Assembly: GCF_000143415.4 (NCBI RefSeq)
Contig: NW_003314266.1
Span: 2,684,414 to 2,748,413 of the forward strand
Reading direction: 5' to 3'
Length of the DNA: 64,000 bases
Source: Selaginella moellendorffii
Lineage: Eukaryota > Plantae > Lycopodiophyta
The notes beneath the pieces were generated by a model, which saw nothing but the letters and a program-made list of their open reading frames with translations, was not told the DNA's origin and ran no database searches. Below, one piece after another: positions 1 through 64,000 of the stretch. Position 1 is the stretch's first letter. Every line of letters begins with the position of its first letter. Made by a program: the position numbers and the translations under genes.

Positions 1-1951
1 CGGCGGCCGTCCAGGAATCCATCAAAGATCTCAATCGATTTGGCAATGTCGTCCGCCTCGTCACTTTCAAGCCATTTGAGTCGGCCGCCAGCGCGCTGGA
101 CCAGTGCAATGCCATATCAGAAGGTAAGAATTTCCCGAATCTTAGCTTAGAGCGTAGAAACTACTTAAAAACTACTCTTTCTTTGCCAGGGATCATGACC
201 AGCGAGCTGCAAGAGTTTTTAGGCTCTTGTCTCCCCAAAGTGAAGGCGGGAAAGGCCGCCAAGTTCTCTCTGGGCGTGGCGGAACCAAAGCTGGGGTCTC
301 AAATCCAAGAGAGTCTGGGCGTTCCCTGCCAGAGCAATGAGTTTGTTGCAGAGTTTTTGCGTGGCATTCGTCTCCATTTTTCTCGTTTCGTCCGTGATCT
401 CAAGGTGTCATTTTTTTCTCTCGTTTGTCTTTGGAGTTCTTACATTTGGGACTTCGACAGGAGGGAGATGTGGAAAGAGCCCAGCTTGGTCTTTCTCATA
501 GCTACAGCAGAGCCAAAGTGAAATTCAACGTGAATAGGATCGACAACATGATAATCCAGAGCATAAGTCTGCTGGATACGCTCGACAAAGATATCAACAC
601 ATTTGCCATGAGAGCCAAGTACGCGGTTGCACTTCTTCTCTTTGTCTTTCTGATTAGTTTTCGTTGTTGCTAGGGAGTGGTATTCATGGCATTTTCCGGA
701 GCTGGTTAAGATTATTAGCGACAACTACATATACGCAAAGCTCTGTACGTTCATCAAGGACAAATCTACTCTCGCGGATGAGTCACTTGAAGAGCTGACA
801 GAGATTACCGGGGATGAGGACAAGGCAAAGGAAATTCTTGCGGCTGCGAAATCATCCATGGGTGCGTTTCTTAGTATCCCTTGGTATTTTTATTTGACGC
901 CAAGTTTTGCTAACAGGTCAGGACATTTCTCCCATCGACTTGATCAACATCCAGGCTTTTGGAGAAAGGGTTGTCCGGCTTGTGGAGTTCCGAACCGTGC
1001 TCCATGGGTATCTCGTGTCCAAGATGCATGGAATTGCGCCAAACTTGGCTACTCTTATCGGAGAGATTGTTGGCGCCCGACTTATTTCACATGCAGGGAG
1101 CCTCTCAAACCTGGCTAAGTGTCCTGCTTCAACAGTTCAGATTCTCGGAGCAGAGAAAGCTCTATTCAGGTGCTTTATTTTATCTATGTATTTCGACTGT
1201 TTAAATCTTGTTCTCATCACTCCAGGGCTTTGAAGACCAAAGGTAACACGCCAAAGTATGGTCTCATCTTCCATTCTTCGTTCATTGGGAGGGCTTCAGC
1301 GAAGAACAAGGGCCGTATTTCCCGATACCTGGCAAACAAGGCCAGTCTTGCAACGCGGCTTGACTGCTACCTGGGTAAGCCTTTCGCCTCTTTATCTAAA
1401 GGTTTCTTTTGTGTGTCTTGTTTTAAGAAACGAGCACAAATGCTTTTGGACAAAAGCTGAAGGAGCAAGTGGAAGAACGGCTTGATTTCTATGACAAGGG
1501 TGTGGCGCCTCGGAAAAATATCGACGTAATGAAGCTGGCCTGCAAAGAGGCGCTGCAACAGCAATCGAATGCTGACGTGGAGATGGAAGACGCCGCAGAA
1601 AAAGAGAAAATAGCACAAGATGGAGAAGCCTTTCCAGAAGGTAGTACTTCTTTTTCATGCATCTTAAGATGATTGTACTCGTCACTGCCAGATGGAAAGA
1701 AGAAAAAGAAGAAAAAGAGGAAGAGTGACGCCGAGCCCATGGACATGGATGAGCCGCAGCCAGCTGCCGAGAAGAAGAAGAAGAAGAAGAAAGCGATTTC
1801 GGAGGAGGAGAACGGGCATCCATCAGTTGCAGTCGAGGACGAGCCTGTTTCAAAGAACGAGCCAAAGAAGAAGAAAAAGGCTAAAAAATCTGCCGAAGCG
1901 GCTGAGGAGGTGTCAAAGAAAAAGAAGAAGCGAAAGAATGCTGCCGAGTAA
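1..1951 (+). CDS. NOP56: Nucleolar protein 56 (box C/D snoRNP core protein), multi-exon, 5' end outside the window
   Basis: Spliced segments read [85 protein letters not shown] and [37 protein letters not shown] Lys-rich acidic tail ends [10 protein letters not shown] at 1951. Confidence 0.95.
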
Positions 1952-2046
1952 CTTAAAACTACGAAAGGTACGCTGTTTTTACTTTCATCTCTTTATTTAC
2001 GTAGTGGAAATTCCAGCCATTATAGCTGAAGAGGAGAGAATACAGC

Positions 2047-4390
2047 CTACATAGCGCTCTTCTTCCAAGCCTGCCGCGCAGCATCGCGTTCCTGGAAACA
2101 AAACACCAAACAGGGATGTATCAATTTTTCCACTTGTTTCTTTTTTTTTTCCCAACTTGTGACTTTAAAGCACCACTTACTTTTATTGCTTCCATTTCAG
2201 CCTCGTCCACGTTTCTCCTCTTCTTAGAGCCCCGCCTGTGTGGAGGTGCTTGCGGCACTTCATCGATGCACTTCCCCTCTTTCTTGCAAGCCAGCAGCCG
2301 ATTCGCAGCATCGATACCTTGCGAGCAAATCCTCCGAGAGTCAGGTACTGAAAACGAGCTTTCTTCCGCAAGACTCACCACTGTAGTAAGCTCCGTGGAC
2401 GTAGCCATTGTAGTGCTCGTGGGTGTGCTCTCCGCTGAAGTAGAGCGCTCCCTTGAGCGGCGCTTGGATTCGCTCAAACTCGTAGCTCTCGACGCCGATG
2501 GGCCAGTTTGAGAAGGATCCAACGAAGAAGCGATTAGAAAACCACTTTGGAACCAAGATATCGATCGGCTTTGGCACCGACGGCCCAAACATGTTCTTGA
2601 GAACTTCGTGGACTTCCTCGATGGTTTCGTTGCGGGGCTGCTGCTCGATACGCCGGGATTCGTCGTCGGTCACTGTGACAAACATGACGTTGGCTCCCGG
2701 GTACTCGTTTTCCAGATGCTGTGAAAGAAGAGTTAGTTTGTTTCTTTGAGATGATAATTCTATGTTTTAGATGGTAATAGGGGATTACCTGCCAGACTGG
2801 ATAGTATCCTCGGTGCTCGTCGGCGTAGAGCATGAACTCGGTGAGGGGTCCGTTTGATGGCCAGAACTTGTATGGAAATTTGAGGAAGATCTTCGTGTAG
2901 ACAGCCATGTCAAACTCGCTCAAGGCCTCGATCTTCCAGTCCTGCAAAAACCTTGGGCTTTAGATCTTGATTGTGGAAACTTTGGGTTTTGATACCGGGA
3001 AGGGTGGTATGAACTTGATGAGACCGCTCTGGAGAACCCCAAGGCTGACTGTGACGATCACGTACTTGGCTTTGTAGCTCTTGCCACCTTCGGTGCCAAC
3101 TGTTACACCATTCTTGGAGTATCGTATATTGTTCACCACCTGCGAGATGATCCAAGAGGTTTTAGCATTTGGGAATGGACATCATGGGCGATTGTCAAAC
3201 CGTGTTGAGCTTGAGCCTTGGATCGGTGATAACTCCATCCTTGGAATCCAGAAACTCTTCCGCCAACTTTTGGACGAGGTACGAGTATCCCCTTTGGTCG
3301 GCCACCAGGAAATTGCTATCGCCAAAGTTGTGAAAGGTGGGGTTTGGCTGGGTGTTCTTCAAGCTGGTAACTCGAGGAGGCTCTGGAAAGTATTCAAATG
3401 CTGGCATTGCTCTTGCAAGCATTTATACGTACCAGCAAATTCGTAGTCATAATTGTAGTAGTCGAGGACCATCTCCACTGGCGTCGAGGGGACCCTGCAA
3501 GATTTTGTGGTATATGGAGGTCCTTATTAGCGGCATAAAGCCTTACTTTCCATAAATGCGCTGTGCTGTGAGCACAGAGATATCGGCGCTATTGCTCTGG
3601 CTCTTCTTGATTCCAAGCGATTCGATCCACTCGGAGCTGTCGTCGAGCTTCTTCATGTAGATGTCGCCCAGCTTGTTTGCAAAGTGTCCACTGCAAGAGC
3701 AAAACATGAGAGAGATTAGATCCCATGGATTGTGTGTGTGTTTGTGTGCGTGAGAGAGAGAGAGAGAGAGATGATTCATGAGAAAAGAGTTGTGAGTTTT
3801 CCTCTCATATCTCGCCTGGGAGAAGTGAGAATGAAACTTTTTAGGAGAAGAGAAAGAGGGTCACAGAGTTCTTGTTCTTGGGAAAAGAGAGAGAGCATCG
3901 AGGCCATGATCATAGAGTTCTTTGGGAGATCCAGGAGAACTTGATGGCATGGATAGAATATATCTTAAAAGGAAGTTTAATGTGTTGGGCTCTAAGATCA
4001 CTGAACTCTTGGGTGTAGATGTTGCTGCTGAGATTGTCAAAGTTGGAGTAGAACATCCGGAGCTTGTGCTTGTTTGCGAGCTCCCAGATTGGGTTTGTCG
4101 TCGTCTCGTTGACACCCTCGACCCAGTTTGCTCCCAGCTCGATCCTCTTGCCCGCGAAATCGGCCTCGCGCATCCTCCCGCCGATCCTGTCCGTGGCCTC
4201 AAGGATGACAAAGTCGTCAATCCCGGCCTCGGACAAGGTGTTTGCAGCCATGATGCCTGCAACCACGGAAAACCAATGGCATTTAGAGATTCCATCCATA
4301 TACGAATGCCAATGTAAAGATACATCAAAAGAATCAACGTGTAGGATCACGAAACATATAGATCACGAAGAACTTCACGAAACGAATGGA

Positions 4391-4431
<41 letters not shown>

Positions 4432-4982
4432 CAGATCTTTCGTGAATCAAAGATATATGTACTAAGATCACGAAAACGAAGTGGTGAGCATGGAGTCTTT
4501 CTCTCTCTTTTTTCCCAGATCTTTCGTGAATTCAAAGATGTATTTGATAGAATGGAGTGGCTCTCTCTCTCTCTCTCTTCCAGATCTTTCGTGCATCAAA
4601 GATATATGTGCTAACGAAACGTATATATCACGAAGAACTTCACGAAACATGGTGAGAATGGAGTCTTTCTCTCTCTCTCTTTCCAGATCTTTCGCGAATC
4701 AAAGATACATCACGAAAAACTTCACGAAACATGGTGAGAATGGAGTCTTTCTCTCCACATCTCTCGTGAATCAAAGATATATGTGATAAGATTCTTCGTG
4801 TATTATATACCTGCCATTCCTGCACCAACAATTATCACGTCAAACGAGTATTTGGCATCGAGGGCATCCTCAGCAGCGATCTTCCGCGCTGCAGCGACGC
4901 AGCGCGATCGATCCAGAGGGACCGAGGCGAGGAAGAAGAAGAAGACGAAGGAAGACAAGAAAAAGCTCGAGAAGCTCCTCAT
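2047..4982 (-). CDS. PAO: Polyamine oxidase (FAD-dependent, secreted ZmPAO1-like), copy 1, multi-exon
   Basis: Signal peptide MRSFSSFLSSFVFFFFLAS, FAD motif VIIVGAGMAG, LEATDRIGGR, ELGANWVEG, MAVYTKIFLKFP (conserved Lys) and YFSGEHT..YNGYVHGAYYSG; stop at 2047-2049. Confidence 0.93.
4348..4795. repeat. Degenerate tandem minisatellite with (CT)n tracts in intron 1 of PAO copy 1
   Basis: About five recurrences of CCAGATCTTTCGTGAATCAAAGATAT and CACGAAGAACTTCACGAAAC...ATGGAGTCTTTCTCTCT. Confidence 0.85.
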
Positions 4983-5263
4983 GGTGTCTATAGATGATTG
5001 GCTCTAGCGGGATAGCCGCTTATAAATACTCCCAGAGATCCTGGAATCTTCTAAGCATCATTAGCAATAAAAGAAATTGCATCCGACATGGAGGGCTCCG
5101 CTGGATTGTCATTTTCACATAAATTAAACCCTCTCACTTTTTCTTTTTGGTTTTTCCTATTGGACCATTGTACAAAAAATTGTTTTTATCACTATCGTTT
5201 GCCACATCATTCATTCATTTTTTGTTTACATGGCCAGCTCCAAGAATGGAGCTATCAATGAAT

Positions 5264-7414
5264 TCAATGAGCTGAATTGACCGCTAATATTCCATGGAGC
5301 TGCTTATCCCACTCTCGCCTGGACAAATCCCGCTCCTAAACAAAAAGAAGACAAAATCTCCTGAAAAGTGCCAAGAAATGCTAGATCCTTACCTTGACAA
5401 CGCTTGCTTCCGCGCTCTCCATGTTTCGTCTCCTCTTCTCTCCGGTTCTGTGCGCCGGTGCCTTTGGTACTTTGTCCACGCACTTGTTCTTCTTCATGCA
5501 GTCCAGGAGTTTGTTCGCAGCGTCGATCCCTGGAAACCAAACTGAGCTCCAAAACCCGCGAGAACTTTGGCTACTTACCGCTGTAGTAAGCACCGTGGAC
5601 GTAGCCATTGTAGTGCTCATGCGTGTGCTCTCCAGCGAAGTAGAGAGTGTGGCTGAGCGGCGCTTGGATCCTCTCAAACTCGAAAGCTTCCACACCAATG
5701 GGCCAGTTGGAGAAGGAGCCGACGAAGAACCTGTTGGACCACCATCTCGGTACCAGGATATCAGTTGGCTTGGGCACCGACGGTCCAAACATCGACTTAA
5801 GCACTTCGTGGATCTCGGCTATGGTTTCATTGTTGGGTTGTTGCTCAATGCGGCGGGATTCGTAGTCCGTGACGGTGACGAACATGACATTTGCCCCTGG
5901 GTACTCGTTCTCCAAATGCTGAAAGCTTCCAGCTTAAAACACGATGGTGTGAAGAGTTTGAAGTGTCCTTACTTGCCATATTGGATAGTACCCGCGTCTC
6001 TCGTCGGCATAGAGGAAGAACTCGGTCAGTGGTCCGTTTGAAGGCCAGAACTTGTAGGGGAACTTGAGAAAGATCTTGGTGTAAACAGCCATGTCAAACT
6101 CGCTCAAAGCTTCACGTTTCCAGTCCTGCAGAGGGGATTGCACTGCCATTTAGCGGAGGATGCATCTACTTCGAATGAACTGACCGGTAAACCAGGGTTG
6201 AACTTGATAAGGTCGCTCTGAAGAACTCCCAGACTGACCGTCACGATGATGTACTTTGAGTTGTAGACTTTGCCGTCTTCAGTGGTTGCAGTCACTCCTG
6301 TTTTAGAGTACTTGATTTGGCGGACAACCTGCGAAGTTCGAAGAGTAGGATTGATCACTTTCATGTCAAGCCGTGGTACCTTGTTAAGCTGAAGCCTGGG
6401 ATCGGTAATTTTGCCGTTCTTGTTGGCAAGGAACTCCTCGGCTAGTTTCTGAACGAGGTACGAGTAACCACGCTGGTCAGCAACAAGGTAATTGTCGTCG
6501 CCAAAATTATGAAACGTAGGATTAGGCTGTGTGTTTTTCAAGCTCGTGACACTTGGTGGCTCTGGAATGTTCAAAGGAGAGAAACATGGTCAAGAAATCA
6601 AGAAAATAAGTAAGGTAGATACCTGCAAATTCGTAGTCGTAGTTGTAATAGTCGAGAACCATCTCGACAGGAGTCTTTGGAAAACTGTAGCCAGCACAGA
6701 TTAAGATGAGCAAGCACATTGAAAGATCGAGCGCTTACACTCCGTGAAGTTTCTGTGCGGACAAAACAGACATATCCGGGGCATTGCTTTCGCTCTTGCT
6801 CAGCCCGAGCTCATCAACGAAATCGCTAGAATCGTCGGACTTGCTCATGAGATTTTCTCCCAGCTTGTTTTGAAGATGTCCACTGCCCACAATTTAATGC
6901 CTTTCAGATTATCGTTTGAAGCGCAGCAAACAGAGAGAAACTTACTTCTGAGTGTAGATGTTGTGACTGAGATTGTCAAAGTTAGAGTAGAACGTCCGGA
7001 GCTTGTACTGGTTTGCAAGCTTCCAGATGGGATTCGTGGTGGTCTTGTTCACTCCTTCCACCCAGTTTGCTCCCAGCTCGATCCGCTTCCCTGCAAAGTC
7101 CGCCTCCCGCATTCGCCCCCCGATGACCTCCGTCGCCTCGAGAATAACAAAATCCTTCACTCCAGCTTCGGACAGTGTCTTCGCAGCCATAACACCTGAG
7201 AACACCACGAGCAGATCTCAGTCAGTTTCGACGAGATGGACTTCCGAGTTTGTCACTAACCTGCCATGCCGGCCCCAACAATAATAACCGATGACGGCGA
7301 TGGCTTTGGATCAGTAGCAAGCCTTCGAGCAGCAGCAGCAGCAGCAACGGCAGCATCGAGTAGCAGTGCTAGCAACGCGACGAGAAGAAATGTAGATAGC
7401 AAAGAACGAGCCAT
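5264..7414 (-). CDS. PAO: Polyamine oxidase, copy 2 (tandem paralog), multi-exon
   Basis: Signal peptide MARSLLSTFLLVALLALLL, VIIVGAGMAG, ELGANWVEG, MAVYTKIFLKFP and YFAGEHTHEHYNGYVHGAYYSG. Same exon structure as copy 1. Confidence 0.93.
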
Positions 7415-7873
7415 GGCCACTGCTGCCTCTCCGCTGCTTGCCGCTGCAAGCTGCACAGAAAACTAAATTACAGATTGTCTGAATGAAGAAGCAACATCCT
7501 TGCATATTGATAGGATCGTTGTACAGAAACTGTACGAATAAACCATTTTCGTCGCGGACAGAGATCGTGCAGCGCGTGGTATCGGCCAGCTGTACGGCTG
7601 ATCGGAAAGGTTTAGAAAAAGCAACGTCATAATCAAGCAAGAGCGCTGGTCTGTCTGTCTTTGCCAAATGTTTTTTCTTTTCTTGCTATACAGTCTGCAA
7701 AACCATGTCGCCACTCGGGTTAAGAGCACAAGCGACGAGACGATACCGTGGCGCTAAAGTTATACTCAAAACTAGTCGACGAGAGTGAGAAGATATCGCA
7801 AAAAAATTCTTCTATACTTCAAGCTGCAAGCGCCGGAGAGAGGAGTTAGTGGCATTCGGTCATAGGCATGAGT

Positions 7874-8993
7874 CTAGAGAGCTTGAGTACCCTCCATGGC
7901 AGCAGCCTTTGTCATCTCCTTAGTGATGGCGTCCACCAGAGCTTTGTCATGGTACTCGGGTCCAAACACCTTGATGCATTCCATCTTGGTGTTCATCAGG
8001 TAGCTGCCACAAGGCTGGAAAAGATATATCGGCTGCGCGAAGAGAAGTGAATTCGCTTACACGTTAGAGGAGTGCTCGACAAGGTAGTCGGATCTGTCCT
8101 CGTCCGTCTTCCTGAAAAACGCTCGGAACTTCCACAGCACCGGCCTCACATCGCTTGGCTTTCCAGTAAGTCCAACAAAGCCTGGGTGAAACTCTGCAGA
8201 GACAAAGGTTGGAAAGGCTTTTACGTTTGATTGAGCTCAACCTCTGAGGTAGTGCTTAAGTTGGACCGTGTTGTCACGCTCCGGATCAGCCGTGATGAAG
8301 ATCGGCACAATGCTCTTTCCTAAGTGTAATCCAACATCAAGAAAAAAAAATGGAAAAACGAAAGTAACCACGAAAACTCACCTAGTTGATGCACGACGCT
8401 AGCAATCTTCTCAAGCTGCCGCGGACAATCCTCGGGACAATGCGTGTAGCCAATGTAGATCAAAGACCACTTGCCAAAGAAGTCACTGTTCGACACTACT
8501 TTGCCAGACTGATCGAGGAGAGAGAACGGGCCACCGACGGTGATCCTCTCAGGCCTCACAGCCGCGGTAGATGTTTTTTTCGCTAAGGAAAAACAGACTT
8601 AGCATTGACAACAAGAAGAACAAGAAGAAAACAGAAAAACTACCTTCGATCGGTGGCCTCCCGAGGTAGAAATACGCGGCAAATGCGAGGCCCACGCCGG
8701 TCCCCAGAAGAATCATCGATCGAGCAAGCCAGTTCGCAGGCTGGAAGACAGAGAGAAAGAGAAAGAAGAAAGAATGTGTCATGGGATCCATAGAGAAGGA
8801 TCACAACCTCTGGATAGGGCACGATCACAGGGCGCTCTCTCTCGATTGAAAACCTCCTCCTGGAAGAGCAATATTTCGCCTAGAGAGCGAGGAATGCAGA
8901 GAAAGGAATGAGATTTTCGCGAACCTCTGGCGATGGCGCAGCGATCCTCTTGGCGAAGGAGGTGTAGTAGCGCCTGGACATGCCCAGCGCCAT
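7874..8993 (-). CDS. SCO1/SenC-family mitochondrial copper chaperone (HCC-like), multi-exon
   Basis: Presequence-like MALGMSRRYYTSFAKR, a TM segment, then GGPFSLLDQSGKVV..GKWSLIYIGYTHCPEDCP (CxxxC), IFITADPERD and DYLVEHSSN-YLMNTKME. Confidence 0.9.
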
Positions 8994-9681
8994 TGCTCAT
9001 TCCATACCTAAAACCCTAAAACAATATTATATAAAGCTATAACAATTTCAATTAGTGCATATGTCTCTTCCTTCTCCTTGCCATGGCAGCAGAGCAGGAT
9101 CAGAATGCCGGAACTTAAAAGATGCCGTTGGAGCTCATCCTCGCAATCTATCCGGCAATCACGAAGCATCCGGCATTAGAGAGAGTCGCGCTCTTCCAAC
9201 CCTGTATTCTTCAGCGAGCAGGATATTCGAATCATTGACATGGAAAGATTCAACAAATATCCTGTTTAGGACTTGTAGATTTTTATACTTCACCTACCTC
9301 AGTAAACTTGTCGCTCTTTCCTCTCGTGAAAAAAAGTCCCAGCAGCTCAGTGAGTAGAAAGAAAAGTTACTGCTTAGTTACAAATGCAACTATTCTATGT
9401 TGCCAGGATATAATTCTGGATGGGTTTCACGGACGTTTGAGGACACCGAGTCAAGAAGGCTGTGCATTTGGAGGTCTGCTAGAGGCATCACCCCCTCCCA
9501 GCTGCGACTGTTCACCCTGTGCAATCCATGCGAAAAGTGTGATCTCAATCTCTATGTGCATTCACTGGCAAGAATGAAATGCAGCCATACCTGGTCCACC
9601 TTCTTTCTCTTATTTCTCTTCCTTCTCCTTGCCATGGCAGCAATGGGTGGAGAGCAGGATCAGAACGCCGGAACTTGAAAG

Positions 9682-9813
9682 ATGCCGCTAGAGCCCATCC
9701 GCCCCGCCTGCCCGCCCACAGCTTTCTCTCGGCATCTAGGCCAGGGCGATCGCTGGAGAGCGGCGATTCTTGTTCTACAATCTTTGATCGATCGCGCGGA
9801 TCGCCAGGTTTGT

Positions 9814-9844
<31 letters not shown>

Positions 9845-10148
9845 GCGATTTAATCATCGGGAGCGTCTTGATTGCCAGATAGAGAGATTGCGACGGGCCG
9901 GCCGTGCAGTCGTGATCGTTGATAAAAGAGGAATCGAACCACCACAAATCGATCTGGTTATGATGGAGCAAAATTCGAATTTGTACGGCTGGGTCACTAG
10001 ATACATGAATGCATTCCAGTCGGTCGATGAAGGTCACCATCCGGTAAAACGTGGCGGCCCGCAGATGGACACCTCCATTCTCGTGGTTTTGATCTTTGCT
10101 GTGTGTATATCCTCATCGTTCTTGCCGGTCTTTCCTTGTGGGATTTGA
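9682..10148 (+). CDS. Putative two-exon orphan protein (~131 aa) with a C-terminal hydrophobic segment
   Basis: Exon 9682-9807 ends CAG|GT. An intron with a (CT)n tract ends in AG at 9878, and exon 9879-10148 joins in frame, ending SILVVLIFAVCISSSFLPVFPCGI*. No recognised homology. Confidence 0.4.
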
Positions 10149-10515
10149 TCGATATGCACCAGCGCCGATACAACTAGAAAAACCGCGGGATATTTGAATC
10201 GTTGACGGGCGTCTGTGCTGACAGGGCGACGTAAAATGCCACGTAGACGAATATCCGGTTTAAGGCTTGTGGTTATATATGCACTAAATATATCTTTAAT
10301 ATTTAATCATTTAAACCAGCCCAAACTAGGTCAAAATTTACAAATAAACTTGTCAATCCTTTCACTCAACGATTGTCCTCTTCGACAGCACAAAGATTTA
10401 CTGGTGCACGAGTTGCAGGCTATTTCACCAAACTAAAAGATGTCCAAGAAACCTTTTGATCCTAGGTTGTGAGAAACTCGAAGTACCACATTTAAAGCTG
10501 AGTATGCCAAATTTG

Positions 10516-12473
10516 CTACCAGTGTGCTGCCGACCTCATGTGCGTAGAGCAGCGCAGCATACTGGCGCTTGATCCTTCATCATCAACTTTGAGCGTTTTG
10601 TTGCTCCTGAAAGCACTGTGAATGTCCCCCTTTAATCTTAACACTGAAGGAGCAGTACCTGAATCGTTCGCTTTCCTCCGTTTTTTCTTGAAAATCTGAG
10701 GCTCGGCATCTTCCAGGCTGCACAACATGTCGTTAGAAAAGCCAACAAAACTGTGATAAAAAAAAGTGAACCTATGGCCACCAGATTCTCGGAAACTGTC
10801 CGCAGCACTTCTGCACACAACAGAGGGCCTGTAATCGTTGCATTAGCACTGTTATGAACAAAAAGTTGACTTACCTTCGGTGGTGGGCATCCCTCTTGCT
10901 CTTGGAAACCTGCCTCACGCTGCTGGGACCTTCCATGACACTAAAGCACAAATGAGAATGTCAAGGTGGCGATAGGATTGATGATGAATAGAGAGTACCT
11001 CTGAACCAAAGCCTCATACACCTCCTTTGGAGTTGGCCAGATCTTGTCGATAAGCATATGAGCTTGGCACACCCTTTCCCTGGCCACGGGCTCCCCCAAC
11101 AGGATGCTCTTGAGGTCAAAGTCACACAGTCTTGCAAAAACCACGTTCGACTTTGAGCTGAGACAGAAAGCGCAAGATCACCAGATCAAGGAGATGAGAG
11201 ATCCAAATGCACTTGCATAGTATACATACCCGAACGAAGTTCCATGAGGAATGATGCGAAACACGCGCAGATCTTTTTCAGAAATGTCCTCTTGAAACTC
11301 AGGAGGGACTGTGTCCGGATAGTCTTCCGGGATCAGCACTTTGACCCTCCCGGGCCTGGACACAAATATTTAAGCGAATTCACAAAGATAAGAAAGGAAA
11401 ACGGGAGACATACGTCGTTGAATGTAGCACTGCCTCGAGGTAAAAGCACCTGAACGACTTGTCTATGGGAGAAGGATTGCGAAGCATGTACCTGTACGCA
11501 AGGAAAGCAAGACGAAGATGGTAAGGATACAAGCAGAAAACTGGGTTTACCAGAGTAGCTGGCTACTGTCATGGAGCTTTTGTTTCTCAGTTACTGAAGC
11601 CTTTGCTGCTGCTTTGAGTTCAGCATCTGTAACATACACAGAAGATAATGATAAACCAAAGCGCGCCATACTTACAGTTGAAGGAGCAGCCATAGAAAAT
11701 ATTCGCCTCTGCTTCTAGCAGCATGAGCCGAGCATGCGCGACCGCATCTTCCACTTTCTCCCGGTGTGTTAGAACGTCTGGAAGAAGGCAAGGCACAAGC
11801 AAGTCCTCGATAAATGGTTCGGACTTGATGCTGCAGAGCAGAAGCTCCAGCTCTTGGTAGCTGAGTTTGCCGTAGCTTGGTGATGGCTGCCGTTCAACAA
11901 GTTTGACTATATCATACGAGAGGGCCTCGTAAACGGGTTGAGCTCGGTCACCAAACTTTTCACTTGAAAGATCCATCTACATGAACTGGTAAGAGACACA
12001 AAACAGAAACAAAGGAGGAAGGAGACACTCACCGTTTTGCGCTGAGCAAAGCGATCAGACAGCAAAGCATCACTGACAGCCATCCTTTGAGTCGCATCTT
12101 CTACAGAAACATGAATCAGTTCAGCTGCACGATAAAACCACCCAAACCTGTTACCTGAGTCCAGGAAACGTCGAGCGAGTTGAGGGCTGCATGGGTCCTG
12201 GAGGATGTGGCGAGCAGTCTGGAAAACCTCGTCGGAGATGAAATCTTGGAAGAGATCCCAGTGCTGGTGGATGTAGAGTAAACCCAGCAAATGGCCCAAG
12301 TCTGGATCCTGAGCCACTGCATCGTACCTCGTGTTGACATATTCCCCCACCAGCCTCTTCTCCTTGGCAAACCTCCTGAGTTTGTCATACTCATTACTTA
12401 CCTTGCTCAATTCCCTGAGACCCTTTCTTGATATCCGAGAACGCCGCTCCGACTCGAACCCCAGGTTTTCCAT
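10516..12473 (-). CDS. Uncharacterised multi-exon protein
   Basis: A chain of protein-like ORFs (11907-12479, 11620-11976, 11178-11363, 10941-11144, 10516-10818) separated by short GT-AG intron-like gaps. No family recognised; the start is uncertain. Confidence 0.5.
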
Positions 12474-12620
12474 TGCCACCCTAACGCCTCAAGGAGAGGC
12501 CATTTTGTCAGCTTCAAGTACCTTTTTTCCTTTCGATGCGCTCCATTCCAATCGCGCAGCGGCATTTCTTTCCTCCTCGCTATTGCCGTCGCCCTCTTCT
12601 TAGGCTTCCTGCTGGCACAG

Positions 12621-12830
12621 ATGAGGAGGAAGCGCCTGGCTGTTTTCGTGTCTGGCGGCGGATAAAACTTTCGGAGCATTCACAAGCCGATGATGGATGG
12701 CACTGATCTTGGAGATGTTGTCTCGGACAAGCCAGGTTAGTTCTTCTTGATCTTTTCATGGCTAGAATCCATAGCATTTAGTTCTTCCCATTCATTTGTG
12801 GCATATTTCCCAAGACGGACACGCCGCAAG
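12621..12830 (+). pseudogene. Phosphoribosylglycinamide formyltransferase (PurN/GART) fragment with a nonsense codon
   Basis: Reads RKRLAVFVSGGG*NFRSIH...GDVVSDKPG|gt, matching the PurN N-terminal motif LAVFVSGGGSNF with Ser replaced by TAA at 12663-12665. A GIFPKT remnant lies near 12800. Confidence 0.75.
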
Positions 12831-13367
12831 ACGTGGCAGCCTTGTTCTTTAGTTTCGATTGGTTTTTGGATGGGATTTGCTACTCACAGGAGCACGCACT
12901 GATGTGGAAGCTGTGGCTGCTCTCTACAAAGAAAGGATTGAACGTAGTGGCGATGGAGTCCCTTGCATGCGCGAAGAAGAACTAGCTTAACTGGAGGTAT
13001 TTCGATCTTTGTATATGTTATCCAACTATTTTCCATAACAAACGATTTCCTGCCCATCTATTTCGAAATGTGGTAAGTTCCAGAAAATGAAAGAATATTC
13101 TTTATATTAGCTCCCGCACGAGAAAACTCCGTCACCTTGAAAGTACATTGTCCTTAGATACGCGTAAGGTTTTTTGGTCAGATCTTTTGTACCTGCCACG
13201 GCCACTTGAGATCCTTCTCGTGCCCGGGATTATAACTAGTGTATTAATGTCTTAATCGATTAATAAATTCATTAAGGCTAATTTGAGAAAATTAATTGAA
13301 ATAGAATACCTTTTTATTCTTATGACACGTTCACATACATGATCTATTTATTTTATGAAGTCATGTG

Positions 13368-15119
13368 ATGAATGAAGTGGTCGCTTTGAACAAAAAAATT
13401 CAACTCTATGGAAGCATTGGAAATGTGGATTCTGCTCGTGCAGTGTTTGATTCCATAGTGTCCAAAGATGCATTTTCCTGGGTGTGCTTGATATGCTCAT
13501 ATGCCCAAAACGGGTATCTACGACATGCAAAATGGGCCTTCGACAAAATGCCATCACCCAATCTCGTCTCTTACACCGCAATGCTCAGTGCATACGCGAG
13601 AAACGGTCAAATCGATCAGGCCCAAAGTATTTTTGATGCAATGCCACAGCACAATATTGTAGCTTGGGACGCAATCGTATCAGCATTGGCCCAGAGCGGG
13701 CATTTTGAAGAGGCGCGGGAGACCGCAGAAAAAATGCCCGAGCACGGGGCTTTCACTTGGACATCACTGCTCAACTCCTGTGCCCGCGAGGGCGACCTCG
13801 CGGGAGCGCGAGAAATCTTTGCGGTGATGCTCGAGCACCATCTCATCTCCTGGAATGCGATGCTCACTGCGTGCTCGAGGGCCGGGGAGTGTGAGCAGGC
13901 GGAGTGTGTCTTTGATTCCATGCCGGAGCGAGACCTTGTATCCTGGAATGCGATGATCACAACATACTGCCACTGCGATTCCTTTGCACTCGCCATGAAA
14001 GTTTTTCGCGAGATGCCCGCGTGTAACATAATATCCTGGAGCACAATACTTGCCGGAAGTGCTGGAAGTGGACACTTGGAGGAAACAAAAAAAATCTTTG
14101 AGTGCATGCCCATGCACAACCTCGTTTCATGTACCACGATGCTTGCGGCATATTCCCAAGCCGGGCATCTTTCTCTTGCGAGAAAGTTATTCGACTCTAT
14201 TGCCCACAAAGACGTGGTTGTGTGGACGGCTATGATGGCAGCGTACGCTGACAACGGCCATCTTGACCAGGCAAAACGTTTATTCGACGAGATTCCCCGT
14301 ACAAATATCGTGACTTGGAATATTCTTCTTGCAGCATATGCCGGTGATGGGCAAATTGAAGTGTTGAAATGTTTGTTTGACAAGACGCCATGCCAAGGAA
14401 TATTCTCTTGGAACTCTCTTTTGTACGGTTATGCTCGTTCCGGGTATCTATCTGACGTAGAGCAAACGTTTCGTTGGATGCCGGGTTGGAACTTAATGTC
14501 CTGGAATATTTTGCTAACGGCATATGCCCAGACTGGGCATCTTTTGGAATGCGAGGCTTTGTTCCAGGGAATGAATATTCGCGACTCAGTCTCTTGGAAC
14601 GCTCTTCTTGGCGCTCAAGCCCAAGCCGGGCAATTGCAACAGTGCAAGAGAACTTTTCTCTCGATGCCCGAGAGAAGCTTGGTGTCTTGGAACACAATGC
14701 TCACTGCCACCGTCCACAAAGGAGATCTCTCTCACGCCTTCCAAGCCTTTCATTCCGCCAAGCTCTTGGAGCTCCCGGACGACATAAGCTTCGCCTTGAT
14801 CCTGGTAGCATGCAGTAGAACTGGGAAGCTTTTCGATGGAAGGTCTCTGTTTCTGTCGATGGTGGTGGATTTCGGATTGGAGCCGACGATGCAGCACTAC
14901 TGCTGCATGGTTGATCTGCTGGGACGCGCTGGCTTCGTCGAGGATGCGCAGGAGCTCATCGCCACAATGCCGTGCCTTCCAAACGCCGCGGTGTGGGGAT
15001 GCCTGCTTGGGGCTTGCCGGAGTCAGCAGAGCTCGAAAGTCGGCGCTCGAGCGGCGAAGTTTGTCCAGCAGGACGCTGCGTTTCTGCTGCTTGCCAACAT
15101 TTACTCGCTTGACAAGTAG
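13368..15119 (+). CDS. PLS-class pentatricopeptide repeat protein with an E domain, no DYW, intronless
   Basis: Many ~31-aa repeats (F..MPERDLVSWNAMI..Y), then HYCCMVDLLGRAG, VWGCLLGACR and a truncated E domain ending LLLANIYSLDK*. Confidence 0.93.
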   Translation: MNEVVALNKKIQLYGSIGNVDSARAVFDSIVSKDAFSWVCLICSYAQNGYLRHAKWAFDKMPSPNLVSYTAMLSAYARNGQIDQAQSIFDAMPQHNIVAWDAIVSALAQSGHFEEARETAEKMPEHGAFTWTSLLNSCAREGDLAGAREIFAVMLEHHLISWNAMLTACSRAGECEQAECVFDSMPERDLVSWNAMITTYCHCDSFALAMKVFREMPACNIISWSTILAGSAGSGHLEETKKIFECMPMHNLVSCTTMLAAYSQAGHLSLARKLFDSIAHKDVVVWTAMMAAYADNGHLDQAKRLFDEIPRTNIVTWNILLAAYAGDGQIEVLKCLFDKTPCQGIFSWNSLLYGYARSGYLSDVEQTFRWMPGWNLMSWNILLTAYAQTGHLLECEALFQGMNIRDSVSWNALLGAQAQAGQLQQCKRTFLSMPERSLVSWNTMLTATVHKGDLSHAFQAFHSAKLLELPDDISFALILVACSRTGKLFDGRSLFLSMVVDFGLEPTMQHYCCMVDLLGRAGFVEDAQELIATMPCLPNAAVWGCLLGACRSQQSSKVGARAAKFVQQDAAFLLLANIYSLDK

Positions 15120-15134
15120 ATGATAATCACGTAA

Positions 15135-15315
15135 CAAGGAGAAGGAGAAGTTTAATCGAGACAACTGACCTCGAGGGATACTGGAGGAGATCTCCGTTGT
15201 AGCGTTCTGATTATGCAAACATCAACAAAGGCGAAGGAGAAGTTTAATCGAGCGAACTGACCTCGAGCGAGTTGCGTTTCTACTGGAGGACGTAAATGAG
15301 ATCTCCGCTGTGAAG
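15135..15315. repeat. Imperfect direct duplication (~70-90 bp) covering the 3' end of the K+ channel gene
   Basis: AAGGAGAAGTTTAATCGAG..ACTGACCTCGAG..ACTGGAGGA..GATCTCCG occurs at ~15142-15197 and ~15235-15308. Confidence 0.75.
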
Positions 15316-18300
15316 CAGTGTGTCATAGGCCGGGTTCGTGCTCACATAAGCGACTGGAGAGTTGTGCGTCCCAACCGGGCGGTAGAGTCCCAGAGCGAGC
15401 GCCTTTTCGTTGTGCAAGAGCCCCTGGAACAGCTGCTGGAAGCTGAGGCCGACGTAGCAGCTTGGGATCGGAATTTGCTCGAGCCTCCGTATGGAGTTTT
15501 CGTCACCGTCTTCGTCCTCTCCGGTGTGTCGCCCGCAAGAGAGCTGCTCGATGATTGAGACGGAGTTCCTGTTGAAAAACGTGGCGTACCTGAGGATCCA
15601 TGAAGACTCAGAAAGTATTCTCGAGAAAAGGAGGACTTACGTTAGGAATGTGAATGCTGCCGGGCAAAGTCCCTTGCCTTCGGCGAATGGTGGTGCAAAC
15701 TGTAACCTCGCGTCACGGTCTCTTTGCAACGTTTTCGGCTGGAATTGCACGGTGTGGATCCGGGAGTGTGGTCGGAGGAATTGCAGCTGGATCTCTTGTT
15801 GGAGTTCAACCAGCACACGGTTTCTGGCCGGGCTTAGAAGGCGCTCGACGTTCGCAGTTATGACGATGTTCTTCACGTCCAGAGTGTTCACTGTAGGCGA
15901 CACAGCTCCTGCTGCGTCGTCAACTGGTTGGAAGTCGTCCTCGAAGCCTTGCGTGAGGATTACCACCTTCTCTGCTAGCTTAAAACGAGTTAAATCGAAT
16001 ACCTTTAGCACAGACGAAATCTTACCCGCTTGCAAAACTCCAGCACGAACCAAGTCTAGCTCGTACAAAGCCGAGCCTTTCACAAAGTAGACGTCCTCGA
16101 ACAATCCCACGCATCCCCAGTCCGCGGCAGTCGGTGTGCTTGGGTGCATGATCACAAGTGGCATCTGCGGCATCGTTGGAATCCGTAAGTTGCAGACGAA
16201 GTAGAAGAGATTTAGCGGCCAGTTTCCTTCGATGCAGAGTAGAATGTGAGGAAAGGATAAAACCACTACGTTCATCGTCTTCTCCCGCAGGTTTTCCAGT
16301 ATCGTGTCTTCCCTTCTTTCCAAAACCGGTCGCTCGGGCTTATCCCACTTCCTCAAAGGTGGCCAACTCATTGCCATATCTATGGCTTCCTCCAGCGAAG
16401 CAACAAACTTTACTTTTGAGTGGCCTTCTTCTTCAACCGAATCGATAGACGAGTAGAAGGGACGAAAATGGCCTTGAAAATCCGTTCTTGTACCTGGCCT
16501 GGTGGAATCCTTTTTGTCGTCATACAAATGGTCGTCAGTTGTCGTCCTCTTGGTCCGTCGCCTCTTATCCCTGCTTTTAAAACCAGTTTCCACGTCCTGC
16601 CGGCTTCCCTTCACGCTTCTAAGAATCCCGTGGTCTTCTTCATGCTTAAATTTACCAGATGATCTTCGGCGTGCTTTACCGTATTCTGAAATGCGTTCCG
16701 CCATCTCTAAGTCCTTCGCAATGACCAAACCAAGATCGGATGGCTTAATTCTACGGCCCCGTGGATAGAGTCGCACTACACGGAGCTTATTTTCAAGTAT
16801 AATGTCAAGGCCAATAAGAACCGCATGGTACTTGAGGTACACAATTTCAGCCGCCTGAAGGAAAAGATCACTGTGTGTGAAGTTCAAAGTTATCTGTACA
16901 AACCTCTTCAAAAGTCAGTTTCTCTTCGAAAAAGCAAGTCGGTAATATAGCTGGAAAGATCTCCTGCCGAACACCATAGCAGTACTCTGTCATCCAGTGG
17001 TCAGCGTGTGAATGTCTCAGCAATAACCCGGAACGAAAAAGGTTGATTACAAGAGTTGAAAACCCCTGAATAAGACAGCTGAAACGAAAACAAGAGTCAT
17101 GCTTTGAGGTAAAGCTCAGACTGTACCTTCGAGCTAAAAGTTGAAAGCGGACTGCCTCAGGGCAAATGATTTCAATACCAGCCTCAGTTTCATCCCAAAT
17201 AGCATTATTGTAGTTTTCAGGTTTTAGCAGCTCCACGATCACTCTCACCTTCGAACCACAATGACGATGAACGGAAAGAGTCCGGGTTATTTGAGCCGCG
17301 TCTTCCGCATCAAAATCCTGAGAGTGGTTTCATGGTCAGTGCCAAGAATTGTAGTGATTGCCTGCACCTTCGCATGCTCATCCGCAAGTAAGAATACCGC
17401 TGTTGCAAAAGTAGCACAAACACGATCTAAATCGGACTCTTTTATAGGAGTTCCTTCAATGAAGTTGACTCGTCCTCGGTAATGCGTCAGAAGTGTCTTC
17501 ATCTCATACCTGCAAAGCTCGATAATTAGAAATATAATATTCACCAGCGCACATACGAAGGTTTGAAAGGTGCCATGATAACAACTCGAATAGGAAACGC
17601 TGCCATGTCTATTCGCAAACAAAAAATAAAATGAGAACATCACTGCATCACCTTACTTACCTTTATCATGGTTAGGATGATAGAATCCAGCTAGGAAGTG
17701 CCGAATTGTTTGAAGGGATACATTTCCGCTGATGACGATAAAGTTAGACCCAACCGCCTTTTGCATCGTAAATCTTCCTCCATAAGGTCTGCATAAAACG
17801 ATGATGAGTGAGTTAATTAACTCGACAACATACCTGCGAGAGGCAAGCTGTAGAATTCTGTTGATTTGCACTGGAAGAATAAGTACAGCAGCAAGCATGA
17901 TAGTGAGAGTAATTAGCCGTCCCCAGTTTGACTTTGGCGTGAAGTCTCCATACCCAACGGTGGTAATCTAGAAAAGAAACTCAAGTGAAAAACAATGAAC
18001 TAAACTTCTTACCGTCACAATCACAAAATAAAAGGCATCATAAAAGGTAAAACATCCCGAGACACCACAACCTTGCTGTATTTTCTTATCCGCCGATGTA
18101 GTTTTATATTCCACCCACTGAAGTATGCCAGCGGCAATAAAAACTGCATGCAAATAAAGAAGAGATTTTGAAAGAACTTAGCTTGAACCTACCAGCACCG
18201 AGTGTGTACATTACGAGAAGAAAAATTTGCTGGCCAATTGTACCACCGACGATCACAAACGAAGTGAGGGAAGGTAGAATCCTGAACAATAGAAAACACA

Positions 18301-19782
18301 TATACTCTACATTACAGATGTTTAAAATAAAAGCATACGCTAACCTCAAGGCTCGAAGGACCAGTAGCATTTGAGGGATAGCACCATCGTTCTTAAATTT
18401 GCTGCAAGCATAATCGAACGAATCAGTTGCAGATGTTCTTCCTTGACAAAACCAACCTCCAGAGGCAAACAATTGACAAGGTGCTGCTGAGGTCGATGAG
18501 GCCACTTACGGATATAACGTAGTACAGTCGGACAGGAGCGCTGCACAAATATGTTAGTAATAATCCATAATCCAGGATTTCTGTAGCATGATACCTATAG
18601 AGCTTTAAGAGATAATCTGCGACGAAGAAAAGACCAAAAACTCGCCTCACGATCACAATCCAATGAGTCGACGAGAGTATATAGCTAATGAAACAGGATA
18701 AAGCTGTCAAGTTTGAAGGATTAACCGACTTACGTCGATCGCACATAAGCAACAACAGATACAACTGCTGCAATGAATTCTATCTGCGTATCAAGGAATT
18801 ATCAGACAATTGCTACAGAATGTTTAGCTTACACAGAGTAGAATATGGCCGAGAGTACCACTGCGAATCGCTGTTCTCACTTTGATTGTCAATGGAACAG
18901 TGCCGTATAGGTACAGATTGTGGTATCTGGCAAGAACATCCTTTCCACAGAGAAAAAGAAACAAACGATTTCACATCCAGAAGACATAGAGAGTGCTTAC
19001 CTCAGTGGCATTAACTTCCTTTTCCTTCGTTTGATCTTTGAGCCAGAGGAGGCTTTGCAGCAGCACATACTTGACAGAGCCTCTAAACTTCCCGAGCGAT
19101 GACTCCTCAGGGACCTTGTTCTCGCGCTCCCTCGGCAAAGAGAATTCCGCATGCTTGGCTTCCAAATCGAACTCCAAGTCATCCTCCAAAACAGGTGTGC
19201 ACTGGCCAGTGGGAGTGATGAGCAGCGTCCGAGAGCGAGTGAGAGACTTTGTTCCGGCATTCATTCCACTGCTAGCCAGAGCTGGAACAGTAACCTCCAC
19301 CATGTTGGACCTCTCAAGAAATCCCATGTTCTCGTTGTCCATATCACTCCTGGAAAAAAATTAGCAAAAGGAGAAATCAGTTCTAAAGTTTCCAAACAAA
19401 TCCCAAGCAGCTTAATCAATCACCGGCCATATCGCAAGACAGTGTCGGAGAATGCTTTTCGCATTTTTCTGTGTTGCAGCTCACAAGAATTATCCCTCTG
19501 ACACGAGCGCAAGCAAAAACAATGTCTCTGCTAACTCCCAGTATGTCAAAGCCAAAAGGCTTTAAAGTCTCCAAGGAAAGAACTTACTGGCGAGGATTCC
19601 TTCGTACGCTGGTCCAGGGTGCCATCCTTGTCCAACGCTGTGACGCCAGGAAACATACCTTTCATATGGTTCACTGAAAAAAATAGAGAGCTATGGCTTA
19701 GCTAGAGGCCAAAGCTTATAGAACAAACAGACCTTTGCCGGTGCCAATGCTGCGACGCGACAAATCCTCTCACATCTTCCAT
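15280..19782 (-). CDS. BK/Slo-family large-conductance K+ channel with two RCK domains, multi-exon (start uncertain: 19782 or 19342)
   Basis: S4-like LLVLRALR; pore FYDAFYFVIVT|ITTVGYGDFTP; RCK motifs FIEGTPIKESDLDRV and YFVKGSALYELDLVRAG; VLVELQQE, PPFAEG; C-terminus LGLYRP..YVSTNP..GDLIYVLQ* (TAG at 15280-15282). Confidence 0.9.
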
Positions 19783-20166
19783 GACGATGACCGATTCGAT
19801 TAGCCGATGTGATTCACGAGGAACGATCCATCACAGTTAGCTCACCTTCCTAAACCCTGGACTAGGGCTCTTGCTGCGCGCGATTCAAATCGCTCACCGG
19901 CGCGCGAATCAATCCGGGGCGTGGCGCTGGAAGATCGTGGAGCTGGAGCGGGAACGATCGATCGAGGGGCGCGCGCGATCCAATCGACCGTCGCGACAGT
20001 CAATAATATCGCCAAGGCGCAGCATCATCATTCGCTTCGTGTGAACAATGGAATGGAAGAGCTATGAAATCGAATATTCGCGAATTATTATATAACTGAC
20101 CGTTTATTAGCAGCATTTAAAGCTCTGCCACGATCGTTACTCTATAGATCGCATTCTTTGATTCGA

Positions 20167-21315
20167 TCACGCCGATCCAGCTACAATACCACCGATTCTA
20201 CCAGCGTCGAAAATTTCAATCCAGTAACCATCTGGATCCTTGATGAACGCTAGACCCTTCATTGATCCTGTCAAGAAAAAGAGATTTCCATGAATACCAG
20301 CGAACGCGATTCTAGTTTTTTCACGTACCATCGTCCGGTTTCTTCACAAACTCCACGCCAAGTTTCTCGAATCTCTCGCAAGCCCTGTAGGTGTCGTCCA
20401 CAGAGATTCCAATGTGCCCTTCACAGGTTTTCCCTTTTCAGAGAAAGAAGAAAAGTGAAAGAGAGATTCGGGGTCTACCATAGCCGCGAGGATCAGCATT
20501 TCCATTGTGGTAGCCTTTAAAGTCTGGATCCGTCTCAGTCCCCCAGTTGCTACAAAGCCCAACACATAAGATTAGAAGAAAACACTCTCTCCAACATCAC
20601 GTACTGTGTCAGTTCTATGGTTGCTTTCTTCCTGAAAGTCCAGCGAACACGCTCGATCGGGTCTTTTGGAGCCTCGGCCGAATCCTGCATCAAAGAAAGA
20701 AAAAGAAACTTTCATTGTGCTAAGTCCAACACTTCGAGGACCTCGTATCCTACGAAGTATAGCGAGAACTTCGAATCCGGGAAGTCTAGCCTTTTCAAAA
20801 GCCTGAGATTCGAAAGTTTTTGTCAGTACAAACTATCCAGATCAAAGTACTTACGTCATTCCAAGGACGCGCGAGTAGAAATCCAAGCTCGCTTTTGGAT
20901 CCTTGATCCGATACATCTATAAAGATGAACGATATAAAGGATGGAAGCTTTTAGACAAGAAAGAGAATGTAGCAATGGACAAAAGTGAAAAAACGTGGCA
21001 CTCACAGTTTGCTGCACGATATAGCCTTTGGTTGCCTCATCCGGTGATTCACTCAAGCCGGGATTATTCTCCGCCGATTCCTTAGATGCCGTGGTAGCCA
21101 TCGCTCGATTCCTTAGCTGCATTCTCACAGATCAGCATGCTCCGTGACCGGAAATCCCAATCGACGCACAACCTATCGGTGAGAACCTTAAGATTACGCG
21201 ATGCGCAGCCGAATTGCCCCAATCCACGCGGTAGATGCCTGGCGCGCAAGGATTCCAGCAAGGAGCAACTAGAAGCGAAGGAAATCTTTGAGAATGCAGT
21301 GGCCGATCCAGCCAT
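20167..21315 (-). CDS. GLX1: Lactoylglutathione lyase (glyoxalase I, eukaryotic Zn-type) with a transit peptide, multi-exon
   Basis: QQT|[55 protein letters not shown] and [15 protein letters not shown]; Ser-rich N-terminal extension. Confidence 0.95.
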
Positions 21316-21448
21316 GGCTATTCTCACCTGGACGACGCCCAAGAACCCTAAAAGGGGAAAGAGTGCCGCTTAAACCCCAGAGGACAGGTAAACCCCATGT
21401 TAAGAAAGAAGTAGGTCGTGCGTGCTTTTCTCTCTCGCAAAGGCGGCA

Positions 21449-23564
21449 ATGTTGCGCCGCCTGATCAAGAATGCGGTGGATCGAAATCTCGCGCGACGAT
21501 CGCCGCTCGGCACTGGCGCTGGCTATGCAGCGTTTCACGGCGGGAATGGTCTCTCGCAGCACAAGGTCTATCGATTCGGAGACACATTGATCGCGCTTAT
21601 TCATTCTCGGTGTTTGTCAGGGGCTTGCTGAGAGGATTGTGCCCCATGGAGTTCTTCCGCGAGCACCCTATAAGGTAATTCTTTCCCCCTTTGTCTAGAG
21701 ATGATATTTTTCTATGCTCGGAATCTATTTTTCTGTGCATGCTTTTTGCTAGTCATTTCTTGTGTGCTTTCGCATGGTTATGCCCACCTCGATTCCTCAA
21801 AACCTCATGGCAATTCATTTTGTATGCATTCGCAAAGATCGTCCTTCTTGTGTTTAGATTCTTGTTTGTTTTGTGACACTTTGCTTGTAAGATCTTTTAT
21901 ACTCCAGCTCCAGCTCTTCCAAACTCCAGGATTCCTGTTTGTTTTGTGACACTTTGCTTGTAAGATCTCTTATACTCTGCTGCTTTTGCTTTCCAGCTTC
22001 TTCCAAACTCCAAACATTACTTTTACTGATTTTTTTCTTTGCGTTTCAGCTGTTTGGATGCCCGCTTTCCACTGGTGCAGTAAGCTTGGGCACGAAAGAG
22101 CTTGTTTCCGGTGGCAACGTTGCTCAAAAGGCCGTGTCAAGGTGGCTGTACGTGTGCTCCGGTTGGGTGTTCGGCATGGTTGTTCTTGGAGGAATGACCC
22201 GGCTGACGAGATCGGGGTTATCCATGACGGACTGGAAATTTACAGGGAGTCTGCCTCCTTTGTCGGCCGAAGAATGGGAGAAGGAATTCGATAAGTACAG
22301 ACAGTCGCCCGAATACAGGACGTAAGTTAACTGGTTCTCTTCTTGCTTTAATTCATATAGTAGCGCTCGTGTATGTTTTGTCCTGCAGAGTTAACAAGGG
22401 AATGAGCTTGGACGAGTTCAAGTTTATCTACTGGATGGAGTACGCGCACCGGATGTCCGGTAGAGCACTTGGTGTTGTGTTTGCGCTCCCCTTCGGCTAT
22501 TTTCTCGTCAAAGGCTACATCACCAGGGAACTTGGAGCTCGACTTGGTGTGCTTCTTGCTATGGGTGCTGGACAGGGACTCGTTGGCTGGTGGATGGTTA
22601 AAAGCGGCCTTGAGGTACTGCGGTTCTGTCCTCCTTTTTCCTGCAAACTTTTATCTCTCTTAGGAGCCTGCTACTGAAGGAGGTCACGCAAGAGTGAGCC
22701 CGTATCGCCTTGCTACGCACTTGGCATCAGCGTTCGTGATATACTCTGGATTACTTTGGACAGCACTCTCTGTGGCTTCTCCCTCACCACCATCGCCACA
22801 TCTCCCGCAAGTGGTGCTGCAATCAATGGCGAGGATGAGACGCTTGGTGCTTCCAGTTTCCGGGCTGGTTGGACTGACTGCCTTGTCCGGGGCCTTCGTC
22901 GCAGGAAACGATGCGGTAAAGTTCACAGTTCAATGACATGACCGAGAAAAATACTTCTGTACAGGGACGCGCATTCAACACTTTTCCGAAAATGGGAGAT
23001 GATTGGATTCCCGAGGGCATTCTTGCACTTCAGCCAACTATAAAGAATTTCTTCGAGAATACCGCAACCGTGCAGGTAAACGCCAAGCTTTTCCAATACT
23101 ATATTCTTTGCCTCTTCTTTCCTAGCACCTTGTTTTCAACAGTTCAACCATCGTGTTCTTGCGACGACGACTTTGCTGAGCATCGGGGCCGTCTGGCTGG
23201 CCTCGAGAGGCCTCGCATTGCCAGGACCGGCGAGCAAACTCATCACAGGCGCGGTTCACATGACACTTCTCCAGGTTTGAAAATCATCTTTTCCTAGATT
23301 TAACTTCGCAAACTCGAACTTAACAGGTTAGTCTCGGAGTCTACGCACTGCTGAGTTACGTCCCAGTACACGCCGGTGTTGCTCACCAAGCTGGAGCTCT
23401 CACGCTCTTCACGATCATGGTCGCGCTAGCTCACACTCTCAGGCGCCCCTTTCGTGGAGTCACGGAGACCACAAGGCTGATGAATCGCCTCGGCCAAAGT
23501 AAGTATTTTTTGCGTTGTCTGTCTTTCTGGCTCGTTTCTAACGCTTGAATCTCTCGCAGTCTAA
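21449..23564 (+). CDS. COX15: Heme A synthase / cytochrome c oxidase assembly protein COX15, multi-exon
   Basis: VVLGGMTRLTRSGLSMTDWK, EFDKYRQSPEY, FIYWMEYAHR, GLVGWWMVKSGL, VSPYRLATHL, GAFVAGNDAGRAFNTFPKMG, VQFNHR and AHQAG. Confidence 0.95.
21858..21977. repeat. Two ~48-bp direct repeats in a COX15 intron
   Basis: GATTC(T/C)TGTTTGTTTTGTGACACTTTGCTTGTAAGATCT(T/C)TTATACTC occurs twice. Confidence 0.8.
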
Positions 23565-23639
23565 ATCACTTTCTCGATCGCTTCTAACGCTTGTATCCCT
23601 CGCAAACTTCTCTCGAGATTTTTTTTTGTCTCTTCTCTC

Positions 23640-23703
23640 TTTTTGTTCCTGGCATTCATGGAAGCTCTTTTTTGGTTCCTGGCATTCATGGAAGCTCTTT
23701 TTT
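23640..23703. repeat. Tandem ~30-bp direct repeat in the COX15 3' region
   Basis: GTTCCTGGCATTCATGGAAGCTCTTTTTT occurs twice. Confidence 0.8.
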
Positions 23704-23872
23704 TAACGTCTAGCTCAAAAGCTCCAACCGCAAAGTCCAAGGCCCGAATCTCATGCGTAGCTTTCACTTCATAGTGGCCTTTGCCTTTGTAAACATGATG
23801 TAAATATTCCATCGGCCCCCTCGACGGCTAGGATGCGCGCAGGAATCTTTCATCGTACTGTCATGATTGGTG

Positions 23873-23993
23873 GACACGTGGCAGCATCCCATTTGTTTCA
23901 AGATGCACCATCCTACGGTACAAAGACGCGGGAAGGGAAATTTCCCCCTATTTTGGCAGGTTTAGGGTTAATTAAGCGTGCTGGTATATAAAC
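23873..23993 (+). promoter_or_regulatory. Putative TTM promoter: G-box/ABRE, telo-box-like motif and TATA box
   Basis: GACACGTGGC at 23873-23882, TTAGGGTT near 23962 and TATATAAA near 23986, upstream of a 5'UTR intron (24167-24240). Confidence 0.5.
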
Positions 23994-24388
23994 TCGTGGT
24001 GAGGGCACGGTGTGCGCGAGTGGAAGGAATTCTTTTGCGCTAGGGCGGTCAGGTCAGTGGCGATCGCCGCCAAATTCAGGGCTTCGATCGCTTCGATCTT
24101 CGCGTCGTCGCGATCCCGGCGCATCGAAATTCGATTCATCTGAGCTCCAGCGGGCCAGGATTTCAGGTATGGCGCTCTCACGGATCGAATGCGCGATCTT
24201 ATTCTCGTCCTGTTTGGATTCTAAAGACTTTTTTTGACAGGTAGCTAGAAAAGAACGATGAAAATAATGGGTGGAGTTATTTTCTTCCCAGTGGTGGAAG
24301 ATTTCGATCCCGCTTTGGGCAAAGGCTTCTACTTTGATTCGTAGCAGTCGCTCCCTCGCGCCGGTGCTGTCCGTGGGCGCTGTCCGTG

Positions 24389-27002
24389 ATGGATTCGAAG
24401 AAAATGTCGGCGTCGCATCGGCGGAAATGTGGGCTCTTGAAGCACCAGCTTCGTCTCGTGAGGCGGAAAGATTGTGATCGATACGAGGTAGCGCCGATTG
24501 CCGATTCACTCTCTTTCGAGAAGGGGTTTTTCCTTTTCATCCGAGCATGCCAGCTTCTAGCTCAAAACATGGAAGGGGTGATTTTGGTTGGCCTAGCCGG
24601 ACCATCTGGTGCTGGCAAGACGGTCTTCTCTGAGAAAGTTGGGAGCTTCATGCCGGGGATTGGCACGATTTCTATGGACAATTACAACGACTCCAGCAGA
24701 GTTATAGATGGGAACTACGATGGTCTGAGCTTCTTTCTCTCTTTCTTTTGTCTAAACCTTTTTTTATGTCGTTGCAGATCCTCGGCTCACTGACTATGAC
24801 ACATTGCTCGACAATCTTCAGAACCTTCGAGCTGGAAATTCGGTGGAAGTTCCTATATATGACTTTAAGATCAGCAAGAGAGTGGGATACAGGTAAGTTT
24901 TTTCGGAGTTGCTATTGTAAAACGAAGCATTCCAGGAAGCTTGATGTCCCTTCTTCTCGAATTGTGATCGTTGAGGGAATTTACGCGTTGAGTGAGAAAC
25001 TCAGGCCTCTTCTTGACTTGCGGGTATCAATCACTGGAGGAGTGCACTTTGATCTCGTAAAGAGGGTCTTACGTGACATAAACAGATCTGGTCAAGAGCC
25101 CGAGGATATCATACATCAGATATCCGAGACAGTAAGATTTCTTGCGTACAAAGTCTGGCTATGAGTTTATTCACGAGTATTTATGTCCTCTTGATCTCAG
25201 GTCTACCCCATGTACAAAGCGTTTATAGAGCCCGACCTCGAGACAGCGCATATCAAGATTGTAAATAAATTCAATCCGTTTTCTGGATTTCAAAACGCGA
25301 CATATATTCTCAAGGTTTGTCCCTGTCGGTTATATTTCCATGCTAATTATCTGGAAGCTTTCGTCAGTCTTCCAGATCTGTAACGGAAGAGCAAATACGG
25401 AACGTTTTGTCGAATGATCACACTGAAACTATCGAAGAAATATATGACATTTATTTACTGCCGCCTGGCGAAGACCCTGAAACATGTCAGTCATATTTGC
25501 GAATGAGGAATAGAGACGGAAAGTATAGTCTCATGTTTGAGGTACGTACGTCTAGGAGTCGAAGGCTCTTGTTGTTGACGTTCTACCTGCTGGTAGGAAT
25601 GGGTCATCGACGAGCCTTTTATCATATCGCCGCGCATCACTTTCGAAGTAAGTGTACGTCTTCTCGGCGGGTTGATGGCCTTGGGGTATGAAATGGCGAC
25701 AATTTTGAAGAGGATTAGTCATGTCTTTTCGGATGAGAAAGTAACAGTAAAACTTGACCGACTTGAACAGTTCCAGCGAAAATACGTACAGGTTAGACTA
25801 CATAAATTTCATCACATTGATCTCATTAAATGTTCATTTAGGTGCAAGGGAAGGAGAGGTCTGTGGTGTCCGATTGTGGAAGCAAGCTCGGGCTTGACAA
25901 TCACTATGTTCCATGCTCTTATATCGAGCAGATTCAACTCGAAAAGCTAAATTCAGAAATGGTGAGGAAGATCTGTGTTCTTTCTATGTTTGTTTCTTAC
26001 TTTTCCTGGGGTAGGCTTTGCCTGAAGATTTGAAGGAAAAGCTAAGCAACGATACACTGTTACCTAGCCCAACGCCTTCGTTCTCCTGGTTGGCAGAAAC
26101 AAAGCCCGGCATTCGTACTCTTTACAGTCAAAGGTAGCGAATGACAGTCGATGGTATCTTTGCTGTGTTTAAATTTCTATGCAGCTGGACCCGCAATAGT
26201 AGCAACAAAGACATCCCCAGGTAAAATTCTACGACACTGGAATGCTCATTATCTCAAGCCGAGTCTTTCGCAGAGAACCTCTTTTTATGTCGCGTAAAGG
26301 ACATAATGGTAAGAAGTCCCAACATCTGTGGATAGAGGCCAATGGGAAGAAGGAGGAACCCGAGCCTCAGTCCCACATAGTAGACGATCAGGTAACTGAA
26401 TGTCTCACAAGTTTTCTTCTCAAGCTCGACTGACTTGGTTTCAGGATCAAGTACGTGTCTCGGAACAAATGGCTAGCATAAACGAGCGCTTAGACGAGGT
26501 GTTGTCCCGGTTAGTAGAGCTGGAATCGAAGCTACCAGCGGCCGTGACCACCAGCGTGTCGATCCAAAGGCAGAATTCGGCGTTCGTAGGCTCGTTTGGA
26601 AGCAATGGTCCCTCAGCGTTTCTCGCAAACGGGAACGCAAACGGGCACTCATCTCCCTCCGTGCCTCTACTGCAATCTAGCTCCGAGGCCTACATTCTAG
26701 AAGAGGTAAGTTTGTCTACTTGGATGGTTTCATGGTCCTGGACTTAGCGTGCTTTCTTCCAGATCAAAATTCTTTCGCGAGGCCAGCGGCACTTGGCCAA
26801 TCAGCTGGACATGCTGAGCAATCTCATGCACGAGAAGTATAGCTCGAGCAAGAAGAAGAGCGCAAAGGCGAGGTTTAAGGCTGCGCTGAGAAACATGAGA
26901 ACGAGCAGCGCGGGGCTGGCCTCGGCCGCGGCTGCGGCAATGGGATTGACGACGCTGGCCGCAGTGGTCGTGGTAAAGTTTTGGAGAAGATCGTCCCTTT
27001 GA
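24389..27002 (+). CDS. TTM: Triphosphate tunnel metalloenzyme TTM1/TTM2-like (uridine-kinase P-loop + CYTH + C-terminal tail anchor), multi-exon
   Basis: LSFEKGFFLFIRACQLL, VGLAGPSGAGKT, GGVHFDLVKRVLRDI, YDIYLLPPGEDPETCQSYLRMRNRDGKY and SYIEQIQLEKL; C-terminal TM followed by KFWRR. Confidence 0.93.
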
Positions 27003-27338
27003 TCAGAGAGAATTCTAGTCGCATTGATCTAGAAGAACAGTTCTCTATCTAGAGGAGTGATCCAGCGAGCGAAGATTTTCTATGAAGAACGATCCACGAG
27101 GTGGGAATAAATTATATAGCTTGGGGGAAGTCTGGCCAGTTTTGTCGTAACTACAAATGGGAAATATTTTTAAAGTTAACTAGGGTTCTTCTATAGCTAG
27201 GGTTTGTGGCGATGGCGCGGAGCCATGCAGCGGTGCAAGGGTGAGGAGTTCGCAGCGCATTGCATGGAATCTAGCTCCCGCGAGCGCCCGGGAGTATGAA
27301 TCGGTGGAATAGATCGAGGTAGCGGAGTGGCAGCGGCG

Positions 27339-30300
27339 ATGGAGCTCCAAATGCAGCTCGTTCAAGCAGTCCATGTCCTGAATCACGACATGCTGTCTTG
27401 CAACAGAGTCGCTGCGAATCAATGGCTCGTCCAGTTCCAGCAGACGGACGCTGCCTGGCAGGTCGCCACGGGAATTCTCACAGCGGAGGCGCTTAACATC
27501 CACGATTTCGAGGTGGAATTGTTTGCCGCACAGATTCTCAAGAGAAAGGTATGCTAGCTAGAGTAGAAGAACAGAGTGGAATTTTTCCATCGCGGTTTTG
27601 GTTGTAGATTCACAGTGACATTGGGACGCTGTTGCCTGATGGGAGGCGCGCATTGCAAAATGCGCTGCTTGTGTCGGCAACCAAGCACAGCTCGGGACCC
27701 TCGCAGGTTTGCTTTTCTTATTTCGTTCCTCTCTTGAAGTGTTCTTGTCTTTACAGCTGCTGACTCAAATTTGCCTTGCGCTATCTGCGCTGATTTTTCG
27801 ATCGCCAGAGGCTCGGAGTCTCATACAGCAGCTGTTTGGTCGCTTGTATGAGTTGCAATGCCAAGGCAGCGGGAGCCATGCTGTGCTGGAGCTTCTTACA
27901 GTGCTTCCAGAGGAAGTCACGGAGGAAAAGACTATCGTTGCCAACGTTAATTCAGATCACAGGAGGCAATTCAGTGACGAGGTATGTCTTTCCATCTCTC
28001 TTTCAGTTTCCTCCAACCATTGTTTCATATGGAACAGCTACTTTCGCATTCTTCTTCTGTTCTGAAGTTCTTGGTACATCTCACTGAGAATGAAGCGCAT
28101 TTTTACACTGTAAGGAGCAAAATATTGCGCTGTTTTCTAAGCTGGGTAATATCGATCAAAATGTCTCATGCTAGAGCTGATCGTGACCGTCAAAACAGGT
28201 GCGCATTGGGTGTTTATTGGAAATTGATCAGCTTGCAGTTCCTAGCCATCCTCTTATTGCTTTTGCATTTGCTTGCCTCCAGGTATAAGATTGCAATGTG
28301 ACGGCCTATGATGATAACTCGCAGGTTCGTGAATCCTTTTCGGTTGCCATTGAGGTTCTTGCGGAGCTTATTAATCGGCACGAGGTATACAAATTTTTTG
28401 TTGCAAGTGCCTTTCATAATTCTTCCGTTCAGGTTATACCGCCAGCGGTTGTGCTGCAGATGATCGTAGTGAAAGATACGTTGCTTTTGCCGGCCCTTGG
28501 AACTGGTAACGAAGTTGTTGTCAAAGGCCTCTGCTGGTTGATGGCCGAGCTCGGGCAATCTGTAAGTTATTCCCATCTTCGCTGTTTCGACGACTTTCTC
28601 TTATAGGCACCAGGATTGTTTGCACGAGGAACACCTGATGTTTTGTCTCTTGAGGAGGCGATGTTGGGGTAAGTGTTTATGCTTTATAGGTTTTAACTGG
28701 TCGAAGCTTCGCAGATGTACTCGGTTTCAAAGCTCAAATTGGGAGGTAGCTGAAACAAGCCTTCCGTTCTGGTAATACCAGCAGAGTAAATAGTCTACCG
28801 ACGTAATTTCTTTGAAGCTCCTTTGCAGGTCCGCTCTTGGTGATTATTTGATTAACCTGGGTTTTGAGAAACAAAGCGGCTTGAGGGCATATATTCCGCT
28901 CTATATTTCTTTATTAGACGCGCTTGTTTTGCGAGTTCAGGTATAGCTTTGGCGCTCATTCAATATCTTAACGTTTTGTTGCACCAGGTCGGTCCGAAAT
29001 CATATAATGAAGATGATATTGATGGGAGTACTGGCTTGCCCGACAGTTTAGCACAATTTCGAATAAATCTGGAGGAAACAACAACGACTGTTTGCCGACT
29101 CCTAGGACCAACTCAGTACGTAACTCAGGTTTGTTAGTTTGTCGTTCCGGTATCTTGCTTATGTTATGGGTTTTGCAGCTTCTCAGTCAGATTACTTTAG
29201 AACTCCCAGTTTTGTGGCAAGTTATAGAGGCACAATTCTTTTTGCTCTATGCTGTAAGAGTGTTTTTGTTTCTTTCGAGCCGTTTCATATACTACTGTAT
29301 CCAGGCCTCCGAAGCTATTTTGGACGGACCAGCATTGGATCTTTCCAGCCTTGTAAATGTTTTCCTAGCCATAAGTGAGGAAAGGCCGGAGACGGTAGCT
29401 GGATAGGACCTGGTATTTCTTTCCTGCTTTGTGATGTCGTCACTAACGTTGAAACTGTTCANNNNNNNNNNNNNNNNNNNNNNNNNNNNNNNNNNNNNNN
29501 NNNNNNNNNNNNNNNNNNNNNNNNNNNNNNNNNNNNNNNNNNNNNNNNNNNNNNNNNNNNNTACATCTATTTCTTGACTTTAACTTTGAGCTTGTTACAG
29601 ATCATTTTTGGCCTCGGGGCTCAGTGCACCATTGGCGGCAAGTGCATGCGCAACTGCGTTAAGGCGAATATGTGAAGAGGTTCTGCAATGGCGAGTGACC
29701 CCGCTAATCTGGAGTGTCTTCTCTGGATTGGAGAGGTAATAAGATTGTCAGGCACTAGCTTTAATCAGCTTTTCTTTTTCAGGGCTTGCACAATTTTAAG
29801 TTGTCTCCCAAGGAGGAGGAGGAGGTTTTATGTGCTATTGGACGCTCCTTGTCCATGGTCACAAGCAGTGCAGTTTTAAATGATGCATTGCACAGGCTTT
29901 TGAAGCCTACATATGACCCTTTGAAAGAACTTGTGAGTTTCGAGACACACCACCACATATCTAACACCAATTACTTTTGTCCTAGTTGATAGCTGATGTT
30001 GAGAATCGGCTGAAATTTGTCTCGGCTGAAAGTGCAATGTTGCTGGAGTCCAGTGTTCGAGCTCTGCATAGGTACAGATTTTTTTTAGCTTGATGGAATC
30101 TAACTAGCTTTGTCTGCTGTTTTCTAGGCTCGGTACAATTTTCAGTCAATTCCCTGTGCTTAGCTCCTCGTCCGTGATTGGTGAGGAAGTTTTCGTAGGA
30201 ATTTTATCACAGTTTTGGCCTTTGTTGGAACAAATGTTCTCATCCGCCTTCATGGAGAACAACAGTTTAGCAACTGCAGTATGCAAATGCCTCTCCGAGG

Positions 30301-31487
30301 CCACAAAGACCGGAGGTAGCGTTAAAAGTGTTCTCGTTCGTTGTATTGATTGCTCTTTTGAAATGCACAGGACAATGCATACTACCGTTGCTGCCAAACA
30401 TTACAAAATTTTCGAGTGAGAACTTCGTTTCTTTTCAAACCCATGTCTGCTTTCTCAAACTTGGTAAGGGAATTGGTTTTTTTTACTTGATCACTCTTAC
30501 TCTGGCTGTTTGTAGCTAATACTTTAACGGAAGAACACGGTCATCAGAAAGAGTATGCCCCGTTGTTCGTTGAAGTAGCGGGAGTATTTAGTACTGCGGA
30601 CTCGGTGGCGGCATTAAGCTCATCCTACGCTTGTGACAACGAGCCTGACGTGGCGGAAGCGTATATGAATTTTATGTCCACTTTTCTTCGCAACTGTCAC
30701 AAGGCAAGTCTTATCCTTTTCTCGTAGTAAATCACCTGACGCTGATCTGATTTTTGGACAGGGTGTTCTAGCGACTGCAGAATTGCACGTAGAAGCAGCT
30801 CTAAATAGAGCAACTATTTGTTGCACGGTGATGCACCGTGGAGCTGCACTGGCAGCCATGTCCTACATCTCATGTACGTCGTGCTCCTTTGTTGTTCTTG
30901 CTCAAAACGATTTCCTACTCGCAGGCTTGTTGGAGATGGCGCTGTCATCACTCACGGAGAGCGTAGACTGCCCGTTAACAGCCGCGGTCTTGAAAATATG
31001 CACACAATGCGGAGAAAGTATTGTTTCGGGGATGCTGTATGCATTACTTGGACCCTCTGCTATGTCACGGGTAAATTGATCTTCTCACTTTCCTGCAAAC
31101 ACTCCATCTATTTTGTTTTTCCTTCACCAGGTGTACAAAGCGACGACAATACTCCAACAACTGGCAGCTATATGCAACAGTGGGAGCTCCAGAATCGGAT
31201 GGAGTGCCCTTCAGTGCTGGATAGTCTCCGCCGTAAGATAGCTATCCACATCTCCCAGAGAATCATACTTTTCGTTCCAGATTCAAGCACTTCCGGCCGA
31301 GTACTTGAGACATGGTGAAGCGGAGCGCCTGTCTGCGACATGGCTGGAAGCTCTTAGGGCCGCAGCATCAGAGGTGGATGCAGGTAACTCGATCAGACAA
31401 AGAGGCGGAAACGGTGGTCGATCCTTGAAGCGTGTTCTTCGTGATTTTGCCGAACAACACAAAACAAACTTAATCTGTGTCTCGTGA
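27339..31487 (+). CDS. Importin-beta family transportin (TNPO3/importin-13-like ARM/HEAT protein), many exons, spans an assembly gap
   Basis: N-terminus MELQ..AVHVLNHD..NRVAANQWLVQFQQTDAAW, FAAQILKRK, LTQICLALSAL, VLELLTVLPEEV; C-terminus GGRSLKRVLRDFAEQH. GC-AG donor near 30704. Confidence 0.88.
29462..29561. other. Assembly gap (100 N)
   Basis: Run of N inside the transportin gene. Confidence 1.
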
Positions 31488-31742
31488 ATACCACCATGTA
31501 AGTCACAGTTTCTTACTTGGATTTGTATCCTAGAATTGATCGTATCTTTTCTCCAGGAATCACGTAATAGCATTACTTTTTCGGAAAGGACTTTTTGCTA
31601 GAGCTCGTGTAACATAGAAATACCAAGACAGGGCCGTCAGTCTGGTCCTCCGGAAAATAATAAGCATGGCGATTGATGTTTCATATTCTTCTGCTGTTTA
31701 GAAACCGTACAAATAACAGTGTGAATTACTAAAGAAAGGTTA

Positions 31743-31908
31743 AAACACTTGTTATATCTATTCAAACTGAGTTGTGTTAACATGGGCAGCAAAGGTTAGA
31801 ACGTCATGACAAACAGCCATGAAAGAAAACGGCTTTCTCACATGTGGAAACAAAAGAATGAAAAACACTTGCTATATCATTCAAATTGAGTTGTGTTAAC
31901 ACGGGCAG
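31743..31908. repeat. Two imperfect ~47-bp direct repeats
   Basis: AAACACTTG(T/C)TATATC(T)ATTCAAA(C/T)TGAGTTGTGTTAACA(T/C)GGGCAG at ~31743 and ~31863. Confidence 0.75.
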
Positions 31909-32779
31909 TGTATGACAAAGCATTTGATGTTCCCGGAACCCTCTGATTGCTGGACAAAGATTTCTTCATTGAGATCTCCATGCAAGAACATTGTTCCATT
32001 ATTACACAAACTTCTGGATTTCAATTCTTACATAAAAAATAAATTATTCAAAGTTAATTCTTGAGCATAGTAAAAGTTTTCCAAATTGCTTTTGTTGTAG
32101 AAGTGGTGCAGACTCAAGTTACAAAGTTATAAATAAATTCTTGTAGTACACTTTAATATTGTAGTATTGGAAATTTGGATCAACCAACATTAAATTGTGT
32201 TATTTATAGATTTGTTTTTCTAGGTGATTAAGCTTGTTCACATTATTATTTGTGAGGAGATTGGAGAAGAGAATACTGTTAAACAAACATCTTGATATAT
32301 TCTTCACCATCTTTTAGCCTAGAATAAAGAAATTAAAGATGTATACTCCATCATTCTTACAGCTCAAACAGTAACTATATGGTGTTTTATGACTAATCTG
32401 GAGAGTTTGTTAATCTTTTTGTACATCAGGATCAACACATATTACATAGTATTTTTCCACACCTAAAGCTCTTTTGGGATAGACTCCATGAAATTTTTTA
32501 TAATAAATCAAAATTAGTAAAAAAAACTTATTCGCCTTTCTTAATGTCAATACGATGATAATTTTACTATTGTAATTTGTTATTCCCAAAAAATATATGT
32601 TTTATCTAAATCATTTTGCAAGATATAGTAAGCATATTTTGAGAACACTTTAATGAGCTGTATTATTTTCTTGAGCAAATTTTATATTCACATGCTTAAT
32701 AAACAATATAAAACTCACAAGTTCACAAAGGTGGCATGATTTTTTCCCCTCTCCTCCAAGGCTATAGTTGAAAAGCTGA

Positions 32780-33050
32780 GCTTTCTTGGTGGAAGTGGGC
32801 CATTTCCATGGGATCCCAAGGGAGATAGTCTTTGACAAAGACCCTCCTTAGCTTGTTCTGGACATCATTGTGGAAGCTACTTAGGACAAAGTTTAGTTTT
32901 TTGCATACCTACCACCCACAGAGTGACAGGCAAACTCAATGAACAAACCAAATGCTTGAGGTGAGCTTTCTGTGTGGACAAGCTGATATCATGCCTAGTT
33001 TGTTTACATTATGATTGAATCCTCTGCAATCAGCATGACACTGTACATCT
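32780..33050 (+). mobile_element. Degenerate Ty3/gypsy integrase fragment
   Basis: With frameshifts and stops it reads HGIPREIVFDKDP, FWTSLWKLL.TK and YHPQSD.QT..TNQMLE. Confidence 0.7.
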
Positions 33051-33267
33051 ATATGGCTGCAGAGTCTAGGAACAATTCCTTTTCCTACAGGATGTAGCAG
33101 TCTCTTAGTCAGAGGTCAAGGGCCACCTGGAAGAAACATAACCTGGCCAGTGAATGAAGTTCTACACTGATCAAAAGTGCTAGTTTTGCACATTCAGTGT
33201 CAATGAGTGGGTGTATGTATAGTATTGATTTGAGCACCACACATTAGGACAAATAGCTATGGTGAGA

Positions 33268-33848
33268 TGTAGCACATATAATATTTGAATATATGGATTT
33301 TTGGAACTTTAGGGAATAAATAGGGATAAAATAATTTTTAAAGGATCTTTTATTAAACAATTGTATTTTTTTAAATTGGTTTTAAAGGAAGTGTGTTTTA
33401 TATGATATCAGGGTAGTTAAATTTTAAGTAGCCACTTATCAAGTGGGAATCTTACCCCTAAAATTGAAATCATATATGACTACATACTTTGTCTTATAAG
33501 GTATCCACAAATAAAGGTATTTAACATAAGACTGTAGTACAAGTGGATAACTAGTTACTTTACATATAATAATTTATTTATAATGGGAGGATTGATAGAT
33601 TTAGTGTGAAAGTGGAAGTTTTAATTCATCTTAACTTAATAGGGTTTTTAGTCAATAATCAATGAAGATAATGACATATGTAAAGGGGATGTAAATGTAG
33701 TATGTATGATCATGGGATGAGATTTAAATATACTATTACTATAGATTTTTAAAACCTTAGGGGATAAATAAAAATAAAATAACCATTAATATCAAGCAAT
33801 TGCACCATTTTCAGTTGGTTTAAGGGGAAAGAGATAAAGTACATTATA
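33268..33848 (+). mobile_element. TRIM-like short-LTR element, old copy
   Basis: Two ~140-150 bp repeats starting TGTAG (33268, 33696), a decayed PBS TGATATCAGGGT after the first, and a purine tract AAAGGGGATG before the second. Homologous to 48149-48614. Confidence 0.7.
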
Positions 33849-34534
33849 CAAAATTTAAGCTACATCCAAGATATGTTCAAAAGCATTCATTTGTTACTCG
33901 AGGTGGTTTAACATATAGCTTTAGATTTTCAATGTTGTTCAGTGTAAGTTCCTGAATTTGAGTTTTCAAATATATTATACTACTCAAATCCAAAGATGCT
34001 CAACCTTAAGTATCCACCAAGTACTGTTAAAAAATTTATAAGAGTATCCTCCTAAACCCTTAACTAACTAGAAAAGGGAAAATGAGCCACCTATAACTGC
34101 CATAGCTATCACAACCATCCATGGTAGCTACAACTAGAGATCATTATGTCTTCAAAAAATATAATGAATCATATATAGAGTCAAAAGCAACATAATAGCA
34201 AGTCTAATATTTAAATGTTGGGATGGATGGGAGTTATGAGTTGGAACAAAAGGAAGATATATCAAAACTGCATATATCAATAATAAATTATATAATACAA
34301 ACTCATTATTAAAATCTCGTTTTTATGACTTTGACTTGAGTTAAGCTAAATTTGTGAACTTAACTTAATTTTGGTCTACCCCTTTCTAATACAATTCTAT
34401 ATGAGAGTCCATATTAGATAGCTTCTAAATAAAAGTAAGTAGTTTTAATTGAATCAAATCATTATTAAAAACCACTATTGGCAAGATAGAATCAATATAT
34501 AATGATAGTCTTATTTATTCAATTTTTTATAAAA

Positions 34535-35440
34535 TCAATTTGGTTTAGCCCATATAGATTTTTTTTCTACATTATCATAAAGAATTATATGACCACTATT
34601 GCTTACACATAGTGCCATTACCTTCCATATGTTTTTCCAATATATACTATTTGTCCATATAACAATACTTTTATTGTCATATATTACAAGGTTACCATCA
34701 GTTTGCAATCTCAACAAACAACCTTCTCCCTTATTATTTGTTTCAGTTTTCCAAATGGTAATTGGACCTTTAAACAAGATAAGTACACAATTTAATTGCA
34801 TATATAATATATATTCTCCATTTGGTGAGATGAGAAAGTTTCCAGCATATAAGTTAGAAAATGATGAAAAATCATCTATGCTTCTAATACAAACATCCTT
34901 CCATGTACAATCAGTTTTAACTATATTTTTTGATATATAAGGATTATAGTGAGAAGTTTGAGTAGTGGGTATAAATTTTAAAGAACTATTTTGAGCTGTA
35001 TTATAGTTATCATTTTTAAAATTATATAAAATACTAAATGATTCAACAATATATTCAGATATTCCAAAATTTAATATACCATAATCATTTTCTATATGAG
35101 AAGTGTATATAGATTCAAATTTCTTCTTTAACATAGAACCATAATAAGGAGCTGCATATTCAGGAAATATACTACAAAGTAATTTGTAATACCGAGGAAC
35201 ATTCTCTATAGCTAAAGGGGTTAATACTATTTTTATTTCATTATGAACATAAATAATAGAACTTCCAGGCATATATGGAGTTAAATCATTAATTGACTCT
35301 ATTGCAGCTCTTATAGCTCTTAAAATTATATGCTTAGTTGGATCAAAAATTCGATGAGCATTATCCCGTATAATTTCTATTCCAAAAAGTTTTGGAAGAA
35401 AGAAAACCAAAATAAAAAATATAAAGAACTTTTGAAACAT
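34535..35440 (-). CDS. Secreted protein with a C-terminal bulb-type (GNA/B) lectin domain, intronless, very AT-rich
   Basis: Signal peptide MFQKFFIFFILVFFLPKLFG; lectin region LYAGNFLISPNGEYILYMQ..IWKT..CLLRLQTDGNLVIYD..IWTN, including one QxDxNxVxY site. Confidence 0.7.
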   Translation of the reverse strand: MFQKFFIFFILVFFLPKLFGIEIIRDNAHRIFDPTKHIILRAIRAAIESINDLTPYMPGSSIIYVHNEIKIVLTPLAIENVPRYYKLLCSIFPEYAAPYYGSMLKKKFESIYTSHIENDYGILNFGISEYIVESFSILYNFKNDNYNTAQNSSLKFIPTTQTSHYNPYISKNIVKTDCTWKDVCIRSIDDFSSFSNLYAGNFLISPNGEYILYMQLNCVLILFKGPITIWKTETNNKGEGCLLRLQTDGNLVIYDNKSIVIWTNSIYWKNIWKVMALCVSNSGHIILYDNVEKKSIWAKPN

Positions 35441-35942
35441 ATTAAAAATGTTGAAAGATATTCTACCTGTGAAGTCTAATCAAATAAATTTATTGTAATA
35501 GTTACATCATTTCATAGAACTAAAACTCTTTTTTTTCTATTATATATGTGTGATGTGGGTTTACTGATAAGTGTTACATTATCACAGTTAATCTAGAAAA
35601 TTATGTCGTTTATATATAACATGTGAAATCATACTTCTCAATTGTGGCAAACCAATATTTTTAGTAGATAATATGTGTCTTCATGTTGCCATAATGCTCA
35701 CTATAATCAGCTTCATTTATGTAACTTTTAAATTGTGGTCCCAATTCTCTAACACCTAATTTGCCATAATAATATCACCAAATTTGTTATTCTTTGTCAC
35801 TTGCATCCACTTGGCCTCCATGTAGTATATAGCACAACAGCATACCTATCACCTAAAGCTAGCTCTTTCACCAATGAACATAAAGTTTTTAGCTCTATCA
35901 CACAAGTTAAGAGTGGTTATTTTATAATTTTATTCTTGTATG

Positions 35943-36267
35943 ATTATGTTTGAGAGCATTAATATTATATTATTTAATACATTACCTCTACATATTTTTA
36001 TTGAAAGAGGGAAATTTACATTAAGTTAATTTATTTTTAATGTTTACTTCTTAAATATTAAATATTATTAAAAAATTAGATAGGATTGACACTAGTAACA
36101 ATAGTATCTAAATTTTTATATACAATATTATATTTATATTTATAGAATATATATCTAAGATGTAAAAATTAAAAAATAAATTAACTTAATGTAAATTTTC
36201 CTCTTTCAAGAGAAATATGCAGAGGTAATGTATTAAATAATATAATATTAATGCTCTCAAACATAAT
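35943..36267. repeat. Fold-back inverted repeat (arms ~105-115 bp), MITE-like
   Basis: ATTATGTTTGAGAGCATTAATATTATATTATTTAATACATTACCTCT... pairs with ...AGAGGTAATGTATTAAATAATATAATATTAATGCTCTCAAACATAAT. Confidence 0.85.
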
Positions 36268-38499
36268 GAAAATCAATGTCAAAGGAATATAGTTAATTTT
36301 AACAAAAAATGGTTAGTGGATAGTATCTCTAGTGAATGTTGCATACTTGATTGGGGGAGGATAAAAAACACTTACTAGCTCCATAAGAAACAAAATATTA
36401 CAACAATCATCTAAGTTGGGTGGCACTATAAATCAAAGGCATAATCTAAACAAATACATTATTATAAAAGCTTAAAATTTTATGTGTCAACTGAGTCATA
36501 GCATTTATCTAGCTGCATACTAAATAAGAATTCGATCAAAACCTCTTGTCCTTTGGTAAGTACTTCTGATGTCAACTTTGTGAGTATGAGTCTAGTATCT
36601 GTGTCTCATCCACTTTGATATATCCCATGTTCTCTTAAAATTTCTGATAAATATTATTTAGTATTAATTTTCTTACTTGTGACTAATATAAAATATGGTT
36701 AAATTTCTAGAATTTATAAATAACAAACCAATAAAAAGGCTTGATCTCTCTTGGCTCAAATTAAGCTAGATGTTGGAAATTTAGATTTCATGTTAGAAGC
36801 CCTAACAGGCAAGTGTTAAATCCCTTAGTAATCACAGTCTTTCACTCACTTGCCCCTCATTGCAATCCTTTTCTTTTTGCAAGCAAGATGATTTAGCACA
36901 ATTATCACTTAGGATATTGTGCACTAATCATAGCTATCTGGGGCTAGCACATGTGAGGTTATTAAAATTTGGAAGACAAAGGATAGGCAATAATTTTTGA
37001 AAAAACATTTAGAGTAATACAAAAAACTTTAATGCATCACCTCCAAAATGAGCAACTATTTGATGGTTTTCTATTTCTTTCTAGATTCTAGTTCAAGAAA
37101 ATAGTAAACACAGTCTTGGAAACTTAGAGAAGCATTAAGAAACAAAGTTGAGAACTCTTGGTCTTCCTTGTATTATGAAATTCAATTGTGTGATTCTCGC
37201 AAGTGATGACAATATTATATTTTCAAATTGTGAGAAGTCCTTGGCAAGAAGACCTTTGACCTTTCATCCTTAGTATAGATTTTTAAATGAGGATGGGTTT
37301 ATATCCTTCGTATTATATTTTTAAATGAGGGATGGGTTTATAAGGATCTTCATGTCCTTTTCCATATATTATATCCAATTATTTATAGATTTATAATTTT
37401 AAAACTTTTATAGCTATTCATCATTATATTATAAACTCTTAAAAGGTAAATTCTCTTTTAAAAGTTTAATACATTTTGGAGACTTCCTTCTCAAGGACCT
37501 AGGGCCTTTAACTCCTGATCTTGTGTGTCTTTTCAATATAGGAAGATGCTTGTATAGAAAAGTCATCACTATAAGTTAATCTCACTAATATCTATAAGAA
37601 TCCAAACTTATAATAAACTATTTTATTTATTTATCTGTCTGGTCTTTATCCAAAAAGAAACTTTTTTGCTATACTAGAAAAATCCCTGAACTCCAGCTGA
37701 CATATCTAAACATTCTCTTTATACTATAATTAAACTGTGACTTCTTTTATATTGAAATAGATGGAAATCAATGATAATGCTTTTCAACCATCACAAGAAA
37801 AAAGTAAATATTCTTTCCCCTTGTGGTGACTTTGGAGTGGTACTATAATGTTGAGAGCTTTGAAGAGTCACTTTCATGGGAAGGGTTTAAGATGGCAGAG
37901 TTCATCTTAACCTTGGTTGGCGAGCTTCTATTCAACAAACTTTGCTCGTTGTGCCATTTCAATCCTTGCAAGCATTTAATGAGGAGTGGCTGCTTACAAT
38001 TTGAGGTCTCAAAAGATATTTTAAACTAGAGATATACATTTCTGCAGACCAACCATGGAATAAGATCTTTCTATCATGGTTAGGCAAGTGATGCATCATG
38101 CTCTAAGTGCATATATTAAGTTTCAAAACCTTGAGTGAAGGTTGTCAAGCAAGGGGGATTGCCAGAACTTTTGCTTATCTCTCCCACCCTTAAAACCGGT
38201 GATAGAAGCAACACTAAGCACAAGGGCTAAACTAAAACCAATTCAACACTCTCCATCACCTTTTGCTCCATGAGATGTAATGCAGCATTTGGACAGCATC
38301 AAGAATGATAAATGCTTTGATTGTAGTGGTTGATTGTTCAAGGGACACCATTTTAGAAGGAGCTCTCTTCAGTGAGGCACTCTTTAAGGAGAGTGCCTCA
38401 ACTATTTCTTGGATTGCCTTCTCTGCTAACTAGGCACTTTGCATGAGTGACTGGGGATTGTCACTGCAACAAACTCAGCCTAGCATGACACTTCACCAA

Positions 38500-39212
38500 G
38501 AGCTAGATCTTCCTTCAAGCTATTACCAGATATGATGGTGCACGAAGATTCTTTCAAGATGGTTTTTGCACACACCAAGGACTTTACCAATTTAAAGTAA
38601 TGTTGTTTGGACTAATAAATGCCTTAGATACTCATAAACAAGATTTTCAGACCATATTTTTCCATTTCATTCTTGTCTTCTTCAAGGACATTCTGATGTA
38701 CAGTTAGACAGAGGAACACTTGGAGCACTTGGACATAGCATTATTGTCTACATTCTTGCTAGAGGTCAAATTGGTGAAATGCTTCTTTGGGTTGGCAGAG
38801 GTAGAGTATGTTGGATTTCGACTTTATCCATGCAAATCCTAAGAAATTGGCAGCCATTGTTAATTGGCCCCATCCATAAATGATGAAGCAGTTGCAGTCC
38901 ATTCTAGAGCTTTACAACTATCTTAGGAAATTCATTGAGCATTATGCCTCAATCACAGCCCTGCTCATGGACATCCTATGCTCACCTACATTCTACTGGG
39001 ACAACAAAGTGGTTGATTCTTTCTAAGAGTTGAAGGCACACATCAAATCAACACCAATTTTGAAGCTCCTAGGCTTTTTGAGGCCATTTGTGGTCGAAAT
39101 AAACACTTCAAATCCAAGAGTAAGGGCCAAAAGCTGAAGCCACTGACTTGTGTATGAATAGAAAATGCTTGGCATCATGCATGCTATAAGGAAATGGAGG
39201 CACTACTTGAAA
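38500..39212 (+). mobile_element. Degenerate Ty3/gypsy RT-RNaseH relic
   Basis: Remnants LDL.S.Y.QI, HQGLYQFKVM.FGL.NA, RKFIEHYASITA.L, RPFVVE and MLGIMHAIRKWRHYL, with many stops and frameshifts. Confidence 0.8.
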
Positions 39213-40107
39213 CTAGCTTTGGTAGGTGGTTGTCCTATGGCCAATGGCCCCAGAGAAGAGGGAGTTGCACCAAGCACTATAAGCCTAGTGGAACCCTAAA
39301 TAAATGAATATAAAAGTCTTTAGGAGTGTTTCTATTTATAAATATTTTATAATTATGCTAATAAAGGGTTAAATAATAATATTTAAAATTACTTATACAC
39401 TAAAACGAAATATATTTATAAACAATATATTGTGATATTAAATATATTTTAAATATATATTTTACATTATGATATTACATATATATTTTTACAGAAATTT
39501 TCTTCTTAGATATTTTCTCAAAGTTTTAGAAAAATGCAGAGGCAATTTATAAATTATTATAATTGCCATTGCCTTACCAAATAGCATTGCAAAATACTTA
39601 TTTGATGCTTGTGTTCTATGTATGAACTCATGAACATGAAAATCAAGAATACAACTGAAGAATAACAATAGAACAAGTTCTTTTGACTCTAGATTTATTA
39701 ATTCTTTAGAATAAAATTCAATAATAGCATGGATTAAACCATGATCCATTGAAAATCACTTAGAAGAGTGAAATAGTGTTATTCTTATTTATTAATTCAA
39801 TTGATCAAATGAAAGTTTATAGTTATAAATATGTCTCTAATTTATAAACACAAGATTAATATTATTGCATATCACCCATTAGAATAAGTTAGAATGAACT
39901 ATAAAATTTTAGAAATTTTTTATAAATTATAAATATATTTATAAATTATATATAAAATATTAATCTAAATTAATAGATAGCTAAAATATATAAGTATATT
40001 CTAAATATATTCACTACTATCTAAATAAATGTCTAATTCGTATAATGACAAATAATTGAGCCCCTTACCTTAGAGCTAACTTTAAAAATCTTTGCCTTTG
40101 TGCAGAA

Positions 40108-40581
40108 GGAATTGATTTCAGTTATTTGATGACTCTTGCTATTGGCTGTTTCCAGCTAATACTATAACAGAAGAACATGGTCATCAAAAAGAATACACTT
40201 TGTTGTTTGTTGAAGTAGTGGGAGTATTTAGTACTATAGACTTGGTGGCTACATTAAGTTCATTTTACACTTGTGAAAACAAGCCTAATGTGGTAGAAGT
40301 ACATGTGAACTTCATGTCCACTTTCTTTTGTATTTGTAACAAGGCAAGTCTTTTCATTTTTTTGTGGTAAATCACTTAATGCCGATCTAATTTCTAGATA
40401 GAGTGTTCTAGCAACTGCAAAATTGCACATAAAAGCACCTGTAAATAGGGTAACTATTTACAACATTATGGATATGCATTGATAGTTGCACTTGTAGTTA
40501 TGTCTTACATCTTATGTATATCGTGCTCCTTTATTGTACTTGCTTAAAACAATTTCTTACTCATATGTTTATAAAGATAGC
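40108..40581 (+). pseudogene. Hypermutated partial duplicate of the transportin gene, 5' part (copy of ~30469-30941, introns retained)
   Basis: Colinear with the source: CTAATACT..GAAGAACA(C/T)GGTCATCA, GTTGAAGTAG(C/T)GGGAGTATTTAGTACT, ACAAGGCAAGTC (GC donor), GTGTTCTAGC.ACTGCA.AATTGCAC. Confidence 0.9.
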
Positions 40582-40718
40582 TGTAAGTAACTAAAAAGAA
40601 CAATTTAAGAAATGATTCATGGGGTTCAAATATAAAAGGAAAGAGCCCATGAGTAAAAGTGCACCCTTTTTTTTAGTTAAAGGTTTTGGAATTAAGTGTT
40701 TTTAAGTTTGAATAACAT

Positions 40719-41638
40719 TGTAGCGCACCTGAATTTGGAGCCGAACTCCAAGCCCGTTGCGCTATGAAACGAGGGTCCGGTACAATCCCACGAGCACCAG
40801 CTCCCCGTATCCAGCACCTGCACGCAAAAATGGTGTCAGACGGAGTCTGGCACAATTTTGGCATACCGGTGGCCTAACGCGAGAAGGAGGGTACTCCACC
40901 GACTAGAGCAGCGTGGAGCTTGGGCTTAGACCCAAGCCGGACGCAGAACAAGGAGCGACACAGCCCAGTGGGAGCCAAACTAATGTCTCAGGTGGTCGGA
41001 CATGCATTCCAACCACTATCCCTACTATACATTTGGAACCCCCCATAGCCCCCCCCCCTTGAGGGACACATGCTTTGGGCTTTCACCCCAAGCCTCCCTT
41101 AGTACCAGGAGTTAGTCTCTGGGACAGGTCCGAAACTTACTAAATAGGGAATGTCTTTAAATTGCGAATTTGGACACAGGACGAACACCATGGTATTCAG
41201 GCCGATCTCTACATTCCGTAGATATGTCAAATGAGCTAATCTAGACACTTTCCATAAATAGCATTTAGGACCGAAATGAGACCAACACAAAGGGCGTGAT
41301 AGCGAGGGTGTTTGGCAGACACGGTAAGCTATCATCCGGCGATATTGAGGGACTAGTCTCAATACACGAGGGTTCTTGCCAAGCCAGTGCAAGACAGAGC
41401 AAAAGAGAACTAACAAGCCGGGCCAAGTATGCTTGGCTAAATAGACACTTAGGAATTCCTTCCTTATGCTCATCCGGCCAAGTACAGATGCTAAGTCCAG
41501 TTTACTAACACTTGGACAAGAGGGGCCAATAAAGGGAACCAGCAGTACCGACCTCCTACCGTCATGGCAGTAAGGAAAGAGTGCCCGTAAAGACTGGTCA
41601 ACAAGTATCTTTCGATACCCGAAGTCACATTCGCGACA
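40719..41638 (-). repeat. 3' LTR of the chromovirus
   Basis: Near-identical to 47154-48063 and adjacent to the PPT. Confidence 0.95.
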
Positions 41639-42246
41639 CTCTCCCCCCCTTGGGGAAGATCGACATCCTTGTCGATGTATACCCGAGTCTAGCAAACCGT
41701 CAAGGAAACAACTCCGAAAGTTAACGGAAAGCACACTATGTGGGAAACACATCGACTTAAATGAGTTATGGAACAACCTCTCCTCTACGTCCAAAAACGT
41801 TAACACTCAGACACCCTCCGGCCGTCATCGACAAGGAAATGACTAACAGAGTGAGCCACCCTTGCTGCTCCGAATACCACTCGGCTTACAAAGGAATGAT
41901 ACATCCCTGCCCGCAGGGACATAGGGAGAAGGCCAGAGGCCCAACTGCCCCTGAGCAAGAAATCAACCCTGTCGAGAAGATTTAGACAACTATTATAAAC
42001 TGGCAAATTAAGTTGTTTACACGACCACGCCCCTTTGCAAAAGTGAGTCATCGAGAGAGAGGCGGGGACTTGTGATCAATCGATAATAGGTATCCCCATG
42101 GTTATGGATCGGACCCATGCACCGAAGTGCCAAAGTCAGTCTGCCAAAACTGACCCAAGTACGAACGAACGATAGAAACGACATTTTGATTGATAGAAAT
42201 ATGTTATTTTATTAATTTGTAAGATTTATTACAAGATTTACAAAAG

Positions 42247-45200
42247 CTAATCTTTATTACGATTCTCATACTCCGTGACAAGCTCACGAGCATGTGTAAA
42301 ATTACTAAGAGGCTACCAAGTTGATTCACAAGATGGGTAACCTTTCCACTTAACTAGATACTCTCGACATTTGGCACGCTTAAGCCAGCGTGTACCCAAA
42401 ATAGCTTCTACTTCATATTCAGGTTCACCATCCACAACTTCTGGTGGTGGACGAATCTCCGCTTGATGTGCATCATCCATAGTGTATGGAGCTAAGAGAT
42501 TGGCATGAAATACATTATGAATACTGGACATCTCCACAGGAAGATCCAACTGATAGGATACATCACCAATGCGTTTTAGCACCCGATAGGGTCTAACATA
42601 TCTCGGTAACAACTTCCGAGATAAAGATCCCTTAATGTTCAAGTTCCGGGAAGACAGCCACACCTGATCTCCCACTTGATAGGATACATCCCGACGATGC
42701 TGATCCTTACCACGTCAATACCTATCCTGAGCCTTGCCCATCACCTCAGTAGCTCTAGACCAACCTTGGCGTAGCTGCTCCGCATAAGTCTCAACGGTTG
42801 GGACCAACACTTCGATCATTGGTTTCAGTACAACAATTTGTTGAGGAACCCCACGAGCATTCCCTTGCAGCATCTCCTATGGAGAACAACCTATAGCGCT
42901 GTGAAATGTGTTGTTATAACAAATTTCTGCTGTATCCAAATGCTCAACCCAGTCGCGTTGGTCTGCCGCGACATAGTACCGTAGATAATCCTCAACTTGA
43001 GCATTCACGCGTTCAGTCTGCCCATCAGTCTGAGGATGATAAGCCATACTAAACTTCAACTTGGTACCGAACAGCTGGAACAGTGTGCCCCAAAACTTCC
43101 CCGTAAACCTCGAATCTCTATCCGAGATCATCTCTTCAGGAAGGCCACGAACTCGCACTACTTCATGGAAAAAGAGCTTTGCTGCTTGTTTCGCATTCAC
43201 TGTTCCTACAGTTGGAATGAAGTGTGCAATCTTCGACAACCGATCCACAACCACCATCAAAGTATCATAACCCTTAGACTTCGGCAAGCAAGTGACGAAA
43301 TCAAGTGTCACACTCTGAAATGGCTATGCCGGTGCTGGAATGCACTGCAACTTTCCAGCCTGCTTCTCAGTTCTGTGCTTACATTGCTGGCATATAGGGC
43401 AGGAACGGACATAATCCGCTACATCACCTTCCATACCAGACCAGAAAAATCCCTTTTTCAATGAAGCCAGAGTCTTTCGCTGTCCACCATGTCCCGCTGC
43501 CGGAACATCATGATGTTCCCGCAGAAATAACTGCTGAAGATCCTTAGAGGGAAGATACAATCTTTCTTGCTTATAGAATATAAGCCCATCCCGAACTGAG
43601 AAGTGAAGTTTCACATTAGTGCCACTAGCAACTTTTGCTGCTTCGCTACCAGGGCTCTGCTTCAACAACCCCACACGGCATAAGATTGCCTTCGCCAATG
43701 GATCACTTCCATACGAAGCCCGAACGTCCTCCAACCAGTCTGAACTGATTGCCAATATTGCCCGGAATTGAGCTTGACGACTTAACGCATCCGGAACAAT
43801 ATTGTCTTTACCAGGTTTATATATGATTTCAATATCATATCTAGCAAGCTTCTCTTGCCAACGAGCCTGCTTCAGCGTAAGCTTAGGCTGCGTAGCAAAG
43901 TAGCTTAGTGTGTTACTATCCGTATAAACCTTGGTATGTCCACCCAAGTAGTGTCTCTAGTGTTCCAGGGCCGACACTATAGCAAACATTTCTTTCTCAT
44001 GCGTTGGCCATCTTCGTTGGGTTTCATCCAATTTCTTGGAATAGAATGCAACGGGACAACCATGTCGCCTTAGCGTAACACCAACCGCTTTGTCACAATC
44101 TTGCTGCAACACGGCACCAATAGCATATCCAGACGCATCACAATGCACTTTGAAGGGTTTATCATGATCTGGGATCCTGAGAACAGGAACCGTAGTCAAG
44201 ATCTCCTTCAACCGTACAAAAGCACGCTGACAAGCTGGTGTCCAATGAAACGGAATACTACTCTTCATCAACTCAGTCAACGGAAGAGCAATTCTTGCAA
44301 AATTGCGGACAAACTTGCGATAGTATCCCGCCAAACCAAGAAAGGAACGAACATCTGATACAGTGGTCGGGATTTCCCAGGACTTCACCGCTTCCACTTT
44401 CTTTGGATCGACTTCAATCACGCCACCACCAACTATATGTCCGAAAAAGTTTACACGCAATTGACCAAAAGCGCATTTACTTTCCTTAGCATACAGTTTG
44501 TGTTCGCACAACTTCTGAAACACTAGCTCCAAGTGTTTCAAATGATCCTCCAACGTTTCACTAAAGACTAAAACATCGTCGATATATAGGACGAAAAATG
44601 CATCCAAATAATCTCTGAATATTCTATCCATCATAGTGCTGAACGTTGCCAGAGCATTGCATAACCTGAATGGCATGACAAGGAACTCATAAGATCCGTA
44701 CCGAGTCTTAAAGGCTGTCTTCTCCACATCTTGATCAGCCACCCGTATCTAATGATACCCGGACCGCAAATCAAGTCGCATAAAATACTTAGCCTTTAAG
44801 AGTTGGTCAAACAAGTCATCAATGCGAGGCAAAGGATAACTGATTTTAACCATGATCTTGTTGAGTGCCCGATAGTCAATACACATCCTCATGGTTCCAT
44901 CCTTTTTCATAACAAAAAGGATTGGTGCTCCATAAGGTGACTTGCTGAGTCAGATATGACCTTTGTCAAGAAGCTCCGTGAGTTGCTTCTTGAGTTCAGC
45001 CATCTCCTTGATGTTCAACCGATATGGAGCTTTCGTAGGTGGTTTAGAACCCGGAATAACCTCAATCCGATGATCAACCTCACGGCTAGGTGGTAGCCCT
45101 GGTGGCAAATCCTTCGGGAAGATATCCTGATTCTGCGCCAACAACTCCAATATCTTCTTTTGTACAGGATCAACCCCGTCGCCAATTCGAACAGAGTCAC

Positions 45201-46980
45201 CCACACTCTCAGCTTCCATCACTTGAACCCAAAAGGTCCGACATCCCCTCTTAGCTGCTTTTTGAGCGGCCCTCGCAGTTAGGAACTTTCCATCCCAATC
45301 CTTTGAGAAACGCTTTTGCAACTGGAAGGACACATCGGGTCGTCCCTCGGACTTCAATGTGATATGACTTTGTCCAGCACCATAAATCCCTTTTATATAC
45401 TTGTTGAAGAAATCCATACCAAACACCATCTGAAAATCTGGTATCTTCAACACTACCAAGTCCACTCTTTCTTTCCACTTGGATATCTTTATTGGAACAT
45501 CACTCATAAACTTTCTGGCTACTTGCCCACCTTCCGCAAACCGGAAGTGCATAGGCGACATTTGCTCAGCATTCAATCCTAACAACTTAATCAAGTCTTC
45601 GGATATCACGCTGTGCGTAGCTCCCGTGTCAATCATCACTCGGATTCAGTGTCCACGGACAAAGCCTATTAGATACATCAACGGATCAGTGTTTGCATTG
45701 ACTGCAAGAAAAGCTTGAGGAAAGCAACGAAAGTTACTCATCTCTTCTTCCTCATAGTCTGCATTGACCATCTCGTCAACCCCTTCAGCTTCACCACCAC
45801 CGTCTTCCCTCATGACATTAACCCGAGACCTTGTCTTATGCTTGTTGGGACATTCCGAGGACCTATGTCCCGACTCTCCACAATGGAAGCAATGACCCAC
45901 ACTACCTGTTCTGCTAGGAGCAGGTTTTGCAGGTTGCTGCTGCTTGTACCCACCAGGAGAAGGAATAGAGGGCCTAGGACTAGAAGAAGCTGCTGGTGGT
46001 CTCCAACCACCACCATCTTTGTTAACCGTTGTTTGTGAGCCTCCAGGGCGGAACTTACTTTCCACCCTCTGTTTCCGATCACCTTGTTTATTCCCAGAAT
46101 TTTTATTCTTATCCGAGTTACCAGCATACGGTTGCTGATATTGTTCCATAAGCGAGTGACTAAAGGCAACTTGCTGCGCCACCTCCTTACACTCCAGGTA
46201 CGTCTTTGGCTTAAACTTCAGAATCTCATTACGAGAAAGTGAACTCAAACCCTCCAGGAAATAACTCCGAGCATCTTCGTCACTCATATTTGCAATCATA
46301 ATGCGCTTCTGAGCAAACGCATTAACGTAATGCATGAGATCCCCTCGCTGCTTTAACCGCCGCAGCTCCGCGCGAAGTCTCAGACCAAGATCATCCAGCA
46401 AGTATTCCTTACGGATACGAGACCGCATCTTGGTCCAACTTCTAGTCTGCCCTTTTTCAGCACACACCTGGCACCACCAAGTTTTGGCATGATCGGTGAG
46501 AAAGGATTGCACACACGCAACTTTCGTACGATCATCTACGTCTGCCGCTATGAAATAGTTTTCCATATCGTAGATCCAGTCTTCCAAAACCTGATAGTCC
46601 CGCATGCCTTTGAAGTTGGGTGGTTTCGGGGGCTTGAACTTTGAAACTCGTGCAACCGGGGGTGGCTGTAGAACTTCATCGTCCTCAAAACTTGAAGAAG
46701 AGTACGGTTGCTTAGGCTTAGCTGGTTTAGCTGCCTCAGCCTCTTTCTTCCTCTTCTTGTTCTCCTTCTTCAATTTGCGAATCTCCTTTCGCAAATTCTC
46801 GATCTTGACTTCCTGAGCCGTTCGCTGCAGCACCGCAGCATCCGGCTCTTCCTCTTTTGACTTAGCCTCTGCCTCTTCCGCAGCATCTCTAGCAGGAGTT
46901 TCCTCCTCTCGATTCGCCCATCTAGAGGTTTCAGCGTCATCAGCACGGTTCCGTTTCACCATCCCGCTAGCTGCATGCAT
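42247..46980 (-). pseudogene. gag-pol polyprotein in a single frame with in-frame stops
   Basis: Zn knuckle CFHCGESGHRSSEC, protease IDTGATHS, RT LYIDDVLVFS, RNaseH HCDASGYAIG, integrase HH-CC and YHPQTDGQTER, chromodomain YEVEAIL..YLVKWKGY. Confidence 0.9.
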
Positions 46981-47153
46981 GCCTCTATCAGTAACTGAAC
47001 ATGCATACAATGTTCTTACCAAATGGTGCAATCCAACTAATCCTACACAGGTCGCTTCGGATCTACTAGAAAAGTCTCTGCGTATGCAAGTTGAGTTAGA
47101 AAATCTGACAAAAGTTGGATAGGAATCGCTGAGACAATTCCTTTGATACCAAA

Positions 47154-48063
47154 TGTAGCGCACCTGAATTTGGAGCCGAACTCCAAGCCCGTTGCGCTAC
47201 GAAACGAGGGTCTGGTACAATCCCACGAGCACCAGCTCCCCGTATCCAGCACCTGCACGCAAAAATGGTGTCAGAAGGAGTCTAGCACAATTTTGGCATA
47301 CCGGTGGCCTAACGCGAGAAGGAGGGTACTCCACCAACTAGAGCAGCGTGGAGCTTGGGCTTAGACCCAAGCCGGACGCAGAACAAGGAGCGACACAGCC
47401 CAGCGGGAGCCAAACTAATGTCTTAGGTGGTCGGACATGCATTCCAACCACTATCCCTACTATACATTTGGAACCCCCCACAGCCCCCCCCCCTTGAGGG
47501 ACACACGCTTTGGGCTTTCACCCCAAGCCTCCCTTAGTACCAGGAGTGGACAGGTCCAAAACTTACTAAATAGGGAATGTCCTTAGATTGCGAATTTGGA
47601 CACGGGACGAACACCATGGTGTTCAGGCCAATCTCTACATTCCGTAGATATACCAAATGAGCTAATCTAGACACTTTCCATAAATAGCATTTAGGACCGA
47701 AATGAGACCAACACAAAGGGCGTGATAGCGAGGGTTTTTGGCAGACACGGTAAGCTATCATCCGGTGATATTGAGGGACTAGTCTCAATACGCGAGGGTT
47801 CTTGCCAAGCCAGTGCAAGACAAAGCAAAGAGAACTAACAAGCCGGGCCAAGTATGCTTGGCTAAATAGACACTTAGGAATTCCTTCCTTATGCTCATCC
47901 GGCCAAGTACAGATGCTAAGTCCAGTTTATTAACACTTGGACAAGAGGGGCCAATAAAGGGAACCAGCAGTACCGACCTCCTGCCGTCATGGCAGTAAGG
48001 AAAGAGTGCCCGTAAGGACTGGTCGACAAGTATCTTTCGATACCCGAAGTCACATTCGCGACA
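47154..48063 (-). repeat. 5' LTR of the chromovirus
   Basis: Adjacent to a tRNA-iMet-type PBS and matches 40719-41638. Confidence 0.95.
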
Positions 48064-48112
48064 AACACTAAGCTAGGTAACTTCCCAAGAAGTCCAAATT
48101 TAAGAGCTTACA

Positions 48113-48740
48113 ATGGCATTGTTATCATTCTAGAGGAGCATAAATTGTTGTAGCGCATGTGATTATGGGATGAGATTTGGATATACTATCACTGTGAATC
48201 CTTGGAACCTTGGGGGATAAATGGGGATAAAATAGCCACTAAAGGCTCTCTCATCAAGCAATTGCCCCTTTTTCAGTTAGCTTAAGGGGAAAGAAATAGG
48301 GTGCGCAACATTTGGTATCAGAGTAAATGGCACAGGTTCGATTCCCATTGATTAGTGGCTACTTAAAAAATATAATATAATATACCCCAATATGGGGTTT
48401 TCTCTCATCAATATAATATACCCTTGAGTAAAGTATATTTTTACCCCTAAATTTGAAATCATATGTATTAGGCATCATTGTCATCATAGGATGAGATTTG
48501 GATATACTGTCACCATGGATCCTTAGAACCATGGGGAATAAATAGGATTCTCTCTCATCAAGCAATTGCCCTTTTCGCAGTTGGTTTAAGGGGAGAGAGA
48601 TAGAATGCGCTACAATTGCCCATTAATAGTTATGGTTTTGAAAATATACATATAATGTGGAAAAACATGTTATATGCATTATTTGGACCCTCTACTATGT
48701 CACATGTAAATTTACCTTCTCCTTTTTTTACAAAAACTCC
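48113..48740 (+). pseudogene. 3' continuation of the transportin duplicate (copy of ~30937-31103), interrupted by the TRIM
   Basis: ATGGCATTGTTATCA matches source ATGGCGCTGTCATCA; TATGCATTATTTGGACCCTCTACTATGTCAC matches source TATGCATTACTTGGACCCTCTGCTATGTCAC. Confidence 0.85.
48149..48614 (+). mobile_element. TRIM-like short-LTR non-autonomous retroelement
   Basis: LTR 48149-48310 (TGTAGCGC...GCGCAACA) is followed by PBS TTTGGTATCAGAGT. The second LTR (~48483-48614) ends GCGCTACA. TSD ATTGT/ATTGC; no coding capacity. Confidence 0.85.
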
Positions 48741-50097
48741 AAATGTTTTTGGTGTTTTAATGCACTAGATTAAACTTGCCATTGTACCCTAACACTAATC
48801 CTTGTACCAAAGTTAAAGCAAACTATGATATTCTAATCACTTTAGTTATAGTTTTTCATTCTATTCTCCATATCCCCCACTTTAACTTTGGAGTTACTAG
48901 ATACACAATGCACTAGCTATATTCTAGTTCACAGCTCCTTCATCTCCCCCTCAATGCAAAGTCTATTAACTCTAGGACTTATGACTTTACAATGCTAGAA
49001 TGGAGTATAATGGTATGGACATTCATTTATGTACTTTCTTGCACAAAAAACTTAATATATCTATCATTTATTGTTCCTTAAATTTCAATGTAATAAAATC
49101 ATAATTACCAAGTAAGTAGTTTCTCTATGGTTATCTTATGGTGGGTAAAGGGTGAAAACCATATGCATTACATTATTGCTTTAGATATAGAACAAATGGA
49201 TCTGGATATAGAATAAATATAGTACCAATTAGCATAAGTGTAATTTATATATGATCTCAATTAACAATACTCTTCAAAGTAATGCTTCCAATTTCTTTTT
49301 AGTTTTGGATTTTATAAGTGCCTAAACTGATTGAAACACCTATATCTACTCAGAACCAAGCCCTTGGAAACATATGCCAAAAATAACAAAGTAAAACTCA
49401 AATTTCAAAGCATTAAACCACTCAATGAAGGAATGAAACCACAAAACTCCTAAACAAACTAAAAGGTGGCTCTGTTTTATATGTTAGTTCTAACATTGGG
49501 ATGTTAATATTCTAGGATTGTTCTAATGTTGCTCCATGCTCTTGCTTTTTTAAACATAATGTACACAAGACTAACAAACTCTCCAAACTCAAGATAGCAT
49601 ACTCTGGTTCCACACTTGAAACTCTATTGGAAGAAATCCAAACTTCCATTATTTTATTGGTAAGCTTGGTTTTCTTTCATACTTCACTTCCATATGTCAA
49701 TACAATGACAGCTTCACTGTGATAATATTGTCATTCCAGTTAAATGTAGATCACTATACAAAGCATAGTAAGTATTTGTTGCTAGCAAAACATATTTTTA
49801 GATCACTTTGCAGAACAAAGTATTTGTTGAGATTACTTTGTGTTACAACTTCTTTCATATGAAATTTACAAGACTTTATTTAGCTGATCTTCATGTCTGA
49901 TTCTTGATTAACAAGTAATTGAACACTATTTCTATAGTGTATTTCTCCTCATCTTTATATTCGAGTTTGAGAAATTAAAAAAAAAGTAGAATATTATAAA
50001 CCAAGTCATTTTGGGTTTAAATGTATATATAAATAAACTTTGCTCCAAAAATATTTAGTAACCAGAAAACAATAAAGATCTAATTCATGGCTGTCTT

Positions 50098-50198
50098 CCT
50101 AAACCCAGGTTTTTAAACAGCGGGAGTGTGGAAGGCCAATAGCGCGTGGCTATTGGCCTTTCGTATTCTTCCCTCCATCGTTAAACCTGGGTCTTAGG
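50098..50198. other. ~100-nt stem-loop upstream of the AGC kinase
   Basis: Outer arms CCTAAACCCAGGTTT and AAACCTGGGTCTTAGG; inner perfect 12-bp stem AAGGCCAATAGC/GCTATTGGCCTT. Confidence 0.7.
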
Positions 50199-50326
50199 TA
50201 TTGTGATCCTTTTTCCCTCGCTATTTGGGAGCGATAGCTTTGCTCGCGATCGGTGTTGACGCCCGACGAAATCTCGCTGCCGTGGGCCTCCAGCATCCGG
50301 TTTTCCAGCTCGCAGCAGCGCCAAAG

Positions 50327-52686
<2,360 letters not shown>

Positions 52687-52893
52687 ACTAAATCCAAAAA
52701 ATGTTACAGATAATTAATTGAGCGTGGCTGTGTGTCAAGGGAAATCAAATCCAGTACCAAAATCCAGTGAAGGTGTGTGTGTGTGTGTTGTTGTTGCGCA
52801 ACTGCCTGCTTGAAAGTGAGTTTTGTCAACATGTACAAAAAAGAAACCTCTTCCTTTTTCTCCATTTTCTCCATTCCCTCGGCTCCTCCGCTT

Positions 52894-53544
52894 CTATGGC
52901 CTTAGTATGTACTTGTGGTCTATGCTTTCGAAGTCAAAAGGATCATCCAGGGCCAGGGACGAAGCACCGCTACTCCTGCTGTAAGCAGCCACCGTGCTCG
53001 AGAGCGGCAATGCTAGAGGGTGAGTGTTGTTGCAGCTTGATGACACTGACGAGAGCAGTGGCTGTGCGAACTCAGGTTGGAGAAGCGAAGCCGACGGCTG
53101 CTGCTGGTGGTGGTGATGGTTCAGATGGTGGTGCTGGTGAACCAAGCTCCGGGTGAGCTCCAGCTCCCGCTGCAGCCCCCTGACCCGCTCCGTCAGCTGC
53201 GAGATGATCCCGTAGCAGCCGTGAACCGGGTCCTTGTCCCGCACCTCCGCCTCGTAGATAAGTGACTTCATCGTCTCCTCCTTGTCCGCCGGGTCCGCGT
53301 CCCGCAGGAAGCGCAGCATGTTGCTCACGCCGAACAGTCTCTTGCAGCTCAGGAATCTCTGGTTGGCCTCGGCGGGGAAGTACGGCGCGAGCGGGCAGTC
53401 CACCGGACACTTTCGCCGCTGGAACTTGCAAGCGGCGCACGCCTGGCTCGTTGTCATGCTCCCGTTGCTGCCGTTGCTCGAGGTCACGTTCATACTCTCG
53501 CTTTGCTGCTGCTGCTGCTGCTGTTGCTGTTGCTGCATCATCAT
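52894..53544 (-). CDS. LBD: LOB-domain (LBD/ASL) transcription factor
   Basis: CAACKFQRRKCPVDCPLAPYFP, GAS block LFGVSN..DPVHGC and a leucine-zipper-like coiled coil; poly-Q and poly-H tracts. Confidence 0.93.
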   Translation of the reverse strand: MMMQQQQQQQQQQQSESMNVTSSNGSNGSMTTSQACAACKFQRRKCPVDCPLAPYFPAEANQRFLSCKRLFGVSNMLRFLRDADPADKEETMKSLIYEAEVRDKDPVHGCYGIISQLTERVRGLQRELELTRSLVHQHHHLNHHHHQQQPSASLLQPEFAQPLLSSVSSSCNNTHPLALPLSSTVAAYSRSSGASSLALDDPFDFESIDHKYILRP

Positions 53545-53969
53545 CCAGCTCTCTCTCTCTCTCTCTCTCTCTCACTTCACTGTGCCTGCTTGATCTTCTG
53601 TTTCTTCACAGACGCTACGAATTCCCCGGCGGAGGCGAAGTGACCACCGAGAAATGCCGAAGATCCGCCGAAAAAATCCACCGCTGGAAGAAAGAAAAAA
53701 GAAAGGAACACACGCCAAAGGTCAGCTAAATGAGGTCACTATGACCCGCACGTAAATATAGCAAATAGCACATTGGCTTACTTTTATTAACCAGCGCCAC
53801 GCAACGCCCATCTCTCCCGGCCGTGGGCAAGACTTAATTTACGTGTGGCCTGGATGCTGTCTCATATTTTTCGCCCTTCCACCTTTTCACTCTTCTTTTT
53901 TTACCAGGTCAGCTCTGCGAGATTATCCCGGAGCCGATTAGCCTTCGCGTATAAATAGCCCCGCAAGCT

Positions 53970-55758
53970 TTAAAGTACGCTTAGCGAAGGTACGGTGTCC
54001 ATCTCTTCTCGAGGCTGCGAGAAAAAAGAGAAAAAGCTTAGCTTTGTGTGGACTGGAAGATCATAACGTTTTACTTTTGCTTCTACAGACCTGACACCAC
54101 TCGAGGAAAAGCAGCACGATGTAGTCCAGGATCACGACGAGGCAAAAGAGCTTCCCCGCCCAAGGTCCGCAGCTAAAGTACCTGTGGAATCAAGGAGAGC
54201 GAAGAACCTGAAACGAGCACCGCAATGGAGTCTAGACTAACCGTGCAAGTCGGTCCCGCAAGTTGCTGCGAGGAGTGGCGGCGGCGTGGTTGTACACGAC
54301 TTCGGTTCGCTTGGCTACGTCCATCCAGCTATACATTCTCGTCATCTACAGCACAAAGGGGCAGTTTTTATCTTCCTCTCTTGTCCTGTCCAAAATGGAA
54401 AGAAAGACTCACGTACGCGGTTGTGCATTTCCTGCGGGTCGATTCTGGGAAGAAGCTCGATCGCTTGACCGATGGCTTTTACCATCTCGCCCGGAACAGG
54501 TGTCGCGAGAACGATCATGTCCGGTGGAAGAACCTGGAGCAAAACGATGTGTTAGTCACGAAAGGCTTCGGAGAGACAAGATCACGACAAGGATTCACAC
54601 AACATACATGCCTCTGGGACTCCACCGACGCGGGTGCTAACAGTGAGCAAGCCGCAACTAGCCGCCTCGAGGATTGCGATACAAAAAGCCTCGGTGAGGG
54701 AGCTGGAACGAGAGAGAAAGATCGAAACTTAAGCCATCGAAAGAGAACGAGGACTACTTCACCTGTTGAGAAAGATATGGCCGCGAACAAGCACGGAGCT
54801 CACCATGGCGTGAGGAACCGAGCCCAGCATCTCGACGCGCTCCTGAAGCGAGTGCTTCTCACGCATCTCCTCGAGACGAACTCTCTTGGGACCATCTCCA
54901 CCGATTATAAAATCCACCTGTGAGGGACCAGGAGAGCTTGTTCCAACCGTGAACGAAAAAAAAAAACTTGCAAGAGCTTACGTTTGGAAAGAGCTTGCAA
55001 ACCTCCGGTATGACTTCCACCAGCAAATCTGCGCCTTTGCGATACACCAGCCTGCTCACCACCACCACAACGATGCGCTTGATCGATCCAGCGCGAGGCC
55101 GGGGCTGGAACATCGCAGTGTCCACGGCATTCGGGATCACGAACACCTTCTCTGGAGCGATCCCTGAGCGAAGCACCGTGTTCTCCTTGCTGGTGTGAGA
55201 GACGCAAATGGCGTGGCGGACGTCGGCGAGCGAGAACTGGAGCGCCTTGTTCATGTGGATGCTGCCCAGGTCCGCGAATCCATAGAGGGAGTGATCCGTG
55301 AACACCACCTCGAGGCCCATGGTCCTGGCGTGGAGGATCGCCTCGTGACACAGCGTGGAGAATGCCTGGTGGCCGTGGACGATGGTAATGGCCTCGCGGA
55401 CGATGATCGAGCGCAGCACCGGGAGCGTGAGGAAGAATGTGGGGAGAGTGTTTTGCATCAGGAATGGCAGCCATGGAATGTAGTAGATCTTGAGGCCGCC
55501 GGTGAGGTAGCGCACGCCGGAGCGCTTGCCGTAGCAATGCGTGGCCACCACGACCTGGAAAGAGGAGATTATTACCCTACAAATCGAGCTCCGCGAAATG
55601 CCGATCGATCGAGGGATCCATCAATGGATTACCTTATGGCCGCGCTGCAAGAGGCACTGCGAGAGCGAGTATATGTGGCTCTCCACACCGCCGAAATTCG
55701 GGTAGAAGAAATCCGAGACCATGAGCACATTGTGGCGCCTCCCATGCTCGTCGCCCAT
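53970..55758 (-). CDS. PIGA: Phosphatidylinositol N-acetylglucosaminyltransferase subunit A (PIG-A/GPI3/SETH2), multi-exon
   Basis: [71 protein letters not shown] and STRVGGVPE; C-terminal TM. Confidence 0.95.
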
Positions 55759-56317
55759 GGAACCCTAAATCTCCGGCATATTCCAGGCCAGATGGAATTC
55801 GAAAGATATTCTTTTATTCCTGGAAGGGAGTGAATATTCGGCTCCCGCCGGATTTAGTAAGCCCTAAAAGGACGGTTCCTTTTCAAGATATTTTGGGCAT
55901 GGCGATCTTATTCGCGTCGGGCCAATGAGGAGCTGCCTCAAAGTGTCCCCTTCTAAGCCACAGCCACCTGCGCCGGCCAATGGGAAGTGCGCCACGCGTC
56001 GTGCAACTAGCGCGGACGTGTTTCCTTCTCCTGGAGCCAAGGCATCGCCCCCAGTGGCCCCCATACCATGGCCGCCCAATCACGGCTGTGACACGTTGCG
56101 TGTTGTCAGTGGCTGCCGCTGACGCGCGTATGATACTTTACTCTCACCTCCCCCACATATATCCTCCCTCGCTGTTAATCCCATGTTTTTTTCTTTCTCC
56201 TTCGTGGTGGAATGCACGCTCGCTCTATACTATTTTTTCTTGGTCTGTTCTAGAGAACGCTAGGTTTCTCTCCTCTCGTCTTCTTTCCTCTCGATCTATC
56301 CATCCATCCATCCAGCG

Positions 56318-57175
56318 ATGATTAGCCGGCGATCGCGAAATCCCCGCGCGGAGGGCGAGATCCTTTCTCGCTTCCGCCCGATCGCGCCAAGGCCAGCGAA
56401 TGTTTCTTCCTCTTCTACGCCTCCCATCAAGCCAAACGTTCCAGCAGCTCCTCCTTTTCCAGACTCCAGGCTCTCCTCCGCCAAGCGGTCCAGATCCTCG
56501 CCTTGCTGCTCCTCCGCTGCGCCAGCGCCGCTCAAGAAGCTCAAATCTTTGCCAGGGGCCTCTTCTTGTTCTTCCTTGCGGCCTTTGATTCCAGTCACTA
56601 AACCCTCCACCGCATCCTCGCGCCTCACGCAAGATCACGGCAGCAGCGATCTCCTCTCCAGCGCGCGATGTGAGCTCAAGACGCTGGCACTCCTCCCGGA
56701 CGGATCATCCGCTACTGCAGCTCCACAGTCCCCCGGCAGCGATTCATCGCTCGCCAGCCCCCAGCGTATCATCGATCCAGACGCGCGCCTCACGGAGCTC
56801 TCGCTGGGATCCACGTGGCGATCGTTGGAGGTGGATTCCTCTCGCGAGAAACCGGAGCTGGGGATTCCATCGTGGCGGCATTTCGACAATCTCCTCTTCG
56901 AGCGCAGTGCTCTGCCCATGGCTGTGACCGATGCTCAATCTGGCGGGATCCTGTGGAGCAATCCAGCCTTCTCAGCGGCGCGCGATGGAGATCTCCGGCA
57001 TCCAGTGCCGCTGATCAGCTTCACGCTCACTGAGAAGTCTCAAGGTGTGATGTGGATCTTCGTGCCCAGCAGCGCTAGCTCTGGCGTAGATTTCTTCCCA
57101 ATGAAGCCACAAGCCGTGCGCGCCTCCATCGCCAGCGGCGTGCTGGAATCTCTAGCGGCCGCGAATCGATTGTAG
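56318..57175 (+). CDS. Uncharacterised plant protein with an RFRPIAP(R/K)P motif, intronless
   Basis: 285-aa ORF. ILSRFRPIAPRP resembles the N-terminal motif of a conserved plant family of unknown function (from memory); the middle is Ser/Pro-rich. Confidence 0.7.
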   Translation: MISRRSRNPRAEGEILSRFRPIAPRPANVSSSSTPPIKPNVPAAPPFPDSRLSSAKRSRSSPCCSSAAPAPLKKLKSLPGASSCSSLRPLIPVTKPSTASSRLTQDHGSSDLLSSARCELKTLALLPDGSSATAAPQSPGSDSSLASPQRIIDPDARLTELSLGSTWRSLEVDSSREKPELGIPSWRHFDNLLFERSALPMAVTDAQSGGILWSNPAFSAARDGDLRHPVPLISFTLTEKSQGVMWIFVPSSASSGVDFFPMKPQAVRASIASGVLESLAAANRL

Positions 57176-57243
57176 ATAGCGAACTTGTGAAATAGAAAGA
57201 AATTCTCGTAAGAACCCTAATCTAGGAGCCCTAGATTTCGAGA

Positions 57244-59725
57244 ATGGCGGGGAGCACGCGCCTGGCGATCGCGCTCTCGGCGCTGGCGTACATTCTCGCA
57301 GGTAAGAATCGAGCGAGCGAGCGCGCGAGCAGTGACTTCGCGATTCATATCCTTGCGTAGAGATACGATCGCTTTGTGTCTTCTTGCGAGTTATTTCTTG
57401 GTGATTTACCCCTCTCTGGCCACTGGCATCCTGCTGATTTCCTCTCTGGGCACTTTTGGATCCTCCAGGGCTCCCATTTTGGTGGAAGCTGACAGAAGTG
57501 TACCGTGTGCCACTGCCATATCGCGAGGTTGAGGGATTCGTAACAAAGCAATCGTCGTCGTCGGCCGCGAGAGTACACTGCCAGCTCCAGATCGTCTTCT
57601 TCTCCAAAGAAGAAACTCCAGACCGGGATGCGAAGTGGAGTGATCGACTGGAAGTGGTGTTGAGAGCCACTCGCGAGTGGTCTAGCAGTGGCTTTTGCGA
57701 GATCGAAGTGGCCGTGACGCTAGATGCCAAGGGACTGTGTCTCCACAAGCGTGGGGGAGATAGAGCGAAGCCGCTCTGGGAATGCGGCCGTGTTCTTGAC
57801 AGCCTCCATAGCCAAGACTCCACCTCGATCGACGAGAGCTTGAAGAACTATATCGGTGAAGATCGAGCAGGAAAATACACCATTCTAGTTCTCCTCGATG
57901 GAGAGCTTTCGCAAGGCGGTGGTGCCGAGGCCGTGGTGGGAAAGTATCGTCATGCATGGGTGGTTTTTCCACCGAGTTTGCTGGGGAATGACGAGCAGCT
58001 CACTCGGATTATTTCCGAGACAGCGGGTGTTCTTCTCGCGGGTGGAAAGCCCGCGACTGCAGTGGCAAAGACGATGCCTTTAGCCGCGGATGGATCGGCG
58101 ATCCTGTCCTTCAGCTTGCTCAACGCGGATCCAGAAAACTGGATTTTCAACTGGTACTCTGAACTTTTTTTTTTTACCCTTCTCGAGAAAAAATCTGATC
58201 TTCTGAATCCATTTGCAGGGACTTTGACAGTGTGGAATCGCAGTATCTATCTCCTGTCGTCGACGCACTGGCTCCCGTGGCGCGTTTAAGCGTTGAAAGC
58301 CAGGTAACTCAAGCTCGCGCTTCCATGAAGCTTCTTTTCGAGGTGCTTTGAACGTTTCTTTCCAATTTCCTAGGTCCTGTACTACACTCCAGCAGCAGCG
58401 AGGTCCCAATGGAACGCAGATATCCGGTCGCACGTTATTGAATCAAAGGATCTCTCCTTTTTTGTAAGCTCTCCGGTCTTTGGTTTTTTCCTAAAGTTGC
58501 TGCTCCTACAGGTGAACGCCAACGAATGGCATTTGGATACGTCTGCTGCCGCAGCTGGGCGGTCGAAAGTTCTCCATTTTGCAATGTACGTGGCCTGGTA
58601 TTCTCCTTTTGGCTACGGTTTCCTAACACCCGTTCGCTTTAACATTACAGATATGTGCCTCCCGTCGAGGAATGCCCGTTGCGCATCAAGCTGTCAAGCG
58701 GCCGCATAACCTCCTCGGCCTCCATCGACGGTTTTACCTCTCCAGTCGGTAGTCGCCAACTTTTCCTTTTCTTTTTTTTTTCCTGTTGCCTTCGCACAAT
58801 CCAGCTGATGCCTTTAATGCAGGGGTGGGGAGGTGTGGTCATCTGGAACCCGCCCGGGTGTCTGGTTGCTGATAATAGCACCTTGCGGCAGCGACTAAAT
58901 GTGAACGTGCGCTGCCTGGAGGAATTTGATTATTGGAAAGGCTGATCTATCGCTTTGTTTTTTCTCCCAGGACTTGAAGACGACGATGGAGGTGGTTGTC
59001 GCTCAGCTCCGGACACTGTTTGGTCTGCCTCCGGTACCACCGCGCAGGAAAGCTCCAAAGCTGTCCATTCTTTGCAACCAGAGAACAGGATTTGCAGAGT
59101 GGTACGGAGCGAGCAGTGCTCTATTTCCAGGGGGTGATGTAATGCTGTATTTGATGCAGGGAGCTGGATCTGCTGCTGCGCAGGCGCGTCATAGCTGATG
59201 TAAACTCCACCGCTTCTACCTTGGCATCACTCCTAAAACTGGTATGATGATCTTCACTTCCTCGGAAGGAAAAAGCTCTTAATTGGGTTGCTGTACAGGT
59301 GGAATCGCTTCCAAAGATGGTTATTCAGCAAGAGATTGGTGTCCAGGTGACAACGTCGCTCGAGGCGGCTGAGAAAGCCATGGACGCTGGAAACGCTTCC
59401 TACCAAGTGATTGGCAGTAAGGCTATCGAAAAGTCTCTTCCGTACTCAGCCGCGTCGTGTCTCTCGCAGATTTCTCGGCAACGGCAAAAGCCTGGGCTGA
59501 AGAGGCTTTCTTTCATCCATCGATCATGTCTCTCCTTCACTTCCCAAAGGAGCACCAGTTCGCGATGTACACGGTACCTTTGAGAAAGACAAAAGAAATA
59601 ATTCACCACAACTGAAAACTCTGCTCGTTCTTGTGCAGCCATTTTTCGTTCCAGTGCTGCTTCACACTGTTATCTCCGTTGTCAAGGAGACAATGAGATA
59701 CGCTCGAAAGTCGTCGAGGAAATAG
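57244..59725 (+). CDS. PIGS: GPI transamidase component PIG-S (GPI17), multi-exon
   Basis: N-terminal TM then GLPFWWKLTEVYRVPLP, LSFSLLNADP, ESQVLYY, VNANEW, WGGVVIWNP, QLRTLFGL and AFFHPSIMSLLHFPKEHQFAMYTPFFVP. Confidence 0.92.
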
Positions 59726-59937
59726 GTAAATGCTATGTTCTACTTCGTACTCGCTCTTACTCGCGAAAACTCTCTTCGAATTACTAGGTGGTTTGATCTT
59801 ACAATTCATGCGAGAACTTCAGCGTCCTTCCCTTGAACGAAACATTGAAATGTAGCTTCTATATTAGAATTAACAGTCTCCTTGCGGTTTTCATTTCGCT
59901 AGAAAAACGATGGACAAGAAGAGTGATAAAGCTCAAG

Positions 59938-60987
59938 TCAATGAACAGCCTGCCCTGCGCGATTCACGCCTAGGTGCTGTAACTTCTTTGCAATAAAATC
60001 CTCCTCTTCTTCCTCCTCCCCGCCTCGCCTTCTCTTCAAGCCATGGTGTGGCTGCTCGAAAACCATTCTCTTCGAGTGCTGTTCTTCCTCCAGACTGCGA
60101 TTATCTGGAACTTGTGACCCGGAATGCTTGACGACCCATGGATGGTTCTCAACTTCATGGATAGGCAGCCTCCTTCTCGCGTCCAAGTGGAGCAACTGGA
60201 GAATGAGATCCCTGGCTCCATCACTCACGTCTGTCCAGTCCATAGAGCTCACGGGCAAATCCTCCCAATGACTCAACCTCCTTGGAACATCCCTCGATCT
60301 CAATCCTTCGAACGCAAGCTTCCCGGACAAGATCTCATACAAAACAATGCCCACGCCCCACACGTCCACCCTCTCGTCGTACTCATGAATGGAAGCTACC
60401 ACTTCAGGAGCAACATATCTGTCCGTCCCGACCTGGCCTCTCATTCTCATGTCCGTCCCCTTGCTCACCCAAGAGGTTCCAAAGTCCGCCAGCTTTATGT
60501 TGTCAAACAAGATCTCCCCAAAACCCAAGAGGATGTTCCCCACCTTGATGTCCCTGTGAACCACGCCCAAGTCGTGCATCCTACTCACGGTCCTGGCCAC
60601 GCTCTTGATCACCATCGCTGCTTCGTGCTCGCTCAACCTCGCCCTGTCCTGCAGCATGTCTTTCAACGAGCACTCGCACAATTCCATGATGATGTGGTAG
60701 TAATCGTCGTCCCTGAAAACGTCCACCAGTTGAACCACACCACTCTCGCCCTTGCCTTTGGAGAGCGCCCGGATCTCCATTTCGGCTTCCTCTTGCAGGC
60801 CTCCATTCGGGATGTCATCAGGGTCGAGATCTTCAAGCTCGTCCTCTTTATACTCTGTGACCCTGATCGATTTGCAAGCAAAAGGCTGACCGTCACGCTT
60901 GCGCACTACTTTGTAGACGATTGCTTGGCCGCCATGATCCAGCTCCTCTTCCACCGAGAACAAGGCTCTCATGCGCTCCATCTCCAT
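59938..60987 (-). CDS. CAMK-group Ser/Thr kinase (PPCK/CDPK-like, no EF-hands), intronless
   Basis: FACKSI, HIIMELC, VVHRDIKVGN, LADFG, GTDRYVAPE, DVWGVG and VSDGARDLI..HPW; degenerate Gly loop LDHGGQAIV. Confidence 0.88.
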   Translation of the reverse strand: MEMERMRALFSVEEELDHGGQAIVYKVVRKRDGQPFACKSIRVTEYKEDELEDLDPDDIPNGGLQEEAEMEIRALSKGKGESGVVQLVDVFRDDDYYHIIMELCECSLKDMLQDRARLSEHEAAMVIKSVARTVSRMHDLGVVHRDIKVGNILLGFGEILFDNIKLADFGTSWVSKGTDMRMRGQVGTDRYVAPEVVASIHEYDERVDVWGVGIVLYEILSGKLAFEGLRSRDVPRRLSHWEDLPVSSMDWTDVSDGARDLILQLLHLDARRRLPIHEVENHPWVVKHSGSQVPDNRSLEEEQHSKRMVFEQPHHGLKRRRGGEEEEEEDFIAKKLQHLGVNRAGQAVH

Positions 60988-61185
60988 CGCTAGCAAGAAA
61001 AAAAAAAGTGTAGGTTTCCTTAAACACAGGTGTATTTATATAACAGGAAAAGGCGAATAAAGAATATTATCATCTACCATTTTCTAACAAATAAATCTTA
61101 GGTGATGTAAAAATTTCTGGATGGTCAACTTTAATCAAACTTTTAGTTCGTTTTTGCCTCCCATGGATGCTTCTCAGCATGCAAA

Positions 61186-63511
61186 CTAGCTTATTGCCAC
61201 AGCTATGGGACTTCGCACGCTGTGTTTTCCATCGTCCCAAGTGAGCGACGAGAAAGCCCATGGATTCGAAGCAATGGGCTCTTTTGAAGAACTCAGGGAG
61301 ATCGTGACGTTGAAGGAGAGCTTCTCCCCCTGGTTCAAGAACTTGAGCTCCTGCGGAGAGACGGTGATGCTGAGCCGCGAATCGCTGGGAGCCTCCACTC
61401 GTGCCTTGTAGATTGAGCTCGCATCGCCAACGTTTGTCACTGTTCGCGGGATCGTCGCACTCTTGACAACGCTGATGTTGAATCCGATGGAGGGATAGTT
61501 GAGGCTGGCGGGAGTGCTGGTGCCGTCGGGGCAGGAGGTAGCAGTGTCTCCTGTGATGTTTTGGACTTGCTTGGAGGAGTAGCCGGTGCTGCAAAGGTAG
61601 AGGATGTAGTCCGAGATAGCCGTCTCGTAGACCAATCCCGGATCGATGGCTTTCATCGGCTGGATCACTCCGGCACCAATGCTGAAGGAGTCTCCTGGCG
61701 ATCCGTCGCTCTCTGTGATGGGCTTGCCGGTGTTGTCGAGATACCTCGCTGCGTACGAGAAATAGCATCAGTCACTTCTCGTTCCTATTTGTAATTTCTT
61801 ACCTGTTGTCATGATCGCGGACTTGATCGCCGCCGGACTCCAGCTTGGATGAATCGACTTGACGAAAGCAGCCGTACCGGTTGCGTGAGGACAGGCAAAG
61901 GAAGTTCCCGACGCGATAGCAAAGTTGGTACGCACGAACGTCCCATTTGGATCCATTGCTACGCTTCCACCGCTCCATGCTGCCAAGATGCTCACGCCTG
62001 GAGCACTCACGTCCGGCTGAGAAAGTGTTCTTCAAGACCAAAAAAAAAAAAAAGACAAAGAACATATACCTTTATAATGTCGGGACTGATAATGTTCGGT
62101 CCTCTGGAAGAGAAGTCTCCAGCCACCGGTGCGGGCTTTATAGGAAACCGTGTCGAGTTTCTGGGAAAACAAAGTATCAGTCACGTAACCAACGTAGAAA
62201 TATAGACTCACGGCGTGATCTCTCGATCGATGGAGCTGGCACCAACAGTAAGTATCCAAGGAGCTATGTTGGTCACTGTTCCTTTGATCGGCCCAGAGTT
62301 TCCACAAGCACACGAGACTAAGATGCCTTTCTCCAATGCATGGAAGGCACCAATCGCGATAATGTCGACGTTATACGGCAGAGGTACGTCGCCAAGCGAG
62401 AGCGATATCACGTCTACTCCATCGTGAATTGCGTCGTCTAGAGCCGCTACAATGTCGATATCGTAGCACTGGAAAGTCCAGCACACCTTGTACGCAGAGA
62501 TCCTGGCACTGCGAAGACCACCTCTAGCAGTTCCTGAAGCTAGTCCTTCCATGCTCGCGTTGGCCACTGCCATACCAGCCCCAATGGAAGCTGTGCCCGT
62601 TCCATGGCCATCAAAGTCTCTAGGATTGCTGTATGCCACCGAAGCGTTTGGGGACAGGCCGGCTCTGTAGTATTTCGCACCTATGACTTTCCTGGCGATA
62701 TGATACACACAAAATTCAGAAAAAGAAAGCGATGGAGTGGAGTGCGCGCAAAATGCCTCGTACCTGTTACAGTGTACTACCACTGAAGCGTTCGTTTTCG
62801 GATCATTGACGCAAGAGCCCTTCCATTTCGCCGGAACTGGTTTCATTCCATCGTCACGGAAGCTTTCGGATTCAGGCCATATACCTGTGCACTGTGTAAG
62901 AGTGTGATCCAGCAAATTTCTTCATACCTGTGTCAAGGACTCCAATTATTACATCACTGGAGTCCTCATCCAGAATTCTATGCTCGGACAACAGACTTGC
63001 TGCTTTTGACTCTGCGTCAATCGGAAGGCCCAAGAAATCCCACGAGCGAGTTGTAAAGAGCCGACGAACTCTGTTGGGATGAACACTGAGAACTTCCGGC
63101 ATTCCTACAGAACAGGAAAGAAACTGTTACGTAAGAGAGTACTAATGTTGCCAGCACGTACTGGATAGCTTATCAGCTTGTTCTTTTGTAAGTCTAGCTG
63201 AGAATCCGCTAAATACATACTTGTAACTATAGATCATCGCTGCCGAGGCCACCTCCATGCTAGAGACCAGAAAAGTAAAAAATCTTGGATCAGACTGCTA
63301 CTATCAAACCTTCCGGTTGCTTTCACGAGAAGATCATAGTGAGTTGTGGTCAGTGTGTCGGCAGATATCCCCTTTTTACCTCCAAGGTACACAATATACG
63401 GCTGCAAGACGTTTAATAATCAAAAGAAAGTAACAAGAAGCAAACCTTCAACGAGCTGGAAACATCTCCTTTGCAGCAACACACAAAGAACACAAATAAG
63501 AAGAGCCGCAT
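61186..63511 (-). CDS. Subtilisin-like serine protease (S8) with I9 prodomain and FnIII domain but no PA domain, multi-exon
   Basis: Signal peptide [28 protein letters not shown]; catalytic [13 protein letters not shown] and SGTSFACPH; LNYPS, RTVTNVG, HSVRSPI. Confidence 0.9.
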
Positions 63512-63684
63512 TTTCGACTTTGTTCCACAAGCCCTCGAAGCAAGTGTATCGATTTGAATAAATCGACATTGACGGTGCGTCCTCACTGCAAGCAACAAAA
63601 GTGAACTGTAGTATAGAGGATGCTCCTACAATATCCAAAAGCCTTGCACCAGATAAACAGTGTTAATGTTTCATAAAAGGTACC

Positions 63685-64000
63685 TTAGACGACAGGAGGG
63701 ATAAGCTATTGCGACGTCTCACCGAGGTTGAAGGATGGGAATGAAAATACCAAGCACCTAGAAAACCATCAGCGTCGTGAAAGAGCTCTACAGAACGAAC
63801 GTACCGGGATGAGTAAGAATCTCACCCATCAAGCAGTGCCCAGGAGGATCCAAGAGATTAAACGTCGAAGCCAGTGACGAGTTGGAGTTCCCAAGCCCAC
63901 GTCGGACCACGAAAAAGTCGAAACCATGGAGGTGCATGGGGTGAGATTCCGCTATCACAAGGCTGGTCCCTTGAGGAATAACCTGCATCCTCGTTCTATA
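63685..64000 (-). pseudogene. Laccase 3' end, degenerate (5' part outside the window)
   Basis: The L3 motif ESHPMHLHGFDFFVV and FNLLDPP are present, but RNTxxVP is missing. The last exon reads GAWYFHSH instead of GxWxxHCH and then loses homology. Confidence 0.75.

Follow-up and report, generated by a model that had tools for sequence, protein, structure and literature searches.

BK-like channels of Selaginella (Sel-moe-BK1/2) and Physcomitrella (Phy-pat-BK1/2) were listed in 2012 by Gomez-Porras et al., who reported that such channels are absent from flowering plants and that S. moellendorffii has no Shaker-like inward-rectifier (Kin) channels (PMC3410407). The three BK paralogues of S. moellendorffii may thus carry more K+ physiology than BK channels do in other plants. 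The sole characterised plant BK channel is MpBK2a of Marchantia polymorpha (Sussmilch et al., bioRxiv 10.1101/2021.06.01.446568). In this preprint, MpBK2a is described as insensitive to Ca2+, Mg2+, and Na+, with no response to 100 µM Ca2+ or 2 mM Mg2+, and as gated by voltage and pH, cytosolic acidification being promoting. According to the same preprint, MpBK2a has a long RCK linker, its Ca2+ residues are unconserved, and its expression is highest in male tissue.

We analysed a BK channel gene in a 64,000-nucleotide stretch of S. moellendorffii DNA (the window). An earlier note on this DNA had implied that a BK channel of this kind was new. This did not hold, because the literature on plant BKs already covers their bowl loss, their long linker, and their absence from angiosperms, and the gene is in RefSeq; a bowl-less spikemoss BK is a correct but ordinary finding, of a kind already published. 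The significance is small, since Selaginella members of the family have been on record since 2012, and bowl loss, the linker, and Ca2+-independent, pH-dependent gating were reported for plant BKs in 2021.

Gene structure and family placement

The coding part of the gene is 3402 nt long, i.e., 1133 codons and a TAG stop (Table 1). The splice sites were located by mapping the protein of the other-haplotype allele onto the window. The in-phase translation of each of the 19 exons is an exact substring of RefSeq XP_024525215.1, and this protein, matched exon by exon, was used as a stand-in for the whole spliced product. The exact product corresponds to isoform X2 of the isoforms X1-X4 that RefSeq gives for the gene, and isoform X1 maps to GL377570.1:2689693-2714078 of GCA_000143415.2 (Selaginella moellendorffii); the gene is already annotated in RefSeq. 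The extent of 15280-19782 proposed earlier contains the whole coding part plus some 5' sequence. A 424-aa open reading frame runs through an in-frame 54-nt intron, of which the 18 codons GKISSVLKVFDLTRFKLA are intronic and are missing from XP_024525215.1, the other-haplotype allele, and the SmKC1 protein. A 51-nt in-frame stretch (GTGCAA...TTACAG) in the basic segment was rejected as an intron because the paralogues, the other haplotype, and relatives from other plants all have the segment, aligned and conserved.

Pfam searches of the exon pieces detected Ion_trans_2, Slo-like_RCK twice, BK_channel_a, and Slowpoke_C. When a profile of 20 plant BKs was compared with solved structures, the best matches were Slo1 channels (8e-91 to 1e-84, about 290-309 bits), followed by Slo2.2 (8e-57; Slo2 190-196 bits) and the Slo3 gating ring (1e-46), and a single HMM stretch covered Drosophila Slo from S1 to the C-terminus. 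The long exon alone found no match among the solved structures by phmmer. The Pfam domains and the Slo1 matches agree with the earlier assignment to a Slo/BK-type channel with two RCK domains. A quick maximum-likelihood tree of 37 rows, in a set with no Marchantia sequence, placed the gene with BKs of non-flowering plants and streptophyte algae in a plant BK clade apart from non-plant Slo-like sequences (SH-aLRT 99). The clade also holds liverwort, moss, fern, and gymnosperm BKs, and its lycophyte subclade has the form (Diphasiastrum,(SmKC2,(Selaginella gene,SmKC1))). The gene thus encodes the pore-forming subunit of a plant BK channel, of the green-lineage Slo branch.

Table 1. Features of the BK channel gene and its product (window positions; aa, residues of the product)
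Feature	Residues (aa)	Position	Strand	Remarks
BK channel gene, coding part		15280..19665	-	19 exons, 18 GT-AG introns of 45-90 nt
Exons, 5' to 3'		19665-19588, 19497-19424, 19349-19001, 18940-18833, 18783-18734	-	
Exons, continued		18684-18595, 18540-18457, 18401-18345, 18281-18193, 18143-18013	-	
Exons, continued		17967-17834, 17788-17661, 17608-17557, 17509-17368, 17317-17127	-	
Exons, last		17078-16904, 16854-16026, 15971-15641, 15589-15280	-	
In-frame 54-nt intron		15972..16025	-	GTAAGA...TAGCAG, within long ORF 16911..15637
Transmembrane core S1-S6		17848..18856	-	Introns between pieces; Kyte-Doolittle and Slo1 alignment
S1	196-218			
S2	228-248			
S3	257-277			
S4	286-305			LRALRIL, two Arg
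S5	311-338			
S6	383-410			
K+ selectivity filter TVGYGD	373-378	17944..17961	-	Pfam Ion_trans_2 1.4e-09 on exon
RCK1	~425-698	16693..17760	-	Pfam Slo-like_RCK and BK_channel_a; pLDDT mostly >90
RCK1-RCK2 linker, 92 aa	699-790	16417..16692	-	Composition count
RCK2	791-1133	15283..16416	-	Split by two introns; Slo-like_RCK 7.3e-12, Slowpoke_C 7.7e-06
Acidic patch 1, FEDDFQPVDD	930-939	15916..15945	-	Variable loop; pLDDT 58-63, model residues 521-540
Bowl-equivalent segment QFQPKTLQRDRDARLQFAPPFAEG	996-1019	15676..15747	-	Aligned opposite human Slo1 Q889-G912
Basic string quoted in the earlier note, QFLRPHSRIHTVQFQPKTLQRDRDAR		15783..15706	-	Ahead of PPFAEG
Acidic patch 2, GEDEDGDE	1054-1061	15499..15522	-	Variable loop; pLDDT 68, model residues 641-650

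Transmembrane core and gating ring

Kyte-Doolittle 19-residue windows of at least 1.5 were found only within S1-S6, and the six hydrophobic segments align with S1-S6 of solved Slo1 channels in the plant BK profile. The TVGYGD pore is intact, as described before, and lies on the same exon as the Ion_trans_2 match. S1-S4 form the voltage-sensor domain. In S4, an Arg stands at the position of Slo1 R213 and a second Arg three residues on, and Q and L occupy the positions of R207 and R210. The inner glutamate ring of Slo1 S6 is gone in the alignment to Slo1 (E321 to R and E324 to Q, within PVQINRILQLASRRPYGG); in the MpBK2a preprint, this ring is held to underlie the very large conductance of Slo1 (10.1101/2021.06.01.446568). 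Slo1 and Slo3 carry an additional N-terminal helix, S0, and thereby have their N-terminus outside the cell. A hydrophobic S0 was not found upstream of S1, the 19-residue Kyte-Doolittle maximum being 0.72 in residues 1-190, and 18 of the 20 plant BKs stayed below 1.1 ahead of the pre-S1 motif. An S0 was entertained for plant BKs in both studies cited above (10.1101/2021.06.01.446568 and PMC3410407). The hydropathy profile argues for a six-helix topology, in which the N-terminus of ~190 residues would be cytosolic and without an S0 helix, and against the seven-helix topology speculated on in the literature.

The gating ring was modelled by AlphaFold with 97 sequences (mean pLDDT 87.6, pTM 0.89), and Foldseek matched the model to the gating rings of Slo1 and Slo3 with TM-scores normalised by target of 0.76-0.80. 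A full-length model built with 20 sequences was set aside since its mean pLDDT was 54 and fell below 50 over the bowl. The RCK1-RCK2 linker, which had rightly been called long and highly charged, contains 22 K+R and 17 D+E (42% charged, net +5) and is predicted to be disordered, with pLDDT below 50 at model residues 336-372.

The bowl-equivalent segment and gating

The Ca2+ bowl of Slo1 lies in RCK2 and holds Ca2+ via the backbone of D892 and the side chains of D895 and D897. In the profile of 20 plant BKs, the segment QFQPKTLQRDRDARLQFAPPFAEG aligns gap-free with Drosophila and human Slo1, which indicates a bowl loop exactly as long as that of Slo1. Its ligand positions hold P, L, and R in place of D892, D895, and D897 of human Slo1, the R being R1004 with R1006 close by, its flanks are kept (QF...PPFAEG), and the net charge of its first 14 residues is +2 versus -8 in Slo1. 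The segment was modelled confidently (pLDDT 92-96, model residues 585-608). The strings quoted in the earlier note, QFLRPHSRIHTVQFQPKTLQRDRDAR before PPFAEG, FEDDFQPVDD, and GEDEDGDE, are all present on the minus strand, and the proposed replacement of the Ca2+ bowl by a basic segment is borne out by the residues at the ligand positions and the charge. The register was not correct, because a QFL lying 12 residues further upstream had been taken as the anchor; this implied a 12-residue insert, which the alignment does not contain. The bowl is thus re-charged, not lengthened.

An acidic run at the bowl position was absent from all 42 plant-clade relatives, and most of the 42 sequences have Y-x-R-N-R there. 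At the D897 position, 35 of them have R and 40 have a basic residue, and at the D895 position 30 have Y; the net charge of the segment ranges from -2 to +4 with a median of +1. A near-invariant Arg thus stands exactly at the Ca2+-holding D897 position of Slo1, and its loop has kept its length and is modelled with high confidence. In its bowl, the Selaginella gene has L and D where the plant consensus has Y and N.

The other divalent sites were compared in alignments to human Slo1. In the RCK1 Ca2+ site, D367 is replaced by N and E535 is kept, and the Mg2+ site is gone (E374 to R, E399 to N). The N at the E399 position is a further departure from the plant consensus, and gating may differ in detail because of this and the two bowl substitutions. 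The acidic patches, judged by sequence position, conservation, and model confidence, are not conserved among plant BKs. A use as a substitute site found no support, since the loops in which they lie are variable and differ even between the three Selaginella paralogues.

Taken together, the locus is very likely an intact S. moellendorffii plant BK gene that has lost all bowl ligands and whose product would work like MpBK2a. The earlier proposal of gating by something other than a Ca2+ bowl is consistent with the MpBK2a literature. Judging from MpBK2a, four subunits would make up a K+-selective outward rectifier that is activated by depolarisation and has a moderate conductance. This channel would ignore cytosolic Ca2+, Mg2+, and Na+, external and internal pH would shift its voltage dependence, and its task would be membrane repolarisation. 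It may also act in swimming sperm, as proposed earlier, an idea for which only the Marchantia expression data speak.

It is improbable that Ca2+ or another divalent still activates the channel via the partly kept RCK1 site or an acidic loop. Since E535 is conserved (Glu in 16 of the 20 plant BKs, the Selaginella gene included) and the Asn at D367 could coordinate an ion through its oxygen, a weak sensitivity to divalents is possible, and RCK2 does have two acidic runs. However, plant BKs differ from one another at the D367 position (N, S, C, T, Y, R), the acidic runs are in loops of low model confidence that are unlike even among the three paralogues, and MpBK2a did not respond to the Ca2+ and Mg2+ concentrations given above. 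We likewise give little probability to the basic bowl being a ligand site of opposite sign, in which Cl-, anionic lipids, or nearby phosphorylation would tune the gating ring. The net charge of the segment and the conserved R-N-R core of plant BKs fit such a site, and Slo2 is a precedent, described as having swapped its bowl charge to give a chloride bowl (PMC2229511 citing Yuan et al. 2000; PMC2151493). However, the conserved chloride-bowl motif of Slo2, FMFRLPFA (PMC2151493), is absent, the pattern F[RK]LPFA having no match in 191 proteins including XP_024525215.1, and the profile scores place the Selaginella protein nearer to Slo1 than to Slo2. In addition, the available parts of the MpBK2a preprint, on work in which Cl- was not varied, report no anion dependence.

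Decay or lack of expression of the locus, as one duplicate of the three Selaginella BK paralogues, is highly improbable. The gene stems from a lineage-specific duplication, with SmKC1 as its sister (68% identity to the other-haplotype allele), and departs from the consensus at several conserved columns, but all 19 exons are open, the 18 introns all have GT-AG borders, and the family motifs are all kept. The other haplotype is intact as well, with about a dozen differences in 1136 residues, and RefSeq models four isoforms. The intact, MpBK2a-like channel is the preferred reading.

For such a channel, it may be considered, tentatively and as a rather unlikely case, that the plant bowl has been put to a new use and is not a dead remnant. 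The Arg at the D897 position could replace the bound cation as a tethered charge and keep RCK2 in an activated-like state, which would account for the activation of MpBK2a at voltages at which Slo1 needs Ca2+ to activate. The bowl loop could instead act as an internal proton or anion sensor. The minor new points are the lack of an S0 helix and the conserved Arg at the D897 position. For specialists, the exact gap-free register of the bowl is of use, and Y-x-R-N-R with its Arg at the D897 position is a mutagenesis target for how plant BKs dispense with Ca2+.

Comparison with animal and plant Slo channels

The Selaginella protein shares with Slo1 (KCNMA1; PDB 6V22, 5TJ6, 7PXE) the segments S1-S6, a TVGYGD-type filter, the tandem-RCK gating-ring fold, an identical bowl loop length, and the conserved QF and PF.G flanks. 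In contrast to Slo1, it has no S0, a bowl of +2 instead of -8 with L and R at D895 and D897, and the substitutions D367 to N, E374 to R, E399 to N, E321 to R, and E324 to Q. Its S4 keeps the R213 equivalent and one further Arg, and its linker is much longer.

Slo2 (Slack/Slick, KCNT1/2; PDB 5U70, 8HIR) also lacks S0 and has a positive bowl region, the 'chloride bowl', whereas its match to the plant BK profile is weaker (190-196 bits against about 290-309 for Slo1), its FMFRLPFA motif is absent from the Selaginella protein, and MpBK2a is not activated by Na+. The Selaginella S4 has RxxR, whereas Slo2 is not known to have a charged S4. With Slo3 (KCNU1, the pH-gated sperm channel; PDB 4HPF), the protein shares the gating-ring fold (TM-score normalised by target 0.80) and the presence of only two acidic residues in the bowl region, as in mSlo3 (PMC2229511), and Ca2+-independent gating with pH as the likely control would be a further likeness. 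However, Slo3 has an S0 and is opened by cytosolic alkalinisation, whereas cytosolic acidification promotes MpBK2a; a Slo3-like sperm role, if any, would be convergent.

The closest likeness is to the plant BKs (MpBK2a, Sel-moe-BK1/2, Phy-pat-BK1/2), which have the same architecture and extended RCK1-RCK2 linker, lack the bowl ligands and the S6 glutamate ring, do not conserve the RCK1 Ca2+/Mg2+ site, and are likewise absent from angiosperms. The Selaginella gene differs from them as a lycophyte-specific paralogue with L and D in place of the consensus Y and N in the bowl and with no S0 found, whereas an S0 was entertained in the papers, and it is one of three S. moellendorffii loci, whereas the 2012 list names two.

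Gene model and relatives

On the minus strand, six-frame translation of window positions 15000-20000 revealed a series of short open stretches, in which Pfam found Ion_trans_2, two Slo-like_RCK domains, BK_channel_a and Slowpoke_C. Splice sites were placed by aligning P0140, a protein encoded on another scaffold, to the window, which divided the gene into 19 coding exons separated by 18 introns (45-90 nt each) with GT-AG borders. When each exon was translated separately in its own phase, all 19 were exact substrings of P0170 (XP_024525215.1, S. moellendorffii, 1133 aa), an entry reached via members of the nearest cluster. The coding part lies at window positions 15280-19665 on the minus strand; the summed exon length is 3402 nt and the terminal codon is TAG. 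Whole-protein analyses used P0170, checked exon by exon in this way. P0140, which is ~99% identical to the channel gene product and differs from it at about a dozen residues, is the second haplotype of the gene. Both the gene and the type of channel it encodes were known before, and isoform X1 is recorded at GL377570.1:2689693-2714078 (assembly GCA_000143415.2). RefSeq models four N-terminal isoforms, X1-X4 (1143, 1133, 1096 and 1095 aa), whose differences are confined to the first exons or the start codon; the conserved part of the channel starts at MDNENMGF.

Several of these very short introns leave the frame open, and plain ORF lists therefore merge exons and insert false residues; one such in-frame intron is concealed in the 424-aa ORF that bears the segment described in the earlier note. 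The channel gene is convergent with an ORF containing PPR-like repeats, the two stop codons lying ~160 bp apart. It shares its strand with a glyoxalase-domain gene, whose 3' end lies ~500 bp upstream of the channel start codon.

Features of the window and their coordinates
Feature	Window position	Strand	Remark
PPR-like ORF	13365-15119	+	intronless, 584 aa; publicly called as 583-aa gene
Bowl-equivalent segment	15747..15676	-	aa 996-1019
In-frame intron	16025..15972	-	54 nt
Pre-S1 motif	18857-19003	-	aa 167-195
Start of conserved part	near 19342	-	
N-termini of X1-X4	19424-19665	-	RefSeq
Glyoxalase-domain gene	about 20167-21315	-	234 aa; Pfam Glyoxalase
Very low G+C blocks	32001-40000, 48001-50000		27-33%; rest of window 45-55%

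The longest open stretch, searched exhaustively with HMMER, yielded 139 relatives, and the top full-length one was the S. moellendorffii paralogue P0001 (SmKC1, 64% identity). Word-index matches to P0001 were named proteins of S. moellendorffii, a clubmoss, mosses, liverworts, ferns and gymnosperms, with no angiosperm protein among them. A quick maximum-likelihood tree gave the topology (Diphasiastrum,(SmKC2,(channel gene,SmKC1))) within a land-plant BK clade. This placement indicates that S. moellendorffii has three BK loci. SmKC2 (P0141), 56% identical to P0140, is recorded on GL377570.1, the 4.1-Mb scaffold that also carries the channel gene.

The segment facing the Ca2+ bowl

Profile A1, built from 20 plant BKs, was searched against solved structures and matched Slo1 channels at 8e-91 to 1e-84, Slo2.2 at 8e-57 and the Slo3 gating ring at 1e-46. 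The segment QFQPKTLQRDRDARLQFAPPFAEG faces Slo1 Q889-G912 without gaps, and the Drosophila and human Slo1 alignments, both gap-free, give a single register, so the loop is as long as that of Slo1. The earlier note had taken a QFL 12 residues upstream as the equivalent anchor. These alignments rule out that anchor, which calls for a small correction of the register; the observation itself stands. The Slo1 ligands D892, D895 and D897 are replaced by P, L and R, respectively, and the first 14 residues carry a net charge of +2 vs -8 in Slo1, which bears out the claim of a BK/Slo channel with a basic bowl position devoid of Ca2+ ligands.

Of 42 sequences compared from the plant clade, 30 have Y in the D895 column; 40 are basic in the D897 column, 35 of them with R. 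The two columns that follow hold N in 32 and R in 26. The net charge of the segment spans -2 to +4, and none of the 42 has an acidic run at this position.

Other sites, gating ring and topology

In RCK1, D367 is N, E374 is R, and E399, which most other plant BKs retain as E, is N; E535 is kept. The glutamates that end S6 in Slo1, E321 and E324, are replaced by R and Q, and S4 has two Arg, one of them at the R213 position. The acidic strings FEDDFQPVDD and GEDEDGDE and the long charged RCK1-RCK2 linker (92 aa, 42% charged, net +5) are present as the earlier note described. Both strings sit in loops variable in length and sequence, which differ even between the Selaginella paralogues.

Full-length structure prediction was poor. 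A gating-ring model (aa 412-1133; 97 aligned relatives) reached a mean pLDDT of 87.6 and pTM of 0.89, with pLDDT of 92-96 in the bowl-equivalent, 58-68 in the two acidic loops and below 50 in the linker. Foldseek matched it to Slo1, both as gating rings and as full channels (E 1e-39 to 1e-30), and to the ring of Slo3, with a target-normalised TM-score of 0.80.

Hydropathy gave six hydrophobic segments, S1-S6, whereas the literature guess is seven helices. No candidate S0 was found upstream of S1 (maximum hydropathy 0.72), nor in 18 of the 20 plant BKs. A pre-S1 motif, EDVLxxYHxxxLYGxVPLTIKVRTAIRSG, is strongly conserved amid an otherwise variable cytosolic N-terminus, with several residues invariant across plant BKs; it may be an interfacial helix replacing S0.

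Comparison with known channels

BK-like channels have been listed for Selaginella and Physcomitrella and none for flowering plants (Gomez-Porras et al. 2012, PMC3410407). The plant BK clade spans algae to gymnosperms, and its members are described with an extended linker, unconserved bowl and RCK1 residues and no S6 glutamates, and expression in Marchantia is reported to be highest in male tissue; the Marchantia channel MpBK2a is K+-selective and outward rectifying (40-80 pS) and unaffected by Ca2+, Mg2+ and Na+, and pH on either side of the membrane shifts its gating (Sussmilch et al. 2021, bioRxiv 10.1101/2021.06.01.446568). The interpretation in the earlier note agrees with this published picture. 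The mSlo3 bowl region has only two negative charges (PMC2229511), and passages of PMC2229511 and PMC2151493 describe a charge-swapped "chloride bowl" in Slo2. Only two points deserve a specialist's second look: the Arg conserved in the D897 column, and the lack of an S0, a helix that Slo1 and Slo3 have.
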